A DNA stretch of 64,000 nt, from contig WRET01000005.1 in assembly GCA_009779195.1 (NCBI GenBank), positions 5,568-69,567 on the forward strand. The letters run 5' to 3'. A program made the position numbers and the translations under genes. The notes under the pieces were generated by a model. That model saw nothing but the letters and a program-made list of their open reading frames with translations. It did no database searches and was not told where the DNA came from. Each line of letters starts with the position of its first letter. Positions within the stretch are counted from its first letter, which is position 1. The DNA comes from Micrococcales bacterium (GTDB taxonomy: Bacteria; Actinomycetota; Actinomycetes; Actinomycetales; Cellulomonadaceae). Positions 1-64,000 of the stretch are shown here, piece after piece.

Positions 1-614
1 CGCTTGCTCGGTTCGCGGGCGGCGAGCAAGAGCTGGGCGGCCTGGTCGAGCACGCCGTCGACGTCGGGCTCGCCGTAGCGGGCGTGCATCGCCAGGCCGT
101 CGCCGATGGCGACCAGCAGCGCGGCCATCGCGGGCGGGTCCACCCACCGTTGGATGTACCCCTCGCGCTGCAGGTCGACGATGAGCGTGGCGATGTAGTC
201 GACCAGCTCGGTGTGCAGGTCGGTCAGGGCGGCGGCCAGCGGTGGGTTGGCGGCGGCGGCGGCCATCGCGTCGGCGTAGGCGGCCAGGTCGGCCCGGGCG
301 GCGCTGAACGAGCCGATGATCGTGCCCAGGGCGGCCAGCAGCCGTTCGACCGGGTCGTCACCGGAGTCCAGGTCGGCCCGTACGGGGACCAGCCGTTCGC
401 GGAGCATCCCGGTGAGCGCCTCGGCGACGAGGGCGTCCTTGGAGCCGAAGTGGTAGGTGATCGCCTGCAGGTTCGCCCCGGCCGCCCGGGTGATCTCGCG
501 TGAGGTGAGCCCGGCCGTCCCGTGCACCCGTAAGGAGGCGACGGTGGCCTCCAGGAGCCGTTCGCGGGTGGTCGCGCCGGAGACCGGGTCCGGCCCAGGG
601 TCGGGGCCCGGCAT
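1..614 (-). CDS. TetR/AcrR family transcriptional regulator (C-terminal end runs off the window)
   Basis: The minus-strand frame from the ATG (reverse complement of 612-614) reads MPGPDPGPDPVSGATTRERLLEATVASLRVHGTAGLTSREITRAAGANLQAITYHFGSKDALVAEAL. This is a typical TetR N-terminal helix-turn-helix. It is absent from the ORF track because no stop codon lies inside the window. Confidence 0.85.
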   Translation of the reverse strand, partial: MPGPDPGPDPVSGATTRERLLEATVASLRVHGTAGLTSREITRAAGANLQAITYHFGSKDALVAEALTGMLRERLVPVRADLDSGDDPVERLLAALGTIIGSFSAARADLAAYADAMAAAAANPPLAAALTDLHTELVDYIATLIVDLQREGYIQRWVDPPAMAALLVAIGDGLAMHARYGEPDVDGVLDQAAQLLLAAREPSK

Positions 615-694
615 TGGTCGGTTCGGCGTCACCGGGTCACCGTAACCCTGGAGAGCCACGAGGGGAGGGGGCGACCAGAGGGCAGGCACTCATT

Positions 695-708
695 CATACG
701 ACTGTATG
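695..708. promoter_or_regulatory. Candidate TetR operator (CATAC-N4-GTATG inverted repeat) in the divergent promoter region
   Basis: The sequence catacgactgtatg lies in a comparatively AT-rich 110-bp gap between the divergent TetR and NmrA-like genes. Confidence 0.3.
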
Positions 709-722
709 GTACTGTCGCGGCC

Positions 723-1634
723 ATGACCACCGCCCTCATCACCGGCACCAACGGCTACACCGGCAGGCACCTTGCCCATGTGCTCATCGAGCGGGGACGC
801 CAGGTCCGCACCCTGACGCGCGACCCAGCCACGGTCACCCCACCGATCGACGCCCTCCCCTTCACCTTCGACGACCCCGAGCGCCTGACCGCGGCGTTCG
901 ACGGCATCGACACCTTCTACAACACCTACTGGGTGCGCTTCGCCCGCCGGGGCGCCAGCCACGACCTTGCCGTGGCCCACAGCCGGGCGCTCATCACCGC
1001 AGCCGCGCGAGCCGGCGTACGCCGCATGGTGCACATCTCCATCATGAACCCCGACCCCGACTCGCCCTACACCTACCAGCGCGGCAAGGCGATCGTCGAA
1101 GATCTGGTGCGCGCCTCGGGGATGAGCTACGCGATCCTGCGACCCTCGGTCCTGTTCGGCGGGGCCGAAGTGCTGCTCAACAACGTGGCCTGGCTGCTGC
1201 GGCACTTCCCCGTCTTCACGGTGCCCGGTGACGGCCGCTACCCGATACGCCCCACCCACGTGGACGACCTCGCCGAGCTGATGGCGGCTCTGGCCGCCGG
1301 GGACGACAACGTCGAACGCAACGCGGGCGGCCCCGAGACCTTCGCCTTCGGTGACCTGGTACGCCTCATCGGCAAGGCCACCGGTGCGCGGGCCCGGGTC
1401 GTCGATGCCCCGCGCGCGCTGGTGCTACCGGCGACCCGGGTCGTCGCCCGGATCACCGGCGACGTCACCGTGACCCGCGCCGAGCTCGACGCCCTCATGG
1501 ACGGCCTTGCCTCCTGCGACGGCCCACCCGCCGGCAAGCGGCGCTACACCGATTTCCTCATCGAGCACGGCCTCGCCTACGGCCGCACCTACACCCACGA
1601 GCTGCGCCGCAACTTCACCAGCCCTGCCTCCTGA
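723..1634 (+). CDS. NAD(P)-binding NmrA-like / atypical SDR family oxidoreductase
   Basis: The N-terminus MTTALITGTNGYTGRHLAHVLIERG carries a GxxGxxG Rossmann motif. The gene is 303 aa and divergent from the TetR gene. Confidence 0.75.
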   Translation: MTTALITGTNGYTGRHLAHVLIERGRQVRTLTRDPATVTPPIDALPFTFDDPERLTAAFDGIDTFYNTYWVRFARRGASHDLAVAHSRALITAAARAGVRRMVHISIMNPDPDSPYTYQRGKAIVEDLVRASGMSYAILRPSVLFGGAEVLLNNVAWLLRHFPVFTVPGDGRYPIRPTHVDDLAELMAALAAGDDNVERNAGGPETFAFGDLVRLIGKATGARARVVDAPRALVLPATRVVARITGDVTVTRAELDALMDGLASCDGPPAGKRRYTDFLIEHGLAYGRTYTHELRRNFTSPAS

Positions 1635-1748
1635 CCTTCCGGACGGGTCGGCGTGTCGGCCGGCGCGGGACGGCGCACCTGCGAACCGTCCACAGCCGAC
1701 GGTGGCGAGGGGGTCGAGTAACTGGGGTCACAGGCTGGGGGCCAGATC

Positions 1749-2978
1749 GTGCACGGTGGGTACATGCTCACTGCGTTGCCACCAACTTCCCAGCCGAGGC
1801 CCGTACCAGATCCGGGGCTGGTCACCCAGGTACGGGCCCGGCTGGGAGGACGAACGGACCCAGCGCTCGTCGCCGACGAGGTCGTCGCTGCGCTCGCCGG
1901 GACGGCACGGTTGTTGGGGCCGCGGGCGCTGGCCGCGACCGTCCGGGCGGTGTGCGACGAAGTGGTGGGGGCGGGGCCGTTGCAGCCTTTCCTCGACGAC
2001 CCGCAGGTCTGCGACGTGCTGGTCAACGGTCCGCACGACGTGTGGGTCGAACGGGCTGGGAGCCTGGTGCGCGTGCCGGTGGACCTGGCCGACTGCGCCG
2101 GGGTCCGGGCGCTGGCGGTGCGGCTGGCGGCGGTGGCAGGCCAACGCCTGGACGACGCGTGCCCAGCCGTGGATGGCCGGCTGCCTGACGGGACGCGCCT
2201 GCACGCCTTGCTGCCGCCGCTGGCCGGGGAGTGCACGGTGCTGTCGCTGAGGGTCCCGCGCGCCCGGCCTTTCACCCTGGACGAGCTGGTGCAGGCCGGG
2301 ACTGTCGCCCCCGCGTTGGTCCCGGTGCTGGGTGCGCTCGTGGAGCGTCGGGCGAACCTGCTGGTCACAGGCCCCACAGGGGTGGGCAAGACAACCTTGC
2401 TGGCGGCGCTGCTCGGTGAGGTGCCTCCTGACCAGCGCATCGTCGTGGTCGAGGAGGCCCGTGAGCTGAGCGTCGCGCACCCGCACGTGGTGAACCTGGC
2501 GACCCGGACCGCCAACGTCGAAGGCGCGGGGACGGTCGGGCTGGAAGCGTTGGTGCGTCATGCGTTGCGGATGCGCCCTGACCGGCTCGTCCTGGGCGAG
2601 TGCCGTGGATCAGAGGTGCGTGAGGTGCTCGCCGCTTTGAACACCGGGCACGAAGGCGGGTGCGCGACCCTGCACGCCAACGCCGCCGCCGACGTGCCTG
2701 CCCGTCTGGAGGCCCTGGGCGCTCTGGCGGGGATGGACCGGGCAACGGTCGCGGCGCAGGCTGCCAGTGCGGTGGACGCTGTGGTGCACCTGCGCCGTGC
2801 TGGCGGACACCGGTACGTGGCGCAGGTCGGTGCCGTGGGACGTGCCGCCGATGGCGCCCTCGCAGTCGACGTCGCCGTGGAGGTCGACCCGACGGGAACG
2901 GTGGTCCGCGGTCCGGCCTGGAACCGTCTGGCACTCAAGGCGGGTACGAGGCTGCACCTGGTGGACGGTGCGCTATGA
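1749..2978 (+). CDS. tadA: TadA/CpaF-family type II/IV secretion ATPase
   Basis: Motifs seen: VLVNGPHDVWVERAG, Walker A GPTGVGKTT, Walker B IVVVEEARE, GECRGSEV, and His-box HEGGCATLHAN. The start is uncertain (1749 or 1764). Confidence 0.9.
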   Translation: MHGGYMLTALPPTSQPRPVPDPGLVTQVRARLGGRTDPALVADEVVAALAGTARLLGPRALAATVRAVCDEVVGAGPLQPFLDDPQVCDVLVNGPHDVWVERAGSLVRVPVDLADCAGVRALAVRLAAVAGQRLDDACPAVDGRLPDGTRLHALLPPLAGECTVLSLRVPRARPFTLDELVQAGTVAPALVPVLGALVERRANLLVTGPTGVGKTTLLAALLGEVPPDQRIVVVEEARELSVAHPHVVNLATRTANVEGAGTVGLEALVRHALRMRPDRLVLGECRGSEVREVLAALNTGHEGGCATLHANAAADVPARLEALGALAGMDRATVAAQAASAVDAVVHLRRAGGHRYVAQVGAVGRAADGALAVDVAVEVDPTGTVVRGPAWNRLALKAGTRLHLVDGAL

Positions 2979-3613
2979 CCATGCTCACCGCTGTGCTGAT
3001 GGCCGCCGCAGCCGCGGTCCTGGTCGGGCCGTGGCGCACCCTGGGCCGGGCACAACGGTCCGCACGCGTGACCGGTCCACCACCCGACCTGGCAGCCGTC
3101 GTCGCAGGGGTCGCTGCCCGCCTGCGTGCGGGGGTCAGGGTGGGGGAGGCGTGGTCGCAGGTCCTGGGCGTCCCGGTGGGTGACGAAGGACCTGACCTGC
3201 GACAGCTGTGCACGGTGGGCGCACCGGCGTCCGCACGACCGTGGCGCACCACGCAGCCGTCCGGTGGTGCAGGCCGGGCCCAAGCAGTGGTCTGCGCCGA
3301 CCGTATGGCCACCGAGCTGGGCGCGCCGCTGGCCCCCGTGCTCGACACGGTCGCACAAGCCCTGGCCGCCGACGCCGAGGCTGAGGCCGAGCTCGGGGCG
3401 GCGCTGGCAGGTCCGCGCGCCAGTGCCAGCCTCGTCGGTTGGCTTCCAGTGTTCGGCCTGCTCCTGGGCGTGTTCGTGGGAGCCGACCCGGTGCGCGTGC
3501 TGACCGACGGCGCTCTGGGCACAGCCGCAGGCGTCGGCGGGGCTGTGCTGTTCGTCGCCGGGCGCGTGTGGTCACGGGCCCTGGTCGACCGGGCCCGCAG
3601 GTGGCAACGATGA
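2975..3613 (+). CDS. tadB: TadB-like type II secretion system F-family membrane protein
   Basis: The ATG at 2975 overlaps the tadA stop (ATGA). The protein starts with a hydrophobic stretch MTMLTAVLMAAAAAVLVGPW and has C-terminal TM helices, in the typical actinobacterial tadB position. Confidence 0.7.
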   Translation: MTMLTAVLMAAAAAVLVGPWRTLGRAQRSARVTGPPPDLAAVVAGVAARLRAGVRVGEAWSQVLGVPVGDEGPDLRQLCTVGAPASARPWRTTQPSGGAGRAQAVVCADRMATELGAPLAPVLDTVAQALAADAEAEAELGAALAGPRASASLVGWLPVFGLLLGVFVGADPVRVLTDGALGTAAGVGGAVLFVAGRVWSRALVDRARRWQR

Positions 3614-4137
3614 CGGTCCTCGCCGCGCTCCTGCTCGCCGTGGCCTTCGCGCCGTGGACGGTACGCCGCACCACCCCCGCGCCTGCCGACACCCCGCCAA
3701 CCCCCGCCGCCCCCGACGCGGTCCTCCTGCTGGCTCTCCTCGACGCAGCGATCGGCGCTGGCGCACCCGTCCCACGGGCCCTGCAAGCCGTCGGGGCATC
3801 TGTCGGCGGGGCGGTCGGAGACGCCTTGGCCACCGTCGGCGGACGCCTCACCCTCGGCGCCTCCTGGTCCGAAGCAGTCGCCGCCGCCCCCGCCAGCCTG
3901 TGTGACCAGCTCGAACCCCTCGGTGCCTCCTGGACCTCCGGCGCCGCTCCTGGTCCGCTGCTGCGTCAAGCCTGTGACCGTCTGGTCCGTGACCGCCGCG
4001 ACCTCACCCGCGTCGCCGCCGCCCGGTTGGGGGTCCGCCTCGTCCTGCCGCTTGGCCTGTGCCTCCTGCCTTCCTTCGTCCTCCTCGGCATCGTCCCCGT
4101 CGTGCTGTCCCTGACCGGCGCTTTCGTCAACCCCTGA
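3610..4137 (+). CDS. tadC: TadC-like type II secretion system F-family membrane protein
   Basis: The ATG at 3610 overlaps the tadB stop (ATGA). The N-terminus is MTVLAALLLAVAFAPW and the C-terminus has a TM segment LVLPLGLCLLPSFVLLGIVPVVLSL. Confidence 0.7.
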   Translation: MTVLAALLLAVAFAPWTVRRTTPAPADTPPTPAAPDAVLLLALLDAAIGAGAPVPRALQAVGASVGGAVGDALATVGGRLTLGASWSEAVAAAPASLCDQLEPLGASWTSGAAPGPLLRQACDRLVRDRRDLTRVAAARLGVRLVLPLGLCLLPSFVLLGIVPVVLSLTGAFVNP

Positions 4138-4241
4138 GGAGCAGCGCACTGTGCACCCGTTTGTGCAAGGAGGGACCGCTCGGCTGTGGTGCTGGCGGAG
4201 GCCTGGCTCGCCTCGGGGACAAAAGAGGGGAGGATAGATAC

Positions 4242-5249
4242 ATGCGGTTTCGACACCTGGGCCGGTCGGGCCTGAAGATCTCTGAGATTGCCTACGGTAA
4301 CTGGTTGACGCACGGCAGCCAGGTCGACGACGGCACGGCTGTGGCATGCGTGCAGGCGGCGCTCGAAGCGGGGGTGACGACGTTCGACACCGCTGACATC
4401 TACGCCGACGGGGCTGCTGAGACGGTGCTGGGCAAGGCCCTGGCGGGTGTGCCCCGTGAGTCGTTGGAGATCTTCACCAAGGTGTACTTCCCCACGGGGC
4501 ACAAGGGCCCGAACTCGACCGGGCTGTCGCGCAAGCACATCCGCGAGTCGATCGACGGGTCGTTGCAGCGCCTGGACACCGACTACGTGGACCTGTACCA
4601 GGCACACCGGTACGACTTCGCCACACCCCTGGAAGAGACCATGGGGGCGTTCGCCGACGTCGTGCGCTCTGGCAAGGCCCTGTACATCGGCGTCAGCGAG
4701 TGGACTGCCGACCAGCTGCGTGCCGCATCAGCGCTGGCGCGCGAGATGGGTGTGATGCTGGTGTCCAACCAGCCGCAGTACTCCATGGTCCAGCGGGCGA
4801 TCGAGGCCGAGGTCGTCCCGGCCTCACGCGAGCTGGGGATCTCGCAGGTCGTGTTCTCCCCGTTGGCCCAGGGTGTGCTCACCGGCAAGTACACCCCAGG
4901 TTCGTCGCCTCCGACCGGGTCGCGGGCCACCGACCCAGCGGGGTTGTCGTTCATGTCGTCCGTGCTGGCCGACGAGGTCCTCACCGCCGTCGCAGGCCTA
5001 CGGCCTGTCGCCGACGAGCTGGACGTGACCATGGCTCAGCTCGCTGTCGCGTGGGTGCTGGCCCACGACAACGTCGCCGCAGCGATCATCGGCGCCTCGC
5101 GCCCCGAGCAGGTGGTCGAGAACGTCGCCGCGTCCGGGGTGCAGATCCCAGGCGAGCTCATGGACCGTATCGACGAGGTCCTCGGCGCCGTCGTCATGAC
5201 CGACCCAGCATTCACCGCCAGACAGTCGCCCAAACGCCGCCTGGCGTGA
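4242..5249 (+). CDS. Aldo/keto reductase family oxidoreductase
   Basis: MRFRHLGRSGLKISEIAYGNWLTHG...TFDTADIYADGAAETVLGKAL...YVDLYQAHRYD are AKR signatures. A GGAG-type RBS lies upstream of the ATG at 4242. Confidence 0.9.
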   Translation: MRFRHLGRSGLKISEIAYGNWLTHGSQVDDGTAVACVQAALEAGVTTFDTADIYADGAAETVLGKALAGVPRESLEIFTKVYFPTGHKGPNSTGLSRKHIRESIDGSLQRLDTDYVDLYQAHRYDFATPLEETMGAFADVVRSGKALYIGVSEWTADQLRAASALAREMGVMLVSNQPQYSMVQRAIEAEVVPASRELGISQVVFSPLAQGVLTGKYTPGSSPPTGSRATDPAGLSFMSSVLADEVLTAVAGLRPVADELDVTMAQLAVAWVLAHDNVAAAIIGASRPEQVVENVAASGVQIPGELMDRIDEVLGAVVMTDPAFTARQSPKRRLA

Positions 5250-5270
5250 GCCGGAGGCGTAGGTCCAGGC

Positions 5271-6014
5271 TCACCGCAAGCGGTAGGTGACGATGGAGAC
5301 GGCCACGTAGTGGCACACGTACGCGGCCACGGTCAGCGTGTGGAAGATCTCGTGGAAGCCGAACCAGCGGGGGGACGGGTTGGGCCGTTTGAGCCCGTAG
5401 ACCACCGCGCCGACGGTGTACGCCAAGCCACCGGCGGCGATGAGGCACAGCACGCCCATACCGGCCTTGTCGTAGAACGCGGGTATGTAGAACACAGCGA
5501 CCCAACCCAGGGCCACGTAGATCGGCACGTACAGCCAGCGGGGCGCACCCAGCCAGAAGATGCGCAGGAGCAGGCCGACCAGCGCCCCGGACCACACGAT
5601 GGTCAGCAGGAGGCGGGCAGTGCTGGTGGGCAGCAAGATCACCGTCATCGGGGTGTACGTCCCGGCGATGATGAGGAAGATGTTCGTGTGGTCCAGCCGG
5701 CGCAGCACCCCGGCGACCCGCGGTGACCAGGTGCCGCGGTGGTAGACCGCCGACGTGCCGAACAACAAGAACGCGCTGATGGCGAAGACGACGTTCGCCC
5801 AGCGGACCCCTGCCGACGGTGACAGCGCGACCAGCACGATCCCCGCTGCCAGCACGAACGGCGAGATACCCGCGTGGATCCACCCGCGCAGCTTGGGTTT
5901 GATCGTCGAGGCGACGTGCCCGACCCGGTCGCCCACAGCTTCCACCGCTGCGCCGACAGCCCGTGAGAGCCCGTCGTTGCGGTGTGCGGTGTGCGGTGTG
6001 TCGGCTGTCGACAT
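5271..6014 (-). CDS. Hemolysin III / PAQR family membrane protein
   Basis: The protein has seven hydrophobic segments. Motifs: RGWIHAG, HTNIFLIIAGTYTP, HEIFHTLTVAA. Confidence 0.85.
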   Translation of the reverse strand: MSTADTPHTAHRNDGLSRAVGAAVEAVGDRVGHVASTIKPKLRGWIHAGISPFVLAAGIVLVALSPSAGVRWANVVFAISAFLLFGTSAVYHRGTWSPRVAGVLRRLDHTNIFLIIAGTYTPMTVILLPTSTARLLLTIVWSGALVGLLLRIFWLGAPRWLYVPIYVALGWVAVFYIPAFYDKAGMGVLCLIAAGGLAYTVGAVVYGLKRPNPSPRWFGFHEIFHTLTVAAYVCHYVAVSIVTYRLR

Positions 6015-6186
6015 CGTGCCTCCTGCTCAGGGTAAGTTACCTTAGCGTAGGTTACGCTACCGTAGGTTCAGAGTCGAGCATCGGTTGGTTCTCAACCATG
6101 GTGCGCCGTTGAGACCAAGTTTGCCCGGCGTCGTGGCCTGGGTTCGGTACCGTGGCATGTGACGAACTGTGTGAGGGAGCTCCCGC

Positions 6187-6948
6187 GTGCACATGCCGCA
6201 TCTGCTGTACGGGTTGTACGAACGCCGCCTGGCTGCCTCCCTGCCGCCGGACCGCACACCGCGCCACGTCGGGGTGATCCTCGACGGCAACCGCAGATGG
6301 GCGCGCAGCTCGGGGGTCTCGTCGGCCAAGGGGCACCGTGCCGGGGCGCAGAAGATCGTCGAGGTGCTGGACTGGAGCGAGGACATCGGCGTCGAGGTCG
6401 TCACCTTGTGGATGCTGTCGACCGACAACCTGGCCCGCGACCGCGACGAGCTGGGCGCGCTGCTGGCGATCATCGAGGACTCGGTGCGCGACCTGGCGGC
6501 CACCGGTCGCTGGCGGGTGCAGCCCATGGGTTCGCTGGACCTGCTGCCCGAACGCACCGTCGCGGCTCTGGAGGACGCCCGCAAGGCCACCGAGGATGTC
6601 ACGGGCCTGCACGTCAACGTCGCTGTGGGCTACGGCGGGCGGCAGGAGATCACCGACGCGGTGCGCACCGTGCTGCGCCAGCAGGCCGCCGCGGGGACCA
6701 CGTTGGCCGAGCTTGCCGAGGACTTCGACGTCGACCATATCGCCGAGCACCTGTACACCAGCGGCCAGCCTGACCCTGACCTGGTGATCCGCACGTCGGG
6801 GGAGCAGCGGCTGTCGGGGTTCTTGCTGTGGCAGTCCGCGCACTCCGAGTTCTACTTCTGCGAGGCCTACTGGCCCGACTTCCGGCGGGTCGACTTCCTG
6901 CGCGCGGTGCGGTCGTACGCCCAGCGCGAGCGCCGCCGCGGGCGCTGA
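6187..6948 (+). CDS. uppS: cis-Isoprenyl diphosphate synthase (UppS family; short Z-prenyl diphosphate synthase type)
   Basis: Motifs: PRHVGVILDGNRRWA, TLWMLSTDN, RTSGEQRLSGFLLWQSAHSEFYF. The gene is divergent from hemolysin III, as I recall for mycobacterial Rv1085c/Rv1086. Confidence 0.9.
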   Translation: MHMPHLLYGLYERRLAASLPPDRTPRHVGVILDGNRRWARSSGVSSAKGHRAGAQKIVEVLDWSEDIGVEVVTLWMLSTDNLARDRDELGALLAIIEDSVRDLAATGRWRVQPMGSLDLLPERTVAALEDARKATEDVTGLHVNVAVGYGGRQEITDAVRTVLRQQAAAGTTLAELAEDFDVDHIAEHLYTSGQPDPDLVIRTSGEQRLSGFLLWQSAHSEFYFCEAYWPDFRRVDFLRAVRSYAQRERRRGR

Positions 6949-6992
6949 GCCGCGTTTCTCAGCCGTCCCCGGAGGTATCCCACGATCTGCGG

Positions 6993-7014
6993 GCGTCAGT
7001 TTTCGTGCTGACGC
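6993..7014 (+). terminator. Hairpin downstream of uppS (GCGTCAG-N8-CTGACGC)
   Basis: A 7-bp perfect stem sits about 45 nt after the stop codon. There is no clear U-tract. Confidence 0.35.
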
Positions 7015-7304
7015 ACGATGGTGCCGGACGCGACATTGGGTGGCCCGGATGTGACCTGATGGTGGTGGCAGAACGTGCCCAAAGGTGACGGCGTGGCTGT
7101 CAGTGCACGTCAGAACGACGCGTCCCGGCGGGACGAGCTGTCGGCACCGTAGTCATTGGCAGTCTCTACAGGCAGTCGTGTGACCCGTTTGGCGGTATCG
7201 AGGAACAAGCGTCCTCGCACGTGCGCTCGCCCGAACGTGCGAATCGCCCCATTTAGTCCCCTAGATCTTCCCCAGAGGAGGTTCCGAGCAGGGACAATAG
7301 GGCT

Positions 7305-8267
7305 GTGTTGAGCGCGGAAGACGTCGAGAGGGTCCGGTTCGGGGCCACCAAGTTCCGGGAAGGCTACGACCAAGACGAGGTCGACGACATGCTGGACCGG
7401 ATCGTGGCGACCTTGCGCCACGACCCCAGCCGGCGTGTCGTCACCGCGGACGAGGTCTACACCACCACCTTCTCCTCCACCCGTTTCCGGGAGGGCTACG
7501 ACCCTGACGAAGTCGACGACTTCCTGGACAAGGTCATCGAGACCCTCGAAGAGGTCGAGCGAGGCCAGGCGCCCAAGGCTCCAGGGGCGCGCCACGAACC
7601 AGCACGTCATGAACCGGAACGTCGCGAACCCGTACGTCACGAACCAGTGCGTCACGAACCCGTACGTCACGAACCGTCACGGCCCGAGCCCGTACGCCAC
7701 GAGCCTGTACGTCACGAGGTCTCGCGCCCTGAACCGCGTCGCGAGCCGGCACGTCACGAACCGTCACGGCCTGAGCCCAGGCGCGAACCAGCGCGCCGCG
7801 ACGTGGCACGCCACGACCCCCGGCCGGTGACGACGACCACCTACCACGCCGGGCTGGCCGTCCCGCGCCCGTCGGCCGTCGACACCCAGCAGAACACGCT
7901 GATCCGCCCGCCGGTCGACGAGCAGTCCTGGGAAGACGAGTGGGACGACGACGACCAGTCCTGGGAAGACACAGCCCGCCGCCCGTCGGCCCCCACCCCG
8001 CCTCCCGCGCCGCCGGCCCGCGGGCGCCAGCAGCCGCGCCAGGCCCCGTCCACGGCCCACGGCTACCCCGCGCAGCAGCAGCAGTACTCCGACCCGAGCC
8101 TCCCGGCCATGCCTGCAGCAGCCATCGCTACCCGGCTACAGCTGGCACGTGCGACCTTGCCCACCGAGATCCGCGACACCCTCGTCGTCGAGCTCCCCAA
8201 CGGCAGCCTCCACCCGGTCATCGACGTCCAGACCGGCCGTGAAGGGATCGTCCTCGTCCTCGGCTAG
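7305..8267 (+). CDS. DivIVA-domain protein with two N-terminal DivIVA motifs and a charged pentapeptide-repeat linker
   Basis: The DivIVA N-terminal signature occurs twice (FREGYDQDEVDDMLDRIV and FREGYDPDEVDDFLDKVIETL). It is followed by an RHEPx repeat tract and a Q/P-rich tail. Confidence 0.8.
   Translation: MLSAEDVERVRFGATKFREGYDQDEVDDMLDRIVATLRHDPSRRVVTADEVYTTTFSSTRFREGYDPDEVDDFLDKVIETLEEVERGQAPKAPGARHEPARHEPERREPVRHEPVRHEPVRHEPSRPEPVRHEPVRHEVSRPEPRREPARHEPSRPEPRREPARRDVARHDPRPVTTTTYHAGLAVPRPSAVDTQQNTLIRPPVDEQSWEDEWDDDDQSWEDTARRPSAPTPPPAPPARGRQQPRQAPSTAHGYPAQQQQYSDPSLPAMPAAAIATRLQLARATLPTEIRDTLVVELPNGSLHPVIDVQTGREGIVLVLG
7590..7826 (+). repeat. In-frame 15-nt (pentapeptide R-H/R-E-P-x) tandem repeat tract inside the DivIVA-domain gene
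   Basis: The translation reads RHEPARHEPERREPVRHEPVRHEPVRHEPSRPEPVRHEPVRHEVSRPEPRREPARHEPSRPEPRREPARRDVARHDPRP. Confidence 0.85.
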
Positions 8268-8327
8268 CCAAGACGAGCCGACAGCCTCGCTGAACGGTTC
8301 GCCAGCAGGCCGCGCTCTGGTCGCGAC

Positions 8328-9227
8328 CTACCGAGATTTCACCCAGCCCAGGTCGACGGGCAGGCGCACGACATCTCCGGCGACAGCACGCAGGCCCGGA
8401 AGCGTCCAGGTGCGGTGCACCGCGCGCAGGCACGCACGACGCTCGGACCGTTCCAGCCCGACGTCCCGCGCGCCGTCGCGCACCGCCTGGTACACCAGCG
8501 GGATCTTGCGGGCGTAGGGGAACACCACGTGCGGACGGTTCGGGTCCACCCACACCGCCTCGGACCGCCGCTCCCCACCAGCCCGTTCGCGGTGCTCACG
8601 GATGTGCTGGACCGCCTCGGAGACCAGGCGCAACCGTCCGCGCACCGCCAGTGCGGCGGGCATGACGTACTCGCCAGAGGTGGACACGCAGGTCCCACCA
8701 GCCGCGCGCACCACCTCGGTGCGGAACAGCCCGAACTGCGTGGGCCACAGCATGCCTTTGAGCAAGATACCCACCCGCTCGTGCGGGGGACCGTCCAGGT
8801 CCACGTACAGGTGGTCTTCGTAGGGCCCACAGTCGACGCTGTCGTCGTCCAGGCGCCGCACCCACGGGAACGCCCCGACAGCCCCACTGTCGTCGTCCAG
8901 CGCTGCGACCAGCGCAGAGACCAGACCGGGCCCGCACACGTCGTCGTGGTACGCCCATTTGAACAGCTCGCCGGACGCTGCCTCCAGCAGCACGTTGGAG
9001 TTGTGCCCGCCGCCGATGTTCTCCTTCTGGCGAACCATGGTGATCCGCTCGTCGCGGGCGGTGAAGTCTGCGGCGATCTCGGGCGTCGCGTCCGTCGAGG
9101 CGTTGTCGGAGATGAGGATCTCCATATCGTCGAAGTCCTGCTCGACCAGCGAGGTCAGCGCCTCAGCCAGGTACTTCTCCCCGTTGTGCACCGGGACCGC
9201 CATGGTCACCCGTGGTCTTGCTGTCAT
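8328..9227 (-). CDS. Glycosyltransferase family 2
   Basis: The signature MAVPVHNGEKYLAEALTSLVEQDFDDMEILISDNASTDATPEI is present. The ATG at 9227 overlaps the stop of the upstream gene (ATGA). Confidence 0.85.
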   Translation of the reverse strand: MTARPRVTMAVPVHNGEKYLAEALTSLVEQDFDDMEILISDNASTDATPEIAADFTARDERITMVRQKENIGGGHNSNVLLEAASGELFKWAYHDDVCGPGLVSALVAALDDDSGAVGAFPWVRRLDDDSVDCGPYEDHLYVDLDGPPHERVGILLKGMLWPTQFGLFRTEVVRAAGGTCVSTSGEYVMPAALAVRGRLRLVSEAVQHIREHRERAGGERRSEAVWVDPNRPHVVFPYARKIPLVYQAVRDGARDVGLERSERRACLRAVHRTWTLPGLRAVAGDVVRLPVDLGWVKSR

Positions 9228-10363
9228 CGTCGATGCCTCTCCAGCATTGCGGCCACAGCCGCGATCTCGGCGCCCACTGATGTGCGCGCTTCTGCGCACA
9301 CCTGTTCGCCTGCGCGCTCTGCCCGGTCCAATTCGGTCCGGGCAGAGGCTACCGCGGCCAGGACGTCGTTTGCGTCCACTGTGGTGACATCGAGCACGTA
9401 ATCGTCCAGTCCGGCCTGGCTGAGCAGCGCCACATCCTTGGCGGCGTGGGCGAGGGCGACCGGGCTGCGACGGGCCAGCAGGGTCCCGATGAGGGTGTGG
9501 TAGCGGGTGCCGACCACGATATCGGCTGGGCCCAGAGCCGTGAGCAGCCCGTCGAGCGTCGTGGGCCGGACCACCGGCGGGGGCGTACCGTCGAGCATGC
9601 CCAGCACCTGGTTGGTGATGGGGACGTCCTCGTGGTCCATGACGACCATATCCACCTGGTTGCCCGCCGCTACCAGACGGTCGACAACCTCGGCCAGGAC
9701 TTTGGCGTACCGTTCTCGTCCCTGCTCGGGCGGCAGGTCGAAGACTGACACCGCCACACGCCCCCCCGGCGCCGCAGGTACCGCAGGACGCGGGTCGACA
9801 GCCAGGACGAGGTCGTGGATCAGCTCGTCGTGCGTCACGTCCAGCCCGGCATGGTCCAGCGCGTCACGGGTCATGGCGTCTCGGTACGAACGTCGGGCCG
9901 CCCCTTTGGCTGCCCAGACCGCGACCCGGGCCGGCATACGCTGCGCGTAGGGAGACCCACCAAGCCCCACCCACACCAGCGGCACCCGGCGCAACCGGCA
10001 CGCCAGCGACAGCAACGCCAGCCAGGTCAGCTGGCCCCCAGGCATCCGGGCGGTCGGGTCTTCCAGCATGCCCGTGCCGGGGACCACCATCACGTCGAAC
10101 TGGCGCACGAGGCGCAAAAGCGCAGTCAGGTCGGCCAGTTTTGCCCACACGCGAGCGGGGAGCGACGGGCCGTGGGGTTTGGCAAAGGACAAGGCGGGCA
10201 GGCCCACCATCTCGTCGGCGCGGCCAGGCTCGGAGACCAGGGCAGTAAACGCGGCGTCGGGCAGGCGGCTTGCGAGCTGTTGCATGACGACCTGGCACGT
10301 CATGTCGTTGCCGAGGTTGCCGAGGCCGAACTCGCCAAACATCCCGACGCGCAGTGTCGTCAC
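9224..10363 (-). CDS. Polysaccharide pyruvyl transferase family protein
   Basis: MFGEFGLGNLGNDMT and VVGTRYHTLIGTLLA resemble the PS_pyruv_trans family pattern. Confidence 0.7.
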   Translation of the reverse strand: MTTLRVGMFGEFGLGNLGNDMTCQVVMQQLASRLPDAAFTALVSEPGRADEMVGLPALSFAKPHGPSLPARVWAKLADLTALLRLVRQFDVMVVPGTGMLEDPTARMPGGQLTWLALLSLACRLRRVPLVWVGLGGSPYAQRMPARVAVWAAKGAARRSYRDAMTRDALDHAGLDVTHDELIHDLVLAVDPRPAVPAAPGGRVAVSVFDLPPEQGRERYAKVLAEVVDRLVAAGNQVDMVVMDHEDVPITNQVLGMLDGTPPPVVRPTTLDGLLTALGPADIVVGTRYHTLIGTLLARRSPVALAHAAKDVALLSQAGLDDYVLDVTTVDANDVLAAVASARTELDRAERAGEQVCAEARTSVGAEIAAVAAMLERHRR

Positions 10364-10532
10364 CCGCCACCGTCCCTTCTTTGGCAGCCGTGCACGCCCA
10401 TGTCCACGGCACAGTGTGCCACCTGCCGACCACTGTCACGGTGAGGGCGGCTAACGGCGTATATTCTAAGGGTCTTTGAGACGAATCACCCGGGCCCATA
10501 GCCCGTATGACGGCAACCCCAGAGAGGACCTC

Positions 10533-11681
10533 ATGACCACGAACGTGCTCGCCGAACCAATTGCGACCTGGGTCGACCGCTGGTCGGGCAAGCCCGGCGG
10601 AGCTGTCGTGCTGGACCTGGGATCTCAGCCCCCTTCGGACCTGTTCCCTGCCGCTGACGACCCGCTGCCCGACCCGGCCTACCCGCTGCGCATGGTGATG
10701 AGCAAGGTCAGCGGTCTTCTCCAGCTCGAGGACGACCCCACCGAACCCGAAGAGGTCATGGGCGTCGAACCGGTCGCCCTGGTGCGCCAGGCCGAGCTGT
10801 GCGTGTCCGACGCCGCCGACGCCGGGTACGTGCGCGAGGGGACCACCGTCGTGGAGTACCCCAGCCCGCACGGTGGCTCGTGGGGCGGCCAGCTCACCGC
10901 CCGCGGCGCGGTGCTGGTCGACGCCGGGCCAGTCGACCTGGTCGTCGACGTGCACGGAATGATGCACGACCGTGACCAGAACGTGGCGTTCGTCGAACGC
11001 CGGGACCTGCTGGCACCCGACGGCGTGCTCGTCATGATGATCCACGACGTGGCATCGATCGTGCGTCTTGGCATGTGGAACGCTCTCAAGAGCGGCCACT
11101 TCGCCTACTACTCGGTGCCCGCCCTGGTGTCCATGGCGCGCGAGATCGGCATGGTCTCCATCGGCGCCTGGCAGTACCCGCTGTACGGGGACCGCGGCAC
11201 GACCTTGATCGCTTTCGCCCGCTCTGGCAGCCGTTGGGGCGAGCAGGCGCAGGTCGTCACCGACCTCGTCGAGTCCCAGACAGCCGAGGGCATCGTGGAC
11301 CCGCAGCGCGTCGCGAGCCTGTCGCAGACCCTCACCGCCTCGGTCGCCGCGATCCGCTCGTACCTGGACCAGGCCAAGGCCGCGGGTCTGACCGTCGCCG
11401 GTTATGGAGCTGCTTCGCGCACCTCTGCCCTGCTGGTCAGCGCCAAGGTCACCACAGACGACCTCGTCGGTATCGCCGACGCGGCTGCTGGCAAGCACGG
11501 GCGCACCATGCCCGGCAACCGCATCCCCATCTGGTCCCCGGCCCACCTGGTCGAGTCCCGTCCCGACCGGGTCTTCCTGTTCGTCCCTGACCTGCTCCCC
11601 GAAGTCCGCGCCACCTACCCCGAGATCGAAGCCAACGGCGGACGCTGGGTCGTCATGGACCCCACTCCCCGAGAAGTGTGA
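10533..11681 (+). CDS. Methyltransferase-like protein with an NDP-hexose C-methyltransferase-type C-terminal domain
   Basis: The N-terminal YPLRMVMSKVSGLLQLED resembles the zinc-ribbon region of sugar C-methyltransferases but lacks the Cys residues. The C-terminus AGYGAASRTSALL...GKHGRTMPGNRIPIWSP...DRVFLFVPDL matches the C-methyltransferase C-terminal domain pattern. The SAM motif looks degenerate (VVEYPSPHGGS). Confidence 0.55.
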   Translation: MTTNVLAEPIATWVDRWSGKPGGAVVLDLGSQPPSDLFPAADDPLPDPAYPLRMVMSKVSGLLQLEDDPTEPEEVMGVEPVALVRQAELCVSDAADAGYVREGTTVVEYPSPHGGSWGGQLTARGAVLVDAGPVDLVVDVHGMMHDRDQNVAFVERRDLLAPDGVLVMMIHDVASIVRLGMWNALKSGHFAYYSVPALVSMAREIGMVSIGAWQYPLYGDRGTTLIAFARSGSRWGEQAQVVTDLVESQTAEGIVDPQRVASLSQTLTASVAAIRSYLDQAKAAGLTVAGYGAASRTSALLVSAKVTTDDLVGIADAAAGKHGRTMPGNRIPIWSPAHLVESRPDRVFLFVPDLLPEVRATYPEIEANGGRWVVMDPTPREV

Positions 11682-11697
11682 TCTGTGATCTGACCAA

Positions 11698-11756
11698 GGC
11701 GTGTCTCTTGACCCCCGTCCGAGCGCCGCGCTCGCACGGGGGATAAGAGACACGCC
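11698..11756 (+). terminator. Long imperfect hairpin after the methyltransferase-like gene
   Basis: GGCGTGTCTCTTGACCCCCGT (11698-11718) pairs with ACGGGGGATAAGAGACACGCC (11736-11756). This gives 19 of 21 positions paired. Confidence 0.5.
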
Positions 11757-11803
11757 CTAAAGAGGTTGCTTGGCCATCGCACCGACGACAAAGATGGCCG
11801 CTC

Positions 11804-12955
11804 GTGACTACGCAGCTCATCGACGCTCTCCTCGGGTCCCTGGCGGACGCCGAGCAGTCGGCGCCTGCGTTGGACCTGCCAGCGGTGATGGCCAACGAGA
11901 ACGAGTGGCTGGACACCGAGACATGGGTGGGGATGGCTTTCGCCCAGGCAGTGATCGACGGCCACGAGCCGTTCACCGCTGAGGCGCCGCTGAAGCACGA
12001 CTTCGACCGCGCGCTGCTGCTGCCCGACACCGCTGTGGTCCTGCGATCGGCCACGGACCACGAGCGGCCGGAGCAGCCGTGGATCTTCGCCCGCACCCCG
12101 ACCGGGCACATCCACATCAGCCCGTCGGCCGCCACGGTCAGCGCGGCCACCGCCACCGCGGCCCGTGAGCTGCTCCAGGTGGTTGTCGACCGCATCCCCC
12201 CGGCTGTCGACACCGACGACCCCAACAAGGCCGAGGTCGAGATGTGGCAGCAGTCGGTGCACAGTGGTGGCAGCTCGCGCAGCAAGGTGATCGACGTCCC
12301 GTCATGGGCCGACGTCCAGCGCAACTACGCCACCGCCACAGGTGACCAGCTGGCCCGGCTCATGGCCAGGGGTCGCCCGTCGGACGCCTCGGGCAAGCTC
12401 ATGGTCTGGTACGGCCTGCCCGGCACCGGCAAGACCACCGCTATCCGCACCCTCATGCGCGAGTGGTCGGCGTGGTGCACCTACCACTACATCCCTGACC
12501 CCGAACAGTTCTTCAACACCGTGTCGTACATGGCTGCGGTGCTCTCCGTCGACTCCGACAACGCCGACGACGGTGAACCCATGCACCGGTTGGTCGTGGT
12601 CGAGGACTGCGACGAGTTCATCACCGCCGACGCCCGCCACCGCTCTGGCAACGCCCTGGGACGTCTGCTGAACCTGTCCGACGGGATCATGGGCCAAGGC
12701 TCGAAGGTGATCGTCCTGCTGACCACCAACGAAGACATCATGGCGTTGCACCCTGCCCTGACCCGTCCGGGCCGCTGCCTGGCCAAAGTCGAGTTCCGCC
12801 CCTTCAGCGCCGACCAGGCGCGCACCTGGCTCGACGACCCGGCCGCCAGCCTCCCCTCGTCGTCGCCCACTCTCGCCGAGCTGTTCGAGACGAAGAGCGC
12901 CACCCCCCGCATCTGCACGTCCGACGACACCCCCGCCCCCGGCCTCTACCTGTGA
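11804..12955 (+). CDS. AAA+ ATPase (classical clade) with an uncharacterised N-terminal domain of about 190 aa
   Basis: Motifs: Walker A GLPGTGKTT, Walker B LVVVEDCDEF, sensor-1 LLTTN, Arg-finger region HPALTRPGRC. Confidence 0.8.
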   Translation: MTTQLIDALLGSLADAEQSAPALDLPAVMANENEWLDTETWVGMAFAQAVIDGHEPFTAEAPLKHDFDRALLLPDTAVVLRSATDHERPEQPWIFARTPTGHIHISPSAATVSAATATAARELLQVVVDRIPPAVDTDDPNKAEVEMWQQSVHSGGSSRSKVIDVPSWADVQRNYATATGDQLARLMARGRPSDASGKLMVWYGLPGTGKTTAIRTLMREWSAWCTYHYIPDPEQFFNTVSYMAAVLSVDSDNADDGEPMHRLVVVEDCDEFITADARHRSGNALGRLLNLSDGIMGQGSKVIVLLTTNEDIMALHPALTRPGRCLAKVEFRPFSADQARTWLDDPAASLPSSSPTLAELFETKSATPRICTSDDTPAPGLYL

Positions 12956-13016
12956 GGCTCGTCGAAGGATGACGGCGTGACCGGGCTCAGCGGCCTGACC
13001 GACGGCGTCCAAGCGC

Positions 13017-14546
13017 TCACGAGCGCTTGGACGCCCACGCCTCGGACTTCGAACCTGTGACGCCACCGTCCATCCAGACGATCTTGCCCCTGGCGTCTGC
13101 GACGATATTGGCCGTGTCCTTCTCGCCGGACACCGAGACGTGGATGTGCATGGGGGTTGAGGCGCGTTTCTTGGTTTGACGCGGGTTGTCGACGTGCACC
13201 GCGGGACTGCCGTCTTTGATTCCGGTGAGCTCTTCTATCTGGGCGACGATTCCTTCGACAGATTTCCAGTCCACCGCGGTCGCGTCGAACAGCACGTCGT
13301 CACTGAGCGGCGAGTCGGCTTTGTCACGTTTGGCAAAACCGTCGCGCCAGGTGAACCGGTCGACCGTGGCCGCCCCCGGAGCCGTCGGAGCCCGAGCATA
13401 GATATGGGTCGGGTACACGTGGATATCGAAGAACCTTGGTCCGCCGGCCACTTCTACGAGGTCGTCGATCGCCTGCTGCAGGTGCTCGGTGGTCAAGAGC
13501 CCCGCAGCCGCCCACGCCTCTGATTTCGACCCCGGGGCGCCGCCGCTCATCCACACGATCTTGCCGGACGCGTCGGCGGTGATGCTCGCGGAGTGGTAGC
13601 CGTCGCTGGTGCGGACCACGAGCTTTGCCGCTGGCGACGCACCACCAGTCGTCGCACGGGTGATGTTCACAGAGGGGCGGCCGTGGACGAGCTTGGTGAG
13701 TCCTGGGACCTGCGCGACGAGCCCGGCAACCTTCCCGCAGTCCACCGTCGTGACGTCGAACAGCTCGCCGGTCGACACACGTCCCGACGCCGGACCGTCC
13801 CGCTTCGCCTGTCCGTCGCGCCAGGTGAACCTCTCGACCGTCGTGGCACCTGGGGTGGTCGGGGCCTTCGCGCTGGCGTGCGTCGAGAAAAGGTCGATCT
13901 CGAGGAACCGGTTTCCCCCAGCCGCCTTGACCAGGTCGTCGACCACCTGCGCAGCGTCGATGGAGAAGGCATCAGCAGGGACCGCCATAGACGCAGCTGG
14001 GGCCTGATCGCCTGAGCCAGGCACCGCCGCCGGTCTGGAGGTGACCCACCAGACCCCTGCGCCGGCCACGCCGCAGACCATGAGCACCGCGACGAGCACG
14101 GCGACGACACGCAGCCCCCAGGAGCGGGTCTTGGCTGGCGGTGGGCCCGGCACCACGGTGGCTTGTGGGGGCGGCGCAGGAGCGCTGTCTTGCACCGCGC
14201 TGCTGTGCGCCATGCTCGAGGTGCCAGTGATCGACTCGAGCTGGACCTGGGTGAGCGTGGTCTCCAGGTGGATGGGACCGTTCTCGCCCACCTCCAGGTA
14301 CTGCACCGAAATTTTCGTCGAGGTGGCTACCGACAGCGCCCGCCTCGCCTTCTCGGCGGCTTCGCGCAACCGCGCCCGGGCGACCGCCCGCCCCGACAGG
14401 TCCTCACCTGACTGCTTCGCCAGCTCGACGAACAAGAAGTCGACGATCCGGTCGACGTCATCGCCCGCCCTCGCGGCTCTCGCAGACGACCCCCAGGGGG
14501 CCGGACTGCCGTGTGGCTCCGGACTTGGTGGCAGCGGCGCACTCAC
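13017..14546 (-). CDS. Membrane protein: isolated Hsp70 subdomain-IIB-like segment, one TM helix, and two tandem copies of an unknown extracytoplasmic domain
   Basis: The N-terminus GDDVDRIVDFLFVELAKQSGEDLSGRAVARARLREAAEKARRALSVATSTKISVQYL...LETTLTQVQLESITG aligns with DnaK GGDDFD...LQRLKEAAEKAKIELS...LTRAKFEELT. The TM helix is LRVVAVLVAVLMVCGVAGAGVWWV. The duplicated module reads VDDLVKAAGGNRFLEIDLF...TVERFTWRDGQAKRD and IDDLVEVAGGPRFFDIHVY...TVDRFTWRDGFAKRD. Confidence 0.6.
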   Translation of the reverse strand: MSAPLPPSPEPHGSPAPWGSSARAARAGDDVDRIVDFLFVELAKQSGEDLSGRAVARARLREAAEKARRALSVATSTKISVQYLEVGENGPIHLETTLTQVQLESITGTSSMAHSSAVQDSAPAPPPQATVVPGPPPAKTRSWGLRVVAVLVAVLMVCGVAGAGVWWVTSRPAAVPGSGDQAPAASMAVPADAFSIDAAQVVDDLVKAAGGNRFLEIDLFSTHASAKAPTTPGATTVERFTWRDGQAKRDGPASGRVSTGELFDVTTVDCGKVAGLVAQVPGLTKLVHGRPSVNITRATTGGASPAAKLVVRTSDGYHSASITADASGKIVWMSGGAPGSKSEAWAAAGLLTTEHLQQAIDDLVEVAGGPRFFDIHVYPTHIYARAPTAPGAATVDRFTWRDGFAKRDKADSPLSDDVLFDATAVDWKSVEGIVAQIEELTGIKDGSPAVHVDNPRQTKKRASTPMHIHVSVSGEKDTANIVADARGKIVWMDGGVTGSKSEAWASKRS

Positions 14547-14747
14547 GCCCCTGAGTCTACGGCCGGCTTTGTCCCTTTATGAACGAATAGCCGAGTTTTT
14601 TCATCTCAACATCCGAGGTGACGGTCCGTGGTGTCAGAGGCTGGCACGTCCGCGGAAGCGTTCGTGCTGATGGCGAGGCGCGGACGACACGGGTTGCCCG
14701 TGCGGACGCCCCAGAGCCTTCCTGGCCGACCAGGCTGTGCGGTGCGT

Positions 14748-15299
14748 TCAGGCGGCGCCGATAAGCTCGCAGTAGGCATCCCAGGTCAGGCCGTTGCTGT
14801 CGCGCTGGGACACCACGGTGATGGGGGCGGGCCACACGACGGCGAGGGTCGGGTCGTCGTAGGAGACGGTGACGTCCTCGTCGGGACCGTAGAAGTCGTC
14901 GATGCGGTAGACGAAGTCGGTCACCGACGTCAGGGCCTGGTACCCGTGCAAGAACCCGCGCGGGATGTACACCTGGCGGCACACCTGGTCGTCGAGCAGG
15001 AACCGCGAGACCTTGCCGAACGTCGGCGAACCTGGCCGGGTGTCGATCGCCACGTCCAGCACCGCGCCGTGGGCGCACCGCACCAGCTTGGCTTCGCCCT
15101 TGTTCAACCGTCCGTGCAGGCCACGCACCACACCCTGGTACGACCGCGACTGGTTCTCCTGCTTGAACCCTGCCGGGTCGATCCCCGCGTCGGCCAGGAT
15201 CTGCACGTCTAGCGTCCTGGAGAAGTACCCCCGCTCGTCACGGTGCGGGGTTGGCTCGAACACGACGAGCCCGTCAACATCTGTTGGAATCACTCTCAC
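14748..15299 (-). CDS. dTDP-4-dehydrorhamnose 3,5-epimerase family (RmlC-like) sugar epimerase
   Basis: MRVIPTDVDGLVVFEPTPHRDERGYFSRT...QENQSRSYQGVVRGLH...KLVRCAHGAVLDVAID is a cupin-type RmlC signature. Confidence 0.9.
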   Translation of the reverse strand: MRVIPTDVDGLVVFEPTPHRDERGYFSRTLDVQILADAGIDPAGFKQENQSRSYQGVVRGLHGRLNKGEAKLVRCAHGAVLDVAIDTRPGSPTFGKVSRFLLDDQVCRQVYIPRGFLHGYQALTSVTDFVYRIDDFYGPDEDVTVSYDDPTLAVVWPAPITVVSQRDSNGLTWDAYCELIGAA

Positions 15300-15409
15300 G
15301 GACGCCCACCCTACCCCCGATATCGCACGGTCAGGCCGCGCCTAGGCCTGGAGGCTACCAGCCCAGATACCTCGGTCGACGACTTTCGGGCGCTGACCGC
15401 GGTGATGGC

Positions 15410-15440
15410 GGTGGCAGCAGCATCCAGTGCTGCTGCCACC
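15410..15440 (-). terminator. Strong hairpin just downstream of rsr (13-bp perfect stem, 5-nt loop)
   Basis: GGTGGCAGCAGCA-tccag-TGCTGCTGCCACC lies 14 nt past the rsr stop and upstream of the RmlC-like gene start. Confidence 0.55.
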
Positions 15441-15453
15441 TTGCCACACCGTC

Positions 15454-17028
15454 CTAACCGCGGACGAAGTCGGACACGACGGTCGGGACCGACGCGTCGT
15501 AGCCGGCGACGTCCAGGCCCAGCTGGTCGGCCGGGTCGTTGATGGTGAACCCGGTCGACGTCAGGGCTACGACGACCGAACGGGTCTGCGGGTCGACCCG
15601 CTTGCGGTAGGTAGACACCGCCGAGGCGGTGTGCTCCTTGCCGCACCAGGTCTCGTTGTCGGTGTACGAGACGATGCCGCCGAAGGCGCGCCGGTGCGCG
15701 GACGCCCACGTCCACGGCAACGACGTGTTGGTGCCACCCATGGAGATGGCGCTGACCTTGGAGATGACCTGTGCCAGCGACATAGACGGGTCGATGGGTA
15801 CGTCCACGAGACGGTGGGAGTAGCCCATGATCGTCCAGTCGCTCTCGGTGTTGGCCGTGACCAGCGCGAGCGCTGCGGAGACCTCACGCGGGGTCAGGCC
15901 GCTAGCGTCGGCCCGCCAGCCCATCGAACCGGACACGTCCAGCGCGAGCAGGACGGGCTTGCCGATGGGCCGCACCGCACCGAACGCCGCGTAGAACCCG
16001 GCGTCCAGGGCCTGGGCCACCGCACGCACCGGCCGCCAGTCACGTCCGCCACGGCCTGCGCCCTCGGCGTAGGTACGCGCGGCGGACAGGACCGACAGCG
16101 GGTGGATCCGCGCGGCCTTGAGCCCCGCCGGGTCGGTGACCCGGGATGTGACGTGCTCGACCCATTCGGACCGCTCGTAGAGCAGGCCGATACGGGTCAG
16201 GCGCGGCAGCTGGCGTACCAGCGCACCCAGCGGCACGCCGTTGGCCAGCAGCGCTTCCCACACGGCGACGGTGCCCAGCCAGCGGTCGGGCAGCATCTCC
16301 CAGGTGATGGCACGGTTGTCGGCGACGATCGCGACCACTTCCTCAGCGGTGCCGGCCGCTGCGAGCGCCTCGAACGCGTCGACCAGGCGCGGCACGGACT
16401 CGCACCGCTCGCCGCGCAGCACCCAGCGGAACAGGGCGTTGAACGCCGGGTCCGCCGTGGACGGGTGCGCCAGGCGCAGCACGTCAGCGTGGGTCCAGCC
16501 GTCGCGCGAACGGTACTTGACCATCTGCAGGGCAGCGGCGTCCACGTCACGGGCGGTGTACCAGGAACCCAGCGCGCGGCGCAGGCCACGTCCGGTACCG
16601 CGCAGGTTCTTGGCGTAACGCGCGAACGTCAGCAGCGTCGAACCGGTCCGCGCCACCTGGGGCAGGGCGTCCAGCGCGAGGGTGCGCGCCTGGTCGTTAC
16701 CCACCGAGGCGGCCACGGCCAGCGCGAACAGGCCTGGCTGCTGCTTGGGCGCCAGACCCGCCTGCGAGGTGCGTACCACCTGCTCGACGTAGGCGACCGG
16801 GTCCCGGTCAGCCAGGCCGAGCAGGAACGCCACGTTGTCGGCCAGGTGCTCGGCCGCCCCGACGTAGTACGTCCCGGCGGGCGCACCCAAGGTGAGGAAC
16901 CGCTGCAGACGTGCCGCGTCGTCGGTGCTGTACACGTACCCGCCAGCATTGTTGACAACCTGCCGCGGGTCGGTGCGGACCATCTGCGTCGGCTTCCGCT
17001 GCACAGTGCCGTAGATGTCAGTCGTCAT
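15454..17028 (-). CDS. rsr: Ro 60-kDa autoantigen orthologue (Rsr): TROVE domain plus vWA/MIDAS domain
   Basis: The N-terminus VNNAGGYVYSTDDAARLQRFLTLGAPAGTYY is TROVE-like. The C-terminal vWA domain has the MIDAS motif LALDVSGSMG. The protein is 524 aa and a good RBS (GAAGGGGA) precedes the ATG. Confidence 0.85.
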   Translation of the reverse strand: MTTDIYGTVQRKPTQMVRTDPRQVVNNAGGYVYSTDDAARLQRFLTLGAPAGTYYVGAAEHLADNVAFLLGLADRDPVAYVEQVVRTSQAGLAPKQQPGLFALAVAASVGNDQARTLALDALPQVARTGSTLLTFARYAKNLRGTGRGLRRALGSWYTARDVDAAALQMVKYRSRDGWTHADVLRLAHPSTADPAFNALFRWVLRGERCESVPRLVDAFEALAAAGTAEEVVAIVADNRAITWEMLPDRWLGTVAVWEALLANGVPLGALVRQLPRLTRIGLLYERSEWVEHVTSRVTDPAGLKAARIHPLSVLSAARTYAEGAGRGGRDWRPVRAVAQALDAGFYAAFGAVRPIGKPVLLALDVSGSMGWRADASGLTPREVSAALALVTANTESDWTIMGYSHRLVDVPIDPSMSLAQVISKVSAISMGGTNTSLPWTWASAHRRAFGGIVSYTDNETWCGKEHTASAVSTYRKRVDPQTRSVVVALTSTGFTINDPADQLGLDVAGYDASVPTVVSDFVRG

Positions 17029-17058
17029 GATGATGTCCCCTTCCCGGGTCAGGTGTCA

Positions 17059-17224
17059 CCTGGACGACAGGACGGTGGCAGACAAGGGACAGCCCCGGAA
17101 TTGTGCTGCTCTACCAGCTGAGCTACGCCAACCTTTCAGCCGACGGCAGGACTCGAACCTGCGACCCGCCCATTAACAGTGGATAACCGAAAGCTTTCGG
17201 CCCGCCACCGTCCTGTCGACCAGG
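17059..17224 (-). ncRNA. yrlA: Y RNA (YrlA-like) with a circularly permuted tRNA-like module
   Basis: A 21-bp closing helix pairs 17224-17204 with 17079-17059, with one U-U mismatch. Inside it lie a T-arm GCAGG/UUCGAGU/CCUGC (17162-17146), a 7-bp acceptor-like stem CGUCGGC/GUUGGCG with loop UGAAAG (17145-17126), UA, and a D-arm GCUC/AGCUGGUA/GAGC (17123-17108). The RNA sits about 30 nt upstream of rsr on the same strand. Confidence 0.75.
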
Positions 17225-17340
17225 CGACGCGGATAAGTGTGTGGAAGCCGGAAAGCCCCTGACGACCAGGGCGCATGGCGCGCAATGGTCGGGGCATCTC
17301 TCGATAGGATAACCGACGTCCTTCGACCCGCGTCTTCCGG
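17220..17340 (-). ncRNA. Possible second structured RNA or leader segment upstream of the Y RNA
   Basis: CCGGAAGACGCGG (17340-17328) can pair with CCGCGUCGCCUGG (17232-17220), 11 of 13 positions. Internal hairpins include CCCUG-GUCGU-CAGGG and GCGC-GCCAU-GCGC. GGUUAUCC is shared with the Y RNA. There is no coding signal. Confidence 0.3.
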
Positions 17341-17350
17341 GTCTGTGACG

Positions 17351-17380
17351 ACCTTACGCGGGGCACCCGTGGCGGCCCAA
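17351..17380 (-). promoter_or_regulatory. Candidate sigma-70-type promoter for the Y RNA-rsr transcript
   Basis: The minus strand reads TTGGGC-N18-TAAGGT. It would start transcription a few nt before the structured region. Confidence 0.35.
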
Positions 17381-17433
17381 GCGTTTTTCTGGGGCGTTCT
17401 GGGCCGTGCGCCAGGGTGCTACCGTCTGCGGGT

Positions 17434-18336
17434 ATGGGTGCCGACACCTCTGGTGAGCACGACGCCTGGGACCTGGCGCAAACCGTCCGGGACCTCCAGG
17501 TGCGGGTCGCAGCGCTCGAAGCGGCCATGGCACGCGTGCCCGGCGGCGACCACCAGGTCGACAGCACCGTTGCGGCCTGGGGTACGCCGAGCAGGCCCGA
17601 CGCACGTCTTGTGGCGCTCGAAGATGCCGTGACCCGTCTTGGTGGCGAGGCCCGGGCCAACGACCAGGACGAGTGGCTCGGGGACTACCAGACCCGTGTT
17701 CCGGCGACCGTCGGCGAGGTGGCGCAGGTGTGCAACCGGATCGCTGGGTCGTGGTCGTCGACCTGGTCGTCCCCGGTCGTCCTGTCTGGTATCGAGTGGT
17801 GGGTGCTGGACGTGGTGCGCGACGAGACTGGCCACCGGGCGTTGCTGTTGTCTGACCGGGTGGTCACCCAATGCCCGTACCACAAGGACGAGTCCGATAT
17901 CACCTGGGAGCTCAGCGACCTACGTCGCTGGCTGAACAACGTGTTCGGCTGGACGTTAGGCATGCCGTTGGTCTTGCGCGTGGTGACGTCGAAGCTGACC
18001 AACGAACCCAACCTGGTCTGGGACACCGCCGGGGGGAACGACACGGCCGACAAGTTCTTCCTCCTCAGCATGCAAGAAGCCGTGGAGTACCTGGGGAAAG
18101 ACAAGTACGTCAGCTGGGAGAGAATCCGGAAACAGGGATACTACGAGCTGGGCGAGCGAGGAGCAGCGAGGAGCGACGACGGCGAGAGAACGTTGTGGTG
18201 GCTACGTTCCCCGGGCCGCTACCCCAACCACGCCGCAGCCGTCTTCCCCAACGGTGTCCTCCCCGGCTTCGGTCGCGTAGCCCACGAGCCCTCCGGAGGC
18301 GTACGCCCAGCCTTCTGGCTGAACCTCCAACCCTGA
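17434..18336 (+). CDS. Hypothetical protein with an N-terminal coiled-coil and a C-terminal DUF6273-like domain
   Basis: IEWWVLDV...ALLLSDRV, WELSDLRRWLNN, FFLLSMQEA and WWLRSPG...GVRPAFWLNL match the pattern I associate with DUF6273. G+C is visibly lower than in the neighbours. The start could also be 17416. Confidence 0.55.
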   Translation: MGADTSGEHDAWDLAQTVRDLQVRVAALEAAMARVPGGDHQVDSTVAAWGTPSRPDARLVALEDAVTRLGGEARANDQDEWLGDYQTRVPATVGEVAQVCNRIAGSWSSTWSSPVVLSGIEWWVLDVVRDETGHRALLLSDRVVTQCPYHKDESDITWELSDLRRWLNNVFGWTLGMPLVLRVVTSKLTNEPNLVWDTAGGNDTADKFFLLSMQEAVEYLGKDKYVSWERIRKQGYYELGERGAARSDDGERTLWWLRSPGRYPNHAAAVFPNGVLPGFGRVAHEPSGGVRPAFWLNLQP

Positions 18337-18342
18337 ACAGCG

Positions 18343-18426
18343 CCCTCTGACGACCTCGTTCAGTGTGGTCAACACAGTTCACAAGAGTGAACGGTCTCGA
18401 CCAAACTGAACGAGGTCGTCAGAGGG
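18343..18426. repeat. 84-nt extended hairpin between convergent genes; its left arm carries one copy of the 21-bp inverted repeat that brackets vapBC
   Basis: CCCTCTGACGACCTCGTTCAG (18343-18363) is perfectly complementary to CTGAACGAGGTCGTCAGAGGG (18406-18426). An inner hairpin GTTCAC-AAGA-GTGAAC is also present. Confidence 0.8.
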
Positions 18427-18530
18427 GGTGAGGACTGGGCGGCGGCGGCGGACGTTCAGGCGGCGTGTTTTGCCGGGGTTCGGGGGCAGTATCCCTTGGT
18501 TGGACTGTGCTGGCGGCCTGGGGCCCAGTG

Positions 18531-18938
18531 TCACACCTGGTGGACGCGGACCTGGTCGCCGACGAGGCGGTGCCAGTCGTCTGGGTCAGATGTGACGACG
18601 ACGACCGGGGGCGGCAGCCGCAGGGCCAGTGCCGCGACGAGGCCGTCGATAGCGTGGGTGTGGCCGTGCAGCTTACCGGCATCGTGAAGCAGGCGCACGG
18701 CGGTCCGTGCGTCCTGCTCGGTGACCTGTTCGACGGTCATGCGGGACAAGAGCCAGTCCAGACGGGCTCGGTCGGTGCGACGGTGCACGGCCTCGACGAT
18801 CGTCACTGGGGAGACGACCACAGGGGTTTGTGCGCGGCGGGCAGCAACGAGGAACACCGCCATCGCTGGGTCACGGTCGACCAGCAACGACAACCCCTGG
18901 GCGTCGAGCACGACCGAACGCGGGACTGGCCTGGTCAC
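18531..18938 (-). CDS. vapC: PIN-domain toxin (VapC family)
   Basis: 135 aa. VVLDAQGLSLL...VSPVTIVEAV...DGLVAALALRL...VVTSDPDD gives the PIN acidic-residue spacing. The gene overlaps the upstream antitoxin gene by 4 bp. Confidence 0.8.
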   Translation of the reverse strand: MTRPVPRSVVLDAQGLSLLVDRDPAMAVFLVAARRAQTPVVVSPVTIVEAVHRRTDRARLDWLLSRMTVEQVTEQDARTAVRLLHDAGKLHGHTHAIDGLVAALALRLPPPVVVVTSDPDDWHRLVGDQVRVHQV

Positions 18939-19183
18939 GCGGCAGGCTCAGCGCCGAAGACGTCTCGTGCCACCTGCTGCACCTTCTCCTCGTCCACAGG
19001 GCCGCACGTGCGTTCGTAGTCACGCACGATCTCGTCCAACCCTTCCATCGCCAGCCTGTGCTGGACCGCCTCGGTGACATAGGCTGACACACCCCTAGGC
19101 CCCGCCCTGACCTTGAGCGCGTTCAGCACGTCGGCCGGGATCGAGACTGACAACGTCGCAGTGGACCCTCCACGAACAGCCAT
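18935..19183 (-). CDS. vapB: Type II antitoxin (ribbon-helix-helix / VapB-like)
   Basis: 82 aa. LSVSIPADVLNALKVRAGPRGVSAYVTEAVQHRL looks like an RHH fold. The gene is translationally coupled to vapC. Confidence 0.75.
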   Translation of the reverse strand: MAVRGGSTATLSVSIPADVLNALKVRAGPRGVSAYVTEAVQHRLAMEGLDEIVRDYERTCGPVDEEKVQQVARDVFGAEPAA

Positions 19184-19189
19184 GTGCCG

Positions 19190-19201
19190 ATTGTACTACA
19201 A
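19190..19201 (-). promoter_or_regulatory. Candidate -10 box (TACAAT) overlapping an 11-bp palindrome TTGTA-N-TACAA; it implies a leaderless vapB transcript
   Basis: The minus strand reads TTGTAGTACAATCGGCACATG. The -10 box ends 6 nt before the ATG, and the palindrome is a plausible VapB autoregulation operator. Confidence 0.4.
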
Positions 19202-19232
19202 CTACCAACACATCCATCTGACGGGTAAGTGA

Positions 19233-19275
19233 CCCCCGCACGACCTCGACCACACTGAACGAGATCGTGCGGGGG
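19233..19275. repeat. Hairpin carrying the second copy of the 21-bp inverted repeat that brackets vapBC
   Basis: CCCCCGCACGACCTCG (19233-19248) pairs with CGAGATCGTGCGGGGG (19260-19275) with one mismatch. The reverse complement of 19248-19268 is ACGATCTCGTTCAGTGTGGTC, against ACGACCTCGTTCAGTGTGGTC at 18350-18370 (20 of 21). Confidence 0.8.
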
Positions 19276-19287
19276 GCCGGGGCTCGG

Positions 19288-20349
19288 CTACGCGGGTGGG
19301 GGCGTGAGGTATTCGGCGACTTGGGTCCGGGTGGCGTCCAGGGGGGTGGTGCCTGAGCGGACGGACTGTTCCCAGGTGACGACTTTGGACAAGGCGGTGG
19401 TGACGTCCCAGGCGGGGGACCAGGCGAGGTCGGTGCGGGCCCGGGCGGAGTCGAGCATGAGCAGGCCCGCTTCGTGGGGGCCTTGGTGCTCGTCGGAACA
19501 CCACGAGGCGTTGTCGCCCCAGGCCGTCGCCAGACGGGTGGCTACTTCGCCGACGGTCAGCGCGTCGTCGGTGGCAGGGCCGAAGTTCCAGGCCGTGGCG
19601 TGACGGTCGGGGGTCAGGTGCTCGGCCAAGGTGAGATAGCCGGAGAGGGGTTCGAGGACGTGCTGCCACGGGCGGACTGCTGCCGGACGCCGCAGGACTG
19701 CTTGGCGCCCAGACGCGTACGCACCGACGAGCTCGGGCATGAGCGCTTCGGGGGTGGCGTCGCCGCCTCCGACGACATTGCCGGCCCTGGCTGTGGCGAC
19801 CGCGTAGCCTTCGCGCGGGAACGACACGGCCATGGAGTGGGCGACGATCTCCGCAGCAGCCTTGGACGCTGAGTACGGGTCGTCGCCGCCGAGGCGGTCA
19901 GTCTCCCTGTAACCCCACACCCACTCGTTGTTGAAGTACACCTTGTCGGTCGTGACCACGACGCACCGGGTCACACCAGGGACGTCCCGGCACGCCTGGA
20001 GGACAGAAAATGTGCCCATGACGTTGCTGGAGAACGCCTCGTGGGGGTCGTCGTACGACTCGCGCACGACGGTCTGCGCGGCCAGGTGCAGCACCACCTG
20101 CGCCCCGGACGCGGCGATAGCCTCACGCAGGACGGCGGTGTCGCGGATGTCGGCCCGTTGGTCGGTGGCGACCAGCGACCCCAGACCCGCCCGGTTGTAC
20201 AGGTAGTGCTCGGGGGTGTCCAGGGCGTACCCGTGCACCTGCGCGCCCAGCGCGTCGAGCAGGACGCACAACCACGCGCCTTTGAACCCTGTGTGCCCTG
20301 TGACGAACACCGGGCGGCCTGACCAGAATGACGTGTCCACGGCACACAC
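19288..20349 (-). CDS. rfbG: CDP-glucose 4,6-dehydratase
   Basis: FWSGRPVFVTGHTGFKGAWLCVLLDALGAQVHGYAL and YSASKAAAEIV (YxxxK) are present. Length is 353 aa. Confidence 0.9.
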   Translation of the reverse strand: MCAVDTSFWSGRPVFVTGHTGFKGAWLCVLLDALGAQVHGYALDTPEHYLYNRAGLGSLVATDQRADIRDTAVLREAIAASGAQVVLHLAAQTVVRESYDDPHEAFSSNVMGTFSVLQACRDVPGVTRCVVVTTDKVYFNNEWVWGYRETDRLGGDDPYSASKAAAEIVAHSMAVSFPREGYAVATARAGNVVGGGDATPEALMPELVGAYASGRQAVLRRPAAVRPWQHVLEPLSGYLTLAEHLTPDRHATAWNFGPATDDALTVGEVATRLATAWGDNASWCSDEHQGPHEAGLLMLDSARARTDLAWSPAWDVTTALSKVVTWEQSVRSGTTPLDATRTQVAEYLTPPPA

Positions 20350-20357
20350 CGTACCGT

Positions 20358-22460
20358 TCAGGCGTCGTCGGACGCGTCAGTGTCCAGGTACAGCTCGCGC
20401 TCGACGCGGGCAGGGCCTGCCAGGTACAGGTGCAGGCGTGAACGGGTGCCGTGGCGGACCAGCAGCCGGGCGGCGGAACCGACAACACCCATGGCGCGGG
20501 CCACGGCCCAGCGGCGGTCGCCCAGGTGCTTGCGGTAGTACTTCTCCAAGGACCCGTGCAGGTGGGCTTCGTAACGTTCCGGGTCGCTACGTGTGGTGGC
20601 ACCGCCGGTGTGGCGGGTCACCACGTCGTGGACCAAGACGTTGCGCCAACCGCGTTGGCGGGCACGGTAGGCCCAGTCGGCGTCCTCGAAGTACAGGAAG
20701 TAACGTTCGTCCAGCCCGCCGACGTCTGCCAGGGCGTCAGCACGCAGGAAGTCCACCCCGCACGCGACGAAGCAGCGCGAGCGTCGGGCAGGAAGGCGGC
20801 CCAGCCCGATGTTCTCCAGGAAGAAGCGTCCCAGCGAGGGGAAGGGCCAGGTGGCACGTGGTGGTGACAGGTCACCTTCTTCGATCTCGCACGGTCCGAC
20901 GAGCGCTGTGCGTGGGTCGGCGTGCGCGGCGCGCTGGAGGGCGACAACGTCGTCGAACAGCACTTCGGCGTCGGAGTTCAGCAAGATCACGTCAGCGTCG
21001 GGGCACTGGCGGTGTGCGAGCCCGTCGTTGACCCCGGCGGCGAAACCCAGGCCCCGGCCTTCGACGTACTGCGCACCAACGGCTTCGGCGACCTCACGGA
21101 TCTCGGGCAGGCGCGAGTTGTCGACGACGATCAGCGAGATCTTGCCTGCCAGGGGGGCCAGCACCGTGCGGACCATCTCTGGGTGGCGGTACGCCACGAC
21201 GATGCCCTCAGGCAGCGGCGGGTCGGGCGGTTCTGGCACTGTGACAAGGCCGAGCACCCGGCGGTACAGGTCGCCGTTCGCCGTGGCGACCGAGTCCCAC
21301 GAGCACCGGGCGGCCACAGGGAACCCACGCTCGCGCAGTGTCGCAGCCAGCTCTGGGTCGTCGACGACCTGGCGCAACGCGGCACCGAGCGCTTCGACGT
21401 CACCAGGTGGCACGAGGATCCCCGCGTCGCCGACCACGTCAGGCAGCGCACCAGAGCTGGAGGCGACGACAGGGGCCCCGCAGGCCATGGCCTCGACCGC
21501 GACCCGTCCGAACTGCTCCACCCACCCTTGGCCTGGACGTGACCCGTGCGTGGCGTCCAACGACGGGACGGCCAGCACGTCGATGCTGCGGTAGAACTCC
21601 ACGAGCTCGGGCTCGCCCAGCGACCCCAGGAAGGTGATGCGCTCACCTGCTGCGGCGGCCAGCTCGCGCAGCTCGTCTTCGTCCGGTCCGCCTCCGGCGA
21701 TGCGCAAAGTGAGGCTCTCGTCGGCCAGGACGGCCTTGACCAGCACGTCCACGCCTTTGTGCTCGACCAGACGCCCGGCGTACCCCACAGTGCGCGACGG
21801 TGTGCGTCCGTCGGGCCCGGGTGTGAACACCGACAGGTCCACTCCCAGCGGGATGTTGACCACCGGGCCGCCGGCTCCTTTGCGCTTGCAGATCGACACG
21901 GCTTGGTCGTTGCACACCGACACCCCCGCAGACCGGCGCAGCGCCCTGCGTTCCAGCGTCGAGAAGGGCCACGGGTACCACTTGAAGATGTTCTGCGCCG
22001 ACGAGACCAGGTAGGGCGCGTGCGAACGGCGCCCGCGCAGGCGGTCCCAACCGCGGCGCAAGGCGCGCAGCGCGAGGATCTCAGCGGTGACCAGGGCGTA
22101 CGGTTCCTGCTGGATATCGAGCAGGTCGTGGGGGCGTCCCAACGCCCGCCACAAAGGTCCGGGTGCGAACAAGAACAGGGCGGGGTGCGAGCCGATGGTC
22201 CGCACACCTTGGACCGGTTCGCCGGGGCGCGGCTCGAGCGCGACGACACGGCCGCCTTCGTCCCACGCCTTCGCGCACAGCAGGTCCACGTCGAGCCCCT
22301 GGGTACGCATGACACGTTCGCCCTCGCGCCAAGCGTCGACGACTGCGCTGTGGGAGATCCTCAACACCTTCATGGGTGCCCCAGTGTAGCTTTCACCCGC
22401 AGGTGCATCGGCCACTGGTGGCTCTCCCGTCGAGGTGGGTGGTTGCGTCTTGTCCGTCAC
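20358..22460 (-). CDS. Bifunctional glycosyltransferase (N-terminal GT4, C-terminal GT2)
   Basis: The N-terminal half reads MKVLRISHS...GRLVEHKGVDVLV...EQFGRVAVEAMACGAPVVAS (GT4 E-x7-E region). The C-terminal half reads IVVDNSRL...LNSDAEV...FLYFEDADWAYRAR (GT2). The GTG at 22460 overlaps the ATP-grasp stop. An alternative ATG is at 22373. Confidence 0.8.
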   Translation of the reverse strand: MTDKTQPPTSTGEPPVADAPAGESYTGAPMKVLRISHSAVVDAWREGERVMRTQGLDVDLLCAKAWDEGGRVVALEPRPGEPVQGVRTIGSHPALFLFAPGPLWRALGRPHDLLDIQQEPYALVTAEILALRALRRGWDRLRGRRSHAPYLVSSAQNIFKWYPWPFSTLERRALRRSAGVSVCNDQAVSICKRKGAGGPVVNIPLGVDLSVFTPGPDGRTPSRTVGYAGRLVEHKGVDVLVKAVLADESLTLRIAGGGPDEDELRELAAAAGERITFLGSLGEPELVEFYRSIDVLAVPSLDATHGSRPGQGWVEQFGRVAVEAMACGAPVVASSSGALPDVVGDAGILVPPGDVEALGAALRQVVDDPELAATLRERGFPVAARCSWDSVATANGDLYRRVLGLVTVPEPPDPPLPEGIVVAYRHPEMVRTVLAPLAGKISLIVVDNSRLPEIREVAEAVGAQYVEGRGLGFAAGVNDGLAHRQCPDADVILLNSDAEVLFDDVVALQRAAHADPRTALVGPCEIEEGDLSPPRATWPFPSLGRFFLENIGLGRLPARRSRCFVACGVDFLRADALADVGGLDERYFLYFEDADWAYRARQRGWRNVLVHDVVTRHTGGATTRSDPERYEAHLHGSLEKYYRKHLGDRRWAVARAMGVVGSAARLLVRHGTRSRLHLYLAGPARVERELYLDTDASDDA

Positions 22461-23749
22461 AGGTAGTCCTCACCAGGTGCCGGGTGGTTGTCCACGAGCT
22501 GGCGCCAGTCCAGCCAGCTCGTCGCCGAGGTCAGGTAGCGCCGCCGCAGGCCCGAGTCGTGGCGGTACTTCCACGGGCTGGTCATACCGTCGCGGCGTTC
22601 GATCTGGCTGAGGTGTTCGCGCAGGTCAGGGTCGGTGACGTACTGACTGACCCACCGCCACGGGTACACCCCGTACAGCACGTCGTCGCGGGCCCGTACC
22701 TGGTCTCGGTCGCGGTGGTCCACCACGTCGTCGACCACTGCTCGCGCGACGTTCGCCCCGGCCGCGGTGGCGAAGTAGTTGTTGTTCCCAGCCCGGGGGT
22801 TGACTTCGAGATACACGTTCTTGCCGGTGCGGGGGTCGCATTTGTAGTTCACGTGGACGAGCCCGACGTACCCCACCTCGTCCAAGATCCGCGTCACTGC
22901 GGCCGCGCCGTCGGCGTCCCACCGTGAGTACGCCGAGCGCATGACGCCCTCAGCCCCTTCGAGCAGGACGTGGCCGGTGGCAGCCAAGGTCACGGTCCCG
23001 CCGGTGTCGCGGTAGCCGACCATGAGGCGCATGTACGTGTCGTCCCCGCCGATGTAGTCCTGGACGAGGAACACCCCTTCGTACCCGGCGTCGAGCAGAC
23101 GTCCCAGCAGGTCGTCGACGGCCGAGCGGTCAGCCAGCCGGTACACCTTCGACCACCCGTCCACCCGGTCGTAGAACTCCAGGTGCTCGGAGGTCACCGC
23201 AGGTTTGGCGATGACGGGGTACTCCAGGTCGACCGACAGGTCCGCCAGCGCCTCACGTCCACCGGCGGCACGCAGCTCGGCCAGGTCGACGCGGACCGTC
23301 ACCGGGGTGGCCACGTCCACCCGTCGGCAGACCTGCTCGAACTTCTCCTTGTCGGCCAGCTGTGCGAACGCCTCGGGCGGGCACGGCGGGAACAGGTACA
23401 GCTCTCGCAGCCGGTCGGCGTGGTCGACGAGGACCTGCGCGTGGTGGTCGTTGCCGGTGAGCAGCACACGTGTGCGGTCGGCGAAGGCTTCGGCGACGGA
23501 CTCCAGGGCTTGCACCAGCGACTCGGGGTCGTCGATGTCGGCGACCTCGACCTCGGTGACCAGGTCAGAAAAGCGCAGCACACGCCCCAGACCCAACAGG
23601 CGGCGGCGCGAGGTGCTCCCAGGGCCGACGAGTGCCACCGTGGGGCACCGGTACTCCTCGTGGAATGCTCTCGCCAGGGCGTAGACCCCGATGTCGTCGC
23701 CGACGGCGACCAAGAGCAGATCGTCGTGCTCTCGCACTGTTCCTCCCAA
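22457..23749 (-). CDS. ATP-grasp domain protein (carboxylate-amine ligase type)
   Basis: YPVIAKPAVTSEH...VFLVQDYIGGDD...HVNYKCDPRTGKNVYLEVNPRAGNNNY gives the ATP-grasp fold motifs. Confidence 0.7.
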   Translation of the reverse strand: MGGTVREHDDLLLVAVGDDIGVYALARAFHEEYRCPTVALVGPGSTSRRRLLGLGRVLRFSDLVTEVEVADIDDPESLVQALESVAEAFADRTRVLLTGNDHHAQVLVDHADRLRELYLFPPCPPEAFAQLADKEKFEQVCRRVDVATPVTVRVDLAELRAAGGREALADLSVDLEYPVIAKPAVTSEHLEFYDRVDGWSKVYRLADRSAVDDLLGRLLDAGYEGVFLVQDYIGGDDTYMRLMVGYRDTGGTVTLAATGHVLLEGAEGVMRSAYSRWDADGAAAVTRILDEVGYVGLVHVNYKCDPRTGKNVYLEVNPRAGNNNYFATAAGANVARAVVDDVVDHRDRDQVRARDDVLYGVYPWRWVSQYVTDPDLREHLSQIERRDGMTSPWKYRHDSGLRRRYLTSATSWLDWRQLVDNHPAPGEDYL

Positions 23750-23990
23750 CCGGCCCGACCAGCGCCGCGGACCGCCGCATCATCTTACGGCCGGTATGTG
23801 AACATTTGGGCCGCCTTCGCCGATCGTCGGGACCGGCCAGCCACGCCGGGATGGTCCGTCTCGCGCGTCTGGGTGATCTGACCTGGGCGAAGGGGTCACA
23901 AAGTGGGCGTAGTGACGCAAGTATGCCTCAGGTGGGACACAATGGACGCCAACTGGGACACGATCGACGATTCAGCTGGAGGTTCCCTCG

Positions 23991-25376
23991 ATGTCTGACA
24001 GTGCTGCGCCCCTGGTCACAGACCCGGACGTGCGCACCTTTGCCCGCTCCAACGCCGCCCAGGCCCGGTTGCACGCGCTCGTGCCCGGCGGGTCGCACAC
24101 CTACGCCCGCTGTTCGGACCAGGTGCCTGAGCACATGACTCCGATCATCGACCACGGGGTCGGGGCGAGGGTCTGCGACGTGGACGGCAACTGGTACGTG
24201 GAGTACGGCCAGGGGCTACGGGCGGTCACCCTCGGCTACGGCTACCAGCCCGTCGTCGACGCGGTCGCCAAGGCCGCTGCTGGTGGCCCAGGGTTTTCGC
24301 GTCCCAGCAAGTGGGAGGTCGAGGCGGCCGAGCGGTTCCTGGCACACGTGCCCGGGGCGCAGATGGTGAAGTTCGCCAAGAACGGGTCTGATGTCACGTC
24401 CGCTGCGTTGCGCCTGGCCAGGGCGGTCACCGGCCGTGACATGGTCGCCCTGTGCGGCACGCAGCCGTTCTTCTCCGTCGACGACTGGTTCATCGGCGGA
24501 ACTGCCATGCGGGCCGGTGTCCCCGAACGGGACCTGGAGCTGACCGTGAAGTTCCGTTACAACGACCTGGAGTCGGTCGAACAGCTGCTCGCCGACCACC
24601 CCGGCCAGATTGCTGCTTTCGTCCTGGAGGCCGCCACCGCCACCGCCGAGCCCGCCCCCGGGTTCTTGGAGGGCCTGCGCGCGCTGGCCACCGAGCACGG
24701 TGTGGTGCTGGTGCTCGACGAGATGATCACCGGGCTGCGCTGGGACGTCGCCGGTGCCCAGTCGGTGTACGGCATCACCCCGGACCTGTCGTGCTGGGGC
24801 AAGGCCCTGGGCAACGGGTTCTCGGTCTCTGCGCTGGCAGGCCGTCGCGACCTCATGGAACGCGGTGGGCTCAACACCGACGAGCGCAGGGTGTGGCTGT
24901 TGTCGAACACCCACGGCGCCGAGACGACCGGCCTGGCTGCGATGGGCGCGGTGTACGACACGTACGCCACCCGTGACGTCGTGGCCGAGATGACCCGCGC
25001 TGGTGAACGGCTGCGCGCCGGGTGGACCCAGGCCGCTGCGGACACCGGCGTCGGTGACCGGGTGCCTGTGCTGGGCCGGTCCACCTGCATGGTGTTCGGT
25101 ACCAAAGACGCCGACGGCAACCCGTCGCAGCCGTACCGGACGTTGTTCATCCAAGAGATGATCCGCCGCGGTGTGCTGGCCCCGTCGCTGGTGGTCTCGG
25201 CGGCCCACACCGACGACGACATCGACCACACCATCGAAGCGGCCCGCGGTGCGATGGCGGTGTACGCCCAGGCCCTGGACGCCGGTTCGGTGGACGGGTT
25301 CCTCGAAGGCCGTGCGGTGTGCCCGGCAGTGCGTGAGTACGCCGCCCCGCGGCGGCTCGAAGGAGGAGAACGATGA
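23991..25376 (+). CDS. Class-III (glutamate-1-semialdehyde aminomutase-like) PLP-dependent aminotransferase
   Basis: LVPGGSHTYAR, VKFAKNGSDVTSAALRLARA, VLVLDEMITGLRW and CWGKALGNGFSVSALAGR are present. The last motif contains the PLP lysine. Confidence 0.85.
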   Translation: MSDSAAPLVTDPDVRTFARSNAAQARLHALVPGGSHTYARCSDQVPEHMTPIIDHGVGARVCDVDGNWYVEYGQGLRAVTLGYGYQPVVDAVAKAAAGGPGFSRPSKWEVEAAERFLAHVPGAQMVKFAKNGSDVTSAALRLARAVTGRDMVALCGTQPFFSVDDWFIGGTAMRAGVPERDLELTVKFRYNDLESVEQLLADHPGQIAAFVLEAATATAEPAPGFLEGLRALATEHGVVLVLDEMITGLRWDVAGAQSVYGITPDLSCWGKALGNGFSVSALAGRRDLMERGGLNTDERRVWLLSNTHGAETTGLAAMGAVYDTYATRDVVAEMTRAGERLRAGWTQAAADTGVGDRVPVLGRSTCMVFGTKDADGNPSQPYRTLFIQEMIRRGVLAPSLVVSAAHTDDDIDHTIEAARGAMAVYAQALDAGSVDGFLEGRAVCPAVREYAAPRRLEGGER

Positions 25377-26140
25377 AGGTCGTGCTGTTCTGCGGCGGTA
25401 TGGGGATGCGTATCCGTGAGGACGCCACCGACGTGCTGCCCAAGCCGATGACGACCATCGGCGGCCAGCCCATGCTGTGGCACATCATGAAGTACTACGC
25501 CCACTTCGGGCACACAGAGTTCGTGCTGGCCCTGGGTCACGGCGCGCAGGCCATCAAGGACTTCTTCTTGGCCTACCGGGAGACCGCAGCCAACGATTTC
25601 GTCATGCGTGACGGGGTCGAGCTGTGCTCGCGGGACGTGTCGCAGTGGACCATCACCTTCTGCGACACCGGTGCCGAGACGGCTATCGGCGAACGTCTGC
25701 GGCGTGTGCGCGAGCACCTGGGCGCCGACCCGATGTTCTTGGCGAACTACGGTGACGGGTTGTCCGACGTGGATATCAACGACCTGGTCGACCGTCTGCC
25801 CGACAACCACGTGGGGTCGTTGCTGGCGGTGCGCCCCCAGGACTCGTTCCACGTCGTGCGGATCGACGACGACGGTGCGCTCACCGGCCTGGAGTCCGTG
25901 GCCGGGGCGGACATGCGCGTCAACGGCGGGTTCTTCGTGCTGCGCCAGGAGATCTTCGACTACCTCGACCCCGGGGACGACCTGGTCATGGACGCGTGTA
26001 TGCGTGCCGCCAAGGACCATCGGTTCACCGCCCACCGCTACGACGGTTTCTGGGCGTGCATGGACACCCAGAAGGAACGTCGCGAGCTCGAACAGATGAA
26101 CCGCTCCGGCGTCGCCCCCTGGAAGGTCTGGCAACGGTGA
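25373..26140 (+). CDS. rfbF: Glucose-1-phosphate cytidylyltransferase
   Basis: MKVVLFCGGMGMRIRE...PKPMTTIGGQPMLWHIMKYYAHFGHTEFVLALG...FWACMDTQKE is the canonical RfbF pattern. Confidence 0.9.
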   Translation: MKVVLFCGGMGMRIREDATDVLPKPMTTIGGQPMLWHIMKYYAHFGHTEFVLALGHGAQAIKDFFLAYRETAANDFVMRDGVELCSRDVSQWTITFCDTGAETAIGERLRRVREHLGADPMFLANYGDGLSDVDINDLVDRLPDNHVGSLLAVRPQDSFHVVRIDDDGALTGLESVAGADMRVNGGFFVLRQEIFDYLDPGDDLVMDACMRAAKDHRFTAHRYDGFWACMDTQKERRELEQMNRSGVAPWKVWQR

Positions 26141-26766
26141 ACCTGCGCCTGCCCGACGGGCCCCTGACAGTCGCCTGCGTCGCCGCTCATCCTGACGACG
26201 TGGAGATCGGCTGCGGCGGGACGCTGCTGGGCCTGGCCGACCGTGGTGACCTCACCGCGCACTGGCTCACCCTGACAGGCACCGACGACCGTGTCGCCGA
26301 GGCCCAGGCCGCCGCGCAGGCGTTCTGCCCCGGCGCCACCACGACCTTCGCCGGTTTCGACGACGGTTACCTGCCCGAACGTTGGGGTGAGGTCAAACGC
26401 ACCCTGCACGCGTTCGCCGCGCAGATCACCCCGGACGTCGTCTTCGTGCCGTGGGCCGGTGACGCCCACCAGGACCACCGTCTGGTCGGCGAGCTGGCGC
26501 CGACGGTGTGGCGTTCGGCGCTGCTGCTGCACTACGAGATCCCCAAGTGGGACGGCGATATGGGCCGTCCTGCGCTGTACGTGCCGATGGACGATCGCAC
26601 AGCGGCCCGCAAGGTCGAGCTGTTGGACGCGTCGTACCTGTCCCAGGCGACCCGCGACTGGTGGGACCACGAGCTGTTCTTGGGTTTTGCCCGCACCCGC
26701 GGTATGGAAGCCAAGACCCGGTACGCCGAGGCTTTCCACATCACGAAAGCCAACCTCTCGCTGTGA
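26137..26766 (+). CDS. PIG-L / LmbE family deacetylase
   Basis: The AHPDDVEIGCGGTLL motif is present, and a HQDH motif lies further on. The GTG at 26137 overlaps the rfbF stop (GTGA). Confidence 0.8.
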   Translation: MNLRLPDGPLTVACVAAHPDDVEIGCGGTLLGLADRGDLTAHWLTLTGTDDRVAEAQAAAQAFCPGATTTFAGFDDGYLPERWGEVKRTLHAFAAQITPDVVFVPWAGDAHQDHRLVGELAPTVWRSALLLHYEIPKWDGDMGRPALYVPMDDRTAARKVELLDASYLSQATRDWWDHELFLGFARTRGMEAKTRYAEAFHITKANLSL

Positions 26767-28157
26767 TGAGTCCACGAGGGTACGTCAACACCCACACGCG
26801 CGGGCGTGGCATACCGGTGGTGCGACCTGTGGACAAAGAAAGCGTGCGGCAGGTCAAGCGCACCGAACGCGTCGTGGCGACCGCGATCATCGCCATCGGG
26901 GCGTTCGCGGTCACCGGTGCGCTGGGTGTGGCGCTTCCGGTCGCGGGGATCGTCGCAGGCGCGATGATCGGGCTGACGGTGGTGTTCTTCACCGCGAGCT
27001 CTGAACCGGCGTTGATCGCGGTGCTGTCCATGCCGCTGCTGTGCCTGGTGCAACGCCTGGGTGGGCCTATCGACCTGTCGGTCGGGGACGCGGCGTTGTT
27101 CGTCGTGTTCTTGGTCATGGCGTTCCTGGGGCCCAGACCCATGTCGCCGATCCTGCGAGCGATCATCTGGCTGACGGTCATCTACCAGGCCACGACGGTT
27201 TTCACGGTGATCATCCATCCGTACCCGGCCAACTTTGTCGAGTGGTTGCACGCCTGGTTGCTCGTCGCCGGGGCCATCTTGGTGGGGTGGGCTGCGGCCC
27301 GGCGCGGGTACGCCCCGGCTGCTCTGACACTGCTCATCTTGACCGCTGCCGCTATCTCGCTGCTGTCGATCGGGGTAGCCGCTGGCCGGTTCGTCACCGC
27401 CGGGACCCTCGAAGAGGTCTACCTTTACTGGCCGTTCTTCATGCACAAGAACGTCATCGGGACCTTGGCGGCGTTCTCTGCGGTCGTCGTGTACGCACGT
27501 CCACCGTGGCTGCGCTGGCCGAACTGGGCGACGACGCTCATGTTCATCGTGATGTGCGGGGGGATGATCACGTCCCAGTCGCGCCAGGCACTGATCTCCG
27601 TGGTCGTCGCCGTGGTGTTCATCGTCTTGCGCAGCTCGTCGATGTCGGCACGGTCACGTGCGGTGCTGCTGCCCATGTTCGCCGCAGTGGTCGTCGCCGG
27701 GCTGACAGTGGCCGCGCAGTTCTCCGAGGCGAACAAGTTCAACTCGGTGTACCAAAGGCTCGACTGGTACGCCCAGTCCACCGACGTGTGGCAGATGAAC
27801 CCCTGGTTCGGCATGGGCCTGCGCTGGTGGTACACAGGCATTCTCGCCGAGGAGTTCCAGCCGCCGCAGGCCATCTTGGAGCAGCTCTCGTCGACGGGAA
27901 TCGTCGGCTTGATCGGTTTCGTCATCATGTTCGGCGGCTTCATGATGATCTTGTGGCGCCGTCTGCCCCCCGAGTACGGCACCCTCGCTGTCGCCATGGT
28001 CCTGACCCGTATGGTCCAGGGCCAGCTCGACCAGTTCTGGCTCACCGTCCAGGTCTCGGTCCCTCTCATCATCGTCGGCATCTGCATCGGCGCCTACGAC
28101 CATGCTGCTCCCGACCCCGGGCACAAGGACAACGTGGCTGTCGTCGTCCTCGACTGA
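26766..28157 (+). CDS. O-antigen ligase / Wzy-like polytopic membrane protein
   Basis: About 10-12 hydrophobic helices. It carries a Wzy_C-like segment GGMITSQSRQALISVVVAVVFIVL. The ATG at 26766 overlaps the previous stop. Confidence 0.7.
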   Translation: MSPRGYVNTHTRGRGIPVVRPVDKESVRQVKRTERVVATAIIAIGAFAVTGALGVALPVAGIVAGAMIGLTVVFFTASSEPALIAVLSMPLLCLVQRLGGPIDLSVGDAALFVVFLVMAFLGPRPMSPILRAIIWLTVIYQATTVFTVIIHPYPANFVEWLHAWLLVAGAILVGWAAARRGYAPAALTLLILTAAAISLLSIGVAAGRFVTAGTLEEVYLYWPFFMHKNVIGTLAAFSAVVVYARPPWLRWPNWATTLMFIVMCGGMITSQSRQALISVVVAVVFIVLRSSSMSARSRAVLLPMFAAVVVAGLTVAAQFSEANKFNSVYQRLDWYAQSTDVWQMNPWFGMGLRWWYTGILAEEFQPPQAILEQLSSTGIVGLIGFVIMFGGFMMILWRRLPPEYGTLAVAMVLTRMVQGQLDQFWLTVQVSVPLIIVGICIGAYDHAAPDPGHKDNVAVVVLD

Positions 28158-28225
28158 CGGCTCACCCGTCCCGCAGGGACTGCCCAGGACACGCCCCGCC
28201 GCCGCGGGGAGACAACGGGCAGGAC

Positions 28226-28390
28226 AATAAGTGCGGCCTGCGTGCGATGGTCAGAAATCGGGCGATAAGGACATATAACTCTTCGTCCCGGAGACGGGGT
28301 GAAAACTTCGTCCTATGGCTCTGAGAATCTCGGCTACGTTTGACGGGCTCGTGCATCTGGAGGAGTATCCCAACTACGAGTGACCGGCGT
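28226..28390 (+). promoter_or_regulatory. Conserved AT-richer upstream element, copy 1 (paralogous to 30738-30900)
   Basis: Blocks TGCGGC, ATCGG, GGGGTGAA, TTCGT, TCTCGGCT, GTTTGACG, ATCCCA and GAGTGACCG occur in both copies. They are in the same order with small indels, 140-300 nt upstream of the paralogous ORFs. Confidence 0.5.
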
Positions 28391-28531
28391 AACAAGGTAG
28401 TTGACTCCGGTTTCGTAGGATGATTCTCAGCACGAGCGATCACTGACCGCTCGACTCGTGCTGCGTGTCGTCCAAATGCGGCTCCGCTTCAGTGTGGTTG
28501 CGGTGCCTGCGACGACGAGAGGACAGTTGTG

Positions 28532-30445
28532 ATGAGACGTTCTTTAGCAGCGAGCACTGTTGTGTGCTTGTCGTTGCTGGGGGCAGGCGCCATAATTACG
28601 GCAGATTCTAGATCTGCCGCTGCCGAGCCCAGCAACGTTCCTGGGGTAATAGATACCATTCACTATCATGTGGGGACAGAGGCCCAGGCCAGGGACTGGA
28701 TTGTCGGCCATCTGAACGAGGGCTTCGGGACCCACGCGACGCGTTGGTACTTGGGGTTCCCCGAGCGGATCATTCCGGTGGTGCTAGTCGGCGACGCGGT
28801 GACCTGGCACGAGGCTGTGGGGATGGTCGAAGACGATGCTGCAGCTGTTTTCGGTCCCAACGCTAGCCATTGGTCGATCGACCCCGACGGGACTACGTTC
28901 GCGGACTACGGACGTATCAATATGACTATTCCGCCGGACAACACACGGCCGACCTGCGCCACCGATCCTCCAGTGCGAGCCGAGGCTGGGTCGCGGACCC
29001 TGTTCAACGCATGGTGCATGGGTCCCTTGACGTACACAGTAACCATCGAGAATGTCAGGGCTGCTGACAACAACCAATCGTGGGCGGCCTCTGCGTACGA
29101 TTCCACAGGAGAACTTGCCGGTCTCTCGCCGCACGGAATCTGGATCGCCGGCCCGGGGAATGACAATCCCGGTCACAACACCAGCAGCAAAGAGCGTCTG
29201 TACGTGCTTGACCCGTCACTGCTTCTGACAAAGAAGGTGTGTACCACCACTGTTGTTGACGACTGCGACATCAATGATCCCAACGTCTGGAGAGATGAGC
29301 AGGAGATCCCGGCTGGTTCGAGCCAGGCAGTCTTCCGGGTTGAGGTCGAGAACACCGGGAATGTCGAGCTGGCCAACGTCCACATGGCGCAGGACACCAC
29401 GAAGGCGGAGGCAGGTGAGCGTGCAGTCATCATGCCGCCGACGACGCAGGCTGGCATTCCGGTCGACGGAGCAGTGTTCGCCGACAGCCTCATGCCGGGT
29501 GCAAAGGCGGCGATGATGGTCATCGTGCCGATCGACGGAACACTGGATGGTGAGCTGAAGAACTTAGCGACTGCCAACGCGGAGCTGCCGGGCGTTGTGT
29601 CCTTCCCCAACGGCTCGACAGAGACCCAGGTGGCCACGGTCGACCCGGCCAAGAAGCCGCTGTCCGATCGGTTCACGGGCAACCCGACCGTCGATGACCC
29701 CGATGGCGAACCCGGCATGGTGCCGTCCAACGAGGATGCCGCCAAGGTCTTCGAGCGGGTCAAGGCTATCGATCTCGAGAAGTACGTCTGCGATGGCGTC
29801 AGCGACTGCGACGTGCCGACCGGTGGCGACTTGGCCGACCTGGCGTCGGGTAAGAACGCTGGTGGGTGGGTCAAGATGACCACCGTGCCGATGGCCGCGG
29901 ACGCGCAGTGGCTGCTGGTCGTCACCAACACTGGCAACACCACCCTCGGCAACGTCACGCTCAAGCGTGAGGACCTGCTCGCAGGCGGCGACGGCCACGA
30001 CGGCCAGCTCGTCGGCTGCGCGATGGGCGACGACCTCAAGCTCGGACAGCTGGCCTCGGGAGAGTCGAAGACGGTGACGTGCACCACAGGTCTGATCACC
30101 AACACTGAGGAGTGGGGCTCCAAAGAAGACGTGGTCAACACCGCCAAGGTGTGTGCCGAGGTCGAAGACGACACGACCATCATGAACGGCTCGGAGGTCT
30201 GTTCGAAGGAGAGCTCGGCGGAGGTCAACACCGTGGAGGAACCGGCACCGCCGCCCGACGAGCCGACACCAAGCCCAACCCCTAGCCCGACGACACCGCA
30301 GCCTGCGCCGAAGCCTCCGGCGCCGCCGAGGCTGCTGGGCGGGACGGGTGCCAACGCGGCCCTGGCCGTGGTGCTCGGAGTGATCTTGCTGGCAGGCGGC
30401 GCCGGACTGGTCACAGTTCGGATGCGGGCACGACAGGCCCGGTAG
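28532..30445 (+). CDS. Secreted surface protein, paralogue 1 (signal peptide, unknown N-domain, DUF11/CARDB-like repeats, P/T-rich stalk, LGGTG sorting-signal-like C-terminus)
   Basis: The signal peptide is MRRSLAASTVVCLSLLGAGA. AVFRVEVENTGNVELANVHMAQD and WLLVVTNTGNTTLGNVTL are DUF11-like. The C-terminus is LLGGTGANAALAVVLGVILLAGGAGLVTVRMRARQAR. A GAGAGG RBS lies 9 nt upstream. G+C is lower than in flanking genes. Confidence 0.75.
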   Translation: MRRSLAASTVVCLSLLGAGAIITADSRSAAAEPSNVPGVIDTIHYHVGTEAQARDWIVGHLNEGFGTHATRWYLGFPERIIPVVLVGDAVTWHEAVGMVEDDAAAVFGPNASHWSIDPDGTTFADYGRINMTIPPDNTRPTCATDPPVRAEAGSRTLFNAWCMGPLTYTVTIENVRAADNNQSWAASAYDSTGELAGLSPHGIWIAGPGNDNPGHNTSSKERLYVLDPSLLLTKKVCTTTVVDDCDINDPNVWRDEQEIPAGSSQAVFRVEVENTGNVELANVHMAQDTTKAEAGERAVIMPPTTQAGIPVDGAVFADSLMPGAKAAMMVIVPIDGTLDGELKNLATANAELPGVVSFPNGSTETQVATVDPAKKPLSDRFTGNPTVDDPDGEPGMVPSNEDAAKVFERVKAIDLEKYVCDGVSDCDVPTGGDLADLASGKNAGGWVKMTTVPMAADAQWLLVVTNTGNTTLGNVTLKREDLLAGGDGHDGQLVGCAMGDDLKLGQLASGESKTVTCTTGLITNTEEWGSKEDVVNTAKVCAEVEDDTTIMNGSEVCSKESSAEVNTVEEPAPPPDEPTPSPTPSPTTPQPAPKPPAPPRLLGGTGANAALAVVLGVILLAGGAGLVTVRMRARQAR

Positions 30446-30737
30446 CCAGCACTGGTGGTGCGGACGGCGCGGTAGTCAGACAACGGAGTCTGGCCCCGTC
30501 GTCCGCACCATTGGCTGGGGTCGCCCACCCCAGCCACACCTCGGGCCGGGCCGCAAGGCCCGGCCCGTTGGGTGGGACGAACTCGATACCCATCTCGGCG
30601 TAGCCCGCTCCGACAGGGATGCGTCCCCGCCGACCCCGACCCTGCCGAAGGACCGGCTCAGCCGTCCCGCTCCCGGACCCAGACAGGAACCGGCTCACCA
30701 GACCCACCAGTCCCCGTGCTACAGGAAGGACGCGATA

Positions 30738-30900
30738 GATAACAACTGCGGCTTTCTCAGTCGAGTATCGGCCAACTGACCGGCGGTTCTACCGTTTCAT
30801 CCAGATTCATGGGGTGAAGTTTCGTTCGTCGCGGCTGGCGGTCTCGGCTCGGTTTGACGCCTTCCTCTATCAAGAGCAACATCCCACGTATGAGTGACCG
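30738..30900 (+). promoter_or_regulatory. Conserved upstream element, copy 2
   Basis: It carries the same ordered sequence blocks as 28226-28390. Confidence 0.5.
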
Positions 30901-31039
30901 CTGTCAGCTGTCGGTGACAGGGCCTGCTCACAGGACTGTTGCGTACCGGGACCAGCCGTCGCCTGCTGGTCGTCGTGCGTGTGCGGCCCGTGGCCTGCTC
31001 CCGCGAGGTGGCGCCTGAACCGATGAGAGGAATGCCGAC

Positions 31040-33001
31040 ATGAGACGTGGATTGGCTGCGAGCACAGTGGTGTGCTTGTCCTTGCTGGGAGTGGGTGCCT
31101 TGCTCTCGGTGTCAGGGCCGAGCCCCGCAGAGGCCGCCACCAACAGTCCCGTGGCTGGGGTGTTGGGAGGGACGATGCAATACTCTATCGGCTCTCCTGA
31201 GGCTGCCCGAGCGTTCATCCTCAGTCACGTGAACCCTGGGCAGAGGATGACCACCACGACGTCGTGGCACGGCTTGGGCCCAGACGCCCACCCAGGTGAG
31301 GCCACGCCGACACGCGCGGTGGTGCTCGTCGGCGACTCGGTCACGTGGTACGAAGGCGTCGGTATGGGCGAGAACGGTGGGACCGCGATCTTCAGCCCCG
31401 ACCCGAAGTCGTGGGCCCTCTCGCCGTGGACCACTGTGCCGCCTGCGGCGATCGACCGCTTCACCCTCACCCCAATACCGGACCCGGGCGAGGCCTGTTC
31501 GCCAAATCCTCCAGCCAATCTGAACGGCAACCTTATCAACGCCTGGTGCTACGGCCCCCTCGTCTACACGGTCGCCATCGAAAACGTGACCGCCGATGAC
31601 AACCAGATCCAGTGGTCGGCGTTCCCGTACGACTGGAGTGGCGTCCTGGCCCCACGAGATCCCCACGAGGTCCCTCTGACTGGACCAAAAAACGACACTC
31701 CGGGCCGCAGCGACAGCGCCGCTGAGGGAGTCGTGGTGCTCGACCCCAAGCTTGAGCTGGAGAAACAGGTCTGCATCAACGCCCTGGCGGCTGACTGCGA
31801 CCCGACCAACGACAGCCTGTGGGTCAAGAGCCAAGAGCTTCCCGCCGGGTCGACGCAGGCCACGTTCCGGATCGTCGTGACCAACGCGGGCAACGTCAGG
31901 CTGGACAACGTGCACATCGCACAGGACGTCGTGGTCCCAGTGACCGCCGACGCCTCCAAGGTCGGTAACGCGAACGTGGCCGGAAACCCCTCACAGCTGG
32001 TCAACGAGACTGTTGTGGTTGCTGACTCGCTCGAACCTGGTGAGTCGTCGGTGCCTCTGGTGGTGACGGTTCCGATCAACGGTGTCCTGGCTGGCAAGCT
32101 GAAGAACACCGCGACGGCCAACGCTGAGCTGCCGGACTTCGTCCACGACCCGTTCGACCCAGTCGGTGTGGACAGCGACCCGACGGTCAGCCCCGACGGC
32201 AAACGGCTGGCCGAGCGCTTCACCGGCAACCCGACCGCTGGCGACCCCACCGGTGAGCCCCAGATGGTGCCGTCGAACATTGACGAGGCCGAGGTGTTCG
32301 AGCAGGTCCCGGGTATTGCTCTGGAGAAGTTCGTGTGCAAGGCAGGCACGGGCTGCCAAGAGCCGACCGAGGCCGAGCTGGCCGAGCTGGGTGCAGGCAA
32401 CGAGACCGACGAGTGGGTCAAAGCCACGACGGTTCCGTTCGAGACCGACGCCCAGTGGCTGCTGGTGATCACCAACACCGGTGTGACGGTGCTGACCGAC
32501 GTCACCCTCTCACGTGAGGATCTCGACGAGGGTGGGCTAGGTCACGACGGGACGCTTGACGGGTGCGAGGCCGGCACGAACGTCGGGACCTTGCAGCCGG
32601 GCCAGACGACCACGTTGATGTGCAGCACGGGCATGATCACCAACGAAGCCGCGATCGGTAGCGGTGACGACGTGATCAACACCGCCGCTGTGTGTGGCGA
32701 CCCGTCCGACATGGACGGCGTGAAGCTCCCTGGCCCCAACGGGCAGGGCACCCAGCCTGCGGTGTGCTCAGGAGAGAAGATCGCTGAGGTCAACACGTTG
32801 CTGGAGGAAGAGGAGACGCCTCCGGCGACGACGACTCCGCCGCCCACGACGCAACCGGCCTCGACTCCGCCTGCGAAGACCCCGCCGCTGGGTGGAACCG
32901 GTGCGAACGCGGTCTTGGCAGCAGTGCTCGGCCTGCTCATGCTGGCAGGTGGTGGCGCACTGGTCGCAGTCCGGGTGCGCAGGGCACGCCAGGAAGGCTA
33001 G
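31040..33001 (+). CDS. Secreted surface protein, paralogue 2 (same architecture as 28532-30445)
   Basis: The signal peptide is MRRGLAASTVVCLSLLGVGA. It is roughly 40-45 % identical to paralogue 1 by eye along the whole length. The C-terminus is PLGGTGANAVLAAVLGLLMLAGGGALVAVRVRRARQEG. Confidence 0.75.
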   Translation: MRRGLAASTVVCLSLLGVGALLSVSGPSPAEAATNSPVAGVLGGTMQYSIGSPEAARAFILSHVNPGQRMTTTTSWHGLGPDAHPGEATPTRAVVLVGDSVTWYEGVGMGENGGTAIFSPDPKSWALSPWTTVPPAAIDRFTLTPIPDPGEACSPNPPANLNGNLINAWCYGPLVYTVAIENVTADDNQIQWSAFPYDWSGVLAPRDPHEVPLTGPKNDTPGRSDSAAEGVVVLDPKLELEKQVCINALAADCDPTNDSLWVKSQELPAGSTQATFRIVVTNAGNVRLDNVHIAQDVVVPVTADASKVGNANVAGNPSQLVNETVVVADSLEPGESSVPLVVTVPINGVLAGKLKNTATANAELPDFVHDPFDPVGVDSDPTVSPDGKRLAERFTGNPTAGDPTGEPQMVPSNIDEAEVFEQVPGIALEKFVCKAGTGCQEPTEAELAELGAGNETDEWVKATTVPFETDAQWLLVITNTGVTVLTDVTLSREDLDEGGLGHDGTLDGCEAGTNVGTLQPGQTTTLMCSTGMITNEAAIGSGDDVINTAAVCGDPSDMDGVKLPGPNGQGTQPAVCSGEKIAEVNTLLEEEETPPATTTPPPTTQPASTPPAKTPPLGGTGANAVLAAVLGLLMLAGGGALVAVRVRRARQEG

Positions 33002-33008
33002 AAGGTAA

Positions 33009-33043
33009 CGGTGCGGGCGACGTGGACAACGTCGCCCGCACCG
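33009..33043 (+). terminator. Perfect 14-bp stem / 7-nt loop hairpin after paralogue 2
   Basis: The sequence is CGGTGCGGGCGACG-tggacaa-CGTCGCCCGCACCG. Confidence 0.55.
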
Positions 33044-33224
33044 TCATGTGCTCTGCACGCCCAGCCCTTCAGGCGGTGCACGGCCGACGCCGTCGAGGTG
33101 GCAGGCCCGTGCGACAAGCCCAGCGCACGTGGGCCGGTGGCGACGCAGCGCGGGCACCTGGCGCGTACGCTCGCGGCGTTGCCAGTCCTTGGCCCCGCAG
33201 CTGCGGCTCTCGTGGGCCGCCTGG

Positions 33225-34757
33225 CTACTGCAGGTACGGCTGGCCTGGTGGCCTGGGGTGACCTGAGGCGAGGTTCGGGTCACCCATGGGGCGCATGGTG
33301 ACCGGAGGTCCGACCCAGGTGGTGTGGCCGGCGTCCCCGGCGAAAGAGTACTCAGCCTGGTAGTTGCCGCGGACCTGGTCAGAAGCGACGACGACACCCA
33401 GAGGACGACCACCGGCAGCACGTAGGCGCGTCAGGGCGTCTTCGACCGCGTTGAGACGGGTCGTGTCTTCAGCCGCGACGAGCAGCGTGGCGTCGGCGTA
33501 CGCCGAGACGATCGCCGCGTCGGCAGCCACCAGCACAGGTGGGGCGTCCATGACCAGCAGGTCTGCGCTGGCGCGCAGGTCGTCGAGGCGTTCGCGGACC
33601 TGTGAGGTGGCCAGGAAGTCGGCAGGGTCCAGCGGGGTGTGCAGCGGCAGGACCACCCGCAGGTTCGGCACCCGTGTGGGCACTGTGCCCGACGGGTCAG
33701 CACGCGGACGCCCGTCAGGCATGAGCAGCATGTTCAAGGTCGGTTGCCGCAGGTCGCCAGAGACCACGATGACGCGGCGCCCGCTGAGGGCGAAAGACGC
33801 GGCGAGGTTCGCCGTGATGAACCCGGTGGGCACCCCAGGTTGTACCGCGGTGATCACGAGCATCGAGCCGTCGGTGTAGGTCATCGTCGCCTGCAAGGCG
33901 GTGCGCAGCTCGCGGATGGACTGGGTGAAGGCGTTGGCGGTGCGGCCCGCCACAGGCAGCATCTCGTCGTCGTCGTCGAACGCCCTGGCGTTGGGCCCCA
34001 CGTCGCTGAGCGCGCCCAGCGAGGTCTCGCCGATGCGGGTGACGCTCGCCGTGGACCGCAGACGCGTGTCCAGGGCGTTGCGCACCACCGCGGCTGCGAT
34101 CCCCAAGAACATCCCGAGCAGCGCCCCGACTGCGACGATGATCGGAGGCGACACCGAGCTCAAGCTGGCTTTCTGCGCAGCGATACGCACCGTGGCTGGT
34201 GGGGGTGCTTGGCTCGCGGCGGCGATCTGGCCCCTCATTTCTCGGTACTGGGAGACGATCGCGTCGCGCTCTGCCTTGCCACCCTCGTCGCCCTCCACGT
34301 ATTCGGGGACGGTCCTCCACAGGGCCGCTGCCTTGGCCTCCTGCTGCTTGAGAGATGCCTGGAACTGGTTGGTCAGGTCACCGATGTACGTGGCAGCAGC
34401 GGCCTTGGCCGCGTTGCGCGCATCCACAGGTGACGTGGCCCGCGCGGTGAAGACGAGGGTGTTGGTCGACTCACCGGCCACGGCCTCGACGGCCTGGAAG
34501 TTTCCTGGTTGGGACAGCGACTGCTTGATCTTCGCGATGGATGCGGTGGACTGGATGATGTTCGGGTCCACGTTGACCAGGACGCCGTACTTGGCCGCCA
34601 GGTCGTCAGGCGAGGTGTAGGCGACAGTGCACTGCGAGGAGTACGTCGGGATCGCCCACCAGGCGTAGAACAGCCCTCCAGCCAGCCCGAGGAGCGTCAT
34701 GGCGAAGACGAGCCACTTGCTGAACAGGACCAAGCCCCAAAAGTCGCGCAATGTCAC
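33225..34757 (-). CDS. Wzc-like polysaccharide co-polymerase / BY-kinase-like protein with a degenerate Walker A
   Basis: The Wzz-like N-terminus has two TM helices. The C-terminal CpsD-like domain keeps LLVMDAPPVL (Walker A') and DLRQPTL. The P-loop reads QPGVPTGF instead of PGEGKST. The start is placed at the GTG at 34757; the ORF-track extension to 35171 overlaps the upstream GT gene. Confidence 0.7.
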   Translation of the reverse strand: MTLRDFWGLVLFSKWLVFAMTLLGLAGGLFYAWWAIPTYSSQCTVAYTSPDDLAAKYGVLVNVDPNIIQSTASIAKIKQSLSQPGNFQAVEAVAGESTNTLVFTARATSPVDARNAAKAAAATYIGDLTNQFQASLKQQEAKAAALWRTVPEYVEGDEGGKAERDAIVSQYREMRGQIAAASQAPPPATVRIAAQKASLSSVSPPIIVAVGALLGMFLGIAAAVVRNALDTRLRSTASVTRIGETSLGALSDVGPNARAFDDDDEMLPVAGRTANAFTQSIRELRTALQATMTYTDGSMLVITAVQPGVPTGFITANLAASFALSGRRVIVVSGDLRQPTLNMLLMPDGRPRADPSGTVPTRVPNLRVVLPLHTPLDPADFLATSQVRERLDDLRASADLLVMDAPPVLVAADAAIVSAYADATLLVAAEDTTRLNAVEDALTRLRAAGGRPLGVVVASDQVRGNYQAEYSFAGDAGHTTWVGPPVTMRPMGDPNLASGHPRPPGQPYLQ

Positions 34758-34762
34758 GGTTA

Positions 34763-35998
34763 CTATCCTGCCGTACGATCGGTCCGGAATGCTCGGGTCT
34801 GTCTGGACACCACCCGTTGCCACGCCTGGCTCACTCGTGCGGCGGTGTCGGTGGCGTCGAAGCGGCGTGCTGCGCTGGTACGCGCGGCCAGGGCCCTGGC
34901 CTGGGCTTTCGGGTAGTCGTCGAGCACCGCGCAGATCGCTTCGGCCAGCGCGGGTGCGTCGCCAGGGGTGACCAGGATCCCGAGTTCTTCGTCGCCGTCG
35001 TCGCCGGTGACGATCTCCACAGCCCCGCCAGCGCGGGTGGCGACCAGCGGCACACCGCGGACCATGGCCTCCACGACCACCTGGCCGAAAGGTTCGGGCA
35101 CAGGCGAGGCGTGGACGAGCACGTCCAGGGCGTCGATCTGGGTGCGGGGGTCGGAGACGAAACCGATCCACTCGACCTGGCCGGGCTGCAGCGTGCCTGC
35201 GTCCTCGGCTGCCTGCTGTTCGGCGCGGACCTGCTCGGCGTAGTCCTCGGCGCCGAACAACGGGGCGCCGATGACACGGAACACGGTGCCAGGGTGCTTT
35301 TGGGCGACGAGCACGGCAGCGTGGATGAACTCCACCTGTCCTTTGGTGGGGCTGATCCGCCCGACCAGACCGACCACCGGGTGCTCGCCAGGTGCTGGCC
35401 GGGCTGCGACCACATCGGCGTCCAGCACCCAGTCGTTGTCGATGGGCGGCGGGACGACAAGACAGTCGACGGGGACGGTCGATGCTGTGGCCTGCGAATT
35501 CGCGATCACCAGGCGCGGCAGGCGCCGTGAGGCGACCCGCATGAGGCGTACCAGCGAGCTGGGCAGGTAGTCGTCGGCGATACGGTCGTGCAGGTGCCAG
35601 ACCAACCGCCGCCTGGCCACGCGTGCGGCCAGGCCACCGATGAGGTCGGACTTCAACGACGTGGTGACCACCAGGTCAGGGCGCGATATACGCAGCAGCC
35701 GGACCAGCGACACCATGAACGGTGCCAGGCGCAGACCCCGGCTCAGGTTCGCCAACGACGCACGCCCTGCGCTGACCCGGTCCACCCCTGTCACGTCTTT
35801 GGTCAACGGCAAGATCGCCACCGGCACGTGTGCGGCCCGCAGCTCGTCGGCCAACGGGCCGTCGTTGAACAGCAGGACGCGCACGTCGAGGTTTTCGCGG
35901 TCCAGCGCCCGCAGCAGCCGCAGGAGCGCGACCTCTGCTCCGCCGAGCTCGGCAGTGTGGTCCACGACGACCACGCGCAGCGGGTGAGTCTTGGTCAT
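34763..35998 (-). CDS. Glycosyltransferase family 4
   Basis: VVVVDHTAELGGAEVALLRLL...GRISPTKGQVEFI...EPFGQVVVEAMVRGVPLVATRAGG gives the GT4 signature. Confidence 0.85.
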   Translation of the reverse strand: MTKTHPLRVVVVDHTAELGGAEVALLRLLRALDRENLDVRVLLFNDGPLADELRAAHVPVAILPLTKDVTGVDRVSAGRASLANLSRGLRLAPFMVSLVRLLRISRPDLVVTTSLKSDLIGGLAARVARRRLVWHLHDRIADDYLPSSLVRLMRVASRRLPRLVIANSQATASTVPVDCLVVPPPIDNDWVLDADVVAARPAPGEHPVVGLVGRISPTKGQVEFIHAAVLVAQKHPGTVFRVIGAPLFGAEDYAEQVRAEQQAAEDAGTLQPGQVEWIGFVSDPRTQIDALDVLVHASPVPEPFGQVVVEAMVRGVPLVATRAGGAVEIVTGDDGDEELGILVTPGDAPALAEAICAVLDDYPKAQARALAARTSAARRFDATDTAARVSQAWQRVVSRQTRAFRTDRTAG

Positions 35999-37161
35999 GG
36001 GCGCACGACCGCCCCGACCACCTCGTGCAGGCGTTGGGCGAACCGGTCCATCCCGAACTCGTCGGCCCGCCCGGTCAGCGCCTGCGGGTCCCAGCGCTGA
36101 CGGGACGCGAGGTCCACGGCCGCAGCGATGTCAGTAGGAGTGAGCTCGTCGAAGAACAGCCCGGTGCTGCCCTCCACAACAGTGTCGAGGTACCCCCCGG
36201 CGCGCAGCGCGACCACAGGGGTGGCGAAAGCGTTGGCCTCCAGCGGGGAAAGCCCGAAATCCTCGAAAGACGCAGCGACCAGCACTGACGCACTGCGGTA
36301 CAACCAGCGCAGCTGGGTGTCGGGGATCCCTGAGAGCAGGCGCGCCCCGGTCTCGGCGGCCATCGCGGCGATCCGTTCCCTGTCGGGGCCGTCGCCGACG
36401 ATCACCAGCTCGAACCCGTCGAGCTGTGCGGCAGCCTCGATGACCAGGTCGACGTTCTTGTACGGCAGCAACCGTGCCACGCACAGCCCGAACCCGGGGG
36501 TCAGACCTTCCACAGGCTCTTCAGGACCGTCGGGCAGCACTGCGGGCGGGGGAGGCAAGAACTCCGCGGCGATCCCGTACACCTCGTAGACCAGCCGTGC
36601 CGACACTGACGAGTTCGCCAGGTACAGGTCGGCCCGGGCTGCGGCGCGCCGGTCCCAGCAACGCAGGCCGGGGGCGAGCGCGGCGAGCACAGCCCGTTCG
36701 ACCAGGGCGGTCGTCGAGTGGGCGGTGCTGGTGTGCGCGCCCAGGTACCGCTGCGCCTGGTACAGCCACCGTGCCGGGGCGTGGCAGTACACGACCATCT
36801 GCCCGTCGGTGCGGAACCCGTGGGCCCACCCCGACGACGAGGCCAGCACCACGTCGGCGTCGATGGTGTGCGACGAGACCGCCGGAGCCAGCAGCGGCAG
36901 CGCGAGACGGTGGTTGCGGCGCAGCACCTTGGAGTGGTTGAGCCAGCCTGTGCGGATGTCCACCGGCTCGAACTGCGGGAACGTGCCCGGAAGGTGGTAC
37001 AGCGTCGTGTGCAGTGGGGCGTCGGGGAAAGCCTGGACCATGATCATCGCGACCCGCTCGGCACCACCGCGCTGGGTGAGGTAGTCGTGGGCCAGTGCCA
37101 CTGTGGGCCGGGTTCCGACTTCGGGCGTCTCTTCGGCCCGAGCGCCCTGTGTGGGCGTCAT
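35995..37161 (-). CDS. Glycosyltransferase family 4
   Basis: VALAHDYLTQRGGAERV...ARLLPYKNVDLVI...EDFGLSPLEANAFATPVVALRAGG gives the GT4 signature. The stop overlaps the start of the downstream GT4 gene. Confidence 0.85.
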   Translation of the reverse strand: MTPTQGARAEETPEVGTRPTVALAHDYLTQRGGAERVAMIMVQAFPDAPLHTTLYHLPGTFPQFEPVDIRTGWLNHSKVLRRNHRLALPLLAPAVSSHTIDADVVLASSSGWAHGFRTDGQMVVYCHAPARWLYQAQRYLGAHTSTAHSTTALVERAVLAALAPGLRCWDRRAAARADLYLANSSVSARLVYEVYGIAAEFLPPPPAVLPDGPEEPVEGLTPGFGLCVARLLPYKNVDLVIEAAAQLDGFELVIVGDGPDRERIAAMAAETGARLLSGIPDTQLRWLYRSASVLVAASFEDFGLSPLEANAFATPVVALRAGGYLDTVVEGSTGLFFDELTPTDIAAAVDLASRQRWDPQALTGRADEFGMDRFAQRLHEVVGAVVRP

Positions 37162-37413
37162 CGACCATCTCCTGTGCTCTGGTTGGTCGACGGGGCCAAC
37201 AGCATGACCTCAGTCATTGCTACCAACTCCATCTGGACATCTTCCAACCCCGCCCACCCCAGGCTGACCAGCGTGGGCGGAGACACCACACCCGAAATCC
37301 GGACAGAAGCGGGCGAACTACTTACCCAAGCATAAACGGTGGACTTCGGTCTGTCGTGCGGTCTTCATCCAGACGGCGCATCGAACTGTCCCACGCGTCG
37401 TTGACCAGCAAGT

Positions 37414-38505
37414 TCACGGAACACGCAGGATGAGCGCGTGCGGGGCGACCCAGGTGGTGAGCGCTGCGACGTCGCCGACGATGTCCCCGTCGACCTGCAG
37501 CGTCGCCGACCCGGCGACCTCCAGGTGGATCCGTCGGGCACGAGCGTGGTCGATCCGCCCAATCTTCGCAGGAAGGACAGTCCGCATCCCGGCACCCTGG
37601 AGCACGACCTCCCCGAACAGCTGCGCCCAGCCAGCCAGCCCGCCGCGGGTGTCGATCAGGGCCACGTCCAGCCAACCGTCGTCGAGCAGGGCGTCGGGCA
37701 GCAAAGTCATACCCCCAGGCAGCCGGCCGCAGTTGCCGACCATGGCCGAACGCACCTTGGCGGTCTGCGGGTCGCCGTCGTCGCGGGTCACCTGCACCTG
37801 GCGGCGACGTTCGTGCAGGTGACGGAACCCTGCCAGGAAGTACGCCACCCAGCCGACCCGGGCTTTGAGGTTGGCGTCGGTCGCGGCGACCATCGACCCG
37901 TCGAACCCCAGCCCCGCGATGACCAAGAACAGCTCGTCGTCGTGCGTGTCGGGGTGGTCGTGGGTCCCCCAACGGTCCACGCGCAGCCAGCCCACGTCGA
38001 TATCAGCGTCGCGACCGTCGATGACGACCCCCAGGGCGCCGACGACGTCGGTGACCGGCACGTCCACGTTGCGGGCCAAGATGTTGCCCGTGCCTGTGGG
38101 GACCAGGCCCATCGGCACCGGCGCCCCGACCATGGTCTTGGCCACAGCACGGACAGTCCCGTCCCCCCCGACGGCCACGACCACGTCCACACCAGCGTCC
38201 AGGGCCTGGCGTGCCTGCCCGCCTCCGGGGTCGTCGACAGTGGTCGTCAGCCACAACGGCTGCGGCAGCCCGCGTTGCTCGCACTGCGCCAGCAGCCGGG
38301 TTCGCACGTCGTCGGCGTCGTGTTTGGACGGGTTCGCCACGAACCCGATGCGAGGTGTCCACACCCGCAGTTCCTCACGTGGTCTGACCTGCGGGTGCGG
38401 CTGCAACGGCCAGGTGCGGCCGGGTTGGCGCCGCAGCACCAACATCGCGAGCACGACCGCGGCTGCGGCTGCCCCAGCGACGATCACCCAGGCCAGGCAA
38501 CTCAC
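37414..38505 (-). CDS. Diacylglycerol kinase family lipid kinase (YegS/DagK-like) with an N-terminal TM helix
   Basis: DVVVAVGGDGTVRAVAKTM...GLVPTGTGNILARN is the DAGK catalytic motif. Confidence 0.85.
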   Translation of the reverse strand: MSCLAWVIVAGAAAAAVVLAMLVLRRQPGRTWPLQPHPQVRPREELRVWTPRIGFVANPSKHDADDVRTRLLAQCEQRGLPQPLWLTTTVDDPGGGQARQALDAGVDVVVAVGGDGTVRAVAKTMVGAPVPMGLVPTGTGNILARNVDVPVTDVVGALGVVIDGRDADIDVGWLRVDRWGTHDHPDTHDDELFLVIAGLGFDGSMVAATDANLKARVGWVAYFLAGFRHLHERRRQVQVTRDDGDPQTAKVRSAMVGNCGRLPGGMTLLPDALLDDGWLDVALIDTRGGLAGWAQLFGEVVLQGAGMRTVLPAKIGRIDHARARRIHLEVAGSATLQVDGDIVGDVAALTTWVAPHALILRVP

Positions 38506-38557
38506 GGGGCCAGCCTACGCTCGGCACCGGTTCGCGGCCGCTTGCGACGCGGCCGCC

Positions 38558-39427
38558 GTGGTGACGACGATAGCCCTTGTGGACGTTTTGACCGACTGGT
38601 ACCGCGACCACGCCCGGGACCTGCCGTGGCGTGCGCCTGACCGCACGCCGTGGGGTGTGCTCGTCAGCGAGGTGATGCTCCAGCAGACGCCGGTAGCGCG
38701 TGCCGAACCGGTGTGGCGCCAGTGGATGGCACGTTGGCCGGGCCCTGGCGACCTGGCTGCCAGCGATGTGGGCGACGTCCTGCGGGCGTGGGGGACCTTG
38801 GGATACCCGCGGCGGGCGTTACGGTTGCACGGAGCAGCCGTCCAGATCGTCGAGCGCCATGACGGCCAGGTGCCCGACGACGAGGCTGCGCTGCTCGACC
38901 TGCCTGGTGTGGGGGTGTACACAGCAGCAGCGGTCCAGGCGTTCGCCTTTGGCCGCCGTGCGGTGGTCTTGGACACCAACGTCCGGCGTGTGGTGGCCCG
39001 GGCGTTCGTCGGCCAGGCGCTGCCCCCACCGCACCTGGGCGCAGCCGAGGCCGCCACCGCGAGCCAGCTGCTGCCGCACGACGACGCCCCGACGACCTGC
39101 GTCGCGCTCATGGAGCTCGGTTCGCTGGTGTGCACCGCGCGTGCCCCGCGTTGCACCCAGTGTCCTTTGTCCAGCACCTGTGCCTGGTTGGCCGCGGGAT
39201 CCCCACCTGATGCGCACGCTCAGCGTCGACGTTCCCAGCCTTGGCAGGGCACCAACCGTCAAGCACGCGGCCAGATCATGGCTGCCCTGCGTGAGGCGTC
39301 TGGTCCGGTGGCCGTCGTCGACCTGGTGTGGCCCGACCGCGCCCAGCTCGACCGGTGCGTGGTGGCGCTGGCCGCTGACGGGTTGCTCGTCCACGACGTC
39401 GCGCACTCGAGCGTCAGGCTGCCGTGA
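38558..39427 (+). CDS. mutY: A/G-specific adenine glycosylase
   Basis: LPWR...PWGVLVSEVMLQQT, GLGYPRRA-like TLGYPRRALRL, LPGVGVYTAAAV, VLDTNVRRV and a 4Fe-4S cluster loop C-x6-C-x2-C-x5-C (CTARAPRCTQCPLSSTC). The start is one of the GTGs at 38558, 38561 or 38578. Confidence 0.85.
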   Translation: MVTTIALVDVLTDWYRDHARDLPWRAPDRTPWGVLVSEVMLQQTPVARAEPVWRQWMARWPGPGDLAASDVGDVLRAWGTLGYPRRALRLHGAAVQIVERHDGQVPDDEAALLDLPGVGVYTAAAVQAFAFGRRAVVLDTNVRRVVARAFVGQALPPPHLGAAEAATASQLLPHDDAPTTCVALMELGSLVCTARAPRCTQCPLSSTCAWLAAGSPPDAHAQRRRSQPWQGTNRQARGQIMAALREASGPVAVVDLVWPDRAQLDRCVVALAADGLLVHDVAHSSVRLP

Positions 39428-39440
39428 GAACGGCGAGCCC

Positions 39441-40787
39441 TCAGGGAGCGCCGGTGAACTCGAAGTGCCACGGTTCGGGGTTGCCGCCGGTGGGCAGCGA
39501 CCAGGCTGGTTTGAGCCAGCCGTACTCGCCGACGTGGTTGAGCATCCACTGGTGCTCGGTGGTGCCCAGGCGCGCTGGTGGACCAGACAGGTCCACGGCC
39601 AGGCCCAGGCCGTGCCTGGACGTGCCGGGTGTCGCGCACAGGCTGCCCTTGGTCTGGCGGCAGGTGACCTGCCCGGCGAGGGTCCGGTAAGAGTCGGAGA
39701 TGATCAGGTCGTGGCCGAACTGGGCGCGGTACGCCTGGTTCAGCCCGTCGAGCATCTCGGCGGCGTCGCAACGCAGACGGGCGCTGAGGTTGAACGCGGG
39801 CGAGCACAGGGCCGAGACGGGGATCTGGCCGTTGGAGTACCCGTCGAGGCTGCGGGCGTCGGCGCTCAACCGGGCGGCGCGGGTCTGGGCAGCGGCGGCG
39901 AGAGCTGCCTCGTGGGCGGCCTGGGCGTCGGCGATGGCTTGGGCGTAGGCACCGTCGAGCTCGGAGGCGACACGGTTGGCCTCGGCTGCGGCCGTGACTT
40001 CTGCGGTGGACTCGGCGAGCTGGTCGACGGCGGCGAGCAGCTCGGTCAAGGCGTCGTCGGACATGGTGACCTCAGGGAGGGTCTCTTTGGCCTCGTCCAT
40101 GGGGGTCGTCACGACGTCGAGGATCACCGCAGCGTCCGCAGCAGGGTCGGGATGGGTCTGGGGGGTTGTCACTGGCAGGTCGACGACGCCGGGGGTCTCT
40201 GGCACGTTCGGCGCGGCGGAGCGGACTGCCGGCGGAGCGTCGGACTCAGGGTCGATCGTCACCGGTGCGTCACGTACCTGGTCGACCAGCTGCTGGACCT
40301 GGGCCGAGGCCTCGTCGAGCGAGGCGAGGGTCTCGGGGGGCACGGACGCCTCAGCGGCGGAGGCGCGCACAGCCTCGGCTTTGTCGATCGCGACCTGGGC
40401 GCTGGCAGCGGCGGCTTCGCGGGCTGCGGCGACCTCAGCGGTCCACTCTTGCTCGACCTGCGCTTGTACCTGGGCGACGACGGCCTGTTTCTCACCGGTG
40501 ACCAACCCGACGCTGCTGGCGGCGATCGCCCAAACCATGGCGACGACCACTGTGGCGCGGGCGATGTCGAGGCGGTGCGAGACCAGCTGGGCACTGATGC
40601 GGTCGGCTGGTCCGCGGTGGGTGGCGACCCAACCGGTGAACCCTGCGACTGGCCCAGCGACCAGCCCGCTGAACCCAGCGACCAGCTCGCCGAACCTCTG
40701 CGCGAGCTGTGCGGGCACACGAACCACGCTGCGGGTGCTGACCCATGTGGCCCACCGCGCAACGCGTCGAGTCGTCGAGTCGTGCAC
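39441..40787 (-). CDS. M15B (VanY-like) D,D-carboxypeptidase-family peptidoglycan hydrolase with an N-terminal TM helix and a long coiled-coil
   Basis: The C-terminus SDSYRTLAGQ...PGTSRHGLGLAVDL...GWLKP...EPWHFEF gives the H-x6-D ... H zinc motif of the VanY/M15 family. The start is uncertain (GTG at 40787 proposed). Confidence 0.75.
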   Translation of the reverse strand: MHDSTTRRVARWATWVSTRSVVRVPAQLAQRFGELVAGFSGLVAGPVAGFTGWVATHRGPADRISAQLVSHRLDIARATVVVAMVWAIAASSVGLVTGEKQAVVAQVQAQVEQEWTAEVAAAREAAAASAQVAIDKAEAVRASAAEASVPPETLASLDEASAQVQQLVDQVRDAPVTIDPESDAPPAVRSAAPNVPETPGVVDLPVTTPQTHPDPAADAAVILDVVTTPMDEAKETLPEVTMSDDALTELLAAVDQLAESTAEVTAAAEANRVASELDGAYAQAIADAQAAHEAALAAAAQTRAARLSADARSLDGYSNGQIPVSALCSPAFNLSARLRCDAAEMLDGLNQAYRAQFGHDLIISDSYRTLAGQVTCRQTKGSLCATPGTSRHGLGLAVDLSGPPARLGTTEHQWMLNHVGEYGWLKPAWSLPTGGNPEPWHFEFTGAP

Positions 40788-41006
40788 GTAGCCTTGGATC
40801 GTCCACAACACCCCCACAGCTAAGCCTGCGGGCCGCGCATCACTCAAGCGGCACAATTGCCGTCCTGGGATGACCGGGGTGGTCCGTGCAGGGCCGTTAG
40901 GGCTACCGGACGAGGATGGCGGTACAGCACGAGGCGCCTCACGCCGATGCCACCAGCGTCGGCTCCCCATCGCCATCGGGCACTGCCCGGGGAGCCGGCA
41001 CCACAG

Positions 41007-41042
41007 GACAATGGGGACGGTTCCTATGTCCTGCCTGGTCAG
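41007..41042. repeat. 36-bp repeat copy A (inverted relative to copies B and C)
   Basis: GACAATGGGGACGGTTCCTATGTCCTGCCTGGTCAG matches the reverse complement of 41151-41186 at 35 of 36 positions. Confidence 0.9.
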
Positions 41043-41114
41043 AAGGGCGGCGGGAGGCCTGGGGTGGTGGTCAGGTGCAGGTGCCCATCGGTTTTGGGGG
41101 AGCGTCCATCGCCG

Positions 41115-41146
41115 GGCAAGGCATAGGAACCGTCCCCATTGTCCTG
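41115..41146. repeat. Repeat copy B (22-bp core CATAGGAACCGTCCCCATTGTC identical to C; flanks partly shared)
   Basis: The core at 41122-41143 is identical to 41165-41186 and to the reverse complement of 41007-41028. Confidence 0.9.
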
Positions 41147-41150
41147 TCCC

Positions 41151-41186
41151 CTGACCAGGCAAGACATAGGAACCGTCCCCATTGTC
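41151..41186. repeat. 36-bp repeat copy C, 13 nt downstream of the feoC-like stop
   Basis: The sequence is CTGACCAGGCAAGACATAGGAACCGTCCCCATTGTC. Confidence 0.9.
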
Positions 41187-41198
41187 TTCGTCTTTGGC

Positions 41199-41405
41199 TC
41201 AGTGGGCCAGGGGGCAGGCTGGGCAGGTTGCCGCGGACAGGTCGCACGAAGTGCAGGCGGGGGCCATGACGAGGCCGACGCGGCGGGCATGGTCGACCAT
41301 GGCTTCGACCAGGCCGGGGTCGAGGCCCAGACGGGCGGCGACGGTCTGGGGGGTCGCGCCGGTGGAGGTCTCGCGCAAGACGTCCGCCAGGACCGGGCGG
41401 GTCAC
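41199..41405 (-). CDS. FeoC-like small winged-helix protein with a C-terminal Cys cluster
   Basis: 68 aa: VTRPVLADVLRETSTGATPQTVAARLGLDPGLVEAMVDHARRVGLVMAPACTSCDLSAATCPACPLAH. The GTG overlaps the feoB stop (GTGA). Confidence 0.65.
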   Translation of the reverse strand: MTRPVLADVLRETSTGATPQTVAARLGLDPGLVEAMVDHARRVGLVMAPACTSCDLSAATCPACPLAH

Positions 41406-43381
41406 AGCCGTGCTCCGAGCTGGAAGACCGTGACGGCCAGGAGCCAGGCGAGCAGGAGGGACGCAGCGACCGACCCGGTGGTCCAGCGCCAGCCGACCTG
41501 GCGGGCCAGCTCGGCGACCGTGGCAAGGCACGGGGTGTACACCAGGACGAACACGCAGAACGCGATGGCGGCGGCGGCTCCGTGGCCACCAGAAGTACGG
41601 TCGAAGGCGGCGCGCAGGCCCTCGTCCCACGGCTCGTGGTCGCTGCCGTACGCCTGGGCCAACGACCCGACGACGACTTCTTTGGCGACGATCCCCGTGC
41701 CCAGGGCGGCGGCGGCACCAGCGTCGGCGAACCCTGCTGGTGCGAACACCGGAGCGATCGCTGCGGCGGCCCGGCCGTAGAGGCTGTCGGCCGTCGGCAC
41801 GTCGCCCAGCTGGTGGCCGCTGGTCACCGGCACTGCCATGAGCAGCCACATCAGCGCCAGGGCGGCGACGATGACTTTGCCGGCAGAGGTGACGAAGGTG
41901 CTGGTGCGGCTCGCCGCGGAGGTCACCAGGGCGCGCAGGTGGGGGCGCTGGTAGGCCGGAAGGGCGAGCACCAGCGGTTCGTTGCCCAGGTCGCGGAACC
42001 CGGTGCGGCGCAGCACCAGCCCGACCACGACGACGAGCACCGCTGACAGCGCGTACATGGCCAGCACGACGAGCCCGGCGTAGTCAGGGACGAACACGAT
42101 GGCGAGCATGAGGTACACCGCCAGCCGTGCGGTGCACGAGGTGAACGGCAGCAGCAAGGCGGTGAGCACACGCTGGCGGGCGCTGGGCAGGGTCCGCAAC
42201 GTGGCCAGCGCCGACAGGTTGCACCCGAACCCGACGACGAGCGGCAGCACCGCGCGTCCGTCCAGGCCCAGGCGCCGCATCGCACGGTCGGCGACGAACG
42301 ACGCGCGGGCCAGGTACCCCGAGTCCTCCAGCAGGCCCACAGCGACGAACACCACCGCCATGAGCGGGACGAACGAGGCCACCGTCGCCACACCCACGAG
42401 CAGGCCGTCGGCGACGAAGCTGGTGAGCCACACCGGGGCGTCGACCGCGTCGAGCCCCCGGGTGAACCACCCGCCAGCCCAGTCGGTGACCAGCCACCTC
42501 AGGCCGTTCATCGCAGGGACCGCCACGACGGTCACCAGCTCGAACACCGCCCACAGCACGACCAGGAACACCGGTATGCCGACCCACGGGCGCAGCAACC
42601 AGGAGTCCACGCGGTCCGAGCGTGAGGCGTGCACCGCCGGGGTCGAGGCGACCTGGGTCTGCACGTCGGCGACCCAGCCGAACAGGGCTTCGGCGTCGGC
42701 GAGACGGGGGTCGACCTGGGCCAGGGGGTGCTCGTGCTGGTGTGCCGGTTCGTCGTCGGGTGCCAGCGCGCCGTCGAGGCGCAGGCGCGCAGGTTCGGCG
42801 AGGGTGTCACGCACTGCTGTGGTCAGGTCCTCGGCCCCGCTGCCGGTGCGTGGGTCGATGGTGACCACCGGGACGCCGAGCAGGTCGGCCAGCGCGTCGG
42901 TGTCGATGGTGACGCCGCGGGTGCAGGCCACGTCGGTCATGGTCACCGCCACGACCATCGGCACACCGGTGAGCCCGACCTGGCCGGCCAGGTACAACGA
43001 CCGAGACAAGCCGGCGGCGTCGAGCAGCACCACGACGAGGTCGGCAGGTCCGTCCGGCCCGCCGGTGACTGCCTGCGCGGCGACCTCCTCGTCGGGGGAG
43101 CGTGCCAGCAGGGAGTAAGCCCCCGGCAGGTCCAGCAGGCGCGCGTCGACGGCTTTCCACGTGCTCGAGGCGACCTCGACAGTCGTCCCCGGGGCGTTGA
43201 TGACGGCCTGGCGTGCCCCGGTCAGGCAGTTGAAGAGCGCGGACTTGCCCGAGTTCGGGTTGCCGACCAGGGCGACGACCTTGGTGGGTGCAGGCTTGGT
43301 GGGTGCGGGCGCGCTTTCGTGCGTGCCAGATGCTGCCAGTCCGGCGTCGTTGGCCGCCGCGCGCCGCAGGGAGATCCTCAC
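41402..43381 (-). CDS. feoB: Ferrous iron transporter FeoB
   Basis: The G-domain motifs are VALVGNPNSGKSALFN, DLPGAYSL and the NxxD-equivalent MTD (in VAVTMTDV), followed by a polytopic membrane domain. The GTG at 43381 overlaps the feoA stop. The ORF-track extension to 43609 is out of phase with feoA. Confidence 0.9.
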   Translation of the reverse strand: MRISLRRAAANDAGLAASGTHESAPAPTKPAPTKVVALVGNPNSGKSALFNCLTGARQAVINAPGTTVEVASSTWKAVDARLLDLPGAYSLLARSPDEEVAAQAVTGGPDGPADLVVVLLDAAGLSRSLYLAGQVGLTGVPMVVAVTMTDVACTRGVTIDTDALADLLGVPVVTIDPRTGSGAEDLTTAVRDTLAEPARLRLDGALAPDDEPAHQHEHPLAQVDPRLADAEALFGWVADVQTQVASTPAVHASRSDRVDSWLLRPWVGIPVFLVVLWAVFELVTVVAVPAMNGLRWLVTDWAGGWFTRGLDAVDAPVWLTSFVADGLLVGVATVASFVPLMAVVFVAVGLLEDSGYLARASFVADRAMRRLGLDGRAVLPLVVGFGCNLSALATLRTLPSARQRVLTALLLPFTSCTARLAVYLMLAIVFVPDYAGLVVLAMYALSAVLVVVVGLVLRRTGFRDLGNEPLVLALPAYQRPHLRALVTSAASRTSTFVTSAGKVIVAALALMWLLMAVPVTSGHQLGDVPTADSLYGRAAAAIAPVFAPAGFADAGAAAALGTGIVAKEVVVGSLAQAYGSDHEPWDEGLRAAFDRTSGGHGAAAAIAFCVFVLVYTPCLATVAELARQVGWRWTTGSVAASLLLAWLLAVTVFQLGARL

Positions 43382-43602
43382 TGGACCGGGACCAGGCGCA
43401 CTCCCTGGCAGGCGACCAGGTCCAAGGCGATGCGGTCGGCGCCGACCGCGACCACACGTCCTGCCCCGTGGGCGTGGTGGACGATCTGCACGACGGCTCC
43501 GACCCTCAGCCCCAGCTCGCCCATCCGCAGCGCAAGCCCAGGTTCGGTGTCCACGGCGACGATCCGGGCGTCGTGCCCGGTGGGGAAGGTGGTGAGGTCC
43601 AC
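43378..43602 (-). CDS. feoA: FeoA family protein
   Basis: 74 aa. ARIVAVDTEPGLALRMGELGLRVGAVVQIV fits the SH3-like FeoA pattern. Confidence 0.85.
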   Translation of the reverse strand: MDLTTFPTGHDARIVAVDTEPGLALRMGELGLRVGAVVQIVHHAHGAGRVVAVGADRIALDLVACQGVRLVPVQ

Positions 43603-43616
43603 GTGCCACCTGTTCC

Positions 43617-43635
43617 TTAGGGAAGCCTTACCTCA
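43617..43635. promoter_or_regulatory. Candidate DtxR/IdeR-family iron box upstream of feoA
   Basis: The minus strand reads TGAGGTAAGGCTTCCCTAA. It matches the consensus TTAGGTTAGGCTAACCTAA (as I recall it) at 15 of 19 positions and lies 15 nt upstream of the feoA ATG. Confidence 0.45.
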
Positions 43636-43688
43636 CATGAGGATAGTGCTTGGGCGTCCCCGTGAAAAGCCCTCGCCACCCGTTCGCC

Positions 43689-45521
43689 TCACGGCGTGGC
43701 GAAGTCAGCGATGTGGTCGTCGGACATCCACTGGTCGTCTTCGGAGCGGGCTGCCTCGCCGGTGAACTGGCTGTCGTTGATCATGAGGTAGGCGGTGGTG
43801 GTCGGCGGACCATCGTTCCAGGTCACGTCCACGGCTTTCCAGACCCCGCCGACGAAGACCTTGTTCCAGGCGTGCGGCGAACCGTCGGACAGCTTGCCGG
43901 AGACGATGACAGCCGGCACCCCGGCAGCGTTGGCGAGCAGGGAGAACGCGTCTGCGTACGACTCGCACACCCCTTTGCCCCGCAACAGCACCCCGGAGGC
44001 GTTCCACGCGTAGCGGTACTCGTCGGGAACGTCGGAGGCCTGGGGGTCGTCCGGCAGCTGGTCGGCGGCTTCCATGTCGTACTCGGCGTTGTCGACGATC
44101 CACTTGTTGATGGCCTTGACCCGGTCGACGTCGGACATCTCGGGGCTGATGATCTCGGCCAAGACCGCCGTGCTGGCCTCCAGCACATCTTCTTGGATCT
44201 CGGCCTGCTCCTCCTTGGTGTACCCGTAGCCCACACGGCACGCGTGAGGTGTGCAGCCGTAGGTCCGTACGTCGATGACGTACGGGTTCTGGCTCACCGC
44301 TTCGAGCAGGGCGTCGTCAGCCTGTGCCTTGGTGTCCAGCGAGTAGGCGCGCAGGTCGATGATGTCCTCGTGGACGAGCATCTCCTGGGCGATGTACTTG
44401 ACCACGTCTTTCGAGCCGTAGACCGGGTACGCAGACGTGGAGTCCAGGCTCGGGAGCGTCGGCGGGGCTTCGGCGCGGGGGTCGACGTTGTTGGGCTGGG
44501 TGACGATCGGGAGCATCCCGCCGAGCAGCACGGCGGTCACCCCGAGGCTGAGCGCACCGATGGCGATCCCGCCGATGGCCATCGCCTTGCCCGCCGCCCG
44601 GCCCGCACCGATGAGCCCGAGCGCGATGATCCCGGTGATGATCGCCACCACCGAGCCCAGCCCGCCGATCCACACGATGGCCATGACGAGGGAGACCACG
44701 GCCAGGGTCTTGGTCGGCGGCCGGAACTGGTCGTCGTGCTCGTCGGACGGAGAGTAGGCGTACGCCGGAACCGGGTAGGCCGGCCTCGCGTCACGGGGGC
44801 CCTGCTGCGGCCCGAAGGGCGGGGGTGGGGGGTAAGGCGAAGAAGGCGGGAAGGGGGCCGCGTACGGTCCGGGTGCGCCTGGCGGCCACACAGGCCCAGC
44901 GGTCGCGGGCTCAGCCGGTGCTGGCCTGGGGATCGCCAGCCCCCCTGGCCTGGTCGTGACCGAAGCGCCTGGGCCTGGGGGAGGCCATGGCGCGGGCGGC
45001 TCGGGCATGGTCGGTGCTGGCTGGGGAACGGCGAGCGCGGCCGGCGTGGGTGGTGTGGCCCACGAGGGTGCACCTGGTGTGGGCCTGGCAGGAGTCACCG
45101 GGGTCGCGGGCCTGGCCGTCGGCTGGCTGGCTGCGGCGGCCCTGGTTGCCCTCACCGGTGTGCTTGGCGGCGGTACGGCTGGCCTGGTCCGGGGTGTGGC
45201 GAGCCTCGGTTCGGCGAACCAGGCGGGTGTGGACTGGCGTGCTGCAGCAGGCGGTGCGGCTGGCGCCATCGTGGCGCGCTGTGGCGGGCTCTGACGTGGT
45301 GGCGCTGGCCTGGCCCCGGGGACCGGCGGCGCGACGACGGGCACAGACCTGGTGTGCGGACCACGGGTCTGGGGCCTGGCGCTTGCCAACGGGGCGCCCC
45401 GCTCAGGTGTGGGGTCGCCGGGCCCTGGCGGCGGACGCAACCGGGGCGCCGGACGCCACCCTGGCGCAGGTTGTGGGGACCTCTGACCACGCGGCGTCGC
45501 GAATGGGTCAGAGGAGGTCAT
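43689..45521 (-). CDS. Membrane protein: Pro-rich N-terminus, DUF4190-like TM hairpin, extracytoplasmic transglutaminase-like domain
   Basis: The C-terminus GKGVCESYADAFSLLANAAGVPAVIVSG...PHAWNKVFVGGVWKAVDVTWND carries the Cys-His-Asp transglutaminase core. The TM region is AVVSLVMAIVWIGGLGSVVAIITGIIALGLIG. Confidence 0.75.
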   Translation of the reverse strand: MTSSDPFATPRGQRSPQPAPGWRPAPRLRPPPGPGDPTPERGAPLASARPQTRGPHTRSVPVVAPPVPGARPAPPRQSPPQRATMAPAAPPAAARQSTPAWFAEPRLATPRTRPAVPPPSTPVRATRAAAASQPTARPATPVTPARPTPGAPSWATPPTPAALAVPQPAPTMPEPPAPWPPPGPGASVTTRPGGLAIPRPAPAEPATAGPVWPPGAPGPYAAPFPPSSPYPPPPPFGPQQGPRDARPAYPVPAYAYSPSDEHDDQFRPPTKTLAVVSLVMAIVWIGGLGSVVAIITGIIALGLIGAGRAAGKAMAIGGIAIGALSLGVTAVLLGGMLPIVTQPNNVDPRAEAPPTLPSLDSTSAYPVYGSKDVVKYIAQEMLVHEDIIDLRAYSLDTKAQADDALLEAVSQNPYVIDVRTYGCTPHACRVGYGYTKEEQAEIQEDVLEASTAVLAEIISPEMSDVDRVKAINKWIVDNAEYDMEAADQLPDDPQASDVPDEYRYAWNASGVLLRGKGVCESYADAFSLLANAAGVPAVIVSGKLSDGSPHAWNKVFVGGVWKAVDVTWNDGPPTTTAYLMINDSQFTGEAARSEDDQWMSDDHIADFATP

Positions 45522-45577
45522 GCATACGACAATAGTCGAAAAGCGTCATCACACGGGCGGAATCGGTTCGTAGGGCC

Positions 45578-46507
45578 TCACTTGGCACCTTGATAGGTGC
45601 CTGCGACCAGCGACCCCACCAGCAGCTGGGAGTCTGTCCCGACCAGCACGCAGTACGCGGTCATCTCTCCCTTGGCGATCTGCGTACCACTGGGGTACCA
45701 GGTGCCGACGTTCGAGTCTGCCAGCAGGTTCGGGTCTGCGTTCAGCTGGGGCACGATGACGTCCCTCCAGCACGCCATACCGTCGGCCAGGACGCGTGGG
45801 TCGTCCTGGTCGACGTACGGCTGGGTGAGCCAGAAGGTGCTGACGAACTCCATGGCGTGGGGGACCGAGCAGTCGACCACACGGGTGTCTGACAGGTCGA
45901 AGGTCGTCGACACGAGGTCGTAGCACGTGCCCATGGCGATGTGCTGGTCCAGCCAGAACGACCCGGGGATCTGCGAGTCCAAGAGGCCCGTCGACGTCGG
46001 GGTTGGGGTCTGCGGGCTCGTCGTGGGGCGGGTGCTGGTCGTCGTCGGGTCTGTGGTCGACGCCACGTCGCTGCCGTCCCTGTTCATCACCAGAACGCCA
46101 GCGACGATCGCGCCGACCACGAGGATGAGGGCGCCGACGCCCAGCCCGAGCAGCAGCGGGAGGTTGTTCTTCTTCGGCGGTTGAGGCCCGGTCGGCACCG
46201 GGCCGTACCCGGGCGCTGGGCCGTACCCAGGTGTCGGGCCGTACCCGGGTGCTTGGCCGTACCCGGGTGTTGGGCCGTACCCAGGCAGGTTCGTCGGCGC
46301 TGCTGGGTCGTAGGCAGGGCCGGGAGCAGGTGCCGGTGGTGGTGTCGGGCTGTACCCGGGTGCCGGGCTGTACCCAGGTGCCGGGGCGTAGCCGGGTGCC
46401 GGGGCGTAACCGGGGCCCGGCGCGGGCGCAGGGTTGGGTCCCTGGCCGCCAGGGGTCTGGGGCGGACCGCCGGGGTTGGAGCCGTACGGGTACCCAGGGA
46501 CGCTCAT
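45578..46507 (-). CDS. Septum-formation-family-like membrane protein with a (P-G-Y)-rich repetitive N-terminus
   Basis: The N-terminus has APAPGYAPAPGYSPAPGYSP...GYGPTPGYGQAPGYGPTPGYGPAPGYGP repeats, followed by one TM helix. The C-terminus GTCYDL...VVDCSVPHAMEF...CWRD fits the Cys pattern of that family. Confidence 0.6.
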   Translation of the reverse strand: MSVPGYPYGSNPGGPPQTPGGQGPNPAPAPGPGYAPAPGYAPAPGYSPAPGYSPTPPPAPAPGPAYDPAAPTNLPGYGPTPGYGQAPGYGPTPGYGPAPGYGPVPTGPQPPKKNNLPLLLGLGVGALILVVGAIVAGVLVMNRDGSDVASTTDPTTTSTRPTTSPQTPTPTSTGLLDSQIPGSFWLDQHIAMGTCYDLVSTTFDLSDTRVVDCSVPHAMEFVSTFWLTQPYVDQDDPRVLADGMACWRDVIVPQLNADPNLLADSNVGTWYPSGTQIAKGEMTAYCVLVGTDSQLLVGSLVAGTYQGAK

Positions 46508-46552
46508 GCACAGAACTTAGTGGACGTCTGCTGGTGCGCGGAGCTCCCAGCC

Positions 46553-47329
46553 TCAGCCGTCGATGTCCACGACGACCGGGACGTGGTCGGACGGACCGGC
46601 GCCCTTGCGTTCGTCGCGCAGGATCTGCACCCCGGTGACCCGGCTGGTCAGCGCAGCAGAGGTGTACACCAGGTCGATACGCATCCCCTCGTCGCGGGCG
46701 AAGCGCGTGCGTTGGTAGTCCCAGAACGTGTAGGTGTGCTCGTCAGGTACGTGCACCCGGCTGACCTCGGTGTACCCGACGGCGTCGAACGCCGCCAGGG
46801 CTGCCCGTTCGTCGTCGGTGACGTGGGTGGCGCCAGCGAAGGACCCTATGTCCCACACGTCAGTGTCCAGCGGTGCGACGTTCCAGTCGCCGACCAGGGC
46901 CACCGGGGTGGCCCACCGCGCTGCGGCGTCGCGCAGTGCGGCCAACCAGGTGAGCTTGTAGGTGTAGTGCGGGTCGTCCACCTCGCGGCCGTTGGGCACG
47001 TACAGGCTCCACACCCGCACCCCGCCGCAGGTGACCCCCAGCGCCCGTGCCTCGGCCACCGGCGGGTCACCCCAGGTCGGCTGCCCAGCAAAGCCGCGCT
47101 CGACGTCCTCGGCGCCCACGCGCGAGAGGACCGCCACCCCGTTCCACCGGTCGAACCCGTGGCTGACGACACGGTACCCAGCGTCGATGAACGGGTCACG
47201 GGGGAACGCCTCGTCGCTGACCTTGGTCTCCTGCATGGCCAGCACGTCGACCTGCTCACGGCCCAAGAAGTCCAGCACCCGGTCCACCCGGGTCCGTACC
47301 GAGTTCACGTTCCACGTCGCCAACCGCAC
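46553..47329 (-). CDS. xthA: Exodeoxyribonuclease III
   Basis: Motifs: MRLATWNVNSVRTR, DVLAMQETK, GDWNVAP, and C-terminal PSDHVPVVVD. Confidence 0.9.
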   Translation of the reverse strand: MRLATWNVNSVRTRVDRVLDFLGREQVDVLAMQETKVSDEAFPRDPFIDAGYRVVSHGFDRWNGVAVLSRVGAEDVERGFAGQPTWGDPPVAEARALGVTCGGVRVWSLYVPNGREVDDPHYTYKLTWLAALRDAAARWATPVALVGDWNVAPLDTDVWDIGSFAGATHVTDDERAALAAFDAVGYTEVSRVHVPDEHTYTFWDYQRTRFARDEGMRIDLVYTSAALTSRVTGVQILRDERKGAGPSDHVPVVVDIDG

Positions 47330-47526
47330 GTGCAGAACCTACCGCGCCTTCTGGTGACAGCGAGGTGGCGACCCCGACGGTCAGCTCGGGGGTTTGCCCG
47401 ATGGTCTCTGGCTGCCGTCGGGTGCGATCGTGGGCGTGGCGTCCGAAGGAGGACGGCCCTGGGCCGGTTGTGCGCCTGCTTCAAGGTACGGTCGAGCCGG
47501 GGTTGAGACGAACGAGGAGTGGTGCT

Positions 47527-48450
47527 GTGATTGTCGCCGAAGGGCTGTCGAAGACGTACGGCCAGGTCCGGGCTGTAGATGGTGTGTCGTTCACCGTCCA
47601 ACCAGGCCGCGTGACGGGGTTTTTGGGGCCCAATGGAGCCGGGAAGTCCACGACGATGCGCATGGTCTTGGGTCTGGACCGTCCCAGCGCCGGACGTGTC
47701 ACCGTCAACGGTTGCCGCTACGTCCAGCACCGTGCCCCGCTGACCCAGGTCGGTGCCCTGCTGGAGGCCAGGGCTATCCACCCGGGCCGGCGCGCCCGCG
47801 CCCACCTGCAGACCGTCGCCGCCACGCACGGGATCGCCATGAAGCGGGTCGAGGAGGTCCTGGAGCTGACCGGGCTGGAGTCCGTCGCACGTAAACGCGT
47901 CAAAGGCTTCTCCCTGGGGATGGGCCAACGGCTGGGGATCGCCACGGCGCTGCTCGGCGACCCTCACACGCTGATCCTCGACGAACCGGTCAACGGCCTG
48001 GACCCCGAAGGCGTGAAGTGGGTGCGTGACCTGACGCGGGCCCTGGCCGCGCAGGGACGCACCGTGTTCTTGTCCTCGCACCTGATGGCAGAGGTCGCCC
48101 AGACCGCCGACCACGTCATCGTCATCGGACGCGGGCGGATCCTCGCCGACACCCCCATCGCCACGCTCCTGGCCGGGCCAGGGACCGAGACGTCCCGGCT
48201 GCGCGCCCCACGGGCCGCCGAGCTGGCCAGCGCCCTGCGGTCACACAACATCGAGGTCACCCAGACCGACGCCGAGCACCTGGACGTCGTCGCCAGCACC
48301 CAGGCTGTCGCCGAGGCCGCCCTTGCCGCGCAGATCGCCGTGCACGAGCTCGCACCGGTCAAAGCGTCCCTGGAGGACGCCTACCTCGCCCTCACCGCCG
48401 ACCAGGTCGAGTTCCGCTCTGGTACCGACATCCCGGAGGTGCGCTCATGA
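47527..48450 (+). CDS. ABC transporter ATP-binding protein (ABC-2 exporter type)
   Basis: Walker A GPNGAGKST, signature FSLGMGQRL, Walker B LILDEPVNGLD. The GTG at 47527 is preceded by GAGGAG. Confidence 0.9.
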   Translation: MIVAEGLSKTYGQVRAVDGVSFTVQPGRVTGFLGPNGAGKSTTMRMVLGLDRPSAGRVTVNGCRYVQHRAPLTQVGALLEARAIHPGRRARAHLQTVAATHGIAMKRVEEVLELTGLESVARKRVKGFSLGMGQRLGIATALLGDPHTLILDEPVNGLDPEGVKWVRDLTRALAAQGRTVFLSSHLMAEVAQTADHVIVIGRGRILADTPIATLLAGPGTETSRLRAPRAAELASALRSHNIEVTQTDAEHLDVVASTQAVAEAALAAQIAVHELAPVKASLEDAYLALTADQVEFRSGTDIPEVRS

Positions 48451-49280
48451 GTGCCACGACGTCGAACCCTGCACGTGTGAAGGTCACCTTCGGCCGGATC
48501 GTCGCCTCAGAGGCTGTCAAGATGGTCTCGTTGCGCTCGACGTGGTGGACCCTCGGCGTCTTCGTCGTGGCCCACGCCGGTCTGGGTGCGCTCATCGGCC
48601 TCGTACTGCGCGTCGCGGAGATGGACGACGGCCCGCTCGAGGCTTCGTACCTGGCACCCGCGGGGGGTTTCGGGATCATGCTCACCCAGCTGGCGCTGGT
48701 GGTGATCGCTGTCCTGACGATCACCACCGAGTACTCGTCGGGGCAGATCCACGGGTCCTTGATGGCGGTGCCCACCCGGGTGCCGCTCCTGGTCGCCAAG
48801 GCCGTCGTGCTCGGCGCTGCGGCCTTCGTCGTCGGCGCCGTCGCTTGTGGGCTGGCGTTGGGCTTGGGGACGCTCATCGCTGGCGACAGCGCCGCGTTCA
48901 CGCTGTCGGGCCCCGAGACCGCCTGGGGTCTGCTGGCCGGGCCGCTGTACCTGCTGGGTATCGCCTGGTTCAGCTTCTCTGTGGGCGCGCTCCTGCGTCA
49001 CTCTGCGGCGGCTATCGCCACCCTCATGGCTCTGCTCACCATCGTCCAGTGGGTGGTGATGGGCCTGCCCTTCTACTGGGTCCGCGTGCTCGCACCGTGG
49101 ATGCCGGGGACCGCTGGCCAGCAGATGTTCTTGACCAACCAAGACATCGCCGACGCCCGGGACCAGACCGAGGCCGGGGTTGTGGTGCTCACCCAGTGGC
49201 AGGGTTTCGCGGTCCTGCTCGGATGGGCCCTCCTCGCCTTCGTCCTGGCCACTGTCCTGCTCAAACGCCGAGACGCCTGA
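48447..49280 (+). CDS. ABC-2 family transporter permease
   Basis: Six hydrophobic segments. The start overlaps the ATPase stop (ATGA). Confidence 0.8.
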   Translation: MSATTSNPARVKVTFGRIVASEAVKMVSLRSTWWTLGVFVVAHAGLGALIGLVLRVAEMDDGPLEASYLAPAGGFGIMLTQLALVVIAVLTITTEYSSGQIHGSLMAVPTRVPLLVAKAVVLGAAAFVVGAVACGLALGLGTLIAGDSAAFTLSGPETAWGLLAGPLYLLGIAWFSFSVGALLRHSAAAIATLMALLTIVQWVVMGLPFYWVRVLAPWMPGTAGQQMFLTNQDIADARDQTEAGVVVLTQWQGFAVLLGWALLAFVLATVLLKRRDA

Positions 49281-49397
49281 CGGTGCCGGGCAGGACGGTC
49301 GTCGTGCCACCACCACGGCGGCCAGCCCCAGCACCTGACCTCGAACGACATACCGGACTGTGCGGTCGGTCGTGCTCGGGCGTGGCACACTGGGCCT

Positions 49398-49916
49398 GTG
49401 CACCTCGACGGGACCGGGCCGGTCGGCGCCGCGGATGTCACCTGCGTGCACGACGAGGCGTGGTTCGAGTCGTTGATGACGGCGCACGCCAAGGCGGTGC
49501 ACCGGTACTTCGCACGTCGTAGCGACTGGTGCGACGTGGACGACCTCACTGCCGACGTCCTGGCGACCGCTTGGCGCCGCCGCGACGACGTCCCCGACGA
49601 GGCACCCCTGGCCTGGTTGTACCGCACAGCCGGTTTCGTCCTGGCCAACCACCGGCGCAAGGGCCGCCCCGTACCCGTCGCCGAGCTGCCCGAGGCCGCC
49701 GACCTGGACGACCCGGCGTGGCACGCGGTCCGCGACGACGAGCTGCGCCAGGCCCTGGCCGCGGTGGGCCCCCGCGACCGCCAGGTCCTGCTGCTCAACG
49801 CCTGGGAGGGCCTGGTGGGCGAAGGGCTTGCCGCAGCGCTCGGCGTGAGCCGTACGGCAGCGGACTCGGCGCTCTCACGCGCACGGTCCCGACTGAGAGC
49901 AGCGTGGCCGACATGA
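49398..49916 (+). CDS. ECF-type RNA polymerase sigma-70 family factor
   Basis: The region-2-like stretch is AVHRYFARRSD..VDDLTADVLATAWRR. The region-4 HTH is RQVLLLNAWEGLVGEGLAAALGVSRTAADSALSRARSRL. Confidence 0.85.
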   Translation: MHLDGTGPVGAADVTCVHDEAWFESLMTAHAKAVHRYFARRSDWCDVDDLTADVLATAWRRRDDVPDEAPLAWLYRTAGFVLANHRRKGRPVPVAELPEAADLDDPAWHAVRDDELRQALAAVGPRDRQVLLLNAWEGLVGEGLAAALGVSRTAADSALSRARSRLRAAWPT

Positions 49917-49989
49917 CCCATCTGGATGACACGTGCGCAAGGCGGACCGTCGCCGGGACACAGACAGTACGGACTGCGAGGAGGTGCGC

Positions 49990-51177
49990 ATGAGCAGACC
50001 TGACGATGCCGAGGTGGCGGCTCGTCTGGGTGCCGCGGACCCTGCCGCTGACCTCCAGGTAGACCTGGACCAGATCCGCACCATGGTCCGAGACAGGCTT
50101 GCCGTCGACGCTGACGAGCCGGTCGTCTCCGGTCCTGAGGAAGGTCCGCATCCGGTTGCTCCTGGGCCTGGTCTGTCGCTCGTCGGGCCGAGCCCGCACG
50201 AGGTGGGTCCGACCCCTGGTGTCCCGGCCCCGGGTCTGGCGTCTGTGGTGCCGATGCGCCGGCGTTGGGTCGGTTGGGCCGCCGCCGCCGCGGCGGTCGT
50301 GGTGGTCGTGGTAGGCGGCGGGTACGTGGTCTCGTCTCTTGCCTCCAGCCGGTCGGGCAGCCCAGTAGATGCCGCTCCGTCCCCGCTGGAGCAACCAGAA
50401 GGCACCCAGGGGGGCGCAGACAGGGCACCTGCTCCCACTGGCCCTGGTGAACCTGCCCCACCGGCGGTCCGGCATATCGCGGTCGGCCTGCCAGACACCG
50501 CTGGTACTGCCACGGTGTACCAGGTCGCAGCGCCCCGGGTGGACCCCGAGCGGTTGGCCCAGGCGTGGGGCGTGCCCGGGCCGGTGCGCCGGACCCCTGA
50601 CGGCTGGGCCGCCGGGGACAGCACACGCACCCTGCGTATCACCGAGGCCGACGGCCTGGTCCACGTCGATTTCTCCGACACCTCGGTCACTGGCCAGTCC
50701 ACCGACCAGGCAGCCGCCCGCGCTGCCCTCGTCTCGGCCGGGGTCGACGTGTCCGTCCTGGACGTCTCCACGTCCGCCGGGGTCGTCCACCTGAACCAGG
50801 TGGTCGCAGGCCACCCCACATCCCTGGGCTGGCAGGTCCAGATGAGCCCGTCCGGCCCCCGCGCCATCACCGGAACCCTCGGCGGCGCGATCACCTCGCA
50901 AGGCACCCAGGCTCTGGTCAGCCCCGTAGCCGCCGTCGCCCGCCTGGACGACCCAGCCTTCGCTTCCTGGTCCGCCACCATGCCCGACCTCACCGGTCCC
51001 CTCCTCACCGACGTCGCCCAGGGAACCATTCCCCCCTCCGTCACCACCGTCGCGATCACCAGTGCCCGCCTCGGCCTGGCCCTAGACGTCTCTTCCGGCA
51101 CCCCCCGCCTCGTCCCCGCCTACGCTCTGACCTCGGAGTACGGAACCAACCTAGCCCCCGCCCTCGCCGACCCCTAG
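49990..51177 (+). CDS. Single-pass membrane protein downstream of the ECF sigma (putative anti-sigma factor)
   Basis: The call rests on position, a cytoplasmic N-terminus, the TM helix WVGWAAAAAAVVVVVVGGGYVV, and a large extracytoplasmic domain. I recognised no ZAS motif. Confidence 0.45.
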   Translation: MSRPDDAEVAARLGAADPAADLQVDLDQIRTMVRDRLAVDADEPVVSGPEEGPHPVAPGPGLSLVGPSPHEVGPTPGVPAPGLASVVPMRRRWVGWAAAAAAVVVVVVGGGYVVSSLASSRSGSPVDAAPSPLEQPEGTQGGADRAPAPTGPGEPAPPAVRHIAVGLPDTAGTATVYQVAAPRVDPERLAQAWGVPGPVRRTPDGWAAGDSTRTLRITEADGLVHVDFSDTSVTGQSTDQAAARAALVSAGVDVSVLDVSTSAGVVHLNQVVAGHPTSLGWQVQMSPSGPRAITGTLGGAITSQGTQALVSPVAAVARLDDPAFASWSATMPDLTGPLLTDVAQGTIPPSVTTVAITSARLGLALDVSSGTPRLVPAYALTSEYGTNLAPALADP

Positions 51178-51270
51178 CTCGCGTCAGATGCGGGTCTGGA
51201 AGTCGTGCACAAGTCCTGCGCCGGCTCGGTGCTTGCCTGCCCAGGGGCTGCCGAGCTCACCTCTGGGCTG

Positions 51271-51401
51271 AGAGGTGTACATTCCTCCGCACGTCCTGCG
51301 TCAGAAGGTATACATTCCTCCGCACGTCCTGCGTCAGAAGGTATACATTCCTCCGCATGTCCTGCGTCAGAAGGTATACTCCTGCGCAGGCCCCTGCGTC
51401 A
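51271..51401 (+). repeat. 33-bp tandem direct repeat (3 near-identical copies plus 1 degenerate) ending at the RBS of the DUF4143 ATPase gene
   Basis: The unit is GAAGGTATACATTCCTCCGCACGTCCTGCGTCA, at 51271, 51304 and 51337, with a degenerate copy at 51370. It is followed by AGGAGGAG and the ATG at 51412. Confidence 0.9.
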
Positions 51402-51411
51402 GGAGGAGTGG

Positions 51412-52842
51412 ATGAAACCGGGCGATGTGGTCCAGCGACTGACCTCAGGCAACCTGTGGTGGCGCGACCCGACAGACTGGGCCAGCCGTGACGTGCAGCT
51501 CCGTGCAGCAGCTACGGCTGGGTACACGTACGAGCCGGGCGTGCTGTCGTCGGTACCACGCGGCGGGCTCGTGCTCCTGCGCGGCCCACGTAGGGTCGGC
51601 AAGAGTGTCGAGCTCAAGCGGTTCGCCCAGCGGGTCCTGGGCTCCGGAGAACCACCGCGTGCGGTGATCCACGCTGCGGTCGACGGGTGGCGAGCCTCAG
51701 ACCTGCGTTCTCTGGTGGAGGTCGGCAAACGGCTGGCCCCGCCGGGCACCGTGCACCGGTGGTGGCTTGTCGACGAGATCTGCGGGGTACCCGGGTGGGC
51801 CGCCGAGATCAAGAACCTGCGAGACAACGACCCCGAGTTCGCCACCGACACCGTCGTGCTCACCGGGTCCAACGCCCGAGACCTGGCTCAGGCGACATCC
51901 GCGCTGGCGGGTCGTCGAGGCGATGTCGCCCGTCCTGACCGCACGATCCTGCCGATGGGTTTCCGCACGTTCGTCACGCTGATGCTCGCTGCGCGAGATC
52001 AGGCACCACCGGCCACCCCCCGGCTCGCTGGCGCCGACTTGCGGTCTGCGCATGCCGCACAGGTTTTCCACGAGCTGATCGCCTGGGAGTCCGAGCTGAC
52101 CGCGTGGTGGGAGATCTACCTCCAGGTCGGCGGGTTTCCCCAGGCAGTCTCGGCGCAGCTGGGAGGGGACGACCCGGCTCCGGTCGTCCAGGCACTGTTC
52201 GACGTGGTCCAGCGCGACATCTTCGGGTCGGCACAGATGTCCGAGCCCCAGGTAGCGGCACTCCTGGCGCGGATCGCCTCGAACATCGCCAGCCCGATGA
52301 ACACCAGCACGGTGGCCACGGATGTCGCCGTCAGCCACGACACTGGTGCCCGACGCGTGGCAGACCTTGTGACCTCGTACGTCCTGTGGACGTGCCCTGC
52401 TGGGGCCGACCAGCGCCCTGTGCTGCGCTCGCAGGCGAAACGGTATTTCACCGACCCTCTCCTGGCTCGTCTGGCGCACCTGCGCAACCCGGCGGTTCCC
52501 AACCCTGACGTGACCCGGCTCACCGAGCAGCAGCTCGGTATGGCACTGCTGCGTGCTGCTGAGGCCGCCACATCGGGTATCTACCCCGGGTTCGACCAGG
52601 TGCTCTACGAGCGCACCAAGACACGCAAGGAGATCGACTTCGTCGGGCCGCTGCTCGACCCAGTGGCGATCGAGGCCAAGTACACCGACACCGGCAGGTG
52701 GCAAGGGGAAGCCGCCACGGTGGACGCGAGCCCTTACGCGGGGGTGCTGGCTACCCGTGGGGTGCTCGACACGTCATCGGTCTCACCCGCCAACGCGTGG
52801 GCGGTCCCAGCGTCCTTGCTGGCCTTCAGCATCGACGTGTGA
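51412..52842 (+). CDS. ATP-binding protein of the AAA_14 / DUF4143 family
   Basis: N-terminal GNLWWRDP (the NPWW-like motif), Walker A GPRRVGKS, Walker B WWLVDEI, and C-terminal KEIDFVGP (DUF4143-like). There is a strong RBS. Confidence 0.75.
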   Translation: MKPGDVVQRLTSGNLWWRDPTDWASRDVQLRAAATAGYTYEPGVLSSVPRGGLVLLRGPRRVGKSVELKRFAQRVLGSGEPPRAVIHAAVDGWRASDLRSLVEVGKRLAPPGTVHRWWLVDEICGVPGWAAEIKNLRDNDPEFATDTVVLTGSNARDLAQATSALAGRRGDVARPDRTILPMGFRTFVTLMLAARDQAPPATPRLAGADLRSAHAAQVFHELIAWESELTAWWEIYLQVGGFPQAVSAQLGGDDPAPVVQALFDVVQRDIFGSAQMSEPQVAALLARIASNIASPMNTSTVATDVAVSHDTGARRVADLVTSYVLWTCPAGADQRPVLRSQAKRYFTDPLLARLAHLRNPAVPNPDVTRLTEQQLGMALLRAAEAATSGIYPGFDQVLYERTKTRKEIDFVGPLLDPVAIEAKYTDTGRWQGEAATVDASPYAGVLATRGVLDTSSVSPANAWAVPASLLAFSIDV

Positions 52843-53072
52843 CGAACAACGTGCCACTCACACCCTGTGCGACCAGGGCGTGGCCGAGTGCGGCGCGGAC
52901 TCACCAGACGCGCTGGAGCTCTGGAAGGGTTCGTATGCCTCGGGGGCGCAGGACCTTCTTATTAAGGGTTTTGATGACAATCTGGTCATAGGATGATATG
53001 CCGTTTTCTCGGGTGGCGGTGCGTTTATGGGAATTCTACGCTGGCGGTGTTGTATTCGTCTGGAGGTGTGTG

Positions 53073-53636
53073 ATGAAACGTCTGACAAAGGCTGCGATCG
53101 CCACGGGTGGTGCGGCGGTGCTGCTTGTCGGTGGTGCCGGGACGGTCGCGTACTGGACTGACACCGCCACAGCGACGGGCACGTCGGTCACCTCCGGTGA
53201 CCTGTCGGTCACCGACGGCTCGTGCGGCGCCTGGGACTACGACGACTCCGACGAGGGTGGGACTGCCGGGGACATCGTGCCTGGTGACCTGCTGGTGACC
53301 ACGTGCGAGGTGACGGTCGCCGGGACGGGTACGCACCTGGGGGTCACCGCAGAGCTCGACGCCAGCTCGACGTTCGACTCAGCCGCCCCCAACCCCCTGT
53401 CGACGGCGCTCGTGCTGACCACGAGCGACATCGCGGTCAACGGTGTGTCCGTGCCGGTGGACCCGACGCAAGGGGTGTCCATCACGGGCACCTCGAACAC
53501 CATCACCGTGACGGTGACGGCGGAGTTTCCCTATGGAACCGACACCAGCCCGGGTAATGACACCCAAGACCTGACAGCTTTGCTGGACAACGTGGTCATC
53601 AACGTCGTCCAGACGCACACCCCGCCAACGCCGTGA
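53073..53636 (+). CDS. TasA/camelysin-like exported protein with a SipW-type (alternate) signal peptide
   Basis: MKRLTKAAIATGGAAVLLVGGAGTVAYWTDTATATGTSVTSGDLSV parallels B. subtilis TasA ...GGGTWAAFND...ASGTLDL as I recall it. An AT-rich promoter region lies upstream. Confidence 0.7.
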   Translation: MKRLTKAAIATGGAAVLLVGGAGTVAYWTDTATATGTSVTSGDLSVTDGSCGAWDYDDSDEGGTAGDIVPGDLLVTTCEVTVAGTGTHLGVTAELDASSTFDSAAPNPLSTALVLTTSDIAVNGVSVPVDPTQGVSITGTSNTITVTVTAEFPYGTDTSPGNDTQDLTALLDNVVINVVQTHTPPTP

Positions 53637-53646
53637 CCGCAGCGCC

Positions 53647-54216
53647 GTGCGCCAGGTGGTGAGGTCCGTCGCAAGGCTGGCTGCGGGGCTCGTCGTGGTG
53701 GTGGCCACGGGGGCGCTCGCGGTGGGCCTGGTCGTTCCACGCCTGGCCGGGGCCAGCACGTACACGGTGACCAGCGAGTCCATGACGCCGGGGCTGCCGG
53801 TCGGGTCGCTGGTGGTGGTCCGCGGCGGCCAGCCGGTCGCCATGGGTGACATCATCACCTACCAGCGCTGGTCAGGAGCCACGCCGGTGGTGACCCACCG
53901 GGTGGTGGGGGTCGGTATCAGCACGGACGGACGGCTCGCCTACACCACCCGCGGTGACGCCAACACCGCCGACGACCCAGGGTTCGTGCGGCCCGAGCAG
54001 GTGCGAGGGGTGCTGTGGTACCAGGTGCCGCACCTGGGTAGGCTCACCGGGGCGCTGACCGCCTCGCAGCGACACACCGCCGTGATCGTGCTCGCGGGCG
54101 TGCTCGTCGCCTACGCGCTGTGGCAGCTGGTGCAGGCGGGTCGTGAACGCAGGCCCACGCCGCGCAGCGCTCGTCCGCCTGCTCATGCGAGAAGGCACGT
54201 CGGGAGGTTGCTGTGA
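53647..54216 (+). CDS. Signal peptidase I, archaeal/SipW type (S26B)
   Basis: TSESMTPGLPVGSLVVV (the catalytic Ser box), THRVV (the His box), RGDANTADD, and a C-terminal TM helix. Confidence 0.85.
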   Translation: MRQVVRSVARLAAGLVVVVATGALAVGLVVPRLAGASTYTVTSESMTPGLPVGSLVVVRGGQPVAMGDIITYQRWSGATPVVTHRVVGVGISTDGRLAYTTRGDANTADDPGFVRPEQVRGVLWYQVPHLGRLTGALTASQRHTAVIVLAGVLVAYALWQLVQAGRERRPTPRSARPPAHARRHVGRLL

Positions 54217-54992
54217 TGACGGGGGTGCCAGCAGGAGCGGTCGCGCTGTGCCTCGCGGTCGGTGCGTCCCTGCTGGCCTGCCCGATGGGTGCCGCCAGTG
54301 CCGAGCGCGGCACCGTGCTGGCCGCGGTGCCCAGTGCTGCGCCCACGGGGCCGGCCCGGGTCGAGCTCTCCGTGGACGGCACCACCTGGTCGCACGACCT
54401 GGTGGCCGACCTGTTCGAGCCCGACCTGGTGTGGGTGCCCGGCGAGGTGGCCACAGCGACTGTGTACGTGCGCACGTCGTGCTCACAGGCCCAGGGCAGC
54501 GCTGATGTCGAGCTGGACAGTCCTGCCCTGGTGGTGCGCACCCGCGTCTACGCGGGGACGTGGACGAGCCCGCCGTCGTTGTTCGTCGTCGACGCCGACC
54601 AGATAGCCCCTCTCGACGTGGAGGTGACCTACGACCCGCAGGCCGACGACAGCACACGGCTCATGGCCGAACCGCTGAGCATCGTCGTGACCGCGGCCTG
54701 CTACGACGCCACACCCGCGCCTCCCCCCTCGGCGAAGGTGCACCCCACGACGAGTCCTGGTGCCACGAGTCCTGGTGCCACGCGTGCTGGTGCCATGACG
54801 AGTCGCGCCACGACCCCCTTCGCCACAGGTGCCGCGGACCGTCCAGCCGTTGCGGCGTCCTCTGGCCGGGGGCTGGCCAGGACCGGCGTCGGCGTCGCAG
54901 GCACGGTGGTCGTCGTGCTGGCGCTCGGGTTCGTCGGCGCCTGGCTGCTGTCGTTGCGCACGAGAGCCGGGCAGGTAGGCCCAGATGCCTGA
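54213..54992 (+). CDS. Secreted protein with a LAxTG-type cell-wall sorting signal
   Basis: It has a Sec signal peptide and a P/T/S-rich stalk. The C-terminus is GLARTGVGVAGTVVVVLALGFVGAWLLSLRTRAG (LARTG, then a hydrophobic stretch, then a basic tail). Confidence 0.7.
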   Translation: MMTGVPAGAVALCLAVGASLLACPMGAASAERGTVLAAVPSAAPTGPARVELSVDGTTWSHDLVADLFEPDLVWVPGEVATATVYVRTSCSQAQGSADVELDSPALVVRTRVYAGTWTSPPSLFVVDADQIAPLDVEVTYDPQADDSTRLMAEPLSIVVTAACYDATPAPPPSAKVHPTTSPGATSPGATRAGAMTSRATTPFATGAADRPAVAASSGRGLARTGVGVAGTVVVVLALGFVGAWLLSLRTRAGQVGPDA

Positions 54993-55533
54993 GCCGCGAC
55001 GACCACAGGCACCCAACCGGGCGGTGCGCGCGCTCGTGCGGGGGCTTGTGCTCGTCACGGGGCTCGTGGGGGTCGGACTGGTCGGCGCTGCGGCAGCGTG
55101 GGCTGGCTGGTCCGCGCAGGCGAGCGCATCAGGCACCGAGCTGCGGTCGGGGACGCTGGACATGCAGGTCTCGGGACTGGACAACAACCTGGCTGGCCCT
55201 GGCGGGTCGGCCACGTTGCCCACGCTGACGCTGGCCGCCGCCGAACCGGGCGCCAGCACGTCCGCGTCGTTCACGATCAACAACGCCGGGACTGCGACGT
55301 TCGTGCCTGACGTGGTCGGCACCGCCGACGAGCCCCTGACCTCGTGGCTGCACACAACCACCTGGTACGGCGGCACGACGTGCACCAACGGCACGACCAG
55401 CGCCCCCACGCTCGCTGCGGGCGCCAGCACCTCGGTGTGCGTGGTCGTCACGCTGGACTCCGGTGCTCCTGCGTCAGTGCAGGGGACGTCGGCGAACGTC
55501 ACCTTGGCCCTCACCGCCACACAGGTGCGGTGA
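54985..55533 (+). CDS. TasA/camelysin-like exported protein (second)
   Basis: GLVGAAAAWAGWSAQASASGTELRSGTLDMQV follows a hydrophobic signal segment. The rest is a beta-rich S/T/A-rich body. Confidence 0.6.
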   Translation: MPEPRRPQAPNRAVRALVRGLVLVTGLVGVGLVGAAAAWAGWSAQASASGTELRSGTLDMQVSGLDNNLAGPGGSATLPTLTLAAAEPGASTSASFTINNAGTATFVPDVVGTADEPLTSWLHTTTWYGGTTCTNGTTSAPTLAAGASTSVCVVVTLDSGAPASVQGTSANVTLALTATQVR

Positions 55534-56051
55534 TGACGCGCACCGGCGCACGGCCGCTGGCGGCATGGGTCGTCGGGGCGGCGCTGCTCGGAACGTTGGC
55601 GGGCACCGTCGCGCACAACACACCATGGGCACAGGCGTACTGGACCGACACCGCCACTGTCACCAGCGGGCCGTTCACCACGTGGGCGCTGACCAACGTG
55701 TCGTGCCCCAACCCGGCGTGGGGCAGCAACGCAGACCTGAAGTGGCAGGTGCCGTCGGGTTCGTCAGCGACGGTGTCGATCGCGCTGGACCCGACGAGCC
55801 CTCCTGTCACCGGGTTGTCGTACTGGTCGACGAGCCTGGCCCCCGGTTCGCCCCTGACCACGACCGGCGACGAGGCCACGTGGGGAGTGGGCAGCAACAA
55901 CCTCTGGGAAAGTGCCCAGTTCGACGGGACGTGGAGCCTGGTGGTGACCTCCCCTGGCGGGGCCTGGACCGCGACCAGCACCGGAACCTGGAGCGTCCAC
56001 TACGCCAACAGCACAGCCACCTGCACGGTCGACCCGGTCAGCGGCCCTTGA
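55533..56051 (+). CDS. Exported protein with the same AYWTDTAT N-terminal signature (third family member)
   Basis: The N-terminus is MTRTGARPLAAWVVGAALLGTLAGTVAHNTPWAQAYWTDTATVTSGPF. The ATG overlaps the previous stop (TGATG). Confidence 0.6.
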   Translation: MTRTGARPLAAWVVGAALLGTLAGTVAHNTPWAQAYWTDTATVTSGPFTTWALTNVSCPNPAWGSNADLKWQVPSGSSATVSIALDPTSPPVTGLSYWSTSLAPGSPLTTTGDEATWGVGSNNLWESAQFDGTWSLVVTSPGGAWTATSTGTWSVHYANSTATCTVDPVSGP

Positions 56052-56445
56052 GGTCGTCGGGGCCGAAAGGGTCCGCCAGGAGCGTGGACAGCGTGACCGG
56101 GGCAGACGCGGTGGCGACGAGCAGGTTGTCGGCGCCGTGCTCGTGCAGCAGCTGGCGGCACCGTCCGCAGGGGGTCACCACTGTGCCGTCGCCGGTGACG
56201 CAGACCACGGCGACGAACCGTCCACCACCGCTGGTGTGCAGGGCAGACACCAGAGCGCACTCGGCGCACAAGGTCAACCCGAACGACGCGTTCTCCACAT
56301 TGCACCCCACGACGGTCCGGCCGTCGTCGACGAGGCCCGCAGCCCCGACCGGGTAGTGGGAGTAGGGGGCGTAGGCCCGCGTCGCGGCGTCGCGAGCAGC
56401 GACCACGAGGGCGTTCCAGTCGATGGTTGCCGGGTCCACCCGCAC
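56038..56445 (-). CDS. cdd: Cytidine deaminase
   Basis: YAPYSHYPVGAA, CAECALV (zinc C-A-E) and PCGRCRQ are present. Length is 135 aa. Confidence 0.9.
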   Translation of the reverse strand: MRVDPATIDWNALVVAARDAATRAYAPYSHYPVGAAGLVDDGRTVVGCNVENASFGLTLCAECALVSALHTSGGGRFVAVVCVTGDGTVVTPCGRCRQLLHEHGADNLLVATASAPVTLSTLLADPFGPDDLKGR

Positions 56446-56641
56446 CAGGCTACTGCCCCCACCACCAGCCCGGGGCCCGACAACGACAGGACACGACCGA
56501 GTTTTTTGTCTGTCATTGCCTGGAATGCCCCAAAATGCGCTGCCCGCAGTTTCTTCGTCGTCGGTGTGGTCAACCGGCGGTCAGCGCGTCCCATGACTAG
56601 CATCCGGAGCATCTGCCCGCGGACAAGAACAGGGGACTGGT

Positions 56642-59600
56642 ATGAGATCGCGCGCGACGGCGATAACGGTGGTGCTTGCGCTTGTCGTGTTCGCGGCGCT
56701 GAACCTGGTCCCAGCGCAGGCGGCGAACACGGTTCCGTTCGGCATCCGGTACCAGGCGAACGCCAACGGCGCGATTATCGCAATCGGCAACAACCTGCTG
56801 ACGTGCCCCGACTCGGCAGCGAACTGCGCCGCGGCCCGCGCTGGCGGCAACTACAACAACAACAGCTTTACGATGACCAACCTCGACGCTGACGACGTGG
56901 CCTCGACGTTCAACTCTTCGTCCTCGTCGTTGTTGCTGCCTGACGGTGCCGTCGTGCAGTGGGCAGGGCTGTACTGGGGGGCCCGGCTGACGGCGGGCAG
57001 CGGCGGCCAGGCCGGTACCGGCACCCGCACGCAGATGCAGCTGCGCCCTCCCGGAGCCGCGGCGTACATCCCGGTGGCCTCGCAGTTCACGTTCGGGCCC
57101 AACACGTCCAGCTATGGCGCCTACCAGGAGTTCGCCGACGTCACCGCCATCGTCGCCGCTGGTGGGAACGGTCCCTACTGGGGTGCGAACGTCGTCGCCG
57201 CGACCGGTGTGGACCGGTACGCCGGGTGGTCGCTGGTCGTGGCGTACGCGGCCCCCAACATGCCGCTGCGCAACCTGACAGTGTTCGACGGGTTCGACAT
57301 GGTCAGCACCTCGAACCCGCAGACGATCACGATCGACGGGTTCTTGGCCCCCTGGACAGGGCCTGTCGACGCCCAGCTGTCCATGGTCGCCTACGAAGGC
57401 GACCTGTACCAGGCCCCGGACTACAGCCTGCTCAACACCACCCAGCTGGCGACCGCGTTGTCGCCAGGGTCGAACTTCTTCAACGCCACGAACGACACCA
57501 ACGGAACATCGGTGACCACCCGCATCCCGGCTGACAAGAACATGCTCGGGTTCGACATCAAGAACATCGGTGCCTCGGGGGCTATCCCGAACGGTGCGAC
57601 TAGCGCCACGTTCACCTTCTCTAGTGGTGGCGACACCTATTACCCAGGTGTTCTCACCACGGCTATCAGCATTTACTCGCCAGATTTCACGACCTCGACC
57701 AAGTCCGTGATCAACCTTTCGGGCAACAACCCTTCTAGGCCTGGTGACACGCTGCAGTACACCCTCGCTTTCTCCAACACCGGGATGGACTCGGCGCTGC
57801 AGGTCGTCGCCGAGGACGCGCTGCCACCAGGGGTGAGCTTCGTGCCCGGCTCGATCAGGTGGGTCGCGTCGTTCGGTGTCCCGCCGACCAGCCAGACCGA
57901 TGCTGCCGACGGTGACAGAGCCGAGTACGACCCGACGACACGAACGGTCCGGGCCCGTCTGGGCACCAGCGTCACTCCAGCGGGCGGGACGATGGTCGGC
58001 ACCGTGGACGGGCAGGGCACCGGGTCGCAGAACAAGCTGATGTTCAACGTCGTCGTCGACCCGGGAGCCGGTGGCACCACCGTGGCGAACCAGGGGACCT
58101 TGCAGTACCGCACCAAGACAGCCGGTGTGGACGCCACCTATGTGACCAACGTGGCCAGCACCGACGTCGTCGCCCAGGCCGACGTGGCCGTCTCCAAGAC
58201 GATGAGCCCGCGCCCGACGCCGGTCGGCGGCCAGAGCGTGTCCACGGTGACGGTGACCAACAACGGCCCGAACGACGCGACCGGTGTCGTGCTCACCGAC
58301 CCGCTTCCCCCGGGCTTGACGAACGTACAGGTCAGCACAGCATTTGGTGTGACCTGCACTATCGGCGCCACCACGGTCAGCTGCCCGTTGGGGACGGTGG
58401 CCAACGGCGCGTCGGTCACTGCGGTCATCCGCGGCACTGTCCCGTCTGGTTCGACCGACACGTCGGTGACGAACGTCGCCACCGTGTCGACCACGGCGTA
58501 CGACCCTGTGACGACGAACAACGTGTCGTCCGACACGGTCTCCTTGGTCCGCCAGGCTGACCTGGCGATCACCAAGTCCGCCTCCGCGTCCACCGCGCCG
58601 CCTGGCGCTGAGGTCACCTACACCATCACTGCGACGAACAACGGCCCGTCGGACGCCACCAACGTCGTGGTCAGCGACCTGCTCGATCCCTCCCAGCTGG
58701 CGCTGGTCTCTGCTGTGCCGTCCACCGGCACCTGCATCACCCCAGGTAACGGCCTGGCGTGTGTCGTGCCGACGCTCGCAGTCGGCGCGTCGGTGAGCGT
58801 GACGGTCACCGCGACGCTCGACTCGCGCCTGTCGCAGGGCACCGTGGTCTCCAACACCGCCCAGGTGACCTCGGCCACGCTCGACCCTGTCACCACCAAC
58901 AACCAGGCGAGCTCGCAGGTCACGGTCGGTGCCCCACAGGCCGATATCGTGCTGACCAAGACTGCCCCGGCCGACGCTGTGGCTGGTACGTCGATCACCT
59001 ACCAGCTCGACGCGACGAACGACGGCCCCTCGGACGCCACCAACGTGGTGATCAGCGACCCACCACCTGCTGGTGTGACGTTCACCTCGGTGAGCACCAC
59101 CCGCGGTAGCTGTGCCATCAATGGCGCTGGTGCGGTGGCGTGCAGCGGTATCTCGTTGCCCGCAGCCTCGTCGATGAGGGTCACCGTCGTCGGGGCCGTC
59201 GCCCCGGACGCCAACCCCGGACCGGTCACCAACACTGCCACGGCCACGGCGTTCGGCCGCGACACCACCGCGTCGGCGACGACCAACGTGGTGCGGTCCT
59301 TCGACCTGTCCGTGACCAAACGGGCGAACCGCTCGTCCCTGCCTGCCGCTGCGGGCCTGGACGTGGACTACACCATCACCATCACCAACCATGGGCCGTC
59401 GACTGCCACAGGTGTCCAGCTCTCCGACGTCGTCCCGGCAGGTCTTGTCGTCGACGCTGTCACCCCTGCTGCCAGCCTCACGTGCGGGAGCCTGGCGGCT
59501 GTCCCCTTGGTCTGCGGTCTCAACGGTTCGATCCCGCCGGGCGGCAGCCAGGACATCGTCGTGCAGACGCACTCGGCCGCGGACCTCAGCACCGGACCGG

Positions 59601-62600
59601 ACCTCACTGAGACGGTCACCGTCTCCGCGACCGGACAGACCCCGGCCACGGCGAGCTGGACCCTCACGGGGTCTGGGCAGGCTGACCTGGCGGTGACCAA
59701 GACAGCGCCGGCCGCAGTCGTGGCGGGCACCATGGTCACCTACGAGATCACGGTCGAGAACACCAACGACCCGACGTGGGACGACATCACGGCGCTCAAC
59801 GTGGAGCTCACAGACACCCTGCCCGCGGGGGTGACGTTCCTTGCGTCCACCGCACCCGGGTCGCTGACCACCTCAGGGTGCGCAGCCGTGGGGCAGGACG
59901 TGACCTGCGCACTGGCCGCCACCGCTCCGCAGACTTCCACGACGGTCAAGATCTCTGTGCTCGTCGACCCAGGGCTCGCTGCGGGCACCACCGTGGTGAA
60001 CACCGCGACAGTGACATCGACGACTGCTGACCCGTCGCTGGACAACAACAGCTCGACGGTGACCTCGCAGGTCGAGACGAGCACCGACCTGTCGGTCCAC
60101 GACCTCACCGTCACGCCGGCTGGACCGTACACAGGAGCCGGGTCGTGGGTGACGGTCGCTTTCACCATCACCAACGACGCTGATGGTCCGTCAGTGGCCC
60201 ATGACGTGCAGTTCCGCCTCGACTCGGTCGCTGACCTGGGTGTGGCGGTGGACCCGAACCGCTGCGCCATCGCCAACGGTGAGTTCGTGTGCACGATCAC
60301 CGCTGTCGACCTCGCCCCTGGTGAGTCGGTGACCGAGACGTTCGACATGGTTGTCCTCGGGTACGTCGAACCGGGCAGCTACCCCGTCACGGTCTCCACG
60401 TCGACAACCACCCCTGAGACCACCCTGACGAACAACACAGTGTCGGCCAACCTGGTGGTCGGCGCCGCAGGCACGGCCCTGCGGGCTACCAAGTCGGCCG
60501 AAGACACAGTGTCTAACCCGGCTGACGGGCACGCGGCATACACCGCCGGGACCCCGTTCCGCTACCAGGTCGAAGTGAGCTCTCCGAACGCCACACCGCC
60601 AGCCCCGTACGGTGCTGACGCGCAAGACGTCATGGTCACCGACGTCCTCCCAGCCGGGTTCACCGCGACGTCGGTGGTCTCGACCCAAGGCACATGCTCG
60701 ATCGGCGACGACGGCACCGCCTTCAAGTGCTTGCTGGGCACCGTGCCGAGCTATATGCCTACCGCGGCGGCACCTGTGACGATCACCGTGATCGGTATGG
60801 TCGCCTCTGACACTCCCACAGGTGCAGCAGGTGAACAGGTCGACAACGTCGCGACGGTGACGTCGTCCACCCCGGACCTGGCGGGCAACCCGACGTCGTT
60901 GGTGCCTTCGGCTGCCGTCGACATCATCGCCGAGGCGGACCTGCGCCTGATCAAGAACGCCGACTCCAACCCGGTCTACGTCGGCGGGCAGGACAGCTTC
61001 ACGCTCACGGTGGTCAACGCTGGTCCGTCGGTGGCGACCAACGCCACGGTCGCCGACACCCTGCCCGTCGGGTTCGACTACGTGGCTTCCCCAGGGTGCC
61101 AGCAGGTCGGTGGCACACCAGCCACCGGTGTGCAGGTGGAGTGCACGATCGCCGAGGTTGGTCTGGCCGACTCGTCGTCGGTGCGGGTGTTCGTCTCCAT
61201 GGACCCCTTCGGCGGACGGGTGCCAGGGTGCCGACCAGGTGACCCGTGCGACCCGGTGTACCCACGCACGGTGACCAACACCGCGTCGGTCAGCGCTGCG
61301 GCCCTCGACCCTGACCTGTCGAACAACGCCGCATCGGTCGACGTGGAGGCCGACAGGCTCGCCGACCACGCCATCATCGGGTCGGTGAGCACCTCCACAC
61401 CCACGGCTGGGGGACAGGTGCTCTACAGCGCCATGTCGATCAACAACGGACCGTCGGTCGCTGACAACCCGACCGGGGTGACGACCTTCCCACCCGGTTT
61501 CGTGCCGATGGCCTCTGCCCCGCCAGACGTGCCGGGCAACCTCTGCACGTGGGACCCGCCAGCGCCACCCGACCCGCAGGACGTTGCCTGGTCGACCACC
61601 CAGTACACGTTGAGCTGCGAGGCGATCGACGTCCCACCGCTGTTCAAGGTCTTCGAACCCGCTATCCCGGTGTTCAGCCAGGTCGCCATGTGGATCCCGG
61701 CTGACACCCCGCCGGGTCTGTACACGACCAAGGTCGTGGTGGGTACCACCACCCCCGAGTCGGACTACGAGAACAACACGTCGTTGGTGCCGGTCAACGT
61801 CCAGCAGGTCTCTGACCTGTCGGTCACCAAGACTCTCGTCGACCCGATGGTGGCTGGCCGCCAGGCGACGTGGCGCGTGGACGTGACGAACGCTGGTCCG
61901 TCCGTGGCCGACAACGTCGTGGTCGCCGACGCTGTGCCTGAGGGGATGACCTTCGTCTCGGCGAGCGTCGAAGGCGGTGCTGCGTGCTCCACACCGACGA
62001 CGGGCAACGCAGAGTCCGTCGTCAGCTGTCCGGTGGGCCGGCTGGGTGTGGGCGGGTCTGGAACGGTCCTGGTGACGTTCGCCGTCCCCTTGGGCGCGGC
62101 CGGCACCCAGCAGTGCAACGCTGTGCTCGTCGGCTCGTCGTCGCTCGACCCGGACGCGACCAACAACAAAGCCGAGGCGTGCGACGTCCCGGTGCTGCCC
62201 CCAGCGGCAGACGTCGGCGTCGCCATCACGCAGAGCACCTTGTCGCCTGACGGGCAGGAGGCCCGGTTCTTGGTGGAGGTCACCAACAACGGGCCGGGGG
62301 ACGCCACCAGCGTCGTGGTGGAGTTCGACGTGCCCGACGGTCTGACGATCACGTCCACGGTGGTGGCCGCCAGCTCGGGTGCCACCGGCGTCGTGGGGTG
62401 CACCGGCCGCCTGGTCTGCACGGTCGACACGATCGTGCCTGGCGGAAAAGTCGTCTACTCCATCGTCGGGTCGCTCTCACCGACCGCTGGGTCCAACCTC
62501 ACGCTGAAAGTCACGGTCACCCACAACGAGCCTGACCCTGTCGAGGCCAACAACACCGACAGCGCCACGCTCGTCCTGCCAGGCACTTCTGCTTCGGCAG

Positions 62601-62719
62601 ACCCGCCTGCCACCATGGCCGCGACCGGCGCCCCGGCCTTCTTGCTGTTCGCCATCGCTGCTTTCGTCGTCAGCTGTGGGGTGTGGTGGCTGGTCGTCGC
62701 CCGCCGTGCGCGCCAGTGA
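56642..62719 (+). CDS. Giant (2025 aa) cell-surface adhesin-like protein: signal peptide, N-terminal non-repeat domain of about 330 aa, roughly 11-12 DUF11 repeats, sorting-signal-like C-terminus
   Basis: The signal peptide is MRSRATAITVVLALVVFAALNLVPAQA. The repeats start with ADxAxTK and carry TNNGPSDATNVV motifs. The C-terminus is MAATGAPAFLLFAIAAFVVSCGVWWLVVARRARQ. Confidence 0.85.
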   Translation: MRSRATAITVVLALVVFAALNLVPAQAANTVPFGIRYQANANGAIIAIGNNLLTCPDSAANCAAARAGGNYNNNSFTMTNLDADDVASTFNSSSSSLLLPDGAVVQWAGLYWGARLTAGSGGQAGTGTRTQMQLRPPGAAAYIPVASQFTFGPNTSSYGAYQEFADVTAIVAAGGNGPYWGANVVAATGVDRYAGWSLVVAYAAPNMPLRNLTVFDGFDMVSTSNPQTITIDGFLAPWTGPVDAQLSMVAYEGDLYQAPDYSLLNTTQLATALSPGSNFFNATNDTNGTSVTTRIPADKNMLGFDIKNIGASGAIPNGATSATFTFSSGGDTYYPGVLTTAISIYSPDFTTSTKSVINLSGNNPSRPGDTLQYTLAFSNTGMDSALQVVAEDALPPGVSFVPGSIRWVASFGVPPTSQTDAADGDRAEYDPTTRTVRARLGTSVTPAGGTMVGTVDGQGTGSQNKLMFNVVVDPGAGGTTVANQGTLQYRTKTAGVDATYVTNVASTDVVAQADVAVSKTMSPRPTPVGGQSVSTVTVTNNGPNDATGVVLTDPLPPGLTNVQVSTAFGVTCTIGATTVSCPLGTVANGASVTAVIRGTVPSGSTDTSVTNVATVSTTAYDPVTTNNVSSDTVSLVRQADLAITKSASASTAPPGAEVTYTITATNNGPSDATNVVVSDLLDPSQLALVSAVPSTGTCITPGNGLACVVPTLAVGASVSVTVTATLDSRLSQGTVVSNTAQVTSATLDPVTTNNQASSQVTVGAPQADIVLTKTAPADAVAGTSITYQLDATNDGPSDATNVVISDPPPAGVTFTSVSTTRGSCAINGAGAVACSGISLPAASSMRVTVVGAVAPDANPGPVTNTATATAFGRDTTASATTNVVRSFDLSVTKRANRSSLPAAAGLDVDYTITITNHGPSTATGVQLSDVVPAGLVVDAVTPAASLTCGSLAAVPLVCGLNGSIPPGGSQDIVVQTHSAADLSTGPDLTETVTVSATGQTPATASWTLTGSGQADLAVTKTAPAAVVAGTMVTYEITVENTNDPTWDDITALNVELTDTLPAGVTFLASTAPGSLTTSGCAAVGQDVTCALAATAPQTSTTVKISVLVDPGLAAGTTVVNTATVTSTTADPSLDNNSSTVTSQVETSTDLSVHDLTVTPAGPYTGAGSWVTVAFTITNDADGPSVAHDVQFRLDSVADLGVAVDPNRCAIANGEFVCTITAVDLAPGESVTETFDMVVLGYVEPGSYPVTVSTSTTTPETTLTNNTVSANLVVGAAGTALRATKSAEDTVSNPADGHAAYTAGTPFRYQVEVSSPNATPPAPYGADAQDVMVTDVLPAGFTATSVVSTQGTCSIGDDGTAFKCLLGTVPSYMPTAAAPVTITVIGMVASDTPTGAAGEQVDNVATVTSSTPDLAGNPTSLVPSAAVDIIAEADLRLIKNADSNPVYVGGQDSFTLTVVNAGPSVATNATVADTLPVGFDYVASPGCQQVGGTPATGVQVECTIAEVGLADSSSVRVFVSMDPFGGRVPGCRPGDPCDPVYPRTVTNTASVSAAALDPDLSNNAASVDVEADRLADHAIIGSVSTSTPTAGGQVLYSAMSINNGPSVADNPTGVTTFPPGFVPMASAPPDVPGNLCTWDPPAPPDPQDVAWSTTQYTLSCEAIDVPPLFKVFEPAIPVFSQVAMWIPADTPPGLYTTKVVVGTTTPESDYENNTSLVPVNVQQVSDLSVTKTLVDPMVAGRQATWRVDVTNAGPSVADNVVVADAVPEGMTFVSASVEGGAACSTPTTGNAESVVSCPVGRLGVGGSGTVLVTFAVPLGAAGTQQCNAVLVGSSSLDPDATNNKAEACDVPVLPPAADVGVAITQSTLSPDGQEARFLVEVTNNGPGDATSVVVEFDVPDGLTITSTVVAASSGATGVVGCTGRLVCTVDTIVPGGKVVYSIVGSLSPTAGSNLTLKVTVTHNEPDPVEANNTDSATLVLPGTSASADPPATMAATGAPAFLLFAIAAFVVSCGVWWLVVARRARQ

Positions 62720-62776
62720 GCCGTGACCGCCGGTGAGCCGTGCCCGCCGGTGAGGGCTGCGTCGTAGCCTGGTGCT

Positions 62777-64000
62777 ATGGGTGAACCGTTCGACGCGGTC
62801 GACGTCATCGTCACCAAACGTGACGGCGGGCGGCTGTCTGACGCGCAGGTCGGCTGGGTGGTCGACGCGTACGTGCGTGGGGTCGTCGCCGAGGAGCAGA
62901 TGGCCGCCTTGGCCATGGCGGTGCTGCTGGTGGGGATGGACGCCGCCGAGACAGCCTGCTGGACTGGCGCCATGGTCGCCTCGGGTCGGCGGCTGGATTT
63001 TGCCGGCCTGTCTCGTCCGACGGTGGACAAACACTCCACCGGCGGGGTGGGGGACAAGACCACGCTGCCGCTCGGCCCCGTCGTCGCGTCGTTCGGCGTG
63101 GCGGTTCCGCAGCTGTCCGGGCGGGGTCTGGGGCACACCGGCGGGACCTTGGACAAGCTCGAGTCGATCCCCGGGTGGAGCCCGTCGCTGAGCCCTGACC
63201 AGATACGTGCCCAGCTGGAGAGCGTCGGTGCTGTGGTCGCCGCCGCGGGCGACGACCTGGCCCCCGCAGACCGCCGTCTGTACGCCCTGCGCGACATCAC
63301 CGGCACGGTCGCGTCTGTCCCGCTCATCGCCAGCTCGATCATGAGCAAGAAGATCGCCGAAGGCACGTCGGCCCTGGTCCTGGACGTCAAGGTCGGCACC
63401 GGAGCGTTCTTGCCCGATGCGGCCACCGCCCGCGAGCTGGCCCAGACCATGGTCAGGCTCGGTGAGGGCGCGGGGGTGCGTACCACCGCCGTGCTCACCG
63501 ACATGTCCACCCCGCTGGGCATGACCGTCGGCAACGCCCTGGAGGTCCGCGAAGCCGTGGAGGTCCTGGCAGGTGGCGGCCCACCGGACGTCGTCGAGCT
63601 CACCTGCGTCCTGGCGCACGAGATGCTCACCCTCGCCGGACGTCCCGACGCCGACCCTGCCGCCGCCCTCGCCGACGGCACCGCCATGGACGTGTGGCGC
63701 GCCATGGTCCGCGCCCAAGGCGGCGACCCGGCAGCGCCCCTGCCTCAGGCCACCTGTACCGACGACCTGACCGCCACAGAGTCAGGGACCGTCGCGTCCG
63801 TCGACGCCCTGTGTGTCGGCACCGCAGCCTGGCGCCTGGGCGCTGGCCGCACCCGTCGTGACGACCAGGTCCAGCCCGGCGCGGGTGTCGAGCTCCTCGT
63901 CCGCCCCGGTGACCATGTGCGCTCCGGCCAACGGTTGGCCCGCCTCCACACCGACACCCCCGACCGTCTCGCCCGTGCCCGTGAAGCCCTCGCCAGCGCC
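62777..64000 (+). CDS. deoA: Thymidine (pyrimidine-nucleoside) phosphorylase, 3' end outside the window
   Basis: The frame from the ATG at 62777 reads MGEPFDAVDVIVTKRDGGRLSDAQVGWVVDAYVRG...DKHSTGGVGDKTTLPL...SGRGLGHTGGTLDKLESIPGW. It is not in the ORF track because no stop lies before the window end. Confidence 0.9.
   Translation, partial: MGEPFDAVDVIVTKRDGGRLSDAQVGWVVDAYVRGVVAEEQMAALAMAVLLVGMDAAETACWTGAMVASGRRLDFAGLSRPTVDKHSTGGVGDKTTLPLGPVVASFGVAVPQLSGRGLGHTGGTLDKLESIPGWSPSLSPDQIRAQLESVGAVVAAAGDDLAPADRRLYALRDITGTVASVPLIASSIMSKKIAEGTSALVLDVKVGTGAFLPDAATARELAQTMVRLGEGAGVRTTAVLTDMSTPLGMTVGNALEVREAVEVLAGGGPPDVVELTCVLAHEMLTLAGRPDADPAAALADGTAMDVWRAMVRAQGGDPAAPLPQATCTDDLTATESGTVASVDALCVGTAAWRLGAGRTRRDDQVQPGAGVELLVRPGDHVRSGQRLARLHTDTPDRLARAREALASA

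Follow-up and report, generated by a model that had tools for sequence, protein, structure and literature searches.

A predicted YrlA-family Y RNA with a circularly permuted tRNA-like module lies 30 nt upstream of rsr in an actinobacterial metagenome contig

YrlA RNAs are defined by two stem-loops that hardly vary, a T stem-loop (GGUUCGAnUCC) and, 3′ of it, a D stem-loop (UAGCUCAnnnGGnAGAGC) (Chen et al. 2014, RNA 20:1715, PMC4201824). A stem-loop of variable sequence (the AS), followed by a UA linker, lies between the two arms; most members also have a V stem-loop 5′ of the T arm and a conserved YUAY, and the Levitt pair covaries, being either G15:C48 or A15:U48 (PMC4201824). “Circularly permuted tRNA” is the literature's own description of the family (bioRxiv 10.1101/312249). 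The literature describes YrlA as having no anticodon loop, and calls the V hairpin a variable arm. The described actinobacterial members (in M. smegmatis, Gordonia polyisoprenivorans, Streptosporangium roseum and mycobacteriophage ET08; PMC4201824) lie upstream of rsr, the gene for the Ro60 orthologue, and on its strand, as does the RNA that we describe here.

We analyzed a window of 64 kb (64,000 nt in full) from a metagenome contig. The 166 nt between 17224 and 17059 on the minus strand are very likely a YrlA-family bacterial Y RNA, the predicted non-coding partner of the Rsr protein encoded downstream (the extent is that delimited by the closing helix, and both ends are putative). On the strand that also encodes rsr, 30 nt lie between its 3′ end (17059) and the start codon of the gene (ATG, 17028), a spacing that the sequence-only reading of this DNA had given as about 30 nt, and well inside the 4 kb that the family definition allows. 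Compared against the definition of Chen et al. 2014 (PMC4201824) and Rfam RF02553, the RNA shows all of the sequence and structure features in PMC4201824: GNCGAAN0-1G, YUAY, the order V-T-AS-D, the UA, the Levitt pair, and a position on the rsr strand within 4 kb. It is a new member of a described family and not a new kind of RNA, because actinobacterial YrlA RNAs, including the validated one upstream of rsr in M. smegmatis, have been in the literature since 2014. The window RNA and these RNAs also share a V hairpin of the form CCA-CUnnnAA-UGG, the T arm, a 7-bp acceptor-like stem and the D arm, and they are of similar size (166 nt here, about 147 nt for M. smegmatis YrlA); UUAUCCACUGUUAAUGGGCGGGUC of the window aligns with UUACCACUUCUAAUGGAAUGGUC, to which the 5′ probe for the M. 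smegmatis RNA is complementary. The experimental criteria for YrlA are stability and binding by Rsr in vivo, and modification by TruB/DusA or RNase P cleavage. The M. smegmatis RNA has been experimentally validated, whereas the window RNA is predicted from its sequence.

The downstream gene (15454..17028, minus strand, 524 aa) was identified as rsr, as the earlier reading had proposed: it encodes a TROVE domain, which is a HEAT-repeat ring (PF05731, 1e-32), and a C-terminal vWA domain (PF25045 vWA_Ro60, 3.3e-49), the combination expected of Ro60/Rsr proteins. A Shine-Dalgarno-like GGAAGGGG is read at 17037..17044 on the same strand.

The RNA is closed by a helix in which CCUGGUCGACAGGACGGUGGC (17224-17204) pairs with GCCACCGUCCUGUCGUCCAGG (17079-17059), giving 21 bp with one U-U mismatch. 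This helix had already been described, and on recomputation all of the sequences quoted for the RNA were found at their minus-strand coordinates; the helix in fact runs four pairs further inward, to 25 bp (P1; 5′ strand of 25 nt at 17200..17224, 3′ strand at 17059..17083, minus strand), and could gain 4 bp outward. P1 is 4-19 bp long elsewhere among the loci examined, versus 25 bp here, or about 29-31 bp counting the outward extension. The outer 15 nt of its 5′ strand (P1a, CCUGGUCGACAGGAC) are an extension restricted to the window's clade, and two compensatory changes were found within it: pair 1 is C-G in the window and U-A in loci L001 and L012, and pair 9 is A-U in the window and G-C in a second copy at L001. 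Just inside this long stem, and outside the 21 bp, sits the conserved GNCGAAN0-1G motif (GCCGAAAG, 17194..17201, minus strand; also written GNCGAAAG), the proposed Ro60 recognition motif as defined in PMC4201824; the block around it, GGGCCGAAG, is conserved in alignment A1. The proposal of a YrlA-type architecture beside rsr thus stands as far as the family features go, all of which were found, but the recognition motif is placed inside the long stem and not in the 21 bp that had been called the Ro-binding stem.

Beyond the motif, a second helix (P2) is predicted between AGC(U)UUCGG (17187..17195, minus strand) and CCGGGGCU (17091..17098, minus strand). P2 was predicted independently by RNAalifold, and in alignment A2 all nine of its pairs have double changes, with 92.7% of cells paired (for example, GACGGUCGG/CCGGUCGUC in L008 vs GGGCAUCGG/CCGGUGUCC in L025). 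The small hairpin GGCCGAAAGCUUUCGG, which the sequence-only reading had placed in this region, was rejected, since the long-range helix covaries and the 3′ half of the supposed hairpin pairs with 17098-17091; the stretch is really the GNCGAAN0-1G motif and one strand of P2, together with the V hairpin. The conserved YUAY is UUAU here (17183..17186, minus strand). We also asked whether P1a (GGUCGACAG) could be a further Ro60 motif; L001 (GGUCGCCAG) does not retain the motif positions, and such a motif is at most conceivable.

P2 opens into an effector module that, as read from the sequence, is tRNA-shaped and permuted in order: V arm, 44-48 linker, T arm, capped acceptor-like stem, U8-A9 and D arm. 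All of these except the V arm had been described before. The V arm, CCA-CUGUUAA-UGG (17170..17182, minus strand), has 3 bp and an anticodon-like 7-nt loop. In the comparative set 98.9% of its cells are paired, with double changes present, and its loop is 7 nt long in 20/27 sequences, among which C32 is found in 16/20, U33 in 18/20, R37 in 17/20 and A38 in 15/20. It is followed by G-C and then GGGUC (17163..17169, minus strand). The G-C (17169-17168) pairs with another G-C (17106-17105) as the analogue of the anticodon stem (tRNA 42-43 / 27-28), and GGGUC (17167-17163) occupies tRNA positions 44-48; the Rfam YrlA model is closed by this 2-bp helix, which is kept at 97.6%, with 9 and 19 double changes. 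The T arm is GCAGG-UUCGAGU-CCUGC (17146..17162, minus strand), with many columns invariant in A1. The acceptor-like stem-loop, CGUCGGC-UGAAAG-GUUGGCG (17126..17145, minus strand), has 7 bp, three of them G-U, and a 6-nt loop; a hairpin of 3-8 bp, of unrelated sequence, is present at this place in nearly all homologues with a T arm and a D arm (CGGAGUC/GGCUCCG in L008, for example). The module ends with the UA linker (U8 and A9, 17125-17124) and the D arm GCUC-AGCUGGUA-GAGC (17123-17108), many columns of which are again invariant in A1 (together 17108..17125, minus strand). Judged by its sequence, the window RNA has every nucleotide for the tRNA elbow and the core tertiary pairs: G15:C48, U8/A14, G18G19/U55C56, A9, G45 and G46. 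The Levitt pair 15:48, which is G:C in the window, covaries across homologues (G:C in 9/26, A:U in 14/26).

The V arm suggests an anticodon-arm relic or mimic. There are 0 nt between the 3-bp V hairpin and the 2-bp helix that involves the strand coming out of the D arm; combined, the two would give a stem of 5 bp whose 7-nt loop contains C32, U33, R37 and A38 (CUGUUAA in the window). It is conceivable, if doubtful, that the tRNA mimic is complete in this branch of YrlA, the V hairpin and the 2-bp helix being a split anticodon arm and the Ro module being inserted between tRNA positions 28 and 29. If so, an RNA with a 7-bp acceptor stem could engage factors that recognize an entire tRNA, such as synthetases, EF-Tu, the ribosome or anticodon nucleases.

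The same permuted effector module with a capped acceptor stem is found in Salmonella Typhimurium YrlA (RF02553; PDB 6CU1 as cited in bioRxiv 10.1101/312249), which shares with the window RNA the T and D arm sequences, the UA linker, the tertiary-pair nucleotides and a Ro-binding module made from the RNA ends. The Salmonella RNA differs in having a 6-bp AS and neither a V hairpin nor an anticodon loop, whereas the window RNA has a 7-bp AS and a V hairpin; it is also encoded 3′ of rsr, in an rsr-yrlBA-rtcBA operon under RtcR control, while no rtc genes are adjacent to rsr in the window. D. radiodurans Yrn1 and the metazoan Y RNAs are more distant likenesses, with a Ro60-bound terminal helix (binding is predicted here) and an effector-binding module. 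A GGUCCGA-like recognition motif is present, and P1a of the window even reads CUGGUCGA, with the U-U mismatch close to the site of the metazoan bulged C. However, Yrn1 has its T-like and D-like elements in the opposite order and no full D arm, and metazoan Y RNAs have no tRNA-like domain. In the circularly permuted tRNA genes of Cyanidioschyzon, other algae and one archaeon, the T arm also precedes the D arm and a short loop joins the acceptor ends. Their transcripts pass through a circular intermediate to become functional tRNAs, whereas YrlA, which retains a Ro-binding stem at the opening of the anticodon side, has no known role in decoding.

That tRNA finders miss the element, as had been expected, was borne out: ARAGORN reported 0 tRNAs and 0 tmRNAs in the 64 kb, and Rfam at gathering score gave 0 matches in the whole window. 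The Rfam tRNA model gave 23.8 bits, against a cutoff of 29 bits, reading 17206-17141 as a D-like arm, an anticodon arm and a T arm. With no ARAGORN call, a sub-threshold tRNA score and an acceptor stem capped by a loop, the window RNA is not a canonical tRNA gene. A local search with the Rfam YrlA model (RF02553), which the earlier reading had suggested as a check, did match the T/AS/D core (model positions 24-84 of 114; E = 5.9e-6), but at 35.1 bits the RNA falls short of the 69-bit gathering threshold. Every locus tested here, in Micrococcales, Propionibacteriaceae and a Gordonia MAG, likewise scores 34-42 bits, so the RF02553 threshold shuts out this actinobacterial branch as a whole, leaving the RNAs beside rsr unannotated; the threshold is a curated cutoff and not a biological feature.

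A dedicated covariance model finds actinobacterial YrlA cleanly. Model R2, built from 16 sequences with the window and its two close relatives left out, scored the element at 116 bits (E = 1.7e-23), the sole strong match in the 64 kb; the only other significant R2 match is the adjacent RNA described below, and no further YrlA copy, of the kind seen in an extra cassette at L001:1046-1320, was found in the window by the R1 and R2 searches. With model R1, we found 62 matches in 34/49 rsr loci (the 49 are those including the 5′ end of rsr). All 62 are on the rsr strand, 60 of them upstream of the gene and 2 just downstream. Homologues upstream of rsr were found in loci from Gordonia, Frankiaceae, Propionibacteriaceae and Micrococcales, and in two actinophages, in which the copies are unannotated. 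For example, Microbacterium phage FuzzBuster carries the same RNA (108 bits) ∼160 nt upstream of an annotated Ro-like gene.

The element has an MFE of -88 kcal/mol (z = -5.9), and none of 200 shuffles folded as well. This MFE fold retains P1, P2, the T arm and the AS, with the V and D arms rearranged; under nearest-neighbour rules the comparative structure is 10 kcal/mol less stable. The covariation anticipated upstream of rsr orthologues was also observed. Among 48 distinct sequences, 93.5% of cells are paired vs 70.2% in shuffles (0/500 shuffles reach the observed value), double changes occur in 36/38 pairs, and slid controls are 36-45% paired. RNAalifold, run on a plain MAFFT alignment, independently gave P1, P2, the T arm and the D arm, with 18/35 pairs compensated.

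Directly upstream of the YrlA-type RNA we identified a second Y-like RNA, Y-B (17226..17334, minus strand), which the sequence-only reading had not mentioned. It resembles the YrlB RNAs of Salmonella and M. smegmatis in being a smaller second RNA of the Rsr locus that lies in tandem with YrlA and has ends forming a stem with a GNCGAA-type motif. Its predicted P1 pairs GACGCGGGU (17334-17326) with AUCCGCGUC (17234-17226), the motif is GUCGAAG (17327-17321), P2 pairs GGACGUCGG (17321-17313) with CCGGCUUCC (17251-17243), and UUAU follows at 17312-17309. Where YrlA has its tRNA-like domain, Y-B has a non-conserved interior (17308-17252). Matches of the YrlA models to Y-B are confined to its Ro-binding module (R1, 26.5 bits, E = 4.5e-4; R2, 32.6 bits, E = 2.3e-5 over the 64 kb). 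Orthologues were found at L012:774-953 (37 bits) and L001:2690-2791 (30.7 bits); both ends are conserved, the length of the interior varies, and P2 has one compensatory change, from A-U to C-G. The single-sequence fold of Y-B is not significant (z = -1.7), and the case for it therefore rests on the model matches and the conservation. YrlB RNAs form no sequence family across taxa, and only the shared module for Ro binding assigns Y-B to this type; in M. smegmatis YrlB a T arm is possible, whereas none was seen in Y-B. Actinobacterial YrlA, too, shares its precursor region with a second Y RNA, which lies upstream of YrlA here but between YrlA and rsr in M. smegmatis, and apparently also in phage FuzzBuster.

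A promoter-like site is found upstream of Y-B (17351..17380, minus strand), with a putative -35 TTGGGC (17380-17375), an 18-nt spacer and a putative -10 TAAGGT (17356-17351). The hexamers and the 18-nt spacing are kept while the spacer sequence varies (TTGGGC-N18-TAGGGT in L012 and TTGAGC-N18-TAGGGT in L001), and the second L001 cassette has TTGCTG-N18-TAGGGT. A strict sigma-70 scan made no call at this site; its sole call, at 17059-17030 (GTGACA-18-CATCAT), was judged spurious, since it overlaps the ribosome-binding site and the start codon. A scan for U-tract terminators found none. As no terminator separates the RNA from rsr, a discrete stable species could arise only through processing. 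Y-B, YrlA and rsr probably share one promoter (at about 17380-17351), with the transcript then being processed; the P1 duplex of 25-29 bp would be a plausible RNase III site, and, as for M. smegmatis YrlA, the 7-bp acceptor-like stem could plausibly be cut by RNase P. The locus adds to the known ones a compact cassette of putative promoter, Y-B, YrlA and rsr, with an unusually long terminal duplex.

By analogy with D. radiodurans, Salmonella and M. smegmatis, Rsr would bind the region of P1 and the motif, and the RNA would thereby gate the central cavity of Rsr. The tRNA-like module would tether Rsr to an effector, either PNPase, as in those systems, or a tRNA-elbow-binding protein, and this tethering would direct the degradation or repair of structured or damaged RNA. 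A different reading, which we regard as rather unlikely, is that the region is chiefly a cis-acting structured 5′ leader of the rsr mRNA: an operator through which Rsr, by binding, regulates its own synthesis, or an element for processing or stability. No separate trans-acting Y RNA would then accumulate. The arrangement would suit such a leader: the rsr ATG is only 30 nt away, the 25-29-bp duplex abuts the ribosome-binding region, the single conserved promoter-like site sits upstream of Y-B, and neither a terminator nor an independent promoter separates Y-B, YrlA and rsr. Yet in M. smegmatis, where the equivalent RNAs likewise lie upstream of rsr in a common transcript, processing yields stable species bound to Rsr (PMC4201824), and a simple operator would have no need of a tRNA elbow conserved down to its tertiary pairs. 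Nor is the leader position required, because the matching elements in L033 and L034 are downstream of rsr, and the extra copy in L001 is 1.7 kb away. The two roles, leader and Y RNA, are in any case mutually compatible.

The resemblance to tRNA could also be a relic, the 3′ part of one tRNA gene and the 5′ part of the next having decayed, functionless, and come to lie beside rsr by accident. The sub-threshold match to the Rfam tRNA model fits this idea, as does the published model for the origin of YrlA from a dimeric tRNA transcript (bioRxiv 10.1101/312249), but ARAGORN finds no tRNA in the 64 kb, and the supposed spacer between the two genes is merely the 6-nt loop that caps a stem. Moreover, since covariation of the helices and the tertiary pair extends over different phyla and phages, and the element invariably accompanies rsr on the same strand, the permuted structure is under purifying selection; a tandem-tRNA remnant is already disfavoured and very improbable. 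Chance is less probable still. High-GC genomes yield many stable hairpins, and several weak palindromic matches occur elsewhere in the window, so a GC-rich palindrome in an intergenic region might be expected to look stable; the fold (z = -5.9) speaks against this, and the match to an independent model (E = 1.7e-23) and the strong covariation already refute it, leaving a chance palindrome next to no probability. The YrlA-type Y RNA is thus the reading that we prefer. The locus leaves the known concept of bacterial Ro-Y RNA RNPs unchanged, and the comparative set clarifies their Ro-binding module as P1, the GNCGAA loop and P2.

The surroundings are as the sequence-only reading had described them, an actinobacterial genome and a glycan gene cluster: the nearest Rsr proteins, of which one comes from a MAG labelled Micrococcales, have 84-86% identity, and the glycan cluster comprises GT1/GT2, an NDP-sugar epimerase/dehydratase and RmlC. 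The window's Rsr also shares 48% identity with the “Ro-like RNA binding protein” of phage FuzzBuster. On the other side of rsr, 14 nt past its stop codon, a 13-bp GC-rich hairpin (15410..15440, minus strand; without a U tract) is a candidate terminator.

All the elements that the sequence-only reading had listed are present on the minus strand, with the sequence read and the coordinates recomputed: a closing helix (17224-17204/17079-17059) of 21 bp with a single U-U mismatch (U 17219 opposite U 17064); GGGUC followed by the T arm GCAGG-UUCGAGU-CCUGC (17167-17146); a 7-bp acceptor-like stem, CGUCGGC/GUUGGCG, capped by UGAAAG (17145-17126); UA (17125-17124); and the D arm GCUC-AGCUGGUA-GAGC (17123-17108). 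The closing helix is longer than was noted, with 25 bp reaching 17200/17083, and an outward extension of 4 bp is possible. The rsr ATG, preceded by GGAAGGGG, is at 17028, 30 nt past the 3′ end of the RNA, and its ORF (17028-15454, minus strand) does encode a Ro60 orthologue (vWA_Ro60, 3.3e-49; TROVE, 1e-32). The 166-nt stretch has a minimum free energy (MFE) of -88 kcal/mol (z = -5.9), a stability that was not equalled in any of 200 shuffles. ARAGORN found no tRNAs in the window and Rfam gave no matches at the gathering score; thus the claim that finders miss this RNA holds.

A permissive Rfam scan of 16900-17500 returned YrlA (RF02553; bacterial Y RNAs with a permuted tRNA-like module) as the top match, with 35.1 bits (E = 5.9e-6) against a cutoff of 69 bits, the match spanning model positions 24-84, i.e., the core of T arm, acceptor-like stem-loop (AS) and D arm. 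The whole actinobacterial branch, at 34-42 bits, is excluded by this cutoff. We gathered rsr loci from genomes (10) and metagenomes (50) for comparison; nearest to the window are L001 and L012, with Rsr proteins 84% and 86% identical, L001 being a MAG labelled Micrococcales, and the element is also found upstream of rsr in Micrococcales, Gordonia, Frankiaceae, and Propionibacteriaceae loci. We aligned nine sequences with plain MAFFT (A1), and from this alignment RNAalifold independently recovered both the T and D arms as well as P1 and the long-range P2 (the helices of the Ro-binding module); of the 35 pairs, 18 are compensated. From A1 we derived a covariance model (R1), which at E <= 0.01 has 62 matches, spread over 34 loci among the 49 whose sequence covers the rsr 5′ end, all on the rsr strand (60 upstream, two just downstream). 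In the R1-derived alignment (48 distinct sequences), pairing reaches 93.5% of cells vs. 70.2% in shuffles (0 of 500 as high), double changes occur at 36 of 38 pairs, and the covariation score is 0.448 vs. 0.144; slid controls are 36-45% paired. Since this alignment was fitted to R1, we also relied on the RNAalifold result and on two checks that do not depend on the structure. Nearly all homologues with both T and D arms form a hairpin of 3-8 bp as their acceptor-like stem, although its sequences are unrelated, and the tertiary Levitt pair covaries (G15:C48 in 9 and A15:U48 in 14 of 26). A second model (R2; 16 sequences), which leaves out the window, L001, and L012 to avoid circularity, has a single strong match in the 64 kb, to 17212-17071 (116 bits, E = 1.7e-23). 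Sequence, conservation of the structure and linkage to rsr are shown by this analysis, which confirms the original observation and supports its interpretation as YrlA; the find is chiefly of value for annotation and as a clean set of comparative data.

In RNA numbering (position 1 = 17224, minus strand), P1 is formed by 1-25/142-166, and the internal loop carries, on its 5′ side, GCCGAAAG (24-31), an instance of the GNCGAAN0-1G motif proposed as the Ro60 recognition element (Chen et al., 2014; PMC4201824). P2 (30-38/127-134, one U bulged) is followed by UUAU (39-42), the conserved YUAY; the V hairpin CCA-CUGUUAA-UGG (43-55); G56-C57, paired with G119-C120 as an anticodon-stem analogue (the closing helix in the Rfam model); G58-C62, corresponding to tRNA positions 44-48; the T arm (63-79); AS (80-99); U100-A101 (U8-A9); the D arm (102-117); and A118 (position 26). 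Every pair of this comparative structure is canonical, and its energy, -78.1 kcal/mol, is 10 kcal/mol above the MFE fold, which rearranges the V and D arms. The small hairpin of the sequence-only reading is not a hairpin, its 5′ half being the Ro motif and its 3′ half a strand of P2; we rejected local pairing there since compensatory changes back the long-range P2 instead (GACGGUCGG/CCGGUCGUC in L008, GGGCAUCGG/CCGGUGUCC in L025, and GACGUUCGG/UCGGACGUC in L001). The outer 15 bp of P1 (P1a) are restricted to the window, L001, and L012, with P1 having 4-19 bp in other loci; among these three, C-G at pair 1 is replaced by U-A, and the second L001 copy has G-C instead of A-U at pair 9.

The RNA matches the published YrlA definition, actinobacterial members were published in 2014 (Gordonia, Streptosporangium, M. 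smegmatis, and mycobacteriophage ET08; PMC4201824), and the YUAY and V arm of the window align with the complement of the 5′ probe used for M. smegmatis; it is therefore a member of a family already known, including in actinobacteria. Its points of difference are the very long P1 and the position of a probable YrlB-like RNA (Y-B) upstream of YrlA rather than downstream. The V hairpin adjoins the 2-bp anticodon-stem analogue with a spacer of 0 nt, and its loop, 7 nt long in 20 of 27 sequences, carries C32, U33, R37, and A38, so that hairpin and helix could together represent a split anticodon arm of 5 bp. This reading would fit the dimeric-tRNA origin model and a sub-threshold tRNA match at 17206-17141; the literature describes YrlA as lacking an anticodon loop and calls the V hairpin a variable arm (PMC4201824; bioRxiv 10.1101/312249), and we regard a complete tRNA mimic as unlikely.

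Upstream of rsr in L009 (1246-2146; an uncultured proteobacterium MAG, contig shared with L030) there are three to four tandem RNAs of ~125 nt, with similar tandem RNAs in L031 and L032, and one at L005:63-185 (Brevefilum). They score 45-54 bits, above the Rfam tRNA cutoff, and ARAGORN calls none. Their 7-bp acceptor stem is open (one copy encodes ACCA), their D and T arms are YrlA-style, and a 57-64-nt insertion in the anticodon arm (GCCCUU-CUCG-AAGGGC, then CGACG, a P2-like helix, and CUUAUC) reads as a loop-capped YrlA Ro-binding module. By predicted structure, such an RNA is an exact circular permutation of YrlA, an "unpermuted" Y RNA of tRNA topology, consistent with the dimeric-tRNA origin model; the literature that we searched does not describe such a form. 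The R1 match at L031:851-1114 covers two adjacent units. Among phages, Microbacterium phage FuzzBuster (MN062720) has an unannotated YrlA (L061:3002-3141, 108 bits) and a module-only match (L061:3229-3300, 24 bits), both upstream of a "Ro-like RNA binding protein" gene, and Mycobacterium phage Phabba has an unannotated YrlA (L062:2983-3116, 83 bits) within a gap of its tRNA array.

With filters off, R1 gave a second match at 17338-17222 (26.5 bits, E = 4.5e-4), and the independent R2 scored the same Y-B region at 32.6 bits (E = 2.3e-5, full window searched). The alignment covers the Ro-binding module only: on the minus strand, P1 (GACGCGGGU/AUCCGCGUC), the motif GUCGAAG (GNCGAAG), and P2 (GGACGUCGG/CCGGCUUCC) followed by UUA, with 54 unrelated nt where YrlA has its tRNA-like domain. 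Both ends are retained in the L012 (774-953, 37 bits) and L001 (2690-2791, 30.7 bits) orthologues, and the interiors vary in length and sequence. Module-only matches also occur beside YrlA in Propionibacteriaceae loci and FuzzBuster, and the pairing parallels the YrlA and YrlB pairs of Salmonella and M. smegmatis. Because its single-sequence fold is not significant (z = -1.7), we consider Y-B a probable rather than an established second Y-like RNA. L001, the nearest genome relative, has a second complete promoter/Y-B/YrlA cassette (~1010-1320, 1.7 kb upstream of rsr) that keeps the U-U mismatch in P1a, unlike the window, which has one cassette only. L002 (2365-2935), L013 (2014-2432), and similar Propionibacteriaceae loci have three to four tandem Y RNAs immediately before rsr, some of YrlA type and others module-only.

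A promoter-like TTGGGC-N18-TAAGGT (17380-17351) keeps its hexamers, with a variable spacer sequence, in L012, L001, and the second L001 cassette; scans of the locus found no promoter or terminator between Y-B, YrlA, and rsr, and a 13-bp GC hairpin (15440-15410) follows the rsr stop codon. As in M. smegmatis, where co-transcription is followed by processing (PMC4201824), the three may form one transcription unit that is then processed; a P1 of 25-29 bp would be long enough for RNase III, and the stacking of the 7-bp AS on the T arm matches what allows RNase P to act on M. smegmatis YrlA. The outward extension of P1 would compete with the 3′ strand of Y-B P1: GCGUC(G) between the two RNAs (17225-17228, with equivalents in L001 and L012) can pair with the 5′ end of Y-B, as Y-B P1, or with the sequence just 3′ of YrlA (17055-17058), giving a YrlA P1 of 29-31 bp. 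These pairings are mutually exclusive and could set the order of processing. By analogy with D. radiodurans, Salmonella, and M. smegmatis (PMC4201824; bioRxiv 10.1101/312249), Rsr would bind the terminal helix and the motif, the RNA would gate the Rsr cavity, and the tRNA-like module might recruit an effector, either PNPase, as in RYPER, or another protein, one binding the tRNA elbow.

The window matches an 85-kb metagenome contig (ENA ERZ27257295). The proposed glycan-cluster setting is borne out by genes for RmlC (15299-14748), an NDP-sugar epimerase/dehydratase (20349-19288), and a GT1/GT2 fusion (22460-20358), all on the minus strand; a DUF6273 protein is encoded on the plus strand (17416-18336), and no rtcBA is adjacent to the rsr locus in the window. 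A 509-aa ORF (13017-14546, minus strand) has a weak partial Hsp70 match (3.5e-10), and a related or paralogous stretch lies within the L001 Y RNA region (L001:1700-2620). The perfect GC-rich palindromic hairpin at the 3′ end of the 509-aa ORF (13004-13035; GGCGUCCAAGCGC ... GCGCUUGGACGCC) is probably its terminator, and a DUF5925 and AAA ATPase gene (11804-12955, plus strand) adjoins the ORF.

Follow-up and report, generated by a model that had tools for sequence, protein, structure and literature searches.

What kind of structure, if any, is built by five consecutive genes (g1–g5) of a Micrococcales bacterium (Actinobacteria) in which a signal peptidase is encoded among exported proteins? The locus belongs to a 64-kb stretch of DNA with 69% GC (hereafter, the window) and was described in the initial annotation as a SipW/TasA-like fibre operon with a sortase-anchored component. 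The TasA-like nature of the cassette was supported by our analysis, since g1 and g2 score above curated cutoffs, the TasA fibre is the best fold match of g1, and sequence profiles tie g1 and g3 to g4. In our opinion, the operon probably builds a cell-wall-anchored surface fibre of the TasA superfamily with the order wall–g3⇐g1(n)⇐g4⇐g5.

All five open reading frames are present on the plus strand at the positions collected in Table 1, and the GC content of their third codon positions (0.84, 0.87, 0.83, 0.86 and 0.88 for g1, g2, g3, g4 and g5, respectively) is typical of genuine genes in a window of such composition, so that g1–g5 can be regarded as real genes. The peptides GAGTVAYWTDTATATGTSVTSGDLSV, AWAGWSAQASASGTELRSGTLDMQV and AQAYWTDTATVTSGPF and the motifs SESMTP, THRVV, GDAN and LARTG quoted earlier were each found verbatim in the locus. 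Coupling of all five genes had been proposed; three junctions do overlap, namely g2/g3 (GTGATGA), g3/g4 (8 nt) and g4/g5 (TGATG), whereas g1 and g2 are merely close, with a 10-nt gap between the stop of g1 and the GTG of g2. The AT-rich region upstream of g1, which had been called a promoter, indeed shows 58–60% GC across positions 52800–53249 against about 69% elsewhere in the window, but neither a sigma-70 consensus promoter nor an intrinsic terminator was found in the locus sequence, and the leader may be considered a presumed promoter. It contains a GGAGG ribosome-binding site at 53062–53066, 7 nt ahead of the g1 ATG, and a −10-like CTACGCT at 53036–53042, of which CTACnCT is invariant among five related upstream regions. 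The leader matches no Rfam family, and its fold is not unusual (z = −0.56).

Table 1. Positions of the leader and the five genes in the window, with presumed roles and the basis of each assignment.
Feature	Length (aa)	Coordinates	Strand	Basis
Leader, presumed promoter region		52930..53072	+	AT-richer; −10-like CTACGCT and GGAGG
g1, presumed core fibre subunit	187	53073..53636	+	TIGR04089, TIGR04088, fold match
g2, archaeal/ER-type signal peptidase I (SipW-like)	189	53647..54216	+	TIGR02228, SEC11A alignment
g3, presumed wall-anchored base subunit	258–259	54213..54992	+	Sorting signal, hhalign, fold match
g4, TasA-like paralogue, presumed adaptor or minor subunit	182	54985..55533	+	hhalign, family HMM matches
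g5, presumed tip or cap	172	55533..56051	+	Shared extension, unrelated body

The product of g1 consists of a SipW-type signal peptide (M1–A26), a 16-residue N-terminal extension (Y27–G42, YWTDTATATGTSVTSG) and a beta-sandwich domain, with the probable cleavage site placed by analogy with TasA. It is a full-length member of TIGR04089 (114.1 bits, cutoff 60, profile positions 1–179 of 179 covered) and a member of TIGR04088, the model of the SipW-cognate signal peptide (29.7 bits, cutoff 19). TIGR04089, named 'alternate-type signal peptide domain protein' and 'exp_by_SipW_III' in NCBIfam, is the name under which public records already annotate g1 relatives, and this model names only the g1/g4-type protein. 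The AF2 monomer model of g1 has a mean pLDDT of 78 (88–96 in the core); its residues 1–34 are unstructured with pLDDT below 50, and the first strand comprises residues 43–51. The top PDB match of this model in Foldseek is the TasA fibre (8aur_A; prob 0.98, E 7.6e-3). Residues invariant among g1 relatives include W28, PGD70–72, N162 and Q180; no invariant Lys was found in mature g1 across these relatives. At the sequence level, the profile of g1 relatives matched no PDB sequence and aligned to TasA over 40 columns only, PF12389 (Peptidase_M73) reached only residues 2–47 of g1 (E 0.12, 12.7 bits, cutoff 22.5) and matched none of g3, g4 and g5, and the TasA (NF046066) and TapA models were matched by none of the window proteins.

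The g2 protein, which carries hydrophobic segments at both its N- and C-terminus, matches TIGR02228 with 75.4 bits (cutoff 51.85), and its alignment with human SEC11A (7p2p_A; E 9.6e-7) spans the catalytic Ser, His and Asp, the motifs SESM, THRV and GDAN standing opposite SGSM, VHRV and GDNN. Both results bear out its earlier identification as an archaeal-type signal peptidase I. The Bacillus SipW equivalog NF046067 gave 67 bits, below its cutoff of 190. It may be suggested that g2 is the processing enzyme for the precursors of g1, g4 and g5.

A SipW-type signal and an extension of its own, AWA/GWSAQASASGTELRSGTLDMQV, are also found in g4. The family of g4 aligns with that of g1 over 133 columns (hhalign prob 95.4, E 1.7e-8) and with TasA over 45 columns (E 8.2e-5). 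While g4 of the window alone matched no Pfam or NCBIfam model, TIGR04088 included, its 62 relatives match TIGR04089 (48), TIGR04088 (46), PF12389 (45 at E up to 1, the best being 7.4e-9), TasA NF046066 (11) and BsaA TIGR04090 (11). Of the TasA/camelysin and SipW-signal models recommended earlier as a check, TIGR04088 is passed by g1 of the window, while Peptidase_M73, TasA and BsaA are matched by relatives of g4. Given the Pfam name Peptidase_M73, the TasA-like proteins might be taken for metalloproteases of the camelysin type, which we consider extremely improbable. The protease label of this family is historical, and the window sequences show neither HExxH nor any other metal-binding motif. 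Moreover, the solved structure of TasA, which belongs to the same Pfam family, is that of a structural protein of fibres (8aur).

The architecture of g3 includes an ordinary signal peptide, a TasA-superfamily domain, a P/T/S/A-rich stalk, LARTG (54873–54887), a 23-residue hydrophobic segment and an RTR... tail, so that its C-terminus reads LARTG-VGVAGTVVVVLALGFVGAWLLSL-RTRAGQVGPDA. Homologues with LATTG and LASTG were found, and [LIV][PA]x[TSA]G followed by a hydrophobic segment and a basic tail is present in 66 of the 70 ORFs of this family (65 loci). The anchor models PF00746, TIGR01167 and NF058582 (LAVTG) are matched by 21, 19 and 17 of 41 g3 relatives, respectively; window g3 alone matched no LPXTG anchor HMM (PF00746, TIGR01167). 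The sortase-anchored component reported previously is recognized in g3 by these features, and its sorting signal would link the protein to the wall. The same LARTG protein had been introduced as Sec-secreted; the ordinary signal peptide agrees with this, but g3 is not unrelated to the fibre proteins. By hhalign, its family is similar to those of g4 (prob 95.6, E 1.1e-8) and g1 (prob 74.8, E 2.6e-5), and the Foldseek matches of its AF2 model (core pLDDT 85–96) are led by the AbpA pilus (7ueg_A; prob 1.00, E 1.4e-3), with the pilins FimG, CS20 and Csu coming next. None of the Pfam and NCBIfam models searched covers the N-terminal domain of g3. The profiles show g1, g3 and g4 to be paralogues of one another.

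The presence of a LAxTG protein and some RrgB matches far down the Foldseek lists might recall a classical SpaA-type Gram-positive pilus polymerised by sortase. This assignment has hardly any chance of being correct: only one of the four exported proteins bears a sorting signal, no pilus-specific sortase (TLxTC-type ORF) is encoded in the 64-kb window or in the 6-kb flanks of 79 related loci, no SpaA-type family model is matched by the window proteins, and mature g1 is devoid of an invariant Lys.

The g3 family has no conserved counterpart of the N-terminal extension found in g1, g4 and g5. Its consensus contains PAxA, about 5 aa and then LSxDGxTW, whereas in g1 the extension places 16 residues before the first core strand. 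In window g3 itself, 21 residues rather than 5 lie between the probable point of cleavage and the first strand, and this protein could therefore carry a non-conserved extension.

On the contrary, g5 has an extension and a different body. Its signal peptide is followed by YWTDTAT, as in g1, and then by a body of about 135 aa in which two Cys are conserved. BLASTP against g1 finds AYWTDTAT only, and hhalign alignments with g1, g3 and g4 are confined to 17–32 N-terminal columns. SipW-type N-termini had been attributed to three proteins; TIGR04088 recognizes the signal in g1 and in 46 of the 62 g4 relatives, and g5 remains under its cutoff (14.7 bits against 19). The body of g5 matches no Pfam or NCBIfam model, is unrelated to the TasA-like domain and is rare: an HMM of the body only found just 6 ORFs among 83 loci, and relatives of g5 form only 8 representative clusters among 1.84 billion proteins. 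In a natural g4::g5 fusion (P0066), the g4 domain is joined directly to AQA-WTDTATVT and the g5 body, the signal core of g5 being absent, and 11 of 12 long g4 proteins of the Isoptericola type have an internal W[TN]DxGT[IV]xSG ahead of a C-terminal domain. Such fusions of g4 and a tip with an internal strand are as expected if that strand fills the groove of g4.

According to the proposed scheme, g1, g3, g4 and g5 would be exported through Sec, and g2 would use its Ser, His and Asp to remove the unusual signal peptides from the precursors of g1, g4 and g5, exposing N-terminal extensions of roughly 16 residues. Each exposed extension would serve as a donor strand entering the open beta-sandwich of the next subunit. 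As both donor and acceptor, g1 would make the shaft, and g4, with the same two functions, would serve as an adaptor. The donor-only g5 would cap the distal end, where it is placed since it has no TasA-like acceptor domain, and the acceptor-only g3, having no conserved donor extension, would form its cell-proximal terminus. Via LARTG, g3 would then be joined to peptidoglycan by a housekeeping sortase (class E type) encoded elsewhere. Polymerisation and polarity are predictions of this scheme, and adhesion or biofilm formation may be the biological role.

The structural comparison with TasA which was proposed for this locus gave TasA and AbpA as top matches of g1 and g3, but the Foldseek matches of these two proteins are weak in absolute terms (TM 0.29–0.39, E 1e-3 to 8e-3), and folds of the beta-sandwich type are promiscuous in such comparisons. 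The exported proteins might instead be separate surface or secreted proteins, such as adhesins or coat proteins, which do not polymerise and share only an unusual signal requiring the peptidase, with g3 as an ordinary wall protein in monomeric form. In C. perfringens, the TasA-like paralogue BsaB forms no long oligomers (PMC11580942). Nevertheless, we regard this explanation as unlikely: donor-strand filaments provide all of the best structural matches (the TasA fibre for g1, the AbpA bundling pilus and then chaperone-usher pilins for g3), the monomer model of g1 leaves the conserved N-terminal extension disordered, and one acceptor-only, one donor-only and two dual proteins, as well as fusions in cis, are hard to explain for monomers.

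Altogether, 262 relatives of g1 among GTDB species representatives were confirmed by tblastn. The order g1-peptidase-g3-g4 recurs in loci of many genera of Micrococcales and Propionibacteriales, which indicates more than a chance arrangement, and the operon order is kept in 87 cassettes. The layout occurs in cultivable Isoptericola, Cellulomonas, Promicromonospora, Nocardioides and Aeromicrobium, and fibre polarity, peptidase specificity and covalent wall anchoring are therefore directly testable. A literature search found no paper testing such a cassette experimentally in Actinomycetota, in accordance with what had been stated about its function.

By a first count, g3 was missing from 27 of 87 cassettes, at least some of these genes having been missed by the ORF filter, and anchoring would thus be optional. 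Cassettes without g3 also agree with a matrix fibre like that of TasA or BsaA, released or held by the membrane, near which g3 would be a functionally separate wall protein, and BsaA oligomers of strain 13 are membrane-associated, not wall-associated (PMC11580942). We find this quite improbable in view of the paralogy of g3 with g4 and g1, the fixed position of its gene, which overlaps those of the peptidase and g4, and its presence alongside the cassette in 65 of 83 loci.

A broader proposal can be made, which we consider somewhat less likely than not: Micrococcales and Propionibacteriales may possess a third kind of Gram-positive pilus, independent of sortase in its polymerisation. The ER/archaeal-type peptidase would license each step of donor-strand exchange. 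At the start of the chain would stand a tip that only donates, either g5 or a domain joined in cis to the adaptor, and an acceptor-only LAxTG/LPxTG paralogue would end the chain and be fixed covalently to peptidoglycan. To the sortase pili and Tad pili of Actinomycetota, the cassette would add a further surface appendage. Fibres of the TasA superfamily (TasA, BsaA, AbpA, AbpX, CanA, tafi) are emerging as an ancient scaffold for biofilms and adhesion common to bacteria and archaea, and their defined start, end and attachment point are known only from models. The cassette is a compact case in which each role is apparently given to a separate gene: a donor-only tip, an adaptor, a shaft and, as a putative substrate of sortase, a base that only accepts.

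Among known systems, tapA-sipW-tasA of B. subtilis also encodes a TasA-fold fibre subunit together with a signal peptidase of this class. The signal and extension of TasA (TWA/AFND...SGTLDL) resemble those of g1 (TVA/YWTD...SGDLSV), and PGD and N...Q motifs are common to both proteins. The cassette is not orthologous to this operon: the SipW equivalog score is below its cutoff, the TasA equivalog model is unmatched, and no TapA homologue is present in the window. In published accounts, TapA donates a strand and retains fibres without a covalent bond. If g3 is a covalently linked strand acceptor, the opposite end of the fibre would be located at the wall.

In the sipW-bsaA-bsaB-bsaC locus of C. 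perfringens, a SipW-type peptidase is also accompanied by several TasA-like paralogues, and mutagenesis supports donor-strand exchange through an N-terminal segment that is disordered (PMC7395162; PMC11580942). Most strains have one BsaB homologue with LPXTG, proposed speculatively as a wall anchor (PMC11580942). However, a sortase gene is adjacent there and none is found near the window cassette or the 79 related loci, and gene order and accessory proteins are different. BsaA strands are locked by a Lys-Asn isopeptide, whereas mature g1 contains no invariant Lys; the conserved Lys/Asn/Glu triad of this 'exchange and lock' mechanism is not found in g1, and TIGR04090 is unmatched by window proteins. 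The concept of an anchored TasA-type fibre is itself not new, as LPXTG-linked BsaA/AbpX loci and the idea of an LPXTG-anchored TasA-like subunit have been published for Firmicutes (PMC11580942; bioRxiv 10.64898/2026.01.04.697558).

Like the proposed fibre, chaperone-usher pili (Fim, Pap, Csu, CFA/I) are linear polymers joined by donor strands, in which tip, adaptor, rod and terminating subunits are distinguished, and their pilins are the next-best Foldseek matches after TasA and AbpA. This resemblance concerns the mechanism only, because these Gram-negative pili depend on a chaperone in the periplasm and an usher in the outer membrane, and there is no homology of machinery.

Haloarchaeal Tat-fimbriae (tafi) comprise the tip TafC, the adaptor TafE, the core TafA, the anchor TafF and the signal peptidase TafD (PMC11821415; PMC12337348) and have been assigned to the TasA superfamily (bioRxiv 10.64898/2026.01.04.697558). 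The N-terminal domain of TafF resembles the subunits and was modelled as the acceptor of the core donor strand, and TafF is held at the envelope by its C-terminus (PMC11821415). As in the window cassette, the tafi locus encodes its own dedicated signal peptidase I, and its four structural roles (anchor, core, adaptor and tip), related in tafi by a common fold, correspond to those proposed for g3, g1, g4 and g5. Unlike it, tafi belong to Archaea, not Actinomycetota, with no detectable sequence orthology; their subunits use Tat, whereas no twin-arginine motif is evident in the window proteins, and TafF is held by a membrane span where g3 has a sortase sorting signal. Should the pilus with sortase-independent polymerisation be real, it would be the bacterial, sortase-terminated counterpart of the archaeal tafi.

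The reading of the segment 53073-56051 as a SipW/TasA-like cassette with a sortase-anchored component is supported. The initial annotation described here a five-gene operon preceded by an AT-rich region, and both were found: five plus-strand genes, g1 to g5, have GC3 values of 0.83-0.88 each, as expected of real genes at 69% GC, and the region before the operon falls to 58-60% GC. All peptides quoted at that stage are present in the sequence. Antisense high-GC3 ORFs inside g1 and g5 were rejected as shadow frames. The genes are connected, in order, by a 10-nt gap (g1/g2), a GTGATGA overlap (g2/g3), an 8-nt overlap (g3/g4) and a TGATG overlap (g4/g5).

Table. Coordinates of the features considered (window positions, unless a related locus, L-number, is named)
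Feature	Position	Strand	Source
g1, presumed core fibre subunit	53073-53636	+	ORF, window
g2, dedicated signal peptidase	53647-54216	+	ORF, window
g3, presumed LARTG wall-anchored base	54213 (or 54216)-54992	+	ORF, window
g4, presumed adaptor	54985-55533	+	ORF, window
g5, presumed tip	55533-56051	+	ORF, window
AT-rich region	52800-53249		window
Signal peptide of g3	54228-54290		window
Repeat in g3 stalk	54750-54795		window
DUF11-repeat protein	56642-62719	+	window
ECF-type sigma gene and 414-aa ORF	49398-51177	+	window
33-bp tandem repeat	51273-51406		window
Low-GC segment	28001-30000		window
ORF passing GC3 filter	27425-28087	-	window
Peptidase ORF with LAPTG	L066:6554-7762		related locus
Long g4 fusion	L007:7928-8839		related locus
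Second-peptidase fusions	L036:8462-9601; L081:8381-9433; L046:7737-8681		related loci

GGAGG is located 7 nt 5' of the g1 ATG, and a CTACnCT element, invariant in five related upstream regions and presumably a TANNNT-type -10 box, occupies positions 31-37 nt 5' of the same codon. Scans revealed no sigma-70 consensus promoter and no terminator, and Rfam search and folding gave no Rfam family, riboswitch or unusually stable or otherwise unusual fold in the leader. A sub-threshold BTE match was considered spurious, as it falls within the g1 coding sequence. None of the neighbouring genes is related to the cassette: an ABC transporter, an ECF-type sigma factor and an AAA_14/DUF4143 ATPase are encoded upstream, and downstream come a cytidine deaminase gene in convergent orientation and the gene of a DUF11-repeat protein of 2025 aa. 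In a related contig, the five genes recur ahead of RmuC and further genes with no relation to them, so that the cassette represents a self-contained module.

Several other features were noted in the surroundings. The ECF-type sigma gene is followed, after 17 nt, by a 414-aa ORF without a Pfam match, possibly encoding an anti-sigma factor; ~2-3.5 kb separate this upstream pair from the cassette. In its 5' part, the long ATPase ORF has a 33-bp unit repeated in tandem (4.1 copies, 91% matches), which reads as repeated GIHSSARPASE in the frame of this ORF and is probably located upstream of the real start of the ATPase. Farther away, GC decreases to 0.617 in a 2-kb segment, compared with ~0.69 elsewhere in the window, and a single ORF passes the GC3 filter between ~26 and 35 kb; this low-GC region may be foreign DNA.

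The dedicated archaeal-type signal peptidase I claimed earlier corresponds to g2, which scores 75.4 against TIGR02228, the model of this class (curated cutoff 51.85), and aligns its SESM/THRV/GDAN motifs opposite SGSM/VHRV/GDNN of human SEC11A. Its score of 67 does not reach the Bacillus SipW equivalog cutoff of 190. Judging by these scores and motifs, g2 is SipW-like in class and not a SipW orthologue.

SipW-type signals and kinship to TasA had been proposed for the exported proteins, and g1 indeed belongs to TIGR04089 as a full-length member (114 bits against a cutoff of 60) and also passes the SipW-cognate signal model TIGR04088. Its relatives in public records (Micrococcales, Cellulomonas and others) are named "alternate-type signal peptide domain-containing protein". 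An AF2 model of g1, based on an alignment of 24 relatives, has a core with pLDDT 88-96, an unstructured N-terminus (residues 1-34, <50) and the first strand at residues 43-51. The best match of this model among 350,542 PDB chains is the TasA fibre 8aur_A (prob 0.98, E 7.6e-3), followed by chaperone-usher pilins and CanA; TM-scores are low (0.30-0.35), and the fold evidence for g1 on its own is therefore modest. The 24-relative profile gave zero matches to PDB sequences even at E = 10, and hhalign of the g1 profile with TasA, the sequence of which was checked against 8aur, covered 40 columns only (the SGTL...PGD segment; E 0.006, prob 6%).

Iterative HMM searches merged g1, g3, g4 and g5 by round 3. 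This merging was distrusted because of shared signal peptides and composition, and it was replaced by hhalign comparison of family profiles from 83 loci with signal peptides removed, which split off g5. The mature parts of g1 and g4 (prob 95.4%, E 1.7e-8, 133 columns), g3 and g4 (95.6%, 1.1e-8, 89 columns) and g1 and g3 (74.8%, 2.6e-5, 98 columns) were found to be related, and matches of g5 to these profiles were limited to its first 17-32 residues. In the g4 family, 45 of the 62 members match Pfam Peptidase_M73 (best E 7.4e-9), 48 match TIGR04089, 46 TIGR04088 and 11 each the TasA and BsaA models; the g4-family profile aligns with TasA at E 8.2e-5, better than the g1 profile, still locally. 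The g3 model, obtained from an alignment of 34 sequences of database proteins, has a core pLDDT of 85-96 and resembles most closely the AbpA bundling pilus 7ueg_A (prob 1.00, E 1.4e-3), with FimG, CS20 and Csu pilins as the next fold matches. From these profile links, family matches and fold matches it follows that g1, g3 and g4 are paralogous TasA-superfamily domains. The g5 protein has a different and rare body, the HMM of which found just six ORFs across the 83 loci, and an exhaustive search of 1.84 billion representatives gave eight clusters.

The protein with LARTG, a membrane segment and a basic tail, also pointed out in the initial annotation, is g3: LARTG is followed there by 23 hydrophobic residues and the terminal RTRAGQVGPDA, and the closest homologues have LATTG and LASTG in place of LARTG. 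Stop-to-stop ORFs of the 83 loci include 70 g3-family members in 65 loci, and 66 of the 70 end in the sorting signal [LIV][PA]x[TSA]G with a hydrophobic segment and a basic tail, most commonly LPDTG, LPRTG, LPGTG or LARTG. Among 41 g3 relatives, 21 match Pfam Gram_pos_anchor, 19 TIGR01167 and 17 the Micrococcales LAVTG model; g3 of the window itself matches none of the three. A P/T/S/A-rich stretch of ~55 residues ahead of LARTG is like wall-spanning stalks, and three copies of a 15-bp repeat encode its TSPGA repeats. Class E sortases of Actinobacteria prefer the LAxTG motif. Motif search of the window and of the 6-kb flanks of 79 related loci gave no sortase gene, the matches being PdxT-like glutaminases and an ABC ATPase; anchoring would therefore depend on a sortase encoded elsewhere.

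The signal peptide of g3 is without a basic residue and has a lipobox-like LLAC (LAAC in the related protein P0002). Lipoprotein modification was rejected, since the family does not conserve this Cys, as was Tat export, no twin-arginine motif being evident in the sequences. The DUF11-repeat protein, with 11 such repeats, terminates in PPATMAATG, a hydrophobic segment and RRARQ, resembling a variant LAxTG-type sorting signal. If it is one, this protein, 600 nt past the cassette and beyond the convergent cytidine deaminase gene, would likely be a second sortase substrate. At locus L066, the peptidase ORF extends to a C-terminal LAPTG and hydrophobic segment and may represent a fusion of peptidase and anchor, or else an assembly/frameshift artefact.

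The likely cleavage site of g1, by analogy with TWA|AFND of TasA, is TVA|YWTD, and 16 residues (Y27-G42) separate it from the first core strand. Equivalent extensions are present in g4 and g5, that of g5 being nearly identical to that of g1. The g3 family consensus has a plain PAxA site, ~5 residues and then the first strand LSxDGxTW, which lines up by eye with DLSVTDGSCGAW of g1; in the window, g3 has a longer, non-conserved P/A-rich stretch of 21 aa before this strand. Thus, the cassette would comprise a wall-anchored subunit that only accepts a strand, a subunit that only donates one, and two that have both features, precisely the set needed for a linear donor-strand polymer whose ends are defined.

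In the related protein P0066, a g4 domain (43% identity) is followed by AQA-WTDTATVT and a g5 body (51% identity); the g5 signal core is absent, and P0066 is therefore not a frameshift artefact. Twelve Isoptericola-type loci, L007 among them, have long g4 fusions, and in 11 of these 12 long g4 proteins another domain is preceded by an internal W[TN]DxGT[IV]xSG. Such natural fusions support the proposed pairing of g5 with g4. Going beyond the sequence features, we propose that the fibre may be ordered as wall–g3⇐g1(n)⇐g4⇐g5, where X⇐Y denotes the N-terminal extension of Y inserted as a donor strand into X; it would grow at the base and be terminated by g3. This scheme agrees with the tafi model (PMC11821415) and with the assembly model for BsaA, where the N-terminus becomes available for the next exchange once SipW has cleaved (PMC11580942).

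Among GTDB species representatives, 262 g1 relatives were confirmed, and the 79 best loci belong to Micrococcales (Isoptericola, Promicromonospora, Cellulomonas, Xylanimonas, Krasilnikoviella), Propionibacteriales (Nocardioides, Aeromicrobium) and one Kitasatospora. The usual gene order is g1-peptidase-g3-g4, and some genomes have two cassettes, only one of which includes g3. The fifth position is taken by a g5-type gene in the small clade of the window, by a C-terminal domain fused to g4 in Isoptericola and, in Propionibacteriales, by a second SipW-like peptidase to which an exported domain is joined. Neither the C-terminal domains of the g4 fusions nor those of the second-peptidase fusions in other genera were reached by the HMM of the g5 body, so this position is filled by unrelated domains. 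In the second-peptidase fusions (L036, L081, L046 and ~50 other Propionibacteriales loci), the enzyme continues through a linker into a hydrophobic segment, which has a TWAAWTD-type motif, and then into an exported beta-rich domain of ~130 aa; it looks like an enzyme joined to a protein with its own substrate-type signal.

In line with the initial annotation, literature searches gave no experimental work on actinobacterial cassettes. The system is an uncharacterised example of a kind recognised in the last few years, part of which is already covered by the curated model TIGR04089. As new points, the LAxTG protein is a paralogue of the presumed fibre proteins without a conserved donor extension, g5 would be a donor-only, clade-specific tip, the fusions connect g4 with this putative tip, and the predicted anchored layout is widespread in two actinobacterial orders. 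In our opinion, the cassette is a clean, testable system of moderate interest rather than a surprise.

Haloarchaeal tafi are the closest functional analogue of the cassette. They consist of the TafC tip, TafE adaptor, TafA core and TafF anchor, with the dedicated peptidase TafD, and the N-terminal domain of TafF is modelled to accept the TafA strand (PMC11821415); the cassette has Sec-type signals and a sortase signal instead. The closest bacterial analogue is the bsa operon of C. perfringens, most strains of which have an LPXTG-bearing BsaB homologue, the proposed anchor, and BsaA/TasA genes often adjoin LPxTG, fibronectin, signal peptidase and sortase genes (PMC11580942). In contrast to BsaA, g1 is without the conserved isopeptide Lys, none being found among the g1 relatives aligned. 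A preprint on AbpX places Actinomycetota sequences in the central TasA cluster and describes bacterial abpX loci with LPXTG anchor proteins, joined to the fibre by strand complementation in AF3 (10.64898/2026.01.04.697558). Unlike tapA-sipW-tasA of Bacillus, the cassette has a predicted covalent anchor and no TapA, and the opposite end of the fibre is probably at the wall.
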